NCBI GenBank assembly: GCA_951406725.2
Contig: OX597821.1
Coordinates: 43,524,001 to 43,588,000, forward strand
From: Octopus vulgaris
Lineage: Eukaryota
DNA: 64,000 nt
Direction of reading: 5' to 3'
Shown: in pieces, positions 1-64,000 of the stretch
Position numbering within the stretch: the stretch's first letter is position 1
Layout: the number at the start of each line of letters is the position of its first letter
Translations under genes and position numbers: made by a program
Notes under the pieces: generated by a model
Database searches by the model: none
What the model was told of the DNA's origin: nothing
Seen by the model: the letters and a program-made list of their open reading frames with translations, nothing else

Positions 1-3000
1 ACACACACAGAGTTTTTCAGTAATAATTCTAGACAGCTTTGATTGTATTTATCTTCATGTATATGAAAACATTCAGTATGCAAACCTCATTACTGATTAA
101 ATTATTAATGAAGAGCTGTTCTTTCCTTCATGGCTTATATATGCATTATGCTGTGTGGTACAGGACAATCACCCCACTCACATATATCGATAATTTCTTA
201 ACATCTTTATGGCTTTGAATGTTTAAAGAATCCTTGCAAAGTGAAATAATAACGAAATTCTTTACTGTTAGTGTATGTCTACCTAGTTATGACTGCAAAC
301 CACACCCTTTATGACTCAGCAACTTAAGAGGAGAGTAATTTCACATTCACCAAAAGAGAAACACAAACAAAACAAAGTGTTGTTTATTTAACATCTCACT
401 GGAAAGAGAAAACTGATAAATAATAAGAGACAAGTATTTAATTAGTGTCTAGATATTTTGATTTAGTATTTAATCCGCTATTTATTGCCTGTCATCATTT
501 ATATGTATATATAGTCTGACCACAGATTTTACTGTATCTGTGTGTGTGTGTGTGTGTGTGCATGCTGGCATGGGTTACACAAAACTTGTAGTATGATTTT
601 CTACTGCGAGGTGATCTTCTTTGCACCAACCCTCTTTTCAACAAAGTTATTCCCATTCAAACACATCCTCACACATAAAGGCTGATAAGGTAGCTGAGTG
701 ATGATTGCTAGAAAACATTAACTATACAACAGTTTTGCTTCTAGTGGTGTTAGTGAGAGCACATGGAAATAACACTCAACCTCAATTGTATGTATGTGTG
801 TGTATAGTAGAAAAACATTGAATGATTCTTCAATTTATGTTTGACTGTTTTTTTTGTAAAGATGTATATTAAAAAGAAAGAGTATGGGTGTTTATGTGCA
901 ACACATAGAAATATTTATCATTATAGGCACAAGCATGGATTAGCGGTTTGCTTTACAACCATATGGTTTAGGCAAGTGTCTTCAGCTATAGCCCCATGTT
1001 GACCCAAGCTTTGTGAGTGCATTAGGAAAATTGAAGCTAAAAGGAGCCCAGCGTGTGTGTGTGTGTGTGTGTAGTGTATGTATAAAATGTGTGTATTTAT
1101 ATGTGTGCATGTTTATACGTTGGCATCATTTGATGCAAGCAGTGTCATTCATTTCTAATCATCTGAAATCATGTCTAGTCTTGGAGAGCATATTTCCATA
1201 CTTGGAAATAGGTGTATCTGGCTATAGAAAAATCTGCCTCAACAAAATTCTGTCTGATCCATGCAAGCATGGAAAAGCAGATGTTAAAGCAATGATGATA
1301 ATATTACATAAGAACAGTTCAGTGTTGAGGGATTATTCACCACCTTTTGGTAGAGTATCATAGATATTAATATTCTGATTTTAACAAGGAAAAATAAGAG
1401 CGCATATATATGATGAGCCTTTTCAAGTTTCTGCCTACCAGTTTCACTTACAAAGCTGTTGTTGTAGCAGAACACAATTGCTAAAAGTTTTCATGCAGTG
1501 GGACCATACCCAAATGAATGTAGTTGCAGACACAGCCTTGCCTGTGCTTATGTGCATGTGTACACACACACACACACACACACACTAGTCCATTTCCACT
1601 GTCAGTAACAACTATTAAGAAATAATTTACTTGATATATTTATTTATCATTAACACACACACACACTCTCACTTTGTTACTCATAGAAGTCTGGATCTGG
1701 TAGGCAAAGAATACAATTAGACTTCATTAGCTGCGTCTTTGTACTTCTTACCAGTAACTAAATAAATCAAGGTTTGATGGGATACTTTTACAGCACTTTT
1801 TAATTTCCTTCATTAGTAGCATCAAACAGATAACATCTTCACATTTAGCTTCAAACATACTTCTTTAATTGATGTTCCATGTAAACTACCATTGAATAAG
1901 TGAATAAATTGTTTAACAAATTTCCCATATATTTAAATGGTATTTAATCTATTTTATTCTTGCCAATGACAATCAGCTTTGGATTAAGATTTGTAAAATT
2001 AATTTAATGATATTTTTTCTTTTTAGTTTCATTTTGATAGAAATAAATAGAATTTTAATGAAATCAAGTTATGTTCATAAGATCTAGAATATGCTGATTT
2101 AAATATTTTTAGAAATGTAGATTTAATTCATTATTTTTTTCAAAATGTCACTAAAAATCTCTTTCAGGATCTTGTAAAGTGGAAAACTTTAAAAGCTACT
2201 TAAAACAGATTTTCAAACTGTCTCTTCTATGCTAATTTCAAGTTGTTATCATGTGAATGTTGAATCCATTTTATATAAACTCTTGTTTATTTCAATTGTT
2301 TCCTTTTGTTAAATTTTAGATTATTTTCAAAATGCTAATTGTCTAATGGGATTTTAAGGAGGTGTGTGTCATTTTGTGATGAGAACTGTTTTTTGTTCTA
2401 AAAATAAATGAAAAAGGCAAAAAAATGAACCATCTGAAAATCCATGTAAAAAATTAGTGAAGGAATCGTTATTTCTATCAGTGTATTTTAAAAATCATTT
2501 ATATAATTAAAATAAGTTAACAATAGCAAATGAAAGGTCTGGCTGTTGTTTCTTATGGAATGTGTTGATGGTTTTTACTTGAAAACCCTTAACCTTTTTA
2601 TTTTTTTTACTGCTAATTTGGTATTCAAAATAGAATTGAATTTCAAGCTACTTGATGATCCTAAAATGTAATCTCTTTGACTCAACCATTTTGATACTGC
2701 CCTTCCTCACATCATGTCTTCTATGATTTAAAAAAAGTCATTTTATTGTAAGAGATTTTTATCTTTTGTCATGTTCTAAGATAATAACTAGAGTTATTTA
2801 CTAAATCCTTCCAAGTTATGAACAATTTAATATATCAGTTGAAGCACATAAAGCACATTTCATAAGAAATATTGTGGCAGTTTTTTTTTTATCTATCTTT
2901 GTCATTAGGAGTTACAATACAAATGGGTTAAAAAAACAAATTTAGTATGTTATAACATGGCTAACTTGTAGAGATTTGTTATTTCTACTAGCTAGCCATG

Positions 3001-3234
3001 TTGAAAGTGGCAGGAGGTGCCTTTCCATGTGTTGTGTGTATGTTCAGCTATTTTCATCAGTGATAGTGTGCTCCTGAGCAGAGGCTTTCTGCAACTTTGG
3101 TAGAGGGGGAAATACAAAATTTATGAATTCTTATCTTTGATCCATTGTGATCCATCATATTTTTACTCATAAGATACAGGTTTGCAACATGCCGCCTTAT
3201 TTATCTAACATTTACTTGTGGAAGAATGTGTATA

Positions 3235-4115
3235 CGAGGCCTGATCAATAAGTATCCAGATTGTTGCCATAGTAATGAAACTAAAGCACGCAGAAAGAAA
3301 CTGCTTTGCACAGATTGACCTTCAACTCTGCTGTGCATGTGCGTTAAGTTTTAACATTCTAGCTCATTTCCCCTGTTTACAGCAGTGCTTGGAAGGAAGG
3401 TGTGTAGTGTGTGATTGTCACATTGACCATAACAGAAAGTTGTCATGGTGATACTGGCTCAGAGGCCTACATAAATTTGCAAAAAGTGTATGGAGAGGAG
3501 TGTATGAGCTGCACATAAGTGTACAAATAGATTAGACATTTCCAAGATGGCCAAAAAATGTCGATATTGATGAACGTTCAAGAAGACCCACAACCAGCAG
3601 AACTGAGAAAAACTGCAGATGTGTGGGCAGCTGTGAGGGGAAATCGCTGGATCACCATCCGTGAGTTATCAGAGGATGTACAGATTAGTTACAGTACAGT
3701 TCATTATCACTGAAGGTTTGGATATGAGGCGTGTCTGACAAATTTGGGCCAAAACTGTTTTCAGCTGACCAAAACAACACTTGTGTTTCAGTTACACAAG
3801 ATCTTGATTGTGTTGAGAGCAATGAAAACTTTTTGAAAACTTTGCATAGGCCTCTGAGCAGGTATTGCTAAGTTTTGGCAAAATTTGATGCAGATTCTCT
3901 GCTCAACTTTCTCTGTCAATGTTATGATCACATGCTACACACCTTCCTTCCAAGCACATCTGTAAATAGCAGAAGTGAGTTAGAACAAGAAAACTTAGTG
4001 CACATGCACAGCAGAGGTTAAGGTCAATCTGTGCCAAGTGGCTTCATTCTCTGTGCTTTAGCTTCATTACTTCATTACTATAGCAACAGTCCAAATACTT
4101 ATTGATCAGACTATG
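3235..4115 (+). mobile_element. Non-autonomous mariner element with very long inverted arms (foldback derivative)
   Basis: TA|CGAGGCCTGATCAATAAGTAT ... ATACTTATTGATCAGACTATG|TA. The arms are about 250-280 bp. The interior is a decayed mariner HTH (EAYINLQKVYGEECMS...RHFQDG...DERSRRPTTSRT). Confidence 0.9.
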
Positions 4116-6292
4116 TATGTAAGATGAAAATGACGTTTTATGTGAGGAAATACTTTATCAAGACTGAATTTGAAAGCCTTTCTTGAGTAATTTTTGATTA
4201 TAAAGAAACATATACTTAAATATATTTTCTTCCTCCCACCTATTTTTTCTGTTTAAAACTATTGTTAATTGTAAATTCAAAGCAAATTTTAATTGCAGAA
4301 GCTTTTTCTTGTATAATTTAGCTCCGTACTTCATTAGTGATGAACCACATGTAGTTAGGTTTGTGACATTATCTTAATAGGTCTTCAGTTGAAAACTGAT
4401 TAGATGTTTTTCTGTCCCTCTGAAACATTTACAGTAATGTAGAAGTAATGTAATTGGATGAACAACAGCATTGGACTACTACTTCATAAGTTAAAAAGTT
4501 CAAGTCTTCTTTTAAGCAAAACATTCCCTTCTACATCTGTCAGGAACAGATATAGTATTATCTAGGAATATTTCTTGTCTGTGGCGGGATGTGTCCTGTA
4601 TGGGCTGAGTTCTATGAAAATGGATCTAAGTTACCAGCCCTTAAAACAACCTACTGGATGGAGACAAGGATTACAAGGTACTGACACTAAGGTACAGGAA
4701 AGGAATCTTTACTCAAGTATATACTATAAAATGTAAACATAAGTTGAATTGGTGGGTTACCACTAATGTGGTGATGAGTTCTAAATATGAACACAGCTTT
4801 GAATTAAATTTTCTCTGTCAGGCTATAAGTATGGATCACTATGTAGTTAATAAGTCACCTTCACAACTAAATAGTTTTGGGCTTGATCCTACTGCATGGC
4901 ACCTTTGAGGTGTGTTTTTTTACTTAAACTTGGATTGATTCATAATTTGAGAGTAGAATTTGGTAGGCAGAGACTAAAAATCTATAATGTATGTGTGGAC
5001 ATTTATAACAAAATGGATGGAACTGGTGTGAAAAAATAAATCTACCTGAACTGCATCAAGTGTCATCACTGGAAATGCAGAGAGCCAGTGATTTTCTTTA
5101 AAACAAAACAAAAAAAACAACCAGTTTTGTTTACACACATGGATTGGATAGTTATATAAAGTATGCTTCTCTGTTTCCCCTCAGTCATTTAGTTGGAAAA
5201 AAAATGCTCTTCATAAAAAATAAGCAATTTGTATTTTTTTGATTGTAGCAATTTAATATAACATAGGAAAAGTATGAAACTATATTCTTGTCCCTTCCTG
5301 CATTCCCTTCCTGTAAATCTGAAATGTCATGTTAATGTAGGAATTCAGTCTTAGAGTGTTAATGACCTGATTTGAAGGTGATTGTAATATGTTGATATAA
5401 TTTTCCTTCTAAAATCAAATATATCTTGATTTTTAATGATCTATAACTGCACTAGACAATATGGTACTTCCTTTGCTGTTTGTATCTCATTAAACTTGTT
5501 TCTCCTCTTAAAAGGCACACCTTTTAAAAATATTCTTGACAAATTCTTGATGTTACAGCTAATCTTTATTGGAATTAAAGTACAACTCTCTTAGCTAATT
5601 GTACTATAAAATTTTAAACTGTTAAATTCTTTCCTTAGAAAAAAATGCAGAAAACAAAGATAATTATTCCGTTCAAAATGAAAAAAGTTTTTTGATATTC
5701 AATTATTTATATTAGAAGTGTAAAAAGTGTCTGCAAATATTCTTTCTAAGGTGATGTGTGTGTAACCTCTAATCCTGTTTGCTAATTACTAAACACTCAG
5801 CTCATGACTTCTAATTTAATGGGAAGTACTAACTTGACTGGTTGTTTGCCAAAAATACTATTCACATCACACAACCTGTAATTTCTGAATTTCTCTTACA
5901 TTTAATTCTGTTGCAATTAAAATGTAGTTTTTCAGATTTAAAAGCCTAAAATCATTCTTTTAGTTGTTTTCAGTGCTTATAAAACCATTTATTAATATTT
6001 CTCTGCAACATACTGGTGCGTTTTGTTTGCTAGAGTGCTGTGCCTAAGTTCCCTTGGGTAGGAGAATATGTGTTCCAAGTGTGCTTAGCAGAACTTATAG
6101 TGTCTTTTCTGTTTTGTTTTGGCTCAGACTAGTTAACTACTAGACACATTATCTTAGTCTTTTGTTCTTGGTGCTACCTATCGTCCAAGGTTGCCATTAG
6201 TTTTGTTCTTTTGCACTGATCACTTTCTCTTGGACTATTCATGTAATTTTCTATGTATACTATTTGCATTTGAAAATCTCTTTGTATTTCTC

Positions 6293-6313
6293 ATGTGGAA
6301 TTATCAGCATGTG
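6293..6313 (+). CDS. Candidate coding end of an alternative first exon of the TSC22 gene (short isoform)
   Basis: Consensus donor TG|GTGAGT at 6314-6319. ATG 6309 gives ATG TG| (phase 2), in frame with exon 15122 (MCGSSTVAIDNKIEQAM...). Lies in a repeat-poor block. No transcript evidence. Confidence 0.4.
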
Positions 6314-6906
6314 GTGAGTTGTTTTTATTTTATATGTAATATATTGATGTAAAAATCTATTAAAAACAGTTGTCATGTGTTCACAGAAAGAAAAAAAAAA
6401 CATGCTCAATATTTATTGATTAACCAAAGTTTGTATTGATTCAATAAAAAGATATTTCTCCAAAAGACATTATTAGAAATCTAAATTTATTTCTAATGTC
6501 TCTGAAATTCTCAGGGTCAGTTCTATTTCTGCAACAAACCAACAGAAATAGCACCGCACTAGATAAAATGTTTTGTCACTGTGTTCTGAGTTCAAATCCA
6601 CCCATACATGCATTCCACTCCTTTATCATCAATAAATACCAATAGTACTCTGAGGTCGTCATTTCAGTCAACTGGTTTTTATCATCTTTGTAATGATTAA
6701 GGAACTTTGCATTTTACCTATTATTCCTGACATTAAATACCATTTGTCACATAATTAAACTCTACAGGTACAAGTATGGCTGCAAGGATAAGACACTCAT
6801 TTGACAAACCACATTTTGGGTTCAGTCCCACCATGTTACCTATTATAGCTTTAGGCTGACCAATGCCACATGAGTGAACCTAGTTGCTGAAAACATATAT
6901 GTGTAT

Positions 6907-6966
<60 letters not shown>

Positions 6967-7802
6967 ATTATTAATCAAACACTAAATCTAATGCTTGGTA
7001 TATGTAAGCACAATTGCTTGGGATATTTTTATGATAATCTATACATCCTTATTTAACAATTGATTTTCTTCTGATTGAGAAATTAAAGCATCTTTTATGT
7101 TAATGATGCTCTCAATATTCTGAATTAAAAAATGCCATTAAGTACAACTTTATCTTGTATCATTTTGATACCCATGCAATTATCTGTTGCCTCCTGCCAC
7201 AAATTGTGTTCTTGTGTCGATCTTAGGAATCAATTTAGAAAATGGAATTGGTATGGCATAAGATCTTATTGAGTAGCCAAATAATCAAATGGAAAAGATA
7301 ATGGTTTGATATATAGCTGTATATTTTCATTTATATTTAAAAAAAAAAGATATAAACATTTAGACAAGGTAGAAATATTTAATCACAGATTGACAAAAAA
7401 ACTGTATCCATTTAATTATTAATGAGATTTAATTACATGTATTACTTTGTTGTGTGGTTGTTTCTAGTTACTGTTTTGAAAACACATGACCCACATTTCA
7501 ATTAATAGAAATTAATGGTAAATAATAGGATTGTGTTCTTTTGCAAAATAATTTGTTCCTTCTTTGATGGTAATTAAAAACAGGGAATCTGGAAAATTTT
7601 AAAATGTAATTTAGAAATTCTCTTATCTATAGATACCATATATGCCAGAAGCATAGTTCACTGCCTCATTATATATATATATATATATATATATAGCATG
7701 TCTGTGGTTAAGGGGTTTTCTTCCCTATCAGATGATTTCAGGTTCAGCCTTCAACTATGGTCTAGTGAGTGGATTTAGTAAATGGAAGCTGAAAGAAGCC
7801 CA

Positions 7803-7866
<64 letters not shown>

Positions 7867-7930
7867 TGTGTGTGTGTGTGTGTGTGTGTGTGTGCATGCA
7901 TATATATATATATATCTTTGCTTTCATTTT

Positions 7931-8311
7931 TTACTTGTGTCAGTTATTACACTGCGTCCGTGCTGGAGCACCACCTTGAAAATTTTTTCAGTTAGATGAA
8001 TCTACCCTAGTACGTACTTTTTAAAGCTTGTTACTTATTCTATTGATCATTTTTGCTGAATCACTAAGTTGCAGGGACATAAAAACACCAATGCTGGTTG
8101 TCAAGCAGTGGTGGGAGATAAACAAAGATACAAGGAAATGCACACACACATGACAGGCTTCTTTCAGTTTCCATCTACAAATCTACTTACAAGGATTTAG
8201 TTGAGCCAAGGCTATAGTAGAAGACACTTGCCTAAGGTGGCATACAGTGGGACTGAACCTGAACCATATGGTTGGGAAGCAAGCTTGTTAAAACACAGCC
8301 ATGCCTGCACC
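7931..8311 (-). mobile_element. tRNA-derived CORE-type SINE (abundant family), diverged copy
   Basis: Homologous to the copies at 28020 and 58339 (head GGCTGTGT, GGTTCAGTCCCACTG; CORE-like ACCTTAGGCAAGTGTCTTCTACTATAGCC; tail GGTGCTCCAGCA). Partial copies lie near 925-1030, 6765-6890, 7700-7800, 24315-24410, 37200-37390, 38140-38470, 55670-55800 and 61335-61490. Confidence 0.8.
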
Positions 8312-8699
8312 TATCTATATGGTTGTTAGAAATTCTCAAAATATATTCTAGTAACTTGTATTAAAGTTACATCATCCTTCCTTCATCTTTACGTGTGTGT
8401 GTACACTTACACAGACATACACATCCTGTCTGTGTCTTTCTGTCTTCCTATCAATCTCTATATCCTTGTCTGTGTATCTACCTACCTAACTATAATTTTG
8501 AAACCCATCCCTAGCAGTCAAGCAAAACATGCTACTGTTGGCTATATGGTTAATTTGTTAAAAAGTATGTGTGACAGGATAGGGATATATGCCCAGAGCA
8601 GAGCTGAGCTAGGCTGTATGCACTAGTATGTTTGTTGGGCCTGAGTGAGAATTTGGTCTGTGGTGGACTGCAGTGGCCATTTGCCCTCCAATTCCAAGC

Positions 8700-9365
8700 A
8701 GATGAGTGCAATGTTTTGGAAGCACTTTGCAGGACTGTTTTTGGTGGGGTGTTATACTTGAGGTAGCAATGATCTGCCATGCCTTTCGTACAAGGAGATT
8801 GAATGTTGTCAGGAGCTGATTTCAGCAGAAGAAGTGGAAGATGTGCTGAGTCACCGATTCAGGCATAACTCACCAGGATTGGATGGTCTGCCCTTTGATT
8901 TATATTTCTACATGCTTTACTTGTTCACTCCTGTTCAGGCTACTATCTACTGCAGTTAGCAACAGACTGGGGGCATTCCCAGTCATGTGAGGCAGGGAGC
9001 GGTGATTGTGCTGAGGAAAGATCTGAACAAGGTTACTGTGATTGAAAATTTCAGACCCATAACTCTGCTCAACACTCATTCAAAATTTTGGCTAAAGTGC
9101 TCACCAAGAGGCTAGTGCTTGTTGTCAGTAGTATAGTCAAAGACAGACAAACCTGTCTGATTCTTGGCAGGTCTATCTGCAGTGACCTCTACCTCATGCA
9201 TTACACAGTAGGACGGTTGGGAATAGATCTGCCTTTGGTGGGGTACTGGTCAGTTTGGATCAATAGAAGGCATTTGAATGGCAGACCATTGATATCAGAT
9301 GGCAATCCTAAAAGCTGTCAGTTTTGGCCCCATTTTCAGAGGCTGAATCATCACAATGTACAGTG
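8700..9365 (+). mobile_element. Decayed L1/Tx1-clade LINE reverse transcriptase fragment
   Basis: Interrupted translation ISAEEVEDVL...SPGLDGLPFDLY...ENFRPITLLNT..K.LAKVLTKRL..VVSSIVKDRQTCLILGRSI matches the N-terminal RT motifs of L1/Tx1 elements. Contains stops and frameshifts. Confidence 0.85.
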
Positions 9366-11649
9366 GTGTGTGTGTGTGTGTCTGTTTCGATTCTTGGACC
9401 AGGAGGTGCATTATGTTCTTGAGCAAAACTCTTTAACATTGCTCCAGTCTCCTTAGCTAGGAAAACTGAGTATTCTTGGGACAGACTGGCATCCTATCTA
9501 CCGGGGAGTAGACACACCAGAGAATCTGTGAAAGCAGCCCCATGAATCTATGACTCAGGAAAGAGACTTTTGGCTATGAAACTGTCAATTGTTACACAAC
9601 AATTTTGAAACAGTCAGATTCAATGGTATTGTCTAAAAATTAAAAAAGAATTCTATCATCAATTTGGTTTTGTCACTATACTAATTATTCTGAAGATATA
9701 TTGGGATGTATAAAAATCTGTTTTACTGAATTTTTATTGTATTTTGTTTTAGATTTTAGCTGGTTTTATTATGAGTAGTTGCTCTTTTACTGTTACTTTG
9801 ACACAAATGTCATTGTTCAGATCAGGTTTTTTACAACCAGAGATAAAAATCAAATTCCAAGTAATGTGTAGCTTTGAGATGATAGATGTTTTTGTTAATG
9901 TTAGGTATTAAAACAGCTTTTTTTTTTTAGATTAGCAAGTGTTTTAATACATCAAGTTACTATTGTCATTTTGATTTTTTATTTATTTTTTTATAATGAT
10001 TATAAGTTTAATGATATATAGAATAAGATTTAGTCTCAGAGAATATAATTTTAGTGATAGTTTTGATAATAGGTGCCGAGAATAGGTGGATAAATCTATT
10101 GAGACTGTCACTTGAAAAGCTAGCTTAAAGATTGGATTCTCTAGCAAAATTCTGAAGATTATTGGTGTATGTGCTTTGAGATCAATATTTATTTAAACAA
10201 ATTCACTTTTATTCAGTCAGTCTGAAATAAGCTTCTGCCAGAATTGTATAAATCAAGCATTCTGCTTATTTGCTGATCTATTTTTAATGATGTACACCTA
10301 ATTTTTCTTTTTTTTTTTCTCTTTTTTTTGTTATGTGCATCATTTAGCTGAAAATTTTAAATAAACCTTACTGTGTCTTTAGAAATCTAATAGTTTGAAG
10401 TACTATTATATCATATTATATCATCATATGTATATATTTTTATGCTGCATTTTGTGATATACATCTTATGCCTTAGATCTCCTCTTTGTGAATCTGATGT
10501 GTATTTGGCAGCCATTTAGATTAAGGTTCATAACCTATTAACAATGCATTGTATGCCTGAAAGCAGGTCTTTCAGAAAATTATACAATACCAAGTATTTA
10601 TTTCTAGTTTAAATTCTGCTCACATATTAACTTTTCATGAAACCAAACAATTGCTTAATGATTATATTATGACTTTTTGTCCTTACTATTTTTCTTGATA
10701 TTTAACTGTAATTAATTCTAAAATAGTAATTAGTCTATTCATTAATGGGTTAAGTGATTTGATGATTGTGAACTTATTTGCTTTATTTCTAACTTTATTG
10801 CTGTTTTATATGCGACCAATATTGTTGGAAGAGTTCATAAAAGATATGATCCATAGAACTCAAGACAACAGAAGTGCATTTTTATGTGTGTTGCTATTCA
10901 TCTTGATTTTTTTTTCTATAGTTTCTTACTGTTTAACAAAGGAAACTAGCTTTGAATAGTTGGGCTGATATTTTGAGATGTTGTTAATTTAATGATTCAA
11001 AGAATGATTAAATACTTTTGGGATCTTATTTGTGTTGTTTTAAAAAAAATTCTGATTATGAGTCCTGAGAAAACTGAAATTAGTACTCATTATAAAAATT
11101 CTATTTTAATTTAATAAATTAAAGTATGTGATTATATTCAACAAACTGAATCAAGTAAAATAAAAAGTATCAGATTCTAAACTGAATAATGCTTTAAAAT
11201 TATTGATCCAATGAAAATGTCATAATGATTGTTTCACTAAACCAAGAATTATTTTTGTTTCAAATTTATTGCTTTAGAATTAAAAATGGAACATATTAAA
11301 AAAAAGATATCTAGTGTAACCTTTAGTTTATGATCACCATTAATATGAACAGGTTTCCTTAATGCTATCACTTGATATTATTGCACCTACATTCAATATA
11401 TAATATAATCTTACTTAGTCTCTTGAGAGTTATCTTTTGGTAACAACACAGTAAATGTTGTTCTTAAAATTAACTTTGGTGACACTGGTATTAATTTAAT
11501 AGTCAGCATTTTCAGTAACTTTTTACTTTTTTTTTTTGTTTTTTACTGTAAATAAACTTTGTTTATATTAACATACATTGACAGAAAGAAATGGAGAAAA
11601 AGACTTTAAAAGTATAATAGATCAAGATGGGGAGGAGGGATTAATGGGT

Positions 11650-12241
11650 TGTACACCCCCGAAAAAATGGTGTATTTAGCAGCACTTTGTGCAAAGGCAT
11701 TGTTGTGGAGAATGGCCGGCAATACTCACTGCAGCAGCCACCCCACCTTGCAGGTCTCATTTCTCAGATTGGCCTCAGTTATCCCAATTTTGCAGAGGAA
11801 ATCAGGAGTGCAAGGTCAGAATACCTGGGGTGTCAATGGTGAATGGCACAAACTGATAGTGGCTGATCAAACTTCTGTATCTGTTTATTTTTCTCTTCCC
11901 TGTGTTTATGGGCAGTGATACCTGGGTTTGTGGCCAATGCAGCAGGGCTGGAACTAGAGAACATGTAGCATGTTGCATCCCAGATTAGGGATCTGTCTCC
12001 CTTGAATAGAAAGGAAGTTATTCTGATGGAGTGCTTACCACCTCTGTGGCTAAGACCTACTGGCTCCAATTGTAACAGGAAGCTGAACGCATCAAGGCTC
12101 CTTCTAATTATGTAATTTAGAGTAGTGTGTTGGGGGAACCAGCCTGCACTGTGCTTGTCTAATGATATCTCAATCTGCCTGAAGGTAGGCTTGCATCTGA
12201 CACCCCAGTTACGTTGGACATATATATTCTGGGCGATGACA
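11650..12241. mobile_element. Possible solo LTR
   Basis: GC-richer island bounded by TGTACACCCCCGAA ... TTCTGGGCGATGACA (TG..CA ends, imperfect terminal inverted repeat). No matching TSD seen. Confidence 0.25.
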
Positions 12242-15121
12242 TTCAGGCTGTATTAGATTTATAAATTTATGTTCAACTTATCAGAGCTAATTTATAGCTG
12301 CAAAATTATGAGCAAAATAAGTTCATTAATACTTTTAATATTGGCAACTTCAGAGATAACCATAATTGAGCTAAGTTTATGTCTTCTTTTGAATTGTATT
12401 AGATGGATGGTTCTTACGTAGTTATCTACTACAGTAGTCTATTAAGCATATACATCACATGGAAATGCACATCAAACTGTTGTAGTTTAAATCATATGGT
12501 CAGTCTTATGAATTGAATTGCTGTTATTGTGTATTCCTTGTTCTTATTAAGACTGTGCTGTCCCATCTAATTTGTATATTTAAGCTTTGGTTTCTTTATC
12601 ATACTTTTGATTTGTCAGAAGTTTTTACTATTTGAAAACTCAAGAATGTAATAAGAGATAATTTAGGAAGGATTTGATCCTCATATGCTACACATGTGGC
12701 TCTTGATTATGAAGATGGTGTCTTTAGGAAAGTATGCAATTTCACTATGAGAAAGTTTAAAATGGTTGTTGGCACAGTTCCTATCTCTCCCCCCTTCACC
12801 CCGTTTCTACTGTGTAGTAGTTATTACCTAGCATGTGGAGAAGTTGTTGGAATACTAAGTATCCCCATTTGACAACCATTATGGTTTGTATTAAATATTC
12901 TCTCTCATATTCACCTTGTGTGTACCTTCTCTTTCTCACTTGCTTGTCTCACAGTAGTTTTGTCTTGAATTTACCATCATATATACATATAGACTGTCAT
13001 GCAGTAACAAAAATAAACAACAAACACCATTGTTGATGTTTTTTTTTGGCATTCTGCATTAGATGGTGTGTTTTTGAGGCTGACTATTGAGTGAATTCTA
13101 TTCAGAAACAGAGATATTGTGGATGACAAAATCCTTCTTTTAGGTAAATTGAATAACACAATAACTAAATTACATAAATGTGCTTTTTTTTTTATTGCTT
13201 TGACCTGATGACATTCAGAATGAGTTCAATTACAGTATCTAAAGATATAATTATCCACTTTAGTTATGATGTCTGTGGATGTGAAATATTTTAGTTGTCA
13301 TCCTCATTCATATGCTACTAAAATTTTTCCCACATTTCTATGCTTGGTTAAATCTACAGGACTGACACTGAAATATATAAGAGAATATTTGGGTTGCCTT
13401 TTAGATGCTCTTTCACTGGGATATGTGGGAGGGGGCAAAGTTCATTGTTTCTTTACCATAGCCTAACTTGTTGCTATTAGAATTGTATAACAATACTTTA
13501 TTATAAATGTAACCATTCTGTTTTGATATATATATATTTGTCAAGTATATTTGAAAATGTTTCAGTAACTTTAAGGCTTATCTTACTATTTAGTCACTAT
13601 TGACATCCTCCACCCAGATAAAAAAAATAAATAAACCAACTTATGTAAATGGTTTAGCTCTTTACAATGATATTTTAATATGACATATGACTTTTTTCTC
13701 AAGTATATTCTCTCTTCCACTTTGAGTTGTGTTAAATTTCAATTGGTCAGTAAGCGATTCTTAAGGAAATGGATTGATTCTTTTTTCGTTTTCTTTTCTT
13801 TCCTCATGAAAGGTCACCCTCTATTGTAGGAGTGGTATTTATCTGAAACTATTAAACTGCATAGTTTGGTTTTTAAAATTTGGAAAATTGGTTGAAAATC
13901 ATTTATATAATTGCTGCATTATTTATGTAATAATATTCTCTTAGATATATTATTTTACTCCTTTTCATCTTGTTTTCTTTTAAAGATTTCTCTTACATAA
14001 AAGTGACTAACTTTCTGACAATTTTGGCTTTAAAATGGCAAAAATAAATGGGTTGCATTTTAATGTTTCAGAATTAGACTTTGGTCTGTCATGAGCACTA
14101 GGACTCATAAGATTGAAGTTTAAATTGGTTTCCATGGCATATAAGTTACTGAATGAGCTGCTAGTTTGTCACAGGGTCAGCTTCTCAGTTATTGCTGGAA
14201 CCTTGTTTACAGTTGAGTGGACTGGGTGCAATGTGAAAGGAAGTGTTTTGTTCAAAAACAATGCACTTCAGCTGTGGTACTTCAGAATTTGTGGTGGGAA
14301 CCTACAAAAATCATTTTTTAAATTGATTTTAATTAATAATTAAAATTTATAGATGCTGTTGTTTGGATTGGCAGAATCAGTAACATGTCAAATAAAAAAA
14401 TACCTTATGATATTCCTGTTGTGTACCTTTACATTCTGTGCTCAAATCCTGCGTAGAAAGGCTTTGCCTGTCATTTTTCTAGGGTCAATAAAACAAGCAT
14501 TAGTTAAATACTGAGAGGATGGAGTTCAATCTATTCAACTGTATCTGTCCCCTAAATTTGAAGCCTTGTCTTATCAACATTCTTTGGCAGGATTGGTTGT
14601 GTTGTGATGTTTAGTGTTATATCTCTTTGTTATGAGTTCAAATCTTGATAAAATAATCAGCAATCAAGTAAAGAGTTTAATTAACGCTCATTATTGTTAT
14701 CATTATCACATATATTGGGCTTGATGAATTAATAAATGCTAGAGTTTGAGCCTGTATCTCGTGAAAAATAAATCATCACCAACATCAACATCATCGTAAT
14801 TGTACTATCATGTGTCATAGATATTTGCATCTTTTTATCCTTGAATAAGAAGTGAAACTTCAACAAGTTACTAGAGTTGTGGTTTTAGCCTAGTAATATG
14901 ATCACCGTACTATGGTGATAAAATAAAAATCTACTTTGTCCATTGATTGAAGTTACATTGTCATGGTTGCACAAAAAGCTACTAGTGATAATGAGTGTTC
15001 ATTGTCAGCTTATTACATACCAGCTCTCTCTCTTTCTCACTACTAATTATATTGTTATATATCATTATTTTTGTGAAAAGTTTTAGCAATAATACTTATA
15101 TATATTTATTTTGTTTTGCAG

Positions 15122-15167
15122 TGGTTCAAGTACAGTAGCCATTGATAATAAAATAGAACAAGCAATG
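15122..15167 (+). CDS. TSC22-domain family gene (TSC22D/bunched-like), internal exon encoding the first half of the TSC box
   Basis: Acceptor ttgttttgcag| and donor ATG|gtaagt. The exon reads (x)GSSTVAIDNKIEQAM, matching the TSC22 signature VAIDNKIEQAM. It starts in phase 2, ends in phase 0, and joins 21626 in frame. Confidence 0.96.
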
Positions 15168-16449
15168 GTAAGTGATCTTTTTTAAATAACTCTTTGCAAT
15201 TAATGTGGAAAATTATCTTCAAAATATTGATTATATACCTTTTGAACTGTTTATATATTTGAGGTGTCTAGTACTGCATCTCTCAACATGAGCTGATGAC
15301 TAATGCTCAATTGGCAGTTTTAGAACTGAAAACATTCATACATATTTGGATAAAGGAAAGCTGTATTGCTAGACATGTTTGGTTATATTGGAAATGGATT
15401 TAAGTTTGACTGTTGCACTGTGTGTGTGTTTATATATATGTTTATGGGAAGGAGAGAGAGAGATGGGGGACTGTGTAGAATAAAGAAATAGTTATAGAGA
15501 TCTGTTCATAGTTGGATTGTGTTAGGAATGGCATCAAGACGATGAAATCATTAATTGCCTACATTGAATGAAAGTGGTTGAATCAATCCGTATGTTTAGT
15601 TTGTATAGTGTGGTGCACATATTGAAAGTAGTAAGAATGCACGTGATGGGTGTAAACTATGTAGTTATTGATTCTGCGTTTAGGTAGCTAACTTTAGGCT
15701 GGTAATAGTTTTGAAAATTTCTACTCTAGTATGGATCTCCATTGGTTGTTTTAGTAAATATTTAAAAGTAAATTTTTTTTTTTTTTAATTAGCAGAAATT
15801 AAAAAAAAACATCTTCAACCTTCTGAATAATTATTTATCATCATTTAATATGCTTGTTCCATGCCGGTTTGGGTTGGGTAGTTTGAAAAGAACTAAACAG
15901 TGAAATAGACAAAGTAGATTGGAGCATAGTGCACCCCTTCGGGAGGGCATTTTCATTGTCTACTTTGATGTGGATGGATGCCAATGTTGACAGTGCCTAA
16001 TGCCAACCACTTTATGGAGTATACTGGGTGTTTTTCTTTGTGCTGCCAGCATTAGTGAGGTTGCTATGCTGCTTGCAAGACTATGATCCTGATAGGGGTA
16101 ACTTTATGCTCAGAGATGAGGGGGTTAAAGTATTAGAGAATGTGCCAGTGCTGTAGAAAAGCTACATGGCTATCCATGTTTTAGAAAAGAAGGCAGAGGT
16201 GATCAAGATGGAGCTGGGAAAAGGTAAAAATAATGGTGATGAGGTGTCTGGATGAACCCTCAAGATGTGAGGTGAGTAGGAGTGAGGACAAAAGAAATGA
16301 GATTGTAGGTGAGTAAAAGTTGCATTCTGAGTAATGAGATTGTAGGTGAGTAAAAGTTGCATTCATATATTCTATATGAATTTAGTTGAGAAATTTTCTT
16401 AACTGTCTGAAGAATTTCTAGAATTCCCTATATTAGTGCATTATCATAA

Positions 16450-16945
16450 TTCATTTAATGTCTGTTTTCTATGTTGGCATGGACAGCTTGACAAAAAGTG
16501 GCATTGTCAGGAGCTGCACCACGTTCCATAATCGGTTTTGGCTTGGTTTTTACTGCTGGATGACTTTCCTAATGCCAACTACTTTACAGAGTGTACTGGG
16601 TGCTTTTTACATGGCACCATCACCAGTGCTTTTTACATGATACCATTATGAGTGCTTTTTATGTAGTACCAACACCAATATGTTTTATGTGGAACCTTGG
16701 TTTTAGGATATCAATTCTGTTGTGGTGAACAGCTTTTCTTGAGTACAGCAATGCACCACATATCTAAGTCCTCTGTCATCTGCTTCATAAGGATCAGCCT
16801 TCAATACTTTGTTCCATGTCTTCTTGGGTTTCCCTCTTCCACAAACTCTGTCCACTTAAAGGGATCAGCACTTGTTTATGCATCTGTCCTTATCCTTCCA
16901 GCTCGTGTGACCAAACCAGTGCAGCCCCCTCTCTTGCACACTGCA
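16450..16945 (-). mobile_element. RTE-clade LINE 3' end (ORF C-terminus plus 3' UTR), decayed
   Basis: The minus strand contains GGGAAACCCAAGAAGACATGG (GKPKKTW motif) followed by the shared tail TGGCATTAGGAAAGTCATCCAGCAGTAAAA...CATGCCAACATAGAAAACAGACATTAAATGA. Confidence 0.7.
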
Positions 16946-19350
16946 TATATAATTCCTCTTATGCTTAACTTTTCTTTCAGTACACCTAGTGCTTTTTCCA
17001 TTTTCTCTGTATTGTTGCCAAATTGACTCCCCCAATTTTGAACTCTTGTCAGACTTATGAAATGTAGTTTTCTAATTGCTATATTGTTTAGAACTACTTC
17101 CTAACCCATTTCCTCTATTTCCTGAATGAGAAACTATTATCTCAATTCTCATTATAGTTTAACTTCTCACATGTGCAAAAATAATAGATCAATATGAATT
17201 GAAATTCTCTCTTTAAGCTTTTTTTTGGTTTGAAAATATTTGATAATGATATGCCATTTCTTATCCTGCTTTCCTTATAGCTGAATCAAGTCTTTCACTG
17301 CTATCGGTGTTTTTTTTTTCTTTGTTAAAAATTACATTCACATTTTCTTCCCTAGCAGTTCTTTTAGAATTGAGGACTACATTTTGAATCTGAGATTGAT
17401 AGTGATCAATTAACAGTAATATTTTAACCTGAGATTAATAATGATCAATCAATGGCAATATTTCTGCTGCTAAAAATAAAACTTCATATGATTTTTTCTG
17501 GATTATCTTAATTTTCATTAGTTGGTATCTAGTTAGTAAACTGTACTCACATTGTTCTTGACATCGCTTTATCTGTTGTTAAATATTCTAAGAATATAAA
17601 AACCTTTTTTTGACCAGAGATACTTGTCTATTCATAATCAATATTCCCTCCAGCAAATAACATGAAATTTCTATTAACTATTTGCTACTGTTTGCTAGCA
17701 TGTGCGAACAGTTTGAAAGGAATAATAGCAGAAAGAAAAATCATTCTTTTCCAAATAATATACAGAAATGTATTAATCCTAATGGAACAAGAATATTTGA
17801 AAATAGCTAAATCTGACAGGAGAATGAGTTTTAGTTAATAATCAATTATCAAATCATTATATCTGCTGGGAAGGTGCTATAGTGAGGTAGTTCTAGGTTG
17901 AATCAATTTATATTCTATCCAGTTTTAGATCCTGGAAAATATATTTGCTTTCTTTGAATATGTTAGACCTTGAGAGATGGAGGCAAGTTATTCTCAACAG
18001 GAGCTGAACCTAGAACACATCAGGATATATGTAAAGTATTTAATCTGCCCCATGATGACCATTGTCTTTTAAAGAAATTGATATTGATAAGTGTTATAGT
18101 TAGGAAGTGACTAAACTAGATAACATAAAGAAGAATAACATGAAAGAAAATGCTGATACGATATGCACATGTCAGTCAGTTTGAAAAGAAATACAAATAA
18201 ATGTAATTTTTCTAATGATTATAAAATTATATATTGTATGAAGCATATACTGATATACTGAATGTGATAAAACATTTTGTCCATTGTAGCTCCATCTGCA
18301 TAGATTTGTCACTTGTAATTGCATAACTGTATCATGAATATTGGTGATGAGAATAAGAATTTTTATGGCTGAATGATTTTCCCTAGCACTAATATTATTT
18401 TTATTTCTAACATGTTCATTTGAATAGAGTGGATTTTATAAATTTGAGCATTTTTCAATAGTGCTGCTGCTATTAACATCCGACAAAATGTATGAAGTGG
18501 GTGTGGTACTGGTTTTCAACACAGTAATGTCTTGTATGATATCACTACATTGAACAGATGATAATGATGATGATGATGATTATAGTTATTAGTCAAGAAC
18601 TTTAATCTGATATGACACTGTGCAGCAGTTAAGTTGCAGAACAAGAAAAACCACTTAAATAATAATGTGTATCCACACCACAGATAGGATTAAAATAGAT
18701 TAATACAATTTAAAATTAAATAACAAAAACTGAAATTATGCACAATTTTATTTCATACCAGAACAGATTAGGCAGATTTTGCTATGAGAGGGACTTGGTA
18801 GAAATTGTGAAATATTACATTAAATGCTTTAAGTAGTTTTCTACATTTCAAGTTGAAATTCCATTAAAATTAACTCTTATATCACAACAAATAACTTTAA
18901 ACTTATTTCACCATTTTTCTCTTCCATATATCACTGTTTCTCTTTGTTTATTTTGTCATTATATTTGGTAAGCAAAAATTTCAAAGAAAACTTGATACAG
19001 AATAATTTTTTTTTAAAGTGATATTATCGTCAATTATATTATAGTGAGTCATTTGTATTTGATGTAAAATAGAGACTATCTGCTATAACGAGCACAAAAA
19101 ATTAGGTTTCTCAGCAGCTGCAATATTCCTTTTGTAGCCAAATTCTTTCTCCACCAAAGAAACTATTTTACATTTTGATGCCAAAAGATTTGTGAACAAT
19201 AAGGAAGTCATTTGTTGATATTTTTTTCTTGTTTCATGTTTTATACACATATTAGCTTATGTGAGTGCAAATATATACGAAAGGGTGTGGACTATGTTTT
19301 AAATTGGTTTTCCCATGGCATAAGTTTGCAGCATAGCATGTTACCGTTAG

Positions 19351-19479
19351 TTTCCACCATGCACTATCAAAGCTGTGATTCCTTATTATCAGGTTGGACC
19401 TTACTTCTTCCCATATCCACCTATGTACAATGTTGACAGTGGCAGAGTAGAAACTGATAACCTGATGAAAATGAAACTG
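19351..19479 (+). CDS. Candidate alternative TSC22 exon paralogous to the TSC-box exon
   Basis: Open frame FPPCTIKAVIPYYQVGPYFFPYPPMYNVDSGRVETDNLMKMKL ending at CTG|gttagt in phase 0. VETDNLMKMKL aligns without gaps to VAIDNKIEQAM. Possible acceptors at 19350 (phase 0) and 19439 (phase 2), and an in-frame ATG at 19423. Confidence 0.5.
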
Positions 19480-19963
19480 GTTAGTGGTAGTGATGGGGTT
19501 AGTCAATGCCAGTTGAGAGCTGATCACATGTATAAAATCAGCCTTCTTGATACATTTGGTGCTGTTATTATATAATCTACACATCTGATTTAGTAGGAAG
19601 TGCACTTGATGTGTTTATGACTGTATGAAATCTAATAATTTACAAGGAAATATTTGAATTTTGTCATAAAATATGAAACAGCATAAAACATGACATTACA
19701 CATGAATGAATTAGAAATTTGGTCTGTAATTTTAAATTCCTGCAGCTGCTTGCTTCTGTTTGAAATTATTATTTTTGTTATCATTGGTAGCAACATTGTG
19801 AAGTCACAGAAGATTTGGTTTTGTTAGTGCTACTTTCCTATGATTCTTTTGCTACTCTAATTTTCTGTGAATAAAAATAACTTGAAGGTTTTGTATGAAT
19901 GGTGTTGATCATCTCAACTGACAATTAGAAATAACTATTTGCATATACCCATTATTTGATATA

Positions 19964-20301
19964 TAGTGACCCCCTTCGGTCAGACACTGACCATGGGTTT
20001 GCACCTAGAGAGTTACCCTCTGAGGCACAAGTCTGGGCAAGGTTGTTTTATGGAAGACCAGCAGTCGCCCATGCATACCGGCCTCCCCTCTCCACGTCAC
20101 CGATGTTGTCCAAGGGAAAGGCAAGGGCCGATACAGCTTGGCACCTGTGACGTCGCAACTCATTTCTACAGCTGAGTGAACTGGAGCAACGTGAAATAAA
20201 GTGTCTTGCTCAAGAACACAAGACGCAGCCCGGTCCGGGATTCGAGCTCACAACCTCACGATCATAAGCTCGACGCTCTAACCACTGAGCCACGCGCCTT
20301 C
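19964..20301 (-). mobile_element. Young tRNA-derived CORE-SINE (second family) in the last TSC22 intron
   Basis: Minus strand GGCGCGTGGCTCAGTGGTTAGAGCG (A box) ... GAGCTCGAATCCC (B box) ... TTGTGTTCTTGAGCAAGACACTT (CORE-like). CpGs are retained. A related fragment lies at about 9385-9520. Confidence 0.85.
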
Positions 20302-20772
20302 ATATATATATGAGAGATAATGGTGCCATTGAGACCCAAAGGTGTCAGGTAATACTGAATAAGTGCTATAGACAGACAATAGTTAAATTCCAGATTTGGT
20401 AATATTATGAATAAAGGGTTCAATGCTGGTTCTATGTCAGCGTGTGTATATATGAATTTTTTTGCATAATGAGATAAAAAAACCAAGGCTGTGTAGATAT
20501 TAACATTTATAGATAGGTCTTATAGCTGTTTCTAGGATATTAATTAATAATATCCCTTCATTGGAGATGGTGTGAGAGGAAAAGTTAAGTATGTGATACA
20601 AATAAAGAGTGAGGTGGAGGAAAGAAAATAGATGTAAGATATATATGGTTATTGAATTTGTAAATCCATTTTATAGGCATAATGGTATATATGTGTAATA
20701 TTCCAATATTCTTTGAGTAAAATCCAAAAGTCCAACAGGGTTTAATATGAGTCCATCCAGATGTAGAGTTTA

Positions 20773-21409
<637 letters not shown>

Positions 21410-21625
21410 CCACCAATGCATTGTAAAACCAGAAAATATATCTATGTACTTCCTTATTTCCTAAATGGAAAATAATCAGTGTAAATACTTTTGTAATTAA
21501 CAGCAGTAAAATGTAGTTTTAAGAGAAATAGTTTTGTAGTGGAGCGAAAAAGCAGTAGGGAAAAAATATGAACTGTGTGATGGGTTTTGAATATGTTTTA
21601 ATATGTTTACTCTTTATTTTAACAG

Positions 21626-21820
21626 GACTTGGTGAAAAGTCATTTGATGTTTGCTGTAAGGGAAGAAGTAGAAGTTCTGAAAGAACAAATCAAGGAATTG
21701 ACAGAGAAAAATAACCAATTAGAGTATGAAAACAGTATTTTGCGAACTTCTGCAAGTCCAGATACATTATCAAAACTAAGTCAACCTCGACCACAACCAC
21801 CTGCTGCGACCACTTCTTAA
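21626..21820 (+). CDS. TSC22-domain family gene, terminal coding exon (rest of TSC box, leucine zipper, Pro/Gln tail)
   Basis: Acceptor tctttattttaacag|GAC. Reads [64 protein letters not shown], the canonical TSC22/GILZ/Bunched motif with heptad leucines. The ORF-track start at 21629 is an internal TTG. Confidence 0.97.
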
Positions 21821-23880
21821 CAGTATGTTTACCTGGTCAGTGCAGGAATATCACTGTTATGTCAAGCTAGTGATATAGTGGTGTATGTAACTATGCCATC
21901 TGGCTGGATTTATACTCTTTCTAATTTCTATTGCCACCTCTATCACTTCTATCACCAACTATAGGAAATTATGATTTCAAGCACTGCTTCAAGCCGATGA
22001 ATGAATTCACTTACTACAGCGGCTGGCTTGCTAGATACCATGAAGATGTCAAGACGGGTTGGTTGACAAAAAGTTTGAACAACATCTTCCTGAAAACATG
22101 AAACTGTTGGCTTTCCTTTTGTTTTGATTATAAAAAAAAAAAATGTTGTTGGGAGCAATGAGTAAATAAATGGTTATGGCATTTGAAAGTAAAACAAGTA
22201 CTGAAAACAGCATGATAGTTGGTATGTCAGAGCCATTGTCACTGAAGTTATCATTTTTTTTTTTTTAATTCTATTTCGTAGACATATTTAATTTTTTTTT
22301 AATACATATATTTTTTTTAATTACTCCAACTATTTTATTTAATACTCTACTAATTTACATACCTGTTTATAATCTCCCCACCCCCACCAGTTGTTACCAT
22401 TTGATTTCTTTTCCTGATTTCACTCCAGAGAAAATGTAACTCTTTGGCTGCTCACTGCTATTGGATGTAACAATCACAATCCTTATTAATTTGGCTTTTC
22501 TGTGTTCAGTGACACAAATCTGCCTTGTTTTTTTTCTTTTCTTTCATTTTTTTTTTTTGGACACATTAAGATTAATAGTTATCTAAATAGATTGTTAATC
22601 TTTTAGGCTTCAGTTTGAAGTTGACTTTTTATTGATACTATTTTCATTAAATGGAATATTTATTTACTTAAGCTGATTGCTATACAATATTTGTATATTC
22701 TACAGAAAACTGATTTAATTATCAAGTGCTCTTGTTTTTAGGGTCTTATTCTGAAAATATTTCAAGAATATCAGTAGATATAATTTTTTTTCTTTTACTC
22801 TTCAGCTTTTATTTTTATTTTTAATTACTATTAATATTGTAAAGAAAATCATTATAAATATTAAAAAGAAATTATTATTATTGTTATTACTATTAAAGAT
22901 AATTTAATTCTTTGCTATCTTAATACCACAATGTTTTGCAAGTGCATAATTTAATTATTTTTCTTTAAACAATGTGATATTTGAATTTCTAAATTAAAAA
23001 AAAATTCTATATTAAAAAATATAAATTCAAAAGCAGTTTATTTTCAAACTTGTGAATTACCTGATTTGGAGAAACCTTGGTTTTACTTCCTCTTTTCAGT
23101 GCTGCTTTACTACAATTACATTTGTACTTCAACTGAGCATTTCACTGCTTGACAAATGGCAGTTGATCAGAGTAGCCAAAGGCCAATTCTACAAGTCTTC
23201 GGACTTTGATATGTATTTGCAACTAACATTCAGCTTACATAACACAACATTGCACATTGCAACATACATGAGATTGCTTGCAGGTATATTTGCAGTCAGA
23301 TGTGAGCAGGAACACAAGCAGTTCCTAAGATTGTATATGTAAACTTTTTTGAAGTGCATTACATACTATATTGTATGTTTCCTTTGTTAACTTCTCACAA
23401 CGTGTAGAAGTTTAAGCTAAACTTAATAAATACAGTACAATATTTTATACTCAGGCATTCAATGAATGGACAAAGCCAAGGCAAAAAAAAACAAATAAAA
23501 AAACAAACAAACAAACAAAAAAAAAAAGAATACATTTGAATGTATTATTCAATCCAAACATTTATATCTGTGTATATATCTGTGCTGTATCTTTTTAAAA
23601 AATCCTACTCATTTGCTGTAAAGCCAGAGGTTAAACTGGTACTGCAGCTGACAAAACTGGCAGCATTCTTTTAATACTGTCTGTTGATGCTTTCTTCTTA
23701 TACCGAAAATGTGGAGTCAGTTTTGCATATGTGCCCACCATCCCTCTTAACTATAAGATGTCAGAACTGAACAACTTTTCACTCTTGGATTATCCCTTAC
23801 CCCCATGAAAAACAAATATATCATTGTAACATCTTTTCTTGTATAAATGAATAAACTGAAGATTTTTATTAAATTCTACT
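21821..23880 (+). other. Probable 3' UTR of the TSC22 gene
   Basis: About 2 kb with no recognisable transposon in an otherwise repeat-saturated window. U-rich, with AATAAA at 23425-23430 and at 23850-23855, the latter followed by U-rich sequence. The end point is inferred. Confidence 0.6.
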
Positions 23881-24432
23881 CTTTACCTTATTTTACAAAA
23901 ATGCTTTTTTCCAAACAATATTTCTTGTTTCTGTTCAGTGAGAAATTCTATTTGGTGATTCATCATTACTGATGTTTTCTAAACGAAAGAAAATTTATGG
24001 GTGTTCCTTAAATTTTTTAACAGTAGCCATAGTGAGACTAGAGCTTTATTCTCCTCCTTCATTGATTTACTGTAATACATTAACACAATACTAGGAAGTC
24101 ATTTATACACTGGAGACTACCAGTGTGTGCAACATATTTATAGAAATATTTTGATAGCTGACAGCATTATGGGAATATGCTACTAGCTGTTTATGGGGGT
24201 GTGTGGAAGAAATCTAATATAAGCGTTCTCTTTCTAAGGTGTGCCTTTGCTTAACAGGAAAGTTCTATTTATGTAAAGTACGATTTTTAAATTTTCAACT
24301 ACATAGTTTTTCAGTTTGGGTCCACTGTGTGACCTTAGGCAAGTGTCTTCTACAATAGACCAGGGCCTATCAAACTCTTGTGGGGCGAATTTAGTAGAGG
24401 GGAAACTGGTTGTATGTGTGTGTGTACACACA

Positions 24433-25300
24433 CATGGTGTCCCAAGAAAATGTATACACTCATTGAATGATTATAAAGTTAGTGTTTATTGAAATACATT
24501 TCATTTTCAAAATTTAATATCATCTACAGACAGAATTTAATTTTTTTTTAATGAATTCTTGTTTCCAAACTGATGACTGGTCTGCTCCAGGCACTGCTGA
24601 TAATGCAAAGCAATGGAATTGCAGACATCAAGAAGCATTTCATTTGGTATTTGAGCACATTCTAATTCAATGGCTGCTCTCAGTTTGACTGTTGCTGACT
24701 TTGTACTGCAAACTTTATTTTCTAAGCATTCCAGTGAACATGGAGGGTATTCTGCTGAATCTCTTCATCTAATTGACCTGTTTGGCAAAATTTCATCAAG
24801 GTTGACTCTTACATTGCTGTGGTAGTGTGGAGTGCCCCATCTTGGAAATATAATTCCATATCTTCAACACCTTCTTGAATGCTTGGCATGACAGAACATG
24901 TTGCAGAAAGTTCAAGTAAATGGGACTAGTCACAATAGGTGCCCCACCATACAGTAATTCCTGATAGATTAATATGATTTTCCTCCAAATTATGTGGATT
25001 CTCAGGCACCCTAGTTGGTGCAATTGTGGCAGTTGAGCCATTTAATTTGAATGTAGCCTCATCACTCCAAGCAAATTTTGTACTTCTACTACACGATTTG
25101 TCAAGTGCCACTTGTAAAACTCCCTTCTTTGGTGTAAATCATCTTCATTGAGAGAATAAACTATCACATTTTGAAGCACTGTCATTGGAAAAATTACATT
25201 CCAAAAATAGACATTCAATTTTGAAATTCCTATTTCATGACTTGCGTGCTGTCCACATTTTCTTGATCTCATTTTTACTACTTGCTTCATAGGCTAAAAT
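24433..25300 (-). mobile_element. Decayed IS630/Tc1-mariner superfamily transposon ([10 protein letters not shown]-type DDE transposase)
   Basis: Minus-strand fragments [31 protein letters not shown] and the C-terminal LRAAIELECAQIPNEMLLDVCNSI. TIR-like CATGGTGTCCC at 24433. The 5' part is missing next to the mariner at 25347. Confidence 0.8.
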
Positions 25301-25346
25301 GTTTGGACATTTTATGTGCAAAAGATAATATTTAAATTTGTATTTA

Positions 25347-26517
25347 TGAAGGTGGGCTGAAAAGTTTATAGGCTGGTTATGAAGGAGTGATGTTAGAGCT
25401 GTGAAATCTTGCAGGCGTTAATTCCAACCCTTCTTATTAATAAATGCATTGTTTCTTTCCAGGTAATTTCACTGTTCAAAGAAGACTTCAGAAGTAACTA
25501 GTGGCGACTACTCTTGAAAATAGTCAAACAAGGCTGCTGTGTTATGGGATGACACTCCAGCTTTATCAACAGTGCAAAAGCAGGCAGCTGAATTTAGGAG
25601 GGGAAGGGAGACTCTTGAAGATGACCCAACGTCTGACCATCTTGCAGCTACCACCACTGAGGAACAAAAATCATGTTCACCACATGGTGATGGATGACAA
25701 GCAATTGACTATAAATCAAATAGCCAATGCTATTAACATGTCCCATGAGAGAGTTGAAAATATTGTACATGATGAACTTGGCATGATGAAGGTTTCTGCT
25801 TGGTGGGTATCACATCTGACACCTGATCAAAAGCACACCAGGCTGATCACATCAGAGGAAAATCTGAAATTGCTTGAGGCAGATCTAGTTGGTTTCCTTG
25901 AACGCTTCCTAAGTCAGGATGAGTGTTGGGTTTATCACTTTGAGCCAGTGACAAAGGGACATTCCATGCAGTGGAAACACTTCTCCTTAAATGCTCCAAA
26001 GAAGACCAAGATCATTTCATCTACTGGGAACATGATGGCCACAATTTTTTGGGATGCAGAAGGCATTGTGTTTATTGACTATCTTCAAAAGGGCCATGGT
26101 ACTCTGCCAACCTGCTGAGGCAATTACAAAAAGCTATCAAGACCAAACACCCAGGAAAACTGATGAAATGGTCTTGTTTCATGAGGACAATTCTCTAGCA
26201 TGTAAATCCTTGCTGGAGAATTGTGCATGACTGTGGCTTTGAACTGGTTGGTCACCCTCCCTACTGGATTTGTCCACATCTGACTATCATCTGTTCCTCA
26301 ACATTATAAAGCACTTGGTTGGGAACCAGCATCAGCTGTTGATGGCTTTTTTTGACCAACAGGGTGAAAGCCAGTTCACCAATGGGATCCAAACACTGAA
26401 ACACCGATGGAAGAAGTGTGTGGACTGCAAAGGGGACTATATTGAAAAATAAACCTCATTTGGTCACATTCCATGAGAGTATCTTGGTCAGCCTATGAAC
26501 ATTTCAGCTGACCCTTG
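25347..26517 (+). mobile_element. Near full-length decayed mariner (irritans/Hsmar2-like DD34D)
   Basis: TA|TGAAGGTGGGCTGAAAAGTTTATAGGCTG ... CAGCCTATGAACATTTCAGCTGACCCTTG|TA. Motifs DECWVYHFEP, FWDAEGIVFIDYLQKG, HEDN, HPPY, DYHLF and WKKCVDCKGDYIEK. Frameshifted. Confidence 0.93.
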
Positions 26518-28019
26518 TATGTTGGAAACAACACTTATATTTGGAATTATAATTCTTCTTATATTTCATTAAAGAATAACAACAAAAGATTATGAAGATG
26601 AGAAATGCTGTAGAAAGTATCAAACATGGCCTGCTGATTAATATGGATGCAAGTTTTGATTGTTTGATATACAGGTGTTTTTTTATTAACAACAGCTTGT
26701 CCACATTGTACTAATATAGTTTTAAATAATTTCACTCTCTGCTCACTCTAATAATTTTGTTGATGTATTTACATTATTTGATCATACCAAACTGACGAGT
26801 TTAAATATTCTTATTTTCTGCTATTTTTCTAAAGAATTTTCTTTCAGTTTTGCCCGACATTCTTTTTAAATCAAATTTGTGATTGTACTTTATCAGCATT
26901 AACTAAGTGCGTAGGTTAGTTGAATGGGAGAAGTTTACATAATAACTACTAGTTAACTAAGCCCATTTATTTGCTTGGTAAATGCAAGTTTGAATTTAAA
27001 GTCCAGCATTATATTTTATTGTAGCCTTTTATTAAAAATCTTATTGTATTTTCTATTATGGTTTACACCACACCTCAATACTTTTCAGTTAGACTTCCTC
27101 TTCATTGGAAATGCAAGTGAAAAAGAAGTGTAAAGAATGTGTGTGTAGAACTGTTGTTATTCACTCGACAATGGATTATAATTTGCAACCAGATCCACTT
27201 TCTGTGTTGTATTTTCTATATTTTCCAATATTTCAGTGAATCTATTTTATTGGTGCTGTCTCCCTTGCCTGCTGCATTTTAGATTTTTACATGCCTCTAG
27301 TGGGAGCTTTTACCTATAATTGTTTGGATAATCTCAGTTAATTGAAATTTTTCAGCTCACTATATTAAGTAAATGAAACCCAATATATGTATTTAAAAAA
27401 ATCAGAGTGCACTCAGCTATATTTTATTGATATAATTTCAAGAGCAAGCCAGCAGAATATGTTGGTTATTGTATGATGTAAATTGTATTTAATTTCCCAG
27501 CTAAACAGTCTATCTTTCTGAAGCTGCTCTAGGAAAAAAAAATCGCAATGTACATTTATGTCCTCACTCTTGAATTTTCCAATTTTTTTTAGTAACATAT
27601 TGTATTTGATTCAGATGGTAGCATCTGGCTATTTTTTCAGGCTAATTTGTGCCTGAAGCTCATCAAATAAATACTTGTGAATGATGAAGGTTGATTGAAG
27701 CAACTTCATGTGCTCACTTTCTTTGTAAACTTTAGCACTTCATTCATGATTTAATGCAATATGTTTTATTTGAAAATTGCAGTTACATTCTGTTCTCAGT
27801 AAGCTGTTTGCTTTGAAAATATGTCCATCTTCTGCTAATGAAATGCCTATTGCAGCTGGTCAAGTTGACTGATACTTTGTTTACTATCATCTTTTATATG
27901 AAGTGTCTCTAGCAAAGACACTTAATTTTGAATTGTTCAGAACACTTAGCTGTTAATCAATATTATGATGTGGCATTTAGCTTGCTGCTAAAGGTAACAG
28001 CAAGTGGGCAGGAGCATAT

Positions 28020-28405
28020 ACTCTTTACTCTTTTGTTTCTGTCATTTGACTGTGGCCATGCTGGAGCACCACCTTTAGTTGAGCAGATCGACCCCAGGAC
28101 TTATTCTTTGGAAGCCTAGTATTTATTCTATCGGTCTCTTTTGCCAAACTGCTAAGTTACGGGTACGTAAACACACCAGCATCAGTTGTCAAGCGATATT
28201 GGGGGGGAGAAACACAAACATATACACACACTTACATATATATGACAGGCTTCTTTCAGTTTCCATCTACCAAATCCACTCACAAGGCTTTGGTCGGCCC
28301 GAAGCTATAGTAGAAGACACTTGCCTAAGGTGCCACGCAGTAGGACTGAACCTGGAACCATGTGGTTTGTAAGCAAGCTACTTACCACACAGCCACTCCT
28401 ATGCC
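28020..28405 (-). mobile_element. tRNA-derived CORE-type SINE, full length
   Basis: Closely similar to 58339-58750, with the (AAGAGT)-type tail and an internal (TA/CA)n. Confidence 0.88.
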
Positions 28406-28455
28406 TATATATATATATATGTATGTATGTATATGTATGTATGTATATATATATG

Positions 28456-28486
<31 letters not shown>

Positions 28487-29203
28487 GTATATATATATAT
28501 ATATATAAATAAAACATCAGTTTCAAATTTTGGCATCAGCCCTGCAATTTCAAGGGAGGGATAAGTCGATTATATTGATCTCAGTGCTTAAATGGTACTT
28601 GTTTCATTGAGCTCAAAAGGATGAATGGCAAAATTTTAACCTTGGTGAAATTTGAACTCAGAACGTAAAGCCGGATGAAATACTACTAAGCATTTTGCTC
28701 AGCAAGCTTTTGATGCTCTGACAGAATCCAATGAGCTGGAGGATTGTGTCAACTTCCTGTGATTACATAGGTGTGGTTTCTTTGACTGGGTGCCCTTTCT
28801 AACACCAGTCACCTTACAGAGTGTACTGGGTGCTTTTTATGTGGCATTGGCACCAGTGAGGTCACCAAGTAACTCACAAGATAAAACCCCATGATAAAGA
28901 CAGTGATAAAAGAGTTGGCTTTATGCTAGATGTTGAGAAGCCTTTGTAAATGGACGTCATTGTCATACAAGCAAAGTTGTTCATTTCCAGTCTTTTGTGA
29001 AAAACGTGTCTGGCTATGATTGCAGTCTAATGGCTGAAACAAGTAAAATACACACACATGTGCACAAACAGTTTCGTGTATAATAGATACAGGCACAGTT
29101 GCATGGCTAAGAAGTTTGCTTCTCAACCACAAGTTTTCATGTTCAGCCCTTAGATATATATATATATATATATATAATGCGCTTTGTATAGTCTCTGTCT
29201 GCC

Positions 29204-29237
<34 letters not shown>

Positions 29238-29248
<11 letters not shown>

Positions 29249-29397
29249 ATTCGAGACAAAACCACTATTTTAAAACCAAACAAGGAAAGACTTAATCAAT
29301 ACATAAAATTTTAATTTATATTAAAATTTTATGTATTGATTAAGTCTTTCCTTGTTTGGTTTTAAAATAGTGGTTTTGTCTCGAATTATATTATATA
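29238..29397. repeat. Perfect palindrome with 78-bp arms and a 4-nt spacer
   Basis: 29238-29315 is the exact reverse complement of 29320-29397. Flanked by (TA)n. Confidence 0.93.
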
Positions 29398-30362
29398 ATA
29401 TTTTACTATAAAATTGGATTTAACCCTAAATCTGATTTTTTCCCTGTAATTTTGGATTCATTCCCTAATATTTATTATATATATATATATATATATATAC
29501 ATATGCACCTATATCATCATTTAACATCCGTTCTATGTTGGCATGGGTCAGATGGAATTTGTTGAAGGAGATTTTCTACAACTCGATGCCCTTCCTGTTG
29601 TCAATCTTCACCTGTTTTCAAGCACACTAATATTTCTTCTTAGCCAGACATTTTTCACAAAAGACTAGAAACAAACAACCTTGCTTGTATGATGATGATA
29701 CCCATTTATAAACATCATCATATGATGTTTGACAAGGGTTCACTCACACACATTATATGTGTGTATATATAAATAATGGAGTAGGAATGCCTATATGTGT
29801 CTTGTCTACACCCTACATGCTTCACATACAAAAATATACCCACTGATCTATACAATGATGTTGTTCCTTATGAACAGATCCTTTCCTGGCTCTACCTTCA
29901 AAGACATGGAATAAAACGTCCCATACTTGAAACCAGGTAAGTCTTAGTAACAGGGAGGGCATGCAGCTCAAAATATATACATGTAACCCATTCTGGTATG
30001 GAGCAACATACCTCTACTTGTCCCTCTATTGTATTTTAGCCTCTCAGCATCTAGCATAAAACCACCTCCCTTAATCCTAAGAATAAAATATAGACCAAAT
30101 TAGAAAAGAAAGAGTTTAGTACATCTTTAATGACCAGTTGCAATTGTTTTGGTATCACTTTGTTTTTAACGCCATTGTGAAAAAGTTACATATTTGCAGT
30201 TTTAATCACTAGAGTGGCATTAAGTGCAAATATTATATAACTTAGCACAGAGAACTTCTGTGTGTGATGGCTTTAAAAAGTGGCACAGAATAAATTGCAA
30301 CTGATCATTTAAAATGTGCTAAATGCATTGTCTTCTTACTTGGAATTTTCAATATATGTGTG

Positions 30363-30520
30363 CAGGCATGGTTGTGCCATGAGAAGCTTGATTCCCAACC
30401 ACATGGTTCTGGGTTCAGTCCCACTGCATGGACCTTGGGTAAGAGCCTTCTGCTCTAGCCCCAGGCCAACCAAAGCCTTGTGAGTGGAATTGATACACAG
30501 GAACTGAAAGAAGCCCATCA

Positions 30521-30564
<44 letters not shown>

Positions 30565-30715
30565 GGTGTGTATGTTTGTCCCTCTACCACTGCTTAACCA
30601 GTGTTGGTATGTTTACATCCCCATAGCTTGGCAGTTCAGCAAAAAGACCACTAGAACAAGTACAAGGCTTAAAAGAAATAAGTACTAGGGTCAATTCATA
30701 TGACAAAATTCTTTC
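30363..30715 (+). mobile_element. tRNA-derived CORE-type SINE
   Basis: Same family as 58339-58750 in + orientation. Confidence 0.8.
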
Positions 30716-30888
30716 AGTTCCTGTCTACCAGGATTTTGCACACCAGCAGATTAGTCTTCACCAAGACTCCAATTCAGGAGTCTAGATAGCCTTGAGTTTG
30801 GGTTGAATGGCTCATTGAAAATACTTGGATGCTCTATCTTTTCAGGACCATTTTATGTACACATACCCACACACACATATATTTGTTT

Positions 30889-31077
30889 ACATGCGGTTAT
30901 ATATATGTTTGGTCATAGAGTGACCAATGGTTTTGCATCCATAAAGCACTTCGCTTTATGGACAATTCTTCAGACTCTTTAAGATTCAGGTCTGATGAGT
31001 TGTTCATAGAGCTAAGCACTTTATGGATGTGAGACTATTGGTCACTCTAGGACCAAGACATACATTTAACTGCATGT
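30889..31077. repeat. Imperfect foldback (about 87-bp arms) in which each arm holds a hammerhead-ribozyme-like motif
   Basis: Minus strand 30917-30978: AGAGT CTGAAGA [ATTGTCCATAAAGC GAAGT GCTTTATGGATGC] AAAA CCATTGG TC ACTCT. Plus strand 30989-31047: CTGATGA ... GAGA CTATTGG TC AC. Confidence 0.75.
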
Positions 31078-31473
31078 GAATACATTACTGCTTTATACTT
31101 TGGAGTGTACTTCTTTTTCAGATATATGATCCACTGACAAATTATATATATATATACACACACACACACACATTCACTAAACATTTTTCACACTTCCATG
31201 TAAAATGCACATTCTGATTTTGGGGCCTAAAACATCTTAAATCCGTTATAATACCATCTACTATATACTTTCTTCTTGGTTTCAACGATAAAATAAACGG
31301 TACATTTTATGGAGTTTTATGGTGTATCTGAGAGCTACAAAACACCTTTTGGTTATATAATCAAGTGTTTTGTACTTCTCAGATGAGAACCTTGCTACGT
31401 AAAGCTGAGATGTTCCATGATATTGGACATATTCAATATTTATCACTGAAATCAAATGTTCTGTGATATTAGA

Positions 31474-31723
31474 CATCATCATCATCATCGTTTAACGTCC
31501 GCTTTCCATGCTAGCATGGATTGGATGGTTCAACTGGGGTCTGGGAAGCCCAAAGGCTGCACCAGGCCAGTCAGATCTGGCAGTGTTTTTACAGCTGGAT
31601 GCCTTTCCTAACGCCAACCACTCCGTGAGTGTAGTGGGTGCTTTTTATGTGCCACCAACACAGGTGCCAGAAGAGGCTGGCGAACGGCCACGCTCGGATG
31701 GTGTTTGTTACGTGCCACCAGCA
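31474..31723 (-). mobile_element. RTE-tail repeat (RTE LINE 3' UTR or RTE-mobilised SINE) with (GAT)n tail
   Basis: Homologous to 53715-54048 and 61663-61991 (TGGCGTTAGGAAAGGCATCCAGCTGTAAAAAC...CATGCTAGCATGGAAAGCGGACGTTAAACGATGATG). More decayed copies lie near 15840-16080, 28730-28860, 33330-33530, 35080-35342 and 52075-52270. Confidence 0.8.
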
Positions 31724-31844
31724 TATAAATGATATTCTGTTTATCTCAACTCATAGTTAGATTTTAGTTACTCTAAAAGAAATGATACTTAGATACAATT
31801 TTTAAAAAACTTATAATAAAACTGCTGTTGCTATTAGAGTAACA

Positions 31845-32985
31845 ATAATAATAATTATTCTTTCAAACTTTGGCAAAAAGCCAGCAAATTTAGTGGAAAA
31901 GTAAATAGGTTATATCATCCTCAGTACTTGACTGGTACTTCATTTTATTGATCCCAAAAGGATGAAAGGTAAAGTTGATTTTGGTGTGACTTGAATTAAG
32001 ATTGTAAAGAGCTGGAAGAAATGCTGCCAAGCATTTTGTCTGCCGGCTTGCTGCCTTAATTATGATAATAATAACAATACTTTCTACTAAAGGCACAAGG
32101 CCTGAAATTTTGGGAAAGGGCACTAGTTGATTAGATCAATGCTAGTGTTTCACTGGTACTTAATTTATCGACCTTGGAATTTGAACTCAGGACATAGTGA
32201 CAGGTGAAATACCGCTAAGCATTTCATCCAGTGTGCTAATGATTCTGCCAGCTCGCCACTTTCTTAATAATAATAATAAGGCCTGAAATTTTGTGGGGGG
32301 GGGGGGGAGAAAGTCAATCACATTGACCCCAGTACTTGATTGGTACTTAAATTACCAACCCCAAAAGGATGAAAGGCAAAGTCGATCTTGGCGGAATATG
32401 AACTCGGATTGTAAAGACGGACAAATTGCTGCTAAGCATTTTGCCCGGCATGCTAACAATTCTGCTAGCTTGCCACCTTAGATAATAATAATAAAAATTC
32501 TTTCAAATTTTGGTACAAGGTCAGTAATTTCAGGAAAGGATAAGTTTGTTGCATCAACCCTGGTACTTATTTCATTGATCCTGAAAGGATGAAAGGCAAA
32601 GTTGAGCATGACACATCTTGAATTCAGAACGTGAAGACAGACAAAATGCTACTAAGCATTTCACTCTGCATGCAAAAAATTCGGTCAGTTTGCTGTCTTA
32701 ATGTTACATCAAAGCTCACAGTGAGAATTGAACTCGCAATCCCTGGTTTACAAGACCAGTGCTCTAACCTCTCAGTTATGGAGGCTTAAAATAATAACAA
32801 TTATAATTCTTTATTGTTAAGGCACAAGGCCAACAATTTTGAGGGGAAAATTGAAATTTGATAACACCAACCCCGAAGTCAACATTAGTGGAATTTGAAC
32901 TAAAAACATAATGAATCAGAAGAAATGCCACTAAGCATTTTGCCTTATGTGGTAATAATTTTGCGAGCATGCTGCATTATTAATA
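31845..32985 (-). mobile_element. Cluster of about five co-oriented tRNA-SINE copies (Meta/MESC-like domain) separated by (TAA)n
   Basis: Repeated CCAAAAGGATGAAAGGCAAAGTCGA and CTAAGCATTT..CC units, homologous to 50363-50588. Further copies lie near 6540-6660, 14370-14570, 28520-28710 and 34735-34940. The domain name is assigned from memory of the consensus. Confidence 0.8.
32713..32785 (-). pseudogene. tRNA-Thr(TGT) pseudogene
   Basis: Minus strand GCCTCCATAACTGAGAGGTTAGAGCACTGGTCTTGTAAACCAGGGATTGCGAGTTCAATTCTCACTGTGAGCT. The anticodon arm CTGGT-CTTGTAA-ACCAG is intact, but the acceptor and D stems carry mismatches and only TTT follows. Confidence 0.82.
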
Positions 32986-35399
32986 ATAATAACGTGAGGG
33001 CAAAAATGGTAAAATACCAAGTCTGTTGATGGTATTCTATATTAATTTATTATGTTTAACAAATGTAAATTAAGATTGGCCTTCATATAACTGTAAACCA
33101 TTTCCAGGGATTTATATGAAATACAGGAACAATCTCATTAATTGGCTCATGTAAACATTACCTAAAATTGTATCTCAGACTTACAGAGAGGTGAGGTAAT
33201 GAAGTGTGATATTTACCTTGTTCCATTGAAGTTGAGAAAGTGAAATATATGTAGCCATGAACTGAAACCGAATTGGTTTATCAATCTCTATGAATACAAT
33301 AAAATACATTTGGAGTTTTTTTTTGTTTTTGTCATCATCATTTTACATCTGCTTTCTGTGCTGGCATAGGTCAGATGGATCATTACTGTCTGAGTCATCT
33401 CCTATCAGGAGCTACATCTCCCAAAGACTTGATGCTTGTAGGTGTTATTTGGCTTGGCCTCTCTGGCTAGGTGCTTTTTCTTCTCACCAACTGCTTTACT
33501 GAGTGTATTTGATGCATTTTCTCACAGCACCAACTCTAGGTAGTCAGAATTAGAGGGAGCTTATAACCTTAAACTTTGCTTATTTAACCAGTCATTTTAC
33601 AGTGAGAAAGTTAGTGTTTGTGTGTGTGGAGCAGAGTCTTGTGCACAGTAAATATAAATTTGGAAAACAATGGTGACAGAAGGGCTAGAAATGAGTATTA
33701 GAGAAGTGGGGATTAGGGAAGTATACTAATATTTCAACTCTGTTTAGTTATTGACCTTTACAAAGCTCAAATGTTACCTTTGTAGGAGTTCTGCTTTCAG
33801 ACGCTTATTGGTGAAGACTTACTCACCAACATATGACAATCAACTTCCTATAAATAAACTGGTTGGTTTCTTTTTCTTTTTCTTTTCATATATTTTTATT
33901 ACCTTTTTTTTTTACAATGGTGACTACTGCATATCTGAATTAGTCAGCTCCATACCACTTTGCAATAAAGACAATCCTTTTCCTCCAAAGAATGTATACC
34001 TCTGCAATTTCTTCTCTGTCCGTTTTTTTTTTTCTTTTCTAAGTGTTGATCTATAGAAATTCAGATACATCTAATTGTACTGATCACTTTGTGTCCACTG
34101 GGAATGCCTACAAGTGAACATAGGCACTCCTTAACTTCTCTGTGTCTACCAGAGATGCCTACAGTGGCCATGGGTACTTCTGGTCTTCTCCTTTTTACCA
34201 CTAGAAATGCCTACAGAGGTCCATAGATGTTACCTCCCCCACAAAAATTACATACATTCTAACAAACAGTCAGTAATCCTCCAACTAACAATAAGTTTTT
34301 TTTAAGGCTATTTCTAGGTTAGTTTAGCCTAGAAATGTCAAACTGGAAATGAACATTACAAGATTAAATTATTTTGTTGTGAGGAAGAAGAGAAGTTTTA
34401 ACCTTTCACTATTGAAGTAACTTATTTCATCATAAGGTTTGTATATTTTTTGCTGAGGTAGTCCATCCCTGGTTCCTTTCATTCCACTGTTTCAGTTTAA
34501 AAAATTGAAACCACCTACATATTTTATTGTTTGAAAACACATTTTTTTAGTGGTTGTAAAATTAACTTGTTAGTCTGCTGGTCACAGGCATAAGTTCAAA
34601 TTTTGTTACAGCTACTATTTTGACCTTTTAGAAAAGATACTTGTTACACTGCTGGGCTCTTTCCTAACTAATAACCTGTTACTTGTTTTAGAACAACTTC
34701 TATAAGGCTTTTCTAATATAGTTAGACCTATCAAAGTGGTGAGCTGATTGCATTGTTAGAGCCTTAGTAAAAATATCTTGCAATATTTCTTTCTGCATTT
34801 TGAGTTCAAATCCTACCAAGGTCTACTTTGCTGTTCTTCTTCCCAGGTCTATAAAATCAAATACCAGTGAAGTACTTGGGTCAATAGCATCAACTAACTC
34901 CTTCCTCTTAAACCTGCTGGTATTCTGCCTAAATTAGGAACCATTATATAGTCAGACCTGTTAGACTTTCATTTGTGCATAGACTAGACTAACCTTGTGG
35001 TATTTTACTTCACTTCACTCCATTCTGAATTTAATTCTCACTGAGGTTAACTTACACATGGGTGTCAATAAAATAAGCATGTAAAAAGCATTGGTGTGTG
35101 TGTTGGTTCCATTTAAAAAAGCACTGATGCTGGTTCCACGTAAAAAAGCACTCATGATGGTGCCATGTAAAAAGCACCCAGTACATTCTGTAGAGTGGTT
35201 GCCATTAGGAAGGTCATCTAGCCATAGCAACCAAGTCGTAACAGATTATGGAACCTGATGCAGCCCCTGGCCTTGCCAGTTCCTGTCAAGCCATCCAACC
35301 CATGCCAGTATGGAAAACAGACATTAAATGGTGATGATGATGACACATATGATGGATTAATTTAATATTTTGATTATGTGGTTGTTAATTTTGTTTTTG

Positions 35400-37066
35400 C
35401 TTAAAAGCTGAAACCATAACACAAATACAAATAACAGGATATAACAACAGTTGTCTTTCGACTAAGGGCGAATTTAATTAAGCTGGCATGTGTGGAAGTA
35501 AAGCCTTATGGCAGGGACATGGGATTTAACAAGCACAGGAAGGAATAGATGTTGCACAGACAGTAGTCCAATCAAGAGAGAAAGGTCAGGCCTGGCCGAT
35601 CACCGGTCATGTGGGGAGAGAAGAATTAAGGAGGGGCGAGAAAAAAGTGAAAGTGACACAGTGAAGAGAAAGAGGGAAAGTGAGCATGAAGGGAAGGCCA
35701 AGAAATGTGAGAGGGGGAATGAAAGAATGAAGAGAGGAATGAATGAAGTGTAAAAGGGCTGAAAGAAAGAATGAAAGAATACAAAGAACAATAGAGTCGT
35801 ACAAAATTTATATATATATACTTTCATATAAGAGACCAAAGTGTATGTATGCCGCTATATTTTATATATAAAAAATTCACTTATATATATGTATATATAT
35901 ATGTGTGTGTATGTATATCTACTACATATGTGGAAATTTGATGTATGTTTGTTAGTGGCATTGTTAGCTAACGCCTACATCGTTTTATTGATTTTGATGA
36001 AAATTGACATAGTAGTAGTACTCATGTATGGAAACCTTGTGACATACGTAGATTGTTGAAAAAATCGATAATACAGTCCCTGGAAGGGACCTTTATATTT
36101 ACCTCATATTACTAATATTTTTAAACACCCAAGGGAAATAACCTGTAGCTCCTGTACAATATTTTTTTTTAAACACTCAAGGGAAATAAACCATTTCAGT
36201 GTTTATGTTTGATTACTTTGAATATTGATTTTTTTGTGTGGCCTATTTCTAATTTTTGCAGAAAATATCACTTTTATACTTTATTTGACATTTGAGTAGA
36301 ACTCATGTCTGGAAACCTTGTGACATACTTAGATTGTTGAAAAAAGTTGATAATAGGGCCCTTCCAATGGATCCTTCTATCTACTACATATTACTAATGT
36401 TTTATTTAAACAACCCAAGGGAAATAACCCATACCACCTGCAGATTTTAGCGAAGCAATCAATATTTGATTCTCATGATCAGCTGACCTAATTCTGCATT
36501 TCACTACTCACAGTTTTGAACTGCTAAATATTATTATTGCACTTCCTTAATTTGAATCTTAAACATTAAAGACTTCATTCATACATTTCTATACATACAT
36601 ACTTTTTTGAATGCCATTACTCTGATAATTCTGCATTTTTACAGTTACACTTTTTCCGTGACAGTAGATAGATTTTTTTACAATGTATTTGTAGTGGCTT
36701 CATACAGGCATAGCGTGGATTCGATCCTCAATTACCAAATTTCATTTAACACTTGAACAGCACTTTTCTCACGGTAAAACAATAGTTATTCTTTGAATGA
36801 TAGCAGTTATACATCACTAAGCAGAATAATGTCTTTGCCTCTTGCCAACCTCTGATAACCTCTCTCACCAACCTCCGACATTCTTTCTCGCCAACTTCCG
36901 AAAACCTCTCTTGCCAACCTCCAACAATCTCTCCCTCCTCCAGCTGACGGAAAATACACCATTTGTGGCAGTTATAACGAAATTGGTTTCTTATATCAAA
37001 ATAATAATAATAAGGTGTTTCAATAGAACATCTTTACCCCCGGGAATTACCGGGTACACCAGCTAG
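35400..37066 (+). mobile_element. Non-autonomous Helitron-like element (3' end certain, 5' boundary uncertain)
   Basis: 3' hairpin CCCGG-gaatta-CCGGG (37039-37054), then CTAG (37063-37066) followed by T. Internal direct repeat of about 130 bp at about 36020-36145 and 36300-36430. Confidence 0.6.
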
Positions 37067-37135
37067 TATATATATATATACTATTTCTACTAAGTTCAGT
37101 ATGTGGCAAAGTAATTTATTTTACTAAGCCCTAAT

Positions 37136-37188
<53 letters not shown>

Positions 37189-38055
37189 TGTGTGTGTGCC
37201 TTTGTATATGTGTTTGTCCCTCATCACTACTTGACAACTGGTGCCATTGTGTTTGCATTGCCATCACTTAGTGGTTTGGCAAAAGAGAATGATAGAATAA
37301 GTATCAGGCTTTAGAGAATAATCCTGGCGTCAGTTTGTTCAACTAAAATTCTTCCAGCATGGCCACAGCCTAATGACTGAGACAAGTAAAAAGATATGCT
37401 TAAACAGATGGGGTGATCAGAGCTGACTCGGAGTTAAACAACAACAACAACAGCAACAACTAATATGTGTCTCGGTGGAAAAAGAAAAATCTCTATTTTA
37501 GTATGTAAATGGTTTTAAAATAGAAATTATTGCAAAAGACATATAGAATAAGAAACCATTAAAATTTGATACATGATTTTCCTTCTCTCCTTCTTTCTTT
37601 CTTTCCGTTTTTATGTCATTCACTTCAAAGCCATCCCACCTCCTTCTTCCTTCCTTCCTCGCTTGTTTTCTCCATCATTCAATGGCAATTTCTGTCTATT
37701 TTCTTGTCTGACATTAATCTCTGTTTTTTGCTGCCTCTTGTGTATCTAATGGAAACACACACGCACAAACACACACACACACACACACACACACATGCAG
37801 CCTAGATTAGACAGACATTGGTGTGTGACTGACCACCTTTAGTCACCTGTTCACATGCAGTGACATAACACTCAAGTGTTGTTAATCTGTGAGTCAAATA
37901 CTGACATGTATTTAAGAATGTCTGCTGACCCTATTTAAATATGTTCAAATTTATCAGGCAAATGTTGTCTCAAAATTGTTTAGCCACTGGTCAGTCCTGA
38001 TTGAGCAGACTAATGGTTAAAGGTGTTCTTGACTGACCATACTAATGATTGAAAG

Positions 38056-38094
38056 TGTATTAGGGTGAGCAAAAAGTAAGCTCACCCTAATACA
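38056..38094. mobile_element. Minimal mariner MITE relic (two fused TIR ends)
   Basis: TGTATTAGGGTGAGC-AAAAAGTAA-GCTCACCCTAATACA. Resembles Hsmar1/Made1-type TIRs with TA duplication. Confidence 0.6.
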
Positions 38095-40649
38095 ACTATA
38101 GTTTGATGAAAATCATCAAAACTAAAGTGTTACATGAGTTTGCTTTGGAACCATATACTTGTGAGTTCAATTCTATTGCACAGCACTTGGGTAAAATGTC
38201 CTGTACCATATCCATGGGTTGACCAGTACCTTGTGGGTGTGGAATTTAAGAATCAGATAGTGGACAGAAGCCTATCCTATGTGTGTGTGTGTGTATGAAT
38301 GCAGGAGCAGTGTGGTCAGATGGTCAAGTTGTTTGCTTTACAACCACGAGGTCCTAGCTTTGGCTCCTCTGCTTGGCATCTTAGGCAAATATCATCTTCT
38401 GTAGCTTTGGATCATCCCATACTTTGTGAGTGAAACTGGAAAGGCAGAAACTGTATAGAACCTCATTGGGTGAATTATGTATGTAATTCAAAATGTACAG
38501 CCTTGTAACATTCTGAGTCCACATGAGAAATACATTAAGGATACACAACCACCTGCATGTTAATTCAAGGGCAGATAATTCAGTTGATCAAACAACTGAG
38601 TTCTCATTGTTGAATGGTGGAATGATAGAAATTTTCCTCATCAGCACTACCATACACACACGTGCACACACACACACACACACACACACATGCATGTGTG
38701 TGTGTGTGTGATAGTGTATTGGTAAGAAATATTGATGCAGGTTATTAATGGCAACAAGAAAAAGCCAAAGCCAGCGTTTTATGAATGAAACCCCATGGGA
38801 TGTTTGCTTGGTCTCAAGTTGCCCAGATTCTCTTTTGTCTCTCTCCTTCTGAATATAGAAAATCTGTGATTGGTCTGTTGCAGACATGAAACCATTGTTT
38901 CTATTGTTCACAAGCTGCAACATAAATAAATACATATCCTAAGAGAATATTATAGATTTAGGTGAGTTTTCTTATAACTGCTATTTTCTCGAAACTAATT
39001 GCAATGGCAGAAGAATATATTATTATTATGAGTTTTTCTTCTTTCAGTTTTGTTTCCATTTCTTGCTGAGTGTCTTTCCAACCCCTAGGATAAAAAAATT
39101 CCCTGTATACATTAATAGGCCATTAAAATAAACACACCTGATTGTTCATTTGCAATCATATGAAGCTATGTAGGAAAAAAAAAATTTGTTATTACTATGT
39201 TACACTTGAGTAGGTAATAGCTGATACTTATGCTTGGCTGAAATATTTATATTTACCTTAGTTGCACTGGCATCCTACCTGAATTGCATTTCAAACAATG
39301 AAGTGAAAGATTCACTTTTAAATGATTTCATCAACAAATTACAAATACATTTTTGTATTTATCAGAATGCTTTGCCCTTGTACATGTGTGTCTGGATATA
39401 TATATATATATGTGTGTGTGTTTGTATTTATGTAGGTATGTACACGTGCATGTGTGTGTGTGTGTGTGTGTGTACAAACATATATGTATGTTCATATATG
39501 AGTTAAACAAGCCATTAAGTAATGTAAATAAGCTGTCAGATTGATAAATTTGCTGGTCTAATACTATTTACACTACAACACTTAGTAACTACAGGATAGT
39601 ACGCTGAAATGGACTGAATAAATTTCAGAAATAGTATGATAGAAAGTCATGGTAAACTTAATCGTATGATCTCTTGGAGATTGTTTAATTCCGTTGTAAG
39701 AAAATGTTTACATCAGTAACAGATGTTTACATTCTTAATACAAAAGGCAGTGGCTTTGTCTTTACCAAACAAAAAAAAATTGGATTTGACATAAGCCTAT
39801 GAAGAAATCTTTTCCTGTTTATCAAACTACTGTAAATAACAGTTAAATCTCCTTCGACTCACACTCTGGCACCTTGAATAAAGAATGAATACTTTGAATA
39901 ATGCAGTGATTGATAGACAAGAAAATGTAATGACTATGATTGGAATACCTTTAATTATACCTATACAATCACACACACGCATGCATGTGCACACAGATAG
40001 ATAGATTAAAACAGAGAAGCAAAAACAAACAGTGTGAATCAAACTACTGAGTTCTCATTGTTGAATGATGGAATGATAGAGATTTTCCTTGGTTTCAATT
40101 GGATTTCTCCTCCCTTTCTAGACTTAATGAACCACGATGACTATTATTGATAAGGAATTTTCTTTTTTTTTATTCCACTGTTACATATGTTTAACCTGTC
40201 TCTCTCCAATGGTGGAATACTCAAGCTGTCAGAGACTATCCTATTATTATATAGCTGAATTACATGCCCTTGTCAAGACTTGCTAAACTGTTTGCTTTTT
40301 CTTTTTTGCTTTAATCTGTACCTACAAACTCAAGGGGAAGCTACTTCTAGCCACTTTAAAAAGGCAGTCAAAAAACACACCTTCAACTGCAATTCGAACT
40401 GGAATTTTAGTGGCACACCAATTTGAGCACTCAGGGCACATACATATTAGTTTGAGTTACCCTGATGAAAACTTCCTGTATCTTTCATATATATATATAT
40501 CTTAACACGCTTGAATGTTTGAATAATGTCAGGTCAAAAGTGAGAACAGGTGTAGAATGTCATATGTCTATCAAGCGAATACGGAAACCTTCTTTTCAGG
40601 CACTGAATAACATCTCTCCTCTCCATACCTCCTCCCACATTCCTTTCCC

Positions 40650-41181
40650 AGTTTTTAGAGTTAGTACTTTCAATGTAGGTACACTAAAAGGTAAGTCTAG
40701 TGAGTTGTAGACATGCTTGATCAGAGACATGTTGATGTATGCTGCATACAAGAGGTAAGGTGGAGAGGATCTTCAGCCAGGGTTCTCACAGGCAAGGCAC
40801 ATAGGAATAAAATTTTCTGCGAAGGTAACAGCGAGGGTGTAGGCATACTCCTTGCAGAGAAATGGGTGGATAAGGTCATAGATGTAGTCAGAATATGTGA
40901 CAGAGTGCTTAAGCTCAGGCTAGTCCTGCAGAATAGTATAGCTACAATTATCTCTGCCTACGCCCCACAAGCTGGCCTACCAAACGACCAGAAGGACCAC
41001 TTTGATAATACCCTTCTACAGGCTACCTCAAAGAGAGGTGGCAATGACCTCACCTTTGTGGCTGGAGATTTTAATGGGCATGTTGGATGGCAATACTGTA
41101 TCTTACATGGTGGTCATGGGGGCCATGGAATTGGTTCCTGAAACAAAGAGGGAACTAGGCAACTGAAGTTCTGTGATGCAT
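40650..41181 (+). mobile_element. RTE-clade LINE apurinic-like endonuclease fragment
   Basis: FRVSTFNVGTLKGKSSEL*..VDVCCIQEVRWRG...GVGILL...IISAYAPQAG...VAGDFNGHVG...GHGIGS*NKEG..LKFC. Contains in-frame stops and is truncated at a mariner TIR-like sequence near 41187. Confidence 0.9.
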
Positions 41182-41446
41182 GCAAACTATTTGGTTGGCA
41201 ACTAAGTTCCCGCCATTTAAAAAAATTTTAATTTTTTAAAGGTTTAATAAAAAATAGCAACTAATTAATCAATGATGTATTCACCCTTGTTGTTTACAAC
41301 TTCTTCCCAATGTTCAACAAGATTTTCAATACCTTGTTGGTAGAAATCGCCTGATATGTTCTTTTATACATGTATATATATGTATATATATATATTCTTT
41401 TACATATATATGTGTGTGTGTGTGTGTGTATGTAAGTATACATATA

Positions 41447-42719
41447 GAGGGGTTGGACAAAATAATGGAAACACCTTAAAATTTCAAACAAATTAATTTT
41501 AATATGGGATAGGATCACTTTTGTCAGTAATTACTGCTTGAATTCTATGAAGTATGGACTAGTACAAAGTTTGAATTGTTTCCAAAGGAATTTTTCTCCA
41601 TTCTTCAGCTAAAACAGTCTCTAGTTCTTGTAGTAATGGTGTTGGAGGATATCGACTCCTTACTTGTTTTTCTAAAATGCACCATAAATGTTCAATAATA
41701 TTCAGATCTGGGGACTGTGGTGGCCAGATAAGATGTTCAACTTCACTAGAATGTTCCTCATGCCATTCAGTAACAACATTAGCCGTGTGAATTGGTGAAT
41801 TGGTGCATTATCATCCTGAAAGATTGCATTTCCCTCTGGAAACAGTTCTGCAATCATAGGATGAATTTGATCAGATAGAATGCTTAAATAGTCTTGAATA
41901 TTAATTCTGCCATGAAGGGAAACCATTGGACTGGTGGATTTCCAAGATATAGCCCTCCATATCATCATAGATCCTCCTACATGTTTAACAGTTGGAAGAA
42001 GACAGTCTGGGTCAAATGCTTCTTTTAGCAGTCTCCATACATATACTCGGCTGGTGGTCAGAAATAAGGTAAAGGATGACTTGTTCGAGAAAATAACATT
42101 CTTCCACTGTTCTTGGGACCAACTCTGTAGGTTTTTACTCCACTGTAAATGCTTTGCAACGTTTGTTTTTGAAAGTAGTGGTGTTCTGATTGCAGCCCTC
42201 CCATGAATTCTAGCATTGTGTAGCTCTCGGTAAACAGCTTTTGTGGAAATTGGGTTCTCAAGGTGGTCATTAAGCTCTGCTATAATTTTGGGAGCTGTAC
42301 TTTTGCAATCCTTTCTAACAATTCATGTAAGAGTTGACGGTCCCTATCTGAAAGTTTTAGTTTTCTTCCAGAGTTTTGTTTTGATGAGGAGGTTTTTCCC
42401 TCTTTCTCAAAGGCTGCCATTACTTTCGAGACCATACTTCTTGATACACCAAACATTTCAGCTGTTTCTGTTACACTAGCACCTGCCATACGAGCACCAA
42501 CAATTTGACCTCTTTGAAAGTCTGATAGATCTGTCATTTTAATGAATTTTAATCACCTTTTTCTGATGATGTCTGAAACGAAACAGCAATTTTAGCAAAA
42601 CATATTAAGCAACACTAATAATAAATCAAAAAACATAAACATAAACAAGATTTTGACAGTTTTATAGATATTTCAAAATTACGATGCTAGGTGTTTCCAT
42701 TTATTTTGTCCAACCCCTG
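41447..42719 (-). mobile_element. Full-length decayed Tc1 element (DD34E-type)
   Basis: TIRs (C/G)AGGGGTTGGACAAAATAATGGAAACACCT with TA duplications. The transposase starts at 42537 (MTDLSDFQRGQIVGARMAGASV...SGRK) and includes IFQDDNAPIH and WPPQSPDLNIIEHLW. Frameshifted. Confidence 0.94.
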
Positions 42720-42956
42720 TACATTATCCATTCTTTTATATTGTGTTTATTTACTGCATACCATACATGACTAGTCTTACTCCTGAGATTGGAGTTGTTG
42801 AATACCTGTTATCTTTAAATAATCACTCTTGATTTTATATTGGAGTGATAAAATGGAAATATTATTAATTGATTTATTAAGTAATTACTTTATCAATATT
42901 CCCTCAATGTAGACCACTAGCAATCACAAGCTGGAAGCTGCAGAGCTAATAATCAT

Positions 42957-42988
<32 letters not shown>

Positions 42989-43028
42989 GTTCATGATTAT
43001 ATATGTACTATGTATATATAGTACATAT

Positions 43029-43213
43029 ATTGATTGATTCTAGTTTCAGCTCACGAGCTGTGGCCATGCTGGGGCACCACCATTTAAACATTGTGCTATG
43101 CTTACTGCACCTAGGTTTCCCAAGCGGTCACCCATCTAAGTACTGACTAGGCTCGACGTTGCTTAACTCCGGTGATCAGACGAGAACTGGTGCTTTCAAC
43201 GTGTATGGCCGTA
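43029..43213 (-). mobile_element. 5S rRNA-derived sequence fused to a SINE-type 3' tail (candidate SINE3)
   Basis: 43100-43213 on minus is a near-complete 5S rRNA (TACGGCCATAC.ACGTTGAAAGCACC...GAGTTAAGCAACGTCGAGCC..AGTACTTAGATGGGTGACCGCTTGGGAA). It is followed by GGTGCCCCAGCATGGCCACAGCTCGTGAGCTGAAAC and (AATC)n instead of an oligo-T terminator. Confidence 0.8.
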
Positions 43214-43244
43214 TATGTATATATATATATATATATATACATAT

Positions 43245-43460
43245 ACTCTTTACTCTCTCTCTTTTACTTCTTTCAGTCATTTGACTGTGGCCATGCTGGA
43301 GCACCACCTTTAGTCGAGTAAATCAGCCCCAGGACTTATTGTTTGTAAGGCTAGTACTTATTCTATTAGTCTCTTTTGCCAAACCGCTAAGTTACGGAGA
43401 CATAAACACACCAGCATCAGTTGTCAAGCGATGTTGGGGTGACAAACACAGACACACAAA
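43245..43460 (-). mobile_element. 3' half of a CORE-type tRNA SINE, cut off by the adjacent foldback
   Basis: Matches 58339-58550. Confidence 0.8.
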
Positions 43461-43863
43461 CATTCTGTGCATAATGAATATGTCCCTCCTTTAAGAAACA
43501 AATTGGGTTTATTTACATTTGTGAAGAAAAAAAGATACCTTTCCCCAACCCCTAACCCTAACCCTAACTCTAACCCTAAATCTAAAATAGATTGAAATGC
43601 AATAGATCGATACTAGGGCCATAATTATGGGTGACATTTTCATTTGACACCACTAGAAAAAAATCTCATTTTCCATAGCGGTGTCGTATGAAGTTATCAT
43701 CCATAATTATAACCCCAGTATCGATCTATTGCATTTCAATCTATTTTAGATTTAGGGTTAGTTCGGGTTAGGGGTGGGGGAAGGTATCTTTTTTTCTTCA
43801 CAAATGTAAATAAATCCAATCTGTTTCTTAAAGGTGGGATATATTCATTATGCACAGAATGTT
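43459..43863. repeat. Foldback with about 200-bp arms containing (CCCTAA)n/(TTAGGG)n
   Basis: 43459-43660 is an imperfect reverse complement of 43668-43863. Telomere-like hexamers occur at about 43545-43580 and 43752-43775. Confidence 0.88.
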
Positions 43864-44867
43864 ATTTACCTAAATGGAGGTAATCGATTGGTTAAAATTG
43901 CCGAAATGCTCGAAATTTCAGACGAAATGTTTTACAAACTATAGAATTTTCTCAATAAAGCCAAGAGAAAATGACGTTTTATAAACACATTCTACCAGTA
44001 TACGAAATTTAAAACATTTTAGTTACCTAGAAATTATGTTACAAAGTGCCGTTCAAAAGGAAAAGATCCTTTACAAAGTAAATAATCTTTTTAAACAAAG
44101 TAAATAAAACAGAAAAACACAAAGTAAGGATCGACTAGCTAGCGCGGATGCGCAAGTGTGCACACCGGGACCACTCTTCTTAAGTAGTACCTGCGAAAAC
44201 TGGTTTTGAGAATTACTTATACTTGAACTTGGTTTTGGGAATTATCGGTTTTTTGCGAGCCCTACCTCCAACCAACTAAAGACGTTGCTAAGCGACTCTG
44301 GAAACCTATCACAGTATTATTATTGTAAGTATTTCATAATAACTCTTTTTCTTTTTATTTCACAATAACTATTTGTGAAATATTTCTTGTTGTTGTTTTA
44401 CGATAACAACAAGTACTTCACAAAAAAATTAAATACTTAGTGATGTGCAACGACCATGGTACTTATTACTAGGAAATGCCTTAAGAGAAATAGTAATAAT
44501 TAAATAGTAATTTAATTATTGTGAAATAACAAGTATTTCACAATAAATATTCTTGTATTTCATAATGATAATAATGACAGTGACAGTTGTGGTGATTTCT
44601 CAATAGTTATTTTTGTGTTTTGTCGAGAAATAAATTAAGTGAACATTATTTCATTGTTTATTTTGTCAACAATTGCCTTTGTCTTCATCATCAGGATCAT
44701 CATTGTTTTCATCTTTATCATCAAAGTTTTAGTCGTCATTGTCATCGTCGTCGTCATCATCATCATCAACATACATACATATATACATACATATATATAA
44801 ATACACATATATATGGATGCATGCATGCATGTATGCATGTATGTATGTATGTATGTATGTATGTATG

Positions 44868-44906
<39 letters not shown>

Positions 44907-45138
44907 AGAGTTTACGAAAAAAACAAAAGACGAAGACAGGTAGTGTACAAAACAAACAGATGTATTAGTATAACACTCAGGAATAGAAAAAGTCTTTTAC
45001 GTTTTGAGTCTATGCTCTTCTACAGAAAGGGACACAGAAAAAACAAGGAGAGAAAAAATGTGTGTAGTGGCTAACGATCTATTATGGCGATTGATACATA
45101 TATATACATACACACACACACACACATATACATATATG

Positions 45139-45182
<44 letters not shown>

Positions 45183-45199
45183 TTGCAAGATTTTTTTAT

Positions 45200-45603
45200 G
45201 TGAAATCGTGTGTTGAAACAGATATTGTTGTATTTAGGAATGATCATTTTGCCAGTTTAGCCAACAAAAACACACAAACTATATATTTGGTGTTACTTTG
45301 CTTCAGCGTTATTTATTTTTTACATTAATCTTAATCTTATTTCGGCCAGAGTTCTTTCGTCACACTCCTGTGACTGCATCAGTGGTCCTTTGCTTTCTTC
45401 TTTCTTATTTGTGTGCCTCTCCTCACTAATGGTCAGCCATTTTGTATTTTGTATTTCTATTGTATGTGTCTTCATTTGCGCATGCGTATATCTCTATGTG
45501 TGTGGAAGTGCCTGTAATATTTATATCTCCTGTTTATATACGTTCGTGTAGTTTGTTTTTGTTTTTGTTTATTTATTTTTATTCTGTTCATGTGTTTACA
45601 CCT

Positions 45604-45660
<57 letters not shown>

Positions 45661-46670
45661 CATTATTATTATTATTATGTATGTATAATAATAATAATAA
45701 TAATAGTAATAAAAAAATGTATATAGTTATTTACTTCCATTTGTTTATTTATCTGTGTATTTTATTTTATTATGTTTTCAGTTTTGTTTATATTGTAACC
45801 AGTTTATGGGGATCTTCTTCTGTCATATGCTGTGGTGTGTGCTAGTGTTCCATTCCAGTTTGCTATTCAGGCTAGGTTTATCTTCTATTATGTGTGTAGC
45901 TTCCGTAATTTGTTTGATTGTTGCGTCTGTTCTATGTGTGGACAAGATTTTAACTTCTATGTTGTTGATTGAGACCCTGTGTTCCTGCTCGGCGTGTTGG
46001 TACAGAATCGATGAGCTCTTTCCTTCTTTAAGTTCTCTCCAATATTCATTTACCCACTCTCCTATGCTCCATGCTGTTTCCCCTACGTATATCGTTGTCT
46101 TGTTACTGCATCGTCCCTCTATACATCTTATACTATAGACTACATTTTTGGCTTTACAGTTTGTTTGTGGGCTCAATCTACACACAGTACAGTTCCTATC
46201 CGTACAAGGGTTCTATTAAAAGAGTAGGTTCTACTGATTATGGATTTGATAGGGTTGCCTGGCCTTTCAACAACCTTAATCCTTAGCTTAAGTTTGTCTA
46301 GGGTCCTTCTAAAGCGGTACGCCAGTTCACCTCTAGTGGTGGTGTCGACGAACATGACACTCTGGTATTTGTGGCTATCATACCAAGAGTTGGCCTTCCC
46401 TATTTTCTTCTTTGTCCTTTCAATAGTGTTCCATGACTTGCTCCTATAGAGTGGGCAAATCCCATTCCTATCATTGCATAAGATAGTATCAAATTTTTTC
46501 ATGGCTCCTTTGTGTACTCTGATCCTTTCTTTATGGCTGTAACCTGAGAACTGCATGCGGTGAACGAAATGTTGTATGTGTCTCTTTAACTCTGTAGGTT
46601 CGCACTTGCAGGACACATTTCACATTATTCTGACGAGGTCTGCCATCAAAATATTGAATTTGGCATTGTC
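45200..46670 (-). mobile_element. Penelope-like element 3' part: RT thumb/linker, GIY-YIG endonuclease and downstream pLTR-like region with a hammerhead motif
   Basis: ORF 45823-46185 (CKAKNVVYSIRC...IYVGETAWSIGEW..EY..ELK......LYQHAEQEH...EATHI..KPSLNSKLEW) is a PLE GIY-YIG. ORF 46173-46616 (RMQFSGYS...PLYRSKSW) is frameshifted upstream. A co-oriented HHR-like motif lies at 45344-45387. Confidence 0.9.
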
Positions 46671-46689
46671 AGCTGTGTAAAGAAATGCC

Positions 46690-47136
46690 GAGTTCTAATT
46701 GTGGAGAGAACCTGTAGAAGGGGTGGACCCAGGAAGATGTGGGAAGAAGTGATGAGAAAGGTTCATCAGATGCTGGGCCTCACAGAGGAAATGACAAGAA
46801 ACCAGGAATTGTGGCGATTTACTGTACTTGAGAAGATGCTTCAAGCTAAGTAAAATCATGGTTATCCCTACATACATGCTTGTCCTTTAGAAGTGTTGGT
46901 CCTACGTAAAATGCATTTGTGCTGGTGCTGCATGAACACACTTGTGCCAGTGGCACATAAAATGCATTCAGAACACTCTGTAAAATGATTGGCATTAGGA
47001 AGGGCATCCAACTGTAAAACCAGGCCACAACAGACAATTGGGCATCTGGACAGAACCCTGGCTGGCCAGCTCCAGTCAAACTACCCAACCTATGCCAGCA
47101 TGAAAAACAGATGTTAAATGATGATGATGGTGGTGG

Positions 47137-47167
<31 letters not shown>

Positions 47168-47168
47168 G
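46690..47168 (+). mobile_element. RTE LINE 3' end with (GAT)n tail
   Basis: G.PRKMWEEVMRK...LGLTEEMTRNQELWR C-terminal motif, then the AGGAAGGGCATCCAACTGTAAAAC tail and (GAT)n. Confidence 0.8.
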
Positions 47169-50100
47169 CTCGCTATGTGGCCCCTTCTGGTGTTTGGTAT
47201 TTCCAGTAAAGATTCTGCTTTCTCCTGTCTCTCACAACTGTTTCTCATACACAAAACTGTTCTTGGTCACTATTAACTTCTATAGATTCAACAACTTCAT
47301 TTGAGAGCAACAAATATACACTGAATGCTTTCTCTCTTCACCAGTTTGTAGTTATTTTATGCTTGTTTCTTAATCACAATTATAGTGAGTGACAGATATT
47401 CACTGTTAATAAAACACTTCCTCTCTTTTCTTCCTTTTCTCTTGACCTTCAACCCCCACCTCTGTTTTTCCTCGTTTTTCAATGCTTTTTCTTCCAAATT
47501 GCATCATCATCCCCTCTCACCACCATTTCTCTCAATTACCTTTATTAACCCATCGTCAGCCACTCCTCCCCATGTATTTCAGTTTACCATGCTCTCCAGC
47601 CCACTGACCCTGAACAGACAGCAGGATAAAAAAACCAGACCTAGAATAACCTTACCTGCTTCAGGTTTCATACATAGAAAACTATAGTAATTTAATCAAG
47701 ATAGTTGTGCTGATATGCAATATGCACTCACATAGTTTGGCATTTATTGAAACAACTGGTATGATAACAATGAAATTTTGTATTCTCAGACAACCTTGTA
47801 GGCTTAATTTTTGTTATTGAAGCTGTTGTGTACACAAATATATAACCTAGAGAAGTAGACAAGTAAATACAGTAATTTCTCTGGATCATGGAGAACCAAC
47901 AATATCTCAACTACTGCCTCTGCTAAAATGAAACAGGTTAATAATCATTCTGTCATAGAGGTGCCATAAAGCCTACTTGAGGAAGATAAATATATATGAT
48001 TAGCTTCTTGGATTCTGAACCAGAATTCAAACTGAATCTACATTTTTCTACTCATTCTCTTCTTATTGTTCTCTTGCTGTTATACTTAGAAATCTATGAG
48101 AATCAACTGCCACACTTAATTAAGGTCCATTGCTTAAGTTAACATTCTTAGGTTAAATAGGGTTCAGGCAGATAGATGGAAAATCTTATGTCTTGCCTGA
48201 CCTGATTTGGCTAGAGGAAAATATAAATACAGAACTCCGAACTGGTCTGCCTAGATGAAGTGCATCTATTTTTCAGCTCAGAGAGGTCAACTCTCTTACT
48301 CTTTCTGTCACTTGTTTTTCCTCTAATCTTCTAGCAGTCAACAAAGGATGAATTTAACTACCTACAGAAAGGATATCAGTACTGCGATTCATCTTGAAGA
48401 GGTTATATCTTTAATTTTAACAATGAAAATAAAGGGCCATTTCAACCAATTCATAAATATTTTTCTTCTTCTTGTTTAATTGCTTTATATCATCATTAAA
48501 AATATAAACCTGAACACAAGGGTGGGGTAGCTACTTTTTAGAGGTAACAACTAATTACAATAACAGGAAAGGTATGTAAATAAACAAAATAAAACTGAGA
48601 AGACTTGATAGCCAACAATGGCTACCATTGAAGAATACTTACTGTAAGGTTAATTGCTAGGCTATATGTGGGGTTACTGTTACTTCACATATTCTTAAAT
48701 ATGTTCCCCAATCACTTTAAGGGGTGAATTCCTAGTTGATATGTGCATTCACTGTTACTTCTAAACGTTCCTAAAATATGTTTCATTAATAACTCTAAGA
48801 GATCAGATGCTACACAATGCATTGTGTAATGTCTTTAGAAGTGATTTACCAACATTTATGAGGGGTGTTCATTAAAGATTTCCTCTGACCCACTTCTGGT
48901 TATTGCAGGAAACAGAACTTGTACATGTATAATCATACATGTCTCTACATGTCACATTGTAAATTGCTGCTTTCCACTTGTATTCATCTGTCTTTTACAG
49001 CTGCTGAAGTGGACTAAGGTGTTATAATGGAAGCAGTTGAATGCAGACCAGTGATCAGGTTCTTATACTTGAAAGGTCGCATCCTAAAAGAGACTTTTGA
49101 TGAGATGAAATAAGTTTATGGTGATGATGCATTATCATACGATGTAGTCAAGCACTGGCATCGCCAGTTCAAATGTGGTTGGACATTGGTGGAAACTGCT
49201 CCTATTTCTGGATGACCACATTCTGCATTTGATGACAACACCATCCATAAAATGGAAGCTGCCATTTTGGAGGATCGCCGCATAACTATTCAGTGACTAG
49301 CCCAAGAAGTGAAGGTAAGTGTAGGGTCTGTGTAAATAATCATTCATGACCATTTGCACATGTGGAAGTTGACTGGACAATGGATTCCTCAGATGCTCAC
49401 ACCTTTACAGAAGCAGGAAGGAGCCAATTGCTCCCAGACTCTTGGCAATGTACCAAGAAAATGAGGAGGACTTTTTCAGCAGACTTATCATGCAGGATGA
49501 AACATGGATCCATCACTATGATCCTGAGATGAAAGTCCAGTCAAAGCAATGTTTTATATCTTGCCACAAGTAGGTATAGATAAATTATGCAGTGGAGGTT
49601 TAATCAACATGTTCCTATGGCACACTTCGTGAGACTACTAAAATGCTCTCTAGACTACTACTGACCTTTGTTCTTTATAAGAGTTCGGCTAGTCCATTCT
49701 CCACCACAACATCACCCCTTTGAGATTGACTTCCATCGGAAGTTAATATTATTTTTATTTATTTTTGCATCATCACTTTTATATATTGACAACTCATTGT
49801 CAGATGTTGTAACACAATTGTTACCCTACTCTTAGGTAGTATTGTTGTTTTTTTTGCTCACAGCACTCTTTTTCGTTGTACTAAATACTGTTGTTAGCAC
49901 TCTTGTTTTTCACTCGAATGGACTTAAGTGTGATTTTTTTAACCCCAAGAAGACATCTCCTCTAGTTGGTTAACACTGCACTGCTGCATCTGATATATTG
50001 TGAGCAGAGGAATCAAACCCTTACCACATTCTAGCAATGGGACCAACACACAGTAATTTGAACAACTACCATTATGGCAACTTATGTGTTCAGTGTGAGT

Positions 50101-50362
50101 TCAATGTGGAACTAACACATCAACTCTTACCAGCCTCTAGCGAAACTCTTCAACAACTTCTGCCAACTTGATGCCTTTTCATAGGACATGATAGGTATTT
50201 TACTGGTGGTACTTTGGCTGCCAAGCATGCAACCGCTACCAGCTTTCACCAATTTCTCAATGTCCCCGTGCATGCAACAGGTTGTACTGAGTTACATGTT
50301 ACCAGTAGTGCCCAAGAGTGACCTGACCTTGTGTGACAGGTTGTACTGGGTTACAATTTACC

Positions 50363-50588
50363 TATTTCTTTATTACCCACAAGGGGCTAAACACAGAGGG
50401 GACAAACAAGGACAGACATAGGTATTAAGTCGATTACATCGACCCCAGTGCGTAACTGGTACTTAATTTATCGACCCCGAAAGGATGAAAGGCAAAGTCG
50501 ACCTCGGCGGAATTCGAACTCACAACGTAACGCAGATGAAATACCGCTAAGCATTTCGCCTGGCGTGCTAACGTTTCTGCAAGCTCGC
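50363..50588 (-). mobile_element. Young tRNA-SINE (Meta/MESC-like domain) with 17-bp TSD
   Basis: TSD CTGGGTTACAATTTACC at 50346-50362 and 50589-50605. B box GAGTTCGAATTCC and domain GCCTTTCATCCTTTCGGGGTCGATAAATTAAGTACCAG. Confidence 0.9.
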
Positions 50589-50964
50589 CTGGGTTACAAT
50601 TTACCACTAGCGCCCAAGAGCAACCTGACCTTGTATGACAGGTTGTACTGAGTTACACCTTACCAGTACCGCCCAAGAGTGACCTGACCTTAAATGTTAT
50701 TGTTGCTGTTGCAGTTGTACCAAGTGAGCCAACAAATTTTCCATGTTAATGATTTTTTTCTTTTGTTTCGTACCCCAAAAAATTTTAATGTCCTACACAA
50801 GCTTGCTTCACCACTTTTATATCCTGCCACAGGTGGGTATAGATAAATTATGCAGCGGAGGTTTAATCAATGTGTTTACATGACATACTTCGTGAGACTA
50901 CCAAAATGCTCTCTTGACTACTGCTAACCTCTATTCTTTTTAAGAGTTTGGCTAGTCCATTCTC

Positions 50965-51292
50965 CCAGTCCCCTTTAAACTTGTTAAAATAATATTCAGG
51001 ATGCTTTCATCTCTACTAAGTATAGATGCAAACGTGTTACCTAAGATTAATTTTGAGGATCTGGTCAAAGACTTTGCAATTTAAAAAAGTAGGAGGAAAC
51101 TTTTCAAATATAAATAAAGTAGAAGTATGCAAAAATAAACATTATTTGCCCTCTTACTGTTTTGTTTCATTTTGAAGAGTAAAAAATTATTTTATGGTTT
51201 GTTATTGTTTCTATTTTGAATTACATAATCTTTTATGGGGGTACCAAAATCTTTATGTGCTTAGGGCCTCGATGAGTCTTAATCTGTCCCTG
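50965..51292 (+). mobile_element. 3' fragment of a hAT (Tip100-like) transposon inside the LTR
   Basis: SLLSIDANVLPKINFEDLVKDFAI*KSRRKLF resembles the C-terminal hAT dimerisation region. It ends in a TIR-like ..GGGCCTCGATGAGTCTTAATCTGTCCCTG. Confidence 0.7.
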
Positions 51293-52369
51293 GTGTCAAT
51301 GACTCTCACCACAACACAATGGAAGCATGTTAACTCACTATCTCCAAAGAAAGCTTGTGTCCAACCCTCAATAGGCAAGGTGATGCTCACAGTGTGGAGT
51401 AGTGACAATGAATTTTCTGGCAAAGGGAAGCACAATTAATGGGGAATATTATGCTTCTTTGCTGCTGAAATTGTGGGATGCCATAAAAGCAGAGAGGTGT
51501 GGCATGCTGACCAAAGGAGTCCACCACCTCCAAGACAACATCCCAGTTCACAATGTGCATGTTGCCCAGATGAAAGCACACTCTTGCAGCTATGAAACCC
51601 TTCATCATCCCCCTTACTCTCCTGACTTTGCATCATCTGACTTCCACTTTTTTCCAACAATGAAATCTTTTTTGAAGGGGAAGCACTTTGTGGATGATGA
51701 TGACCTTATTTCCGAGGTAAACTTTTGGCTCCAGATGCACCCTACCCACCTCTACAGAAGGGGTTTTCACAACTGCATAAAGCAATGGGAGAAGTGTGTC
51801 ACCATTGGTAGTGGCTGTGTAGAGAAGGACTAATAATTATGCCAAGTTTCGTTTATTCCAGTTCTTGGGAAATGTGTCAGATGAAATCTTTAATGAACAC
51901 CCCTCTTATTTTCCATTCCAAGAATCAGCTTCTTCAAAAGTTGACCACAATATTCTACATATTAGAAATAAAGAACAACTAAGCAGAATCAGAGATAAAT
52001 ATCATCTCAGCCCAGTTGTCAACAGTATTTTTGTTGTTGTTGTCATTGGCATTAATGGCAGCATCAGTGACATTGTTGTCATTTTACATCCTTTTCCTAT
52101 GCTGGTGTGGGTTGGATGAGTCAATGCTGCTCTTATAGATGGATCAGAGAACCACAACATACTCCTCATAAGTTTCATTTTTGACTTAGCTTCTAAGGCT
52201 GGCTTCCCTTCCTAACATCACCAGTTTTATAGAGTGTACTGGGTGTATTGGTGTGTTTTATTATGGCACTGCACTTTGTCATATTTTTCCACAAAACTAA
52301 AGGAACTTCTTAACCTATACTTAAGAGAATTTGTTGGATACATTTTATCATGGCACCATCTCCGACATC

Positions 52370-52872
52370 TGTGGTGGAGGAATTAAAGGTTGTGAAATAC
52401 AGAGTAGTAATGATGCGCAGGGACTCCCAGGAAGAGCCTGTCAGGTATGCAGGCCTCACAACAAAGTCTGGGTGAAAGTGGATAGCCAGTCACACAAGCT
52501 GAAAGCAGGATGAAGCTACACTACATCATTGGTATTACATGCAGAGGATGGCAGGATCTTGGTTCTTGGTTCTGGGGGTCCCAATCTTCCGCCATTCTCT
52601 GAAGTTCTTTTGGCAGCCTACATTCACATACCTTCTCCCTTCTTTAAGCATGTCTCTGCTATAGGAATGCTATAGCAAGCATTTTCCTCTGGCGCTTGGG
52701 TTCACGGCCAGAAGCCTTATAAGGTGCAGAATATTTGAGTGACATTGTAGGGCTTGAAATAAATTCACAATTTTATTCACAAATGCAAAGAAACACCATA
52801 CACTCACCTCCAGAATTTTGTTTTCCATACAGTATGTATGGTTCTTTGTTTACTCATCTATGGTACACTACA
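52370..52872 (+). mobile_element. Possible solo LTR
   Basis: TGTGGTG ... CACTACA ends, TATAA near 52718 followed by AATAAA near 52758. The flanks catc/tatt give only an imperfect TSD. Confidence 0.4.
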
Positions 52873-52899
52873 TATTTTCTTTTAATAGATTTTAATTAA

Positions 52900-53134
52900 T
52901 GTGTTTTACAGTGCTGCAGTACTGTATTTTTATTAATTAATTAATTTTTAGGCATGAAAATGCTTATTTTACCACAGAAATAATTAAAATCTAAAAGAAT
53001 ATAAATACCTATTGGCTGCAGAAACCTGCAATACACTGAAGAGTCTGCGATATAAATTTACATATATTAGCCAGAAAAATCCGTAATGTACTGAGGGCAT
53101 GATAGGTGAACCGCAATAAGGCGAGTGATTACTG
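52900..53134. mobile_element. pogo/Tigger-like terminal fragment
   Basis: Ends GATAGGTGAACCGCAATAAGGCGAGTGATTACTG|TA, homologous to the reverse complement of 54901-54990. Confidence 0.6.
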
Positions 53135-53680
53135 TATTTCATTTTGGTTACTTTTTGTTTTTCTTTTTGCTTCAGAATTAATAAAAACAAACAAACTATT
53201 TTTGTAATTAGTAATTATTGAAAGTTGTTAGGTTTCTTTCTGAATGTGAGTAAATCTTCACAATGTCCAGGTATGTCACTTAGTGTGTGTGATTTGATTA
53301 ACAAAATGGAATGAAATGGTAATGTACTTTCGAGTCCCAAACTACAGAATATATGTCAAGCTATCTTACATGTCAAGCTATGAATATTTTGACAATTTGT
53401 ATCAATTAGCAAATATAAATTGAGGTCACATCTCTCAGAAACGAGATGTATTGTGGTGTTCAGGTTGGTGTATTCATGATAATGCATTCCTAAAAAAGAA
53501 GAATAGTTTACTATTTTACACATACACATCCTCACACATACAAACACATACAAACACACATGCATACACAAACGCACACACGTAAACATATACACAAACT
53601 TACACAGAAATATATAGACAGATACTCACACACACACACACACACAAACATCTACACACATGTGGGAGTATATGTTTGTG

Positions 53681-53712
<32 letters not shown>

Positions 53713-53714
53713 AT

Positions 53715-54010
53715 CGGTGGCATGTAAAAAGCACCATCCAATCGTGGCTGTTGCCAGCCTCGTCTGGTCTCCGTGCCGGTGGCACGTAAAAACCACCATC
53801 TGATCGTGGCCATTTGCCAGCCTCGTCTGGCACCTGTGCCAGTGGCATGTAAAAAGCACCCACTACACTCACGGAGTGGTTGGCATTAGGAAGGGCATCC
53901 AGCCATAGAAACATTGCCAGATGAGACTGGAGCCTGGTGCAGCCTTCTGGCTTCCCAGATCCCAGTTGAGCCGTCCAACCCATGCTAGCATGGAAAACGG
54001 ACGTTGAACA

Positions 54011-54048
<38 letters not shown>
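53715..54048 (+). mobile_element. RTE-tail repeat with internal GTGGCACGTAAAAAGCACC subrepeats and (GAT)n tail
   Basis: Same family as 31474 and 61663. Confidence 0.82.
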
Positions 54049-54049
<1 letters not shown>

Positions 54050-54250
54050 TATGTATGTAAATATTTATATATCCTTATTTTAATGTTCAGACGAAATTTA
54101 TTGAGATCTATTTTCTATCCCTAGATGCTCTTCCAGTCACTAACTCTCACATGTTCTCAAGTAAAGTAATATTTCCCTTGTCATTCAAGCAACAAACACT
54201 ACAATGCCTGGGCAATTTGTCACAGAAGATTACAACCAAATCACAAACAT

Positions 54251-54345
<95 letters not shown>

Positions 54346-54351
54346 TATATA

Positions 54352-54513
54352 TGACAGCTTCTTTCAGTTTCTGTCTACCAAATCCACTCACAAGGCTTTG
54401 GTCGACCCGAGGCTATAGTAGAAGACACTTGACCAAGGTGCCATGCAGTAGGACTGAACCCAGAACCATGTGGTTGGTAAGCAAGCTACTTACCACACAG
54501 CCAATACTGCACC
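54352..54513 (-). mobile_element. 5' half of a CORE-type tRNA SINE
   Basis: Matches 58590-58750. Confidence 0.8.
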
Positions 54514-54861
54514 TATATATATATTTTACAGAGAAGAAAGTAAATTTTGAATGCAGTTTAACTGTGAAAACTGCAGAAAGATTCAGTATTTTTACCCTTA
54601 TAACACAGAAAAGTTGTCTGTAAATGGCTACGGGACTCAAACCCGCACCCCCAGATATCAGCTGAGTACAGCACAATTAAGCTAAATGGCCCACTGACAA
54701 CAATCACCATCAAATTAAACACTAAAGAATTATAGCGACAACATTATGTAAACAAACTTTGGAAGCATTGAATGTATTTCATATTTTACAGACAAGAAAG
54801 TAAATTTTGAATGTAGTATAGCCATGAAAACAGCAGAAAAATTAGTTTACATAATGTTGTC

Positions 54862-54900
<39 letters not shown>

Positions 54901-54902
<2 letters not shown>

Positions 54903-55082
54903 GTACCCTCTCGTCATATTGCAGCTCACCTGTCGCACACTCAGTGCATCATGGTTCACCTACCATGCACTCGGTATATCACGGGTTTCTGCTGCCAATA
55001 GATATTTATATGTTTTTTAGATTTTAATTATTTCTGTGGGACGTTTTGAAACGGGACACCCATGATAGCCGAGGGATTACTG
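54901..55082. mobile_element. pogo/Tigger-like MITE
   Basis: TIRs CAGTACCCTCTCG / CGAGGGATTACTG|TA in a (TA)n context. Confidence 0.7.
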
Positions 55083-55114
55083 TATATATACTGAGATAGA
55101 TAGATAGATATATG

Positions 55115-55201
<87 letters not shown>

Positions 55202-55202
55202 T

Positions 55203-55650
<448 letters not shown>

Positions 55651-56564
55651 GAGAGTGAGTATATATATATCAGGCTTTCAGTTTCAATTTAGAAACCTTC
55701 TGCTGACCTGAAGCTATATTAGAAAACACCCTAAAGTACACTTGTGGGGCTGAATCTGAAAAATGTTGTTGTGAAGCAAACTTCTTAATCACAGAGCCAT
55801 GTTTATTTATGTATGCGTATATGAGTATACACACACAAACACACATACACATACACACACACATACATACATACATACACACATATACATATATATTTCT
55901 TGCTTTCTTTCATCTCTCATTTCAGCATGCTGTGAAGATTTTTACTTCTGAAAAAATACATGTGCACATCAAAAAGACAACAACAGCCCCCAAAATAACA
56001 ACTCAAAGAAACACCATAGCATCTGTTGAATGACTTATCTCATCTACACCCCATAGATGAGATAGCAAAAAATATTGCCACACAGAACAGTTTGTGATAG
56101 ACATTCTACCTCATAGGGTTCTCTCTTCAGGCATGACACCAACATCTGAGTTTAATAAAAGAGGGCAGCAGTCTGGTGACTGAGAATATCAGAAGTCAGT
56201 GACTGGCTTAAAAAGAAATTTGTTGGTTAATGACTATTATTTAGTCATCTTCTGTTCCCTGAATGGCAGGTAGTAGCGCCTGGGTTTAATGACCGAGGTG
56301 TGATAGAGAAAGTATCAAAATAGAGTATAGCATAGCGGTCATTACCATGGGGTGTGGCTGAGCACCCCACTTTTTTCTGGGATATAGCACATTGCCTCCT
56401 TTCTTTCCACCTTCCACTGCTTTACTCACCTCCACCTTTTTCTTTCTTTTCTTCCCTTTTCATTCTTTTCCCTTCTCCTTCCTCAATCTTTGTATCTGTG
56501 TGAATCTTTCAAAATTTGAAACCATTATGTGTCTTCATGCTGTGATCATTTTAATTTCAACAGA

Positions 56565-56773
56565 TGAGAGGGTGCTGAAAAGTTTCTGGCTTTGGGTAAA
56601 AGAAAATACAGAATGATCAGTTACTTATGATTTCATACAGCACATTCCCCTCTCAGATTCGCACACTTACTACAGCAGTTTTTCTCAGCCTGTAAAAGAA
56701 CTCAGAAGGCTGGGCCTCCAGCCAAGGCCTTTTGCAATACTCTTAAAGCCAGAAACTTTCCAGTACCTCCTCA
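56565..56773. mobile_element. Mariner MITE (about 209 bp)
   Basis: TIRs TGAGAGGGTGCTGAAAAGTTTCTGGCTTT / AAAGCCAGAAACTTTCCAGTACCTCCTCA|TA. Confidence 0.82.
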
Positions 56774-56806
56774 TAAGGTCTCAGATGAAATCACTTGCCT
56801 GGCATG

Positions 56807-57077
56807 GTTAGAGCAGCAGACTCAGGATCGCGGGATCGAATCTCAGACTGGGTGATGTGTATGTTTATGAGTGAAACACCTAAGCTCCACGTGGCTCCGA
56901 CAGAAGGTAATGGCAAACTTCTGCTGACTCCTTCGCCAAAACTTTCTCTCTCTCTTTCCTCCTGCATCTTGCAGCTCACTTGCGACGGACCGGCGTCCTG
57001 TCTATGTGGGGAACCTATACGCTACGGAAACAGGGAAACTGGCTCTTATGAGCCAGGCTTGGCTGAAGAAGGAACAA
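56807..57077 (+). mobile_element. tRNA-derived SINE (third family) with 14-bp TSD
   Basis: TSD ACTTGCCTGGCATG at 56793-56806 and 57078-57091. Head GTTAGAGC...GGGATCGAATCTC and tail GACCGGCGTCCTGTC..GGGG...CTACGGAAAC. Confidence 0.82.
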
Positions 57078-57496
57078 ACTTGCCTGGCATGTACACCTTC
57101 AAAACAAGGTTCTGAGATATGAAAAAGTAGGTAAATAGAATACTGAGATGTTCATGAGTTTTCCAAGAATATTGGCAACGTAGGTGAAGTGAATTAGCTT
57201 CAACCAAACATCAAAACTAAGTCATATTTTGACTTTACTGACAGCATACTATAACATAGTATTCAGTATTTAAACCTATAAATTTGTGAATTTGGACTTT
57301 CAGGAATGAGGAAAAGAACTTTAATTTATACAATTTAAAAAGAAACCTTTAAACAACCAGTTTTCATAGGAGCAGCAAGGGTGGGGGCTAGTAGTGGCTA
57401 CTGAGATGGTTTGTCTTCCCTAAGCCTTACAAGTGAAACAAAATAACTTGGAACATAAATTTTAAAATTTGGTCAAGGAGCATCAGGAGAATATCC

Positions 57497-57521
57497 TCGT
57501 CGTCGTCGTTGTCGTTGTCGC

Positions 57522-57586
<65 letters not shown>

Positions 57587-57915
57587 ACATCCTCCTCATC
57601 ACCACCACCACCACCACCACCACCACCACCACCACCACCACCACTATCCGCCACCGCCACCACCGCCACCACCACCACCATTAGGCAGATAGAAAACGAC
57701 AAACAGCTGCCAAAAGGATTGCTACATCAAGAATTAAAAGTAGTAGAAATTGTAGCAGTAGTGGTTATGGTGGTGGTGGTAATAGATGTAGTAACAGTGG
57801 TAGTAATTGTAGTGGTGGTTATGGTGTTGCTGGTGGAGGTGGTGATGGTGGCATGGTGGTGGTAGTAGAAATTGTAGCAGTAGTGGTGATAGTGGTACCA
57901 GCAGCAGTAGTAGTG
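57497..57915. repeat. Compound trinucleotide low-complexity tract (CGT/CAT/CAC then GTA/GTG)
   Basis: Directly visible. A similar tract lies at 60575-60830. Confidence 0.92.
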
Positions 57916-58338
57916 GCCACAACACTATTGTACACAACGTGGTTGATGTACCAACAGTAGCAGTCGGTAATTGTAAGTGCAGCTGTTTTCTGAGTGCGCC
58001 TCAACTACATTATGGTGTGATGTATCTATTGTCGTTGTGTACTCAACACTGACACACATATCAGTACTCGACTAATATTTCTCAGGAATTCTATAAACTT
58101 TGTAGGTTGTATGGCATCAGGTGCTTCTCACCACATAGTTGTTATTAAATAGATGACATACAGACATAATACTGTTTGCGAGTATCTTGTTCTCTCGGCA
58201 CCTGTTAAAATGGAACACTAAGGGCTCAATCTTGTCAGACCCAGAGGGCCTAAAATAGTCACGGGGCATGATTTTTTCATCCAGACCCAACAAGAAAAAG
58301 AAGAAATTCTTTACATTTGATGAGAGGCAGGGTGATAT

Positions 58339-58750
58339 ACTCTTTACTCTTTTACTTGTTTCAGTCATTTGACTGTGGCCATGCTGGAGCACCACCTTTA
58401 GTTGAGCAAATCGATCCCAGGACTTATTCTTTGTAAGCCTAGTACTTATTCTATCAGTCTCTTTTGCCGAACTGCTAAGTTACAAGGACTAAACACGCCA
58501 GCATCAGTTGTCAAGCGATGTTGGGGGGACAAACACAGACACACAAACATATACACACACACATACATATATATACATACATATATACGATGGGCTTCTT
58601 TCAGTTTCCACCTACCAAATCCACTCACAAGGCTTTGGTTGGCCCGAGGCTATAGTAGAAGACACTTGCCCAAGGTGCCACGCAGTGGGACTGAACCTGG
58701 AACCATGTGGCTCGTAAGCAAGCTACTTACCACACAGCCACTCCTACGCC
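58339..58750 (-). mobile_element. tRNA-derived CORE-type SINE, best-preserved copy
   Basis: Minus strand GGCGTAGGAGTGGCTGTGTGGTAAG (A box), GGTTCAGTCCC (B-like), TGGCACCTTGGGCAAGTGTCTT (CORE-like), and tail GGTGCTCCAGCATGGCCACAGTCAAATGACTGAAACAAGTAAAAGAGT. Confidence 0.9.
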
Positions 58751-59146
58751 TATGATATATGATGTTTTAATGAAGATGTTATAATAGAAACACAATTTTG
58801 ATTCAGTTTCTGTTTTGAACTCTTCTACTCCTCCCTCCACTCCTCTAACTATGACCACAACTATTTCTGTTGTTCAGAACTAGTGGGTGTCAAAATGCCT
58901 CCACCTGAGTCTACTTGACACTTGTGTCTCTTTCTCTTCTCCAAGTCTCACACCAACCACAATGTTCATCTCTTCTTCCTACACAAAATTATCAGCTTCT
59001 GGAAATTCCTTCTAAACCCACATCTTTCCTGCAACGAACAGCCACCATATCAATCTGCTCAGGGTACTGCCCCTTCCCTCCATTGTTGACTAAACCATCA
59101 ATAAATAGACTGAACTCTTACAGTTAATGTTTGCACATCACTATCT

Positions 59147-59186
<40 letters not shown>

Positions 59187-59442
59187 CCACTCAGAGAAAG
59201 GAAGGAAACAACTACTTCAACCTGACTTACTTTTCACACATTTTAATTTATTCCACCCACAAAATCACGATTTACAGTTTATAATAAATAAATATTTACT
59301 GGGAAAAACATGCAGAAATACATGTTGAAGTAAACTTGCTACTTCACACAATTTCTGTTTTCAGCATATTTATTTATCTATTTCCTATTGAGTTAAACTT
59401 GTTAATATTATATACAGGGTGTGATATAAAAGAAATACCTTC

Positions 59443-60041
59443 AGGCGGTGAGCTGGCAGAAACATTAGCATGCTGGGCGAAATGCTTAGCGGTATTTCGT
59501 CTGCCGTTACATTCTGGGTTCAAATTCTGCTGAGGTTGACTTTGCCTTTCATCCTTTCGAGGTTGATAAATTAAGTACTAGTTATGCACTGGGGTCGATG
59601 TAATCGACTTAATCCCCTTGTCTGTCCTTGTTTGTCCCCTCTGTGTTTAGCCCCTTGTGGGTAATAAAGAAATAGGTATTTTGTCTGCCGTTACGTTCTG
59701 GGTTCAAATTATGCTGAGGTCGACTTTGCCTTTCATCCTTTCGGGGTCGATAAATTAAGTACCAGTTATGCAATGGGGTCGATGTAATCGACTTAATCCC
59801 CTTGTCTGTCCTTGTTTGTCCCCTCTGTGTTTAGCCCCTTGTGGGTAGTAAAGAAATAGGTATTTTGTCTGCCGTTACATTCTGAGTTCAAATTCTGCAG
59901 AGGTCGACTTTGCCTTTTATCCTCTCGGGGTCGATAAATTAAGTACCAGTTATGCACTGGGGTCTATGTAATTGGCTTAACCTCTTTGTCTGTCCTTGTT
60001 TGTCCCCTCTATGTTTAGCCCCTTGTGGGAAATAAAGAAAT
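59443..60041 (+). mobile_element. Meta/MESC-like tRNA SINE with its body triplicated in tandem (184-bp period)
   Basis: Units start at 59491, 59675 and 59859. There is one A-box head, and the TSD AAGAAATACCT lies at 59430-59440 and 60042-60052. Confidence 0.9.
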
Positions 60042-60637
60042 AAGAAATACCTCCCATATTTTAGACAGACATTGGTGTGAATGATAGTGAAGTTAGGCAG
60101 GTGATAGTGGTGTCTTTATGTAGATAGTGTTTTATTGTTATTTGTCTTAGTTACTATTACAGTTTGGTCCAGTATACATTGCGCATTTTACTACTGAAAT
60201 GTTTATCAAGAATGGTGAATATGAGTTTATTTTTGTTGCACCCTGTACTTTTTAGTTCTTTTTCTCTTTTCCTTCTTCTACCTCTTCTTTATTGTCTGTC
60301 TTTTTTCCTTTCCTCCTCCCCATTTACATCACTTCCTCCTCTCTTCCTAATACAAACCGCTACCATAAAGAAGAAGAAGCAATTTTTCTCATAAAGCTGA
60401 CTCCACCAGTTTTAATTCCCAGTTGCAGCCATTTCACTTTTTATTTATTTTAGTTTTATTTTAGTATTATTTTATTATTTTTTCACACTGATAGTAGATG
60501 TGAGACAAGCTTGTTGAGGCTTCACGCACTTTCATTTTTCCTCACAAAAAAATATGAAGTCATGTGACTGTAGTATCACCATCATCATCATCGTAATCAC
60601 CACCACCACCACCACAACCACCACCACCACCACCACT

Positions 60638-60668
<31 letters not shown>

Positions 60669-60849
60669 TCATCATCATCATCATCATCACCATTGCCATT
60701 ATCATCATTGTTGTCATTATTGTCATTGTTGTAAATGTATTCCTGCTCTTCATCATTATTCTTGTTATTATTACCATCATTGTCATCACCATCATCATCT
60801 TCACCACCACAACCACCACCACCACCGTCTTATTTTGATGGAATTGCTG

Positions 60850-61085
60850 TGCTGGAGAAACACCCTTTGTCATCTTCATGACTTTCAATTTCTTGAGATC
60901 ATGCTTCATCACTTTGTCCCACATCTTCCCATGTTTGTCTCTTCCATAGGTCCTTTCCACTAGTATTGCTTGACATCTCTTTACCAAACTGCTATTCTCC
61001 ATACGCATCACATGCCCAGGATTAGCTCAGTCTCCTCTCTAGTAAGCTGCATCTGGTTCCTCTCAAGCCCTGTCTTTCACTCAGC
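60850..61085 (-). mobile_element. RTE LINE C-terminal fragment
   Basis: GHVMRMENSSLVKRCQAILVERTYGRDKHGKMWDKVMKHDL resembles the RTE C-terminal GHVxR...GRPxxxW motif. Confidence 0.7.
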
Positions 61086-61624
61086 TCACTTGCACTTGGT
61101 TGTTCAATTACACTAACAAACACATTCAACAGACAATGTTAACCTCAGGTTCTTCCTTTCACTCCTATACCATCTCTATTGTTGATTGGGAAACCTATTT
61201 AACAGAAACTGTTAACTACTTCTTAGGCATTTTTCAGGAATTTGAACTTATTCTATTCATAACTATTCTTAATGATCTGTGCATCTGCAACATGCAAGGA
61301 AAAGCCAATAATATTTAGACACGTTTCTGAAGTTAGGTATGGTTGTGTGGTAAAGAAGTTTGCTTCCTAACTGCATGGTTTCAGGTTCAGTTCTGCTGTG
61401 TAGCATCTTAGATAAATATCTTCTACTATAGTCCTAGGCCAAACTAAAGCTTTGTAAGTGGATTTGGTAGATGAAGACTGAAAAAAGTTTGTTCTTTTCA
61501 TATATGTATATGTAAATAATACTGAACACTTTATTTGATATACCCATTCTACTACCAAATACATGAGTGCATTTTTTCTGATTTATGGATTCTAAAAGGT
61601 TATATATATGTATGTGTATATATG

Positions 61625-61660
<36 letters not shown>

Positions 61661-61662
61661 AT

Positions 61663-61991
61663 ACCAGTGCTGGTGGCATGTTAAAGAACCATCTGAACGT
61701 GGCCGTTGCCAGCGCCACCTTGACTGGCTTCTGTGCCGGTGGCACATAAAAAGCACCAACCGATCGTAGCTGTTGCCAGCCTTCCCTGGCACCTGTGCCA
61801 GTGGCACGTAAAAAGCACCCACTACACTCACGGAGTGGTTAGCGTTAGGAAGGGTATCCAGCTGTAGAAATACTGCAAAATCAGACTGGAGCCTGGTGCA
61901 GCCTTCTGGCTTCCCAGACCCCGGTCGAACCATCCAACCCATGCTAGCATGGAAAGCAGACGTTAAACGATGATGATGATGATGATGATGA
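61663..61991 (+). mobile_element. RTE-tail repeat with (GAT)n tail
   Basis: Same family as 53715-54048. Confidence 0.82.
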
Positions 61992-62064
61992 TTTATGTAT
62001 GTATGTATATATGCATGCATATATATATATGTATGTATAGATAAAGTTAGATAAGGCCAGCTTA

Positions 62065-62127
62065 TGGGATTTCCCTGGGTTTCACATCCATAAAGTGCTT
62101 AGCTTTACAGTATATTGTCAGATCCCA
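62065..62127 (-). ncRNA. Degenerate minimal hammerhead-ribozyme motif
   Basis: TGGGAT CTGACAA [TATACTGTAAAG CTAAGCA CTTTATGGATGT] GAAA CCCAGGG AA ATCCCA. Stem II is homologous to the 30917-31047 copies. Confidence 0.6.
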
Positions 62128-62285
62128 AACCTGCTGGCTCATGGCTTCTCTAGCAAATGACCTTTCTAGAAAATGGAGGAGGGAAAGACTTTATTACTAT
62201 GTCAATAACAGGGGATTGTTTCCATTTGGCTGAGAATCATAAATGACGCTGTTACCATGTGGGTCCCAGTAGGCCAGCAGGGATT

Positions 62286-62325
<40 letters not shown>

Positions 62326-62475
62326 ACCATCTAAGTCAGGAAGAATATTCCATGATTGCCATCTGAAGAGCATAGTGTTACGTAATCAGGCTGTCAGCTA
62401 ACATTCTGTTGAATCTCTAGTTCGAAACCGATTGGTAAGATTGGCCACAATGGATATACAATACTGTATACTTTG

Positions 62476-62606
<131 letters not shown>

Positions 62607-63779
62607 ATATGTATTACGTTGTGTGTGTAAGTGAGTGTGTGTGCATGAGTGTATCATTGTCACCTTTTCTTGACATTGTATGATAGTTGTAAACAAGCAT
62701 CCCTGTTATACAAGTGGTGTCTTTCATTTCCAGTCTTCCATGAAAAACATGTTTCGTCATGGGGAAATATTATCTTGTGGCAGCAAGAAGGGTATTTGGC
62801 CATGGAAATCTGCTTCAGTGAATTCTGTCTGACCCATGTGAGCATGGAAATGTGAATGTTATAACATTGAGGATGATGATTTCTTAATTTTATTGAAATT
62901 TGAATTCACAGAAACAATGAAAACCAATTTCTAGAAAAAACTAAAAGTGTTTTTTTGAAAAAAACAAAACAAAAAACCACTTAATTTTAATATTTATAAC
63001 TTTATTCTTATAGACTAACTTTATTGCATGTCTTAAACTGTATTCAATGAAGTTATTTTTTTCAAATATTCATTTACAAACGAAGTAATTACTTCAAGGA
63101 TAAAAAAATCTAAGAAAAGAAAGAAACCCTAGCAAATATGCAATTTCCTTCATGTTTTCCATGGCTTGATGTTATTAACTAGACAGTTGAAGCATTAAAT
63201 TGTCATCAAGGACTTGATCTTCTGATTACTTCTGTGATATAATTTGATGACATTAACAGATTTATTCTAGATGAGTGATCATCATCAAAGAAAAGCCAAT
63301 ATATTTATTTATGTATTTTTTTTCTGGATTATCATGAGAGTAATGGATATTGGAAAATGTCCTTAAAGTAAACCATTGGGTTTGTGGGTGAACAGAAACA
63401 TAGTAAAAATAATATATTTTATATTTAAGTTCAGTCTCTGCCTGAAATGACATATATCCAGTGCAAACTGCTTAACCATTGTAAGATATTAACATATAAG
63501 AAAGAATTAAATAGTAAAGATGAAAGAGAAATATAAATAGTAGTAGTTGTAATTTGTCATTTCAATGTCTTTGTGTTCATGAACTTTGTTTTTTTTTATT
63601 AATTATCAAGCATTGCAATATAATTTTGTGTAATAATATCATTTTAATATCATGCAGTTTTGTATAAATCTTCACACACCTGTCTGCAAACCTGTTTCAA
63701 TTTATTCAATTAAGTCATCCACCTGTTATTTCTACACTTTTATTTTTTCCCTTTGCCTGCATACATAATTGTACACACA

Positions 63780-63836
<57 letters not shown>

Positions 63837-64000
63837 ACACACACACACACACATATATTTACATACATGCATACATACATACATACACACACATATATAT
63901 ATATTAAGGAAGTAATTTTTTATTCTCAAATGCAGAATAATGCTAATAATATAGCATGAACAGGATAAACTACCCATATTTTGCAGAAAAATGTGTTGGC

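What the first reader, a model, noticed from the sequence alone, without database searches (positions are those of the whole stretch)
30889..31077. Two hammerhead motifs back-to-back in an inverted repeat
Seen: each arm folds as a type I minimal hammerhead, with stem I AGAGT/ACTCT, CUGANGA, an 11-bp stem II, a GAAA-like box, short stem III CCA-T-TGG and a UC cleavage site. One motif is on each strand, pointing outward from a 14-nt spacer. Each has a different single GAAA defect (AAAA, GAGA), so the consensus has an intact core. Established: Penelope-like elements and retrozymes carry minimal hammerheads and often have inverted pLTRs. Inference: this is a non-coding PLE-mobilised family.
Basis: partly seen in the sequence, partly recalled or inferred. 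Interest (0 to 1): 0.72.

Follow-up and report, generated by a model that had tools for sequence, protein, structure and literature searches.

The report
Decayed Penelope-like insertion with inverted hammerheads
Two damaged copies of a self-cutting RNA motif point away from each other here, likely because they are the tail ends of an abundant Penelope-like jumping-gene family of an octopus, pasted in as an inverted pair, which is a known insertion pattern and not a new device.

Summary
The two hammerhead-like motifs are real. They are the only hits of a minimal-hammerhead descriptor in 64 kb, against 0 in 12 shuffles. They belong to an abundant repeat family: 950, 874 and 334 contigs from three organisms align here, and the family majority restores GAAA. 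The back-to-back layout is not the family unit. In the deepest run only this locus spans the centre, the family continues upstream with other sequence, and other loci join the two arms at different points. The element extends past the reported coordinates: the right arm carries about 60 extra family bases (a 'tail'), and both ends abut TA repeats. An inverted 5'-truncated copy, a one-sided tail, a (TA)n target and a hammerhead near the 3' end are published marks of Penelope-like element (PLE) insertions. The 4-bp palindromic stem III most resembles the Hydra clade. Both arms carry further defects, and a read-through RNA is predicted to fold into one long hairpin that abolishes both ribozyme folds, so this copy is likely dead. 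Whether the family is non-coding or the 3' end of a coding PLE could not be tested. Verdict: new member of a known kind.

The parts
30877..30881 (.). TA-repeat remnant (after a CA repeat) at the left end; likely one half of the target site
   Evidence: sequence; exact left boundary 30882-30888 unresolved because 30855-30889 was skipped as repeat
30882..30978 (-). Left arm: 5'-truncated 3' end of the element, short terminus (no tail)
   Evidence: family depth rises from 42 to 8429-86178 in run X1 from bin 30888; 82% identical to right arm
30917..30978 (-). Left minimal type I hammerhead; defects G12>A (30934, CpG site) and G10.1>A (30966); predicted cut after C 30922
   Evidence: family G at 30934 in 56% of depth in X1
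30979..30988 (.). Locus-specific inversion junction / filler; not family sequence
   Evidence: at 30976-30986 only the locus's own contig is laid in X1 (depth 58.1); loose ends show other upstream sequence in the family
30989..31048 (+). Right minimal type I hammerhead; defects A14>G (31033), C11.1>U (31030), stem III C>U (31036), stem I cut to 3 bp; predicted cut after C 31043
   Evidence: family A at 31033 in 96-100% of depth in all four runs
30989..31081 (+). Right arm, part shared with the left arm
31082..31141 (+). One-sided 3' extension ('tail', about 60 nt): family sequence present only on the right arm
   Evidence: depth 4177-6057 in X1, 2079-3533 in X14, 224-410 in X12 over 31077-31139, against single-copy flanks of 42-60, 3-18 and 3-6
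31143..31155 (.). (TA)n followed by a CA repeat; likely the other half of the target site
   Evidence: sequence
62040..62126 (-). Related solo hammerhead copy: shared stem II 3' strand, intact GAAA, damaged CUGA box and cleavage triplet, compensatory changes in stems I and III; ends at a TA-rich repeat
   Evidence: nhmmer E=0.00056; sequence; alignment A1

Best explanation
This is likely an old, dead insertion of an endonuclease-bearing Penelope-like retroelement (PLE) family, in which two very short 5'-truncated copies of the element's hammerhead-bearing 3' end were likely laid down head-to-head in a (TA)n microsatellite. Shown: two hammerhead motifs on opposite strands; a high-copy family in three organisms; an intact CUGANGA/GAAA core in the family majority; a centre unique to this locus; a 60-nt family extension on one arm only; TA repeats at both ends. 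Inferred from published PLE biology: a GIY-YIG/RT protein nicked the TA repeat and reverse-transcribed the element RNA from two start sites (one giving the short end, one the tail). Either both strands were primed or the first cDNA folded back; synthesis stopped just past the hammerhead and the two 5' ends were joined with filler. Predicted: in the parent element the hammerhead would cleave as a dimer through the self-complementary stem III, while at this locus a read-through RNA would fold into one long hairpin and neither damaged motif would cut. The donor is probably of, or served by, the Hydra clade.
For:: 950/874/334 contigs laid from organisms A/F/E; peak summed depth about 1,500-2,000 times the flank in X1 (not a copy number). 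GAAA restored at 31033 (7464 of 7786 depth) and 30934 (46279 of 82394). Centre covered by one contig in X1. Loose ends behind 30959 (24 contigs, X1) and 30978 (8 contigs, X12) show the family running on upstream. 10 of the 15 joints shown (30 not shown) link left to right arm, each at a different pair of positions; X14 record 18 spans both arms with another centre. Tail is family sequence. Literature: inverted 5'-truncated copy and one-sided 30-40 bp tail (PMC8557442 passages); opposite-strand pairs of minimal hammerheads in Schistosoma (PMC4209133); two RT start sites, both strands cut and extended, AT-rich targets (PMC11167929). 16 of 25 Hydra-clade families list a 4-bp stem III with 1-nt loop, the octopus Hydra-1_oBim has acca-a-tggt, 26 of 27 target (TA)n, and Penelope-13_HM has an inverted 5'-truncated copy with a hammerhead on each strand (supplement). 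Folding: stem III has no monomer hairpin, self-duplex -8.9 kcal/mol; stem II pair probability 0.84-1.0 in isolated arms, 0.0 in the whole transcript. Decay at the CpG spanning C11.1-G12.
Against: No RT or GIY-YIG sequence could be linked to this family; the only PLE coding remnant in the window (46.7-45.8 kb) carries a different hammerhead. The tail is about 60 nt, longer than the published 30-40 bp. G12 is only a narrow majority (51-56% of depth in three DNA-type runs), although selection of contigs by likeness to this copy favours its own letter. Many joints have short sides (22-33 letters) or unknown letters between them, and near-perfect palindromic joints may be assembly or library artefacts. 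No empty site was seen, so boundaries and target are inferred. (TA)n targeting is shared with Naiads and other PLEs, so the clade call rests on stem III alone. Four family motifs were absent from the Craig et al. supplement consensus files, so it is not Hydra-1_oBim itself.
Confidence: 0.8

Rival explanations
1. The arms come from a dedicated short non-autonomous element (retrozyme- or SINE-like, a few hundred bases, no ORF) that borrows PLE proteins. The insertion mechanism is the same as in the best explanation; only the donor differs, so the two are partly compatible.
For: High abundance with depth falling steeply 5' of the hammerhead; no ORF seen attached; the 62-kb relative sits in a ~245-nt segment between two TA repeats; PLE-derived non-autonomous retrozymes are published (bioRxiv 10.64898/2026.07.22.740005).
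Against: The depth drop is confounded by the 80% likeness cut, by stem II subfamilies and by collapsed contigs; loose ends run on for median 75-169 nt; most hammerheads of ordinary PLEs also occur as truncated singles; no head-to-tail tandem at this locus.
Confidence: 0.3
2. The palindrome itself is the mobile unit (MITE-like or fold-back DNA element, or a fixed double-ribozyme cassette).
For: Long inverted repeat of MITE size; TA flanks.
Against: Centre private to the locus, variable junctions, asymmetric ends and family sequence continuing upstream; a single transcript holds only one sense hammerhead and is predicted to pair it with the antisense arm.
Confidence: 0.05
3. The dead insertion has been kept by the host as a long RNA hairpin (small-RNA precursor or A-to-I editing substrate).
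For: Plus-strand fold -116 kcal/mol against -95.5 on the minus strand; a locus-specific contig (30767-30940, 2 differences, depth 2.7) in run X9, which is only guessed to be RNA.
Against: Wobble-compatible mismatches 9 against 3 are not significant (p=0.15) and similar skews occur in 10 control repeat pairs; miRNA family hits are far below gathering scores; no orthologue of the element was recovered from organisms E or F.
Confidence: 0.06

Closest known systems
Hydra-clade PLEs, e.g. Hydra-1_oBim and Penelope-13_HM (Craig et al. 2021, PMC8557442)
   Same: Hammerhead within about 30-150 nt of the 3' end; 4-bp palindromic stem III with 1-nt loop (acca-a-tggt in Hydra-1_oBim, ACCA-U-UGGU here); (TA)n target; inverted 5'-truncated copy giving a hammerhead on each strand.
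   Different: Stems I and II and the flanks differ from Hydra-1_oBim; stem II is longer (10-11 bp against 3-7); no ORF linked, so clade-defining protein motifs are untested.
[quoted passage not shown]
   Same: Type I topology, short stem I, long stem II, an extra unpaired base at the 5' end of stem II, palindromic stem III, thousands of variable solo copies, opposite-strand pairs.
   Different: Pair here is closer (18 nt between cores; published pairs about 100-700 bp); stem III region is longer than the 1-2 bp seen in the supplement rows I read; extra base sits after, not before, the G that faces C11.1.
Poseidon PAc of Anolis (Frangieh et al. 2024, PMC11167929)
   Same: Two 3' ends (tail), AT-rich target, hammerhead upstream of the 3' ends.
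   Different: PAc hammerhead overlaps the ORF start; here the frame from the ATG in stem II closes after 18 codons or fewer; tail about 60 nt.
Animal non-LTR retrozymes (PMC7229834; bioRxiv 10.64898/2026.07.22.740005)
   Same: Type I hammerhead in a repeated, apparently non-coding sequence, linked to PLEs.
   Different: Retrozymes are head-to-tail tandems with same-strand hammerheads; this locus is an inverted pair of truncated ends.

Membership tests
Minimal type I hammerhead (min-HHR) | CUGANGA box | tested here: met
   Both arms intact; loose-end consensus of the family also has it
Minimal type I hammerhead (min-HHR) | GAAA box | tested here: met
   Not met in either arm; met in the family majority: 31033 96-100% of depth, 30934 51-56% in three runs and 92% in X9; intact in the 62-kb copy
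Minimal type I hammerhead (min-HHR) | Stems I, II, palindromic III and a UH cleavage site, with covariation | tested here: met
   read by eye, the 62-kb copy has double changes at 3 of 5 stem I pairs and 1 stem III pair (three sequences only)
Minimal type I hammerhead (min-HHR) | Self-cleavage as dimer | not testable with these tools
   Only folding predictions
Rfam hammerhead families (Hammerhead_1 etc.) | Score at gathering threshold | tested here: not met
   No hammerhead hit; only the damaged genomic copies were scored, not a family consensus
EN+ PLE insertion | 5' truncation with fixed 3' ends | tested here: met
   Family continues upstream of both arms; depth ends sharply at about 30888 and 31139
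EN+ PLE insertion | Inverted 5'-truncated copy adjacent to the 5' end, junction varying between loci | tested here: met
   Locus-private centre; 10 different left-right joints among 15 shown; X14 record 18; some joints may be artefacts
EN+ PLE insertion | Tail on one end only | tested here: met
   31082-31141 is family sequence on the right arm only; longer than the published 30-40 bp
EN+ PLE insertion | Microsatellite or AT-rich target | tested here: met
   TA repeats at both ends; loose-end consensuses of other copies also end in TA runs; no empty site seen
EN+ PLE insertion | RT plus GIY-YIG ORF belonging to the same family | not testable with these tools
   No genome held; collection scans empty
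Hydra clade | DKT motif, CxCX5C linker, no CCHH, RT phylogeny | not testable with these tools
   No ORF linked
Hydra clade | Hammerhead near 3' end with 4-bp stem III; (TA)n target (typical, not exclusive) | tested here: met
Non-LTR retrozyme | Head-to-tail tandem monomers with same-strand hammerheads | tested here: not met
   Inverted pair at this locus; no goes-back joint among 15 shown of 45; not excluded elsewhere in the genome
Non-LTR retrozyme | Circular RNA intermediate | not testable with these tools
   Only contigs were available
MITE / fixed palindromic element | Same termini and same interior in all copies | tested here: not met
   Centre private, ends asymmetric

The most novel reading that the evidence does not exclude
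An undescribed ORF-less octopus element of about a thousand or more copies, carried by Hydra-clade PLE proteins, that inserts as inverted pairs with one short-ended and one tailed arm. Its hammerhead hairpin would itself trigger the fold-back (several joints centre on stem II), and a conserved hairpin over the cleavage site would act as an off-switch. It would give a genome-scale natural test of the two-start model of PLE reverse transcription and of what the hammerhead does.
Probability: 0.2. Interest if true: 0.45.

Novelty: new member of a known kind. Interest (0 to 1): 0.2.

Why it matters
Modestly. It adds an octopus PLE-type repeat family with an unusually long stem II and shows that opposite-strand hammerhead pairs here are insertion scars, not designed double ribozymes. 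The family's many short inverted insertions could serve as data on an open point: how PLEs make inverted copies and tails, and whether the hammerhead hairpin sets the inversion point.

Tried and rejected
Own-genome search: no genome is held, so no assembly-based consensus or copy count. Rfam: no hammerhead hit; miRNA hits far below thresholds. Exact motif scans of metagenome, prokaryote and viral collections: 0 loci each. Upstream family motif not found elsewhere in the window. Pfam did not recognise the PLE remnant at 46 kb; a protein search did. Host-gene context was left undetermined. No empty site or orthologue of the element in organisms E or F: only flank pieces were laid, which proves nothing. 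Strand bias of wobble pairs not significant. Fixed palindrome, tandem retrozyme and link to the 46-kb PLE were considered and rejected (above). Earlier-findings search: nothing by sequence or full word set; 8 shown of 358 by two words were from other genomes and did not bear on this locus. Lunse et al. (dimer cleavage) was not available; I saw only a review's passage on it.

Full report
Setting. The window is AT-rich, microsatellite-rich eukaryotic DNA; no whole genome is held. A PLE remnant in the window is 87% and 81% identical to a protein that its source labels Octopus vulgaris, so the host is inferred to be an octopus.

Observation. 30886-31080 is an inverted repeat: 74 of 90 aligned columns are identical. 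Each arm carries a type I hammerhead layout pointing outward. A descriptor allowing one core mismatch finds exactly these two sites on both strands of 64 kb and none in 12 shuffled windows; I wrote the descriptor after seeing the arms, so this tests chance and not sensitivity. It missed the 62-kb and 45-kb motifs even at two mismatches. Rfam gave no hammerhead hit.

Family. I laid 4 of the 24 listed runs on 30720-31320 at 80% likeness. 950, 874, 334 and 25 contigs were laid from X1 (organism A, about 80% read), X14 (F), X12 (E) and X9 (A, RNA guessed). Summed depth in X1 rises from 42-58 in the flanks to 86,178 over the left arm and stays at 3,000-7,400 over 31014-31139. The tool warns that this is no copy number; it does show a high-copy family in three organisms. 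Majority letters repair both GAAA boxes: A at 31033 in 96-100% of depth, and G12 at 30934 in 56%, 52%, 53% and 92%. The weak majority at G12 has a plain cause: C11.1-G12 is a CpG, and both decay products are common (30934, 30935). That fits neutral decay of DNA copies. A related copy at 62126-62040 shares the stem II 3' strand and has an intact GAAA, with double changes at three stem I pairs and one stem III pair, read by eye.

The pair is not the unit. At 30976-30986 only the locus's own contig is laid in X1. Loose ends show that family members continue upstream of stem I with a different sequence (24 contigs behind 30959 in X1; 8 behind 30978 in X12). Of 15 joints shown (30 not shown), 10 link left-arm to right-arm sequence, each at a different pair of positions; the other 5 change strand, as a single family copy would. 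X14 record 18 spans both arms with another centre. Caveat: sides are short (22-33 letters), letters between are often unknown, and palindromic joints near stem II could be artefacts. The right arm continues for about 60 nt of family sequence (31082-31141) that the left arm lacks, and both ends meet TA repeats.

Mechanism. These are the published marks of PLE insertion. Craig et al. describe 5' truncation, an inverted 5'-truncated copy and a one-sided 30-40 bp tail (PMC8557442; passages, section 11 and supplement parts and searches read). Cervera and De la Pena report thousands of solo minimal hammerheads, pairs on opposite strands 100-700 bp apart, and low dimer-dependent cleavage (PMC4209133; parts 1-2 of 4 and a supplement search, one file not searchable). 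Frangieh et al. show a purified PLE protein cutting and extending both strands of AT-rich DNA from two internal RT start sites that define the tail, with a protein-assisted hammerhead that is dispensable for insertion in vitro (PMC11167929; parts 1-2 of 4). I infer one event: nick in (TA)n, reverse transcription from the distal start (tailed arm) and the proximal start (short arm) or fold-back copying, early termination just past the hammerhead, and joining with filler. The 18% arm divergence implies an old insertion if both arms came from one template.

Ribozyme function is predicted only. The stem III strand forms no hairpin alone but self-pairs at -8.9 kcal/mol (left) and -4.3 (right), as expected for a dimer-type hammerhead. 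In each arm a 6-7 bp hairpin over the cleavage site beats the hammerhead fold (left -22.7 against -17.8; right -20.8 against -4.7 kcal/mol); the family majority at 31050 keeps this hairpin. In a read-through transcript of either strand, stem II pairing falls from 0.84-1.0 to 0.0 because the arms pair with each other (-116 and -95.5 kcal/mol). This locus is therefore unlikely to self-cleave.

Nearest kin. In Craig et al.'s table, 16 of 25 Hydra-clade families have a 4-bp stem III with a 1-nt loop, the octopus Hydra-1_oBim has acca-a-tggt, and 26 of 27 families prefer (TA)n; Penelope-13_HM has an inverted copy with a hammerhead on each strand. The present family is not Hydra-1_oBim: other stems differ and my family motifs were not found in that supplement, where line breaks could hide a match. 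Clade membership needs the ORF and was not testable. It is not a tandem retrozyme at this locus (PMC7229834 passages; bioRxiv 10.64898/2026.07.22.740005 part 1 and passages, supplements closed). PLEs make up 6.83% of the O. vulgaris genome in 190 families (PMC13282606 passages and supplement), so the family may already be in a repeat library that I could not see. Seven literature searches showed no description of this family's hammerhead. I also saw passages of PMC8969392, PMC6962438 and PMC6765202.

Verdict. Real motifs, real family, known kind of insertion; open only on whether the donor is coding. Interest 0.2.

Noticed in passing
window 46694-45178 (-): 5'-truncated PLE: RT thumb, cysteine linker and GIY-YIG, frameshifted near 46206 (87%/81% to P0001). 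Its 3' region has a different minimal hammerhead at 45388-45344 (one core change) and ends at (TA)n. The thumb and linker look like the Nematis clade (recalled, not tested).
   Followed up: partly
window 62131-62285: About 155 nt between a TA repeat and the solo hammerhead, bounded by a 9-bp inverted repeat; no other copy in the window. Either the 5' part of a short hammerhead element or a separate insertion.
   Followed up: partly
window 3271-4071: Element with 157-nt inverted arms (82%) around a 487-nt interior, which looks like a decayed Tc1/mariner-type DNA transposon (by eye).
   Followed up: no
window 43099-43216 (-) and 32713-32785 (-): Rfam 5S rRNA hit (85 bits) and tRNA hit (42 bits); probably pseudogenes or SINE heads.
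   Followed up: no
window 59491-60042: Three head-to-tail copies of a 184-nt unit that matches a dispersed tRNA-like repeat family (also 50337-50532, 32176-32699).
   Followed up: no
window 30882, 31141, 45178: All three PLE-type ends read ACAAA just before the TA run, as does the published Hydra-1_oBim end; may be a terminal signature or chance in AT-rich DNA.
   Followed up: no
window 1-24000: T>A and G>C skew on the + strand after removing microsatellites, a weak hint of a long transcription unit.
   Followed up: partly
window 40704-41138 (+): AP-endonuclease domain of a LINE (Pfam PF03372, E=1.8e-6).
   Followed up: no
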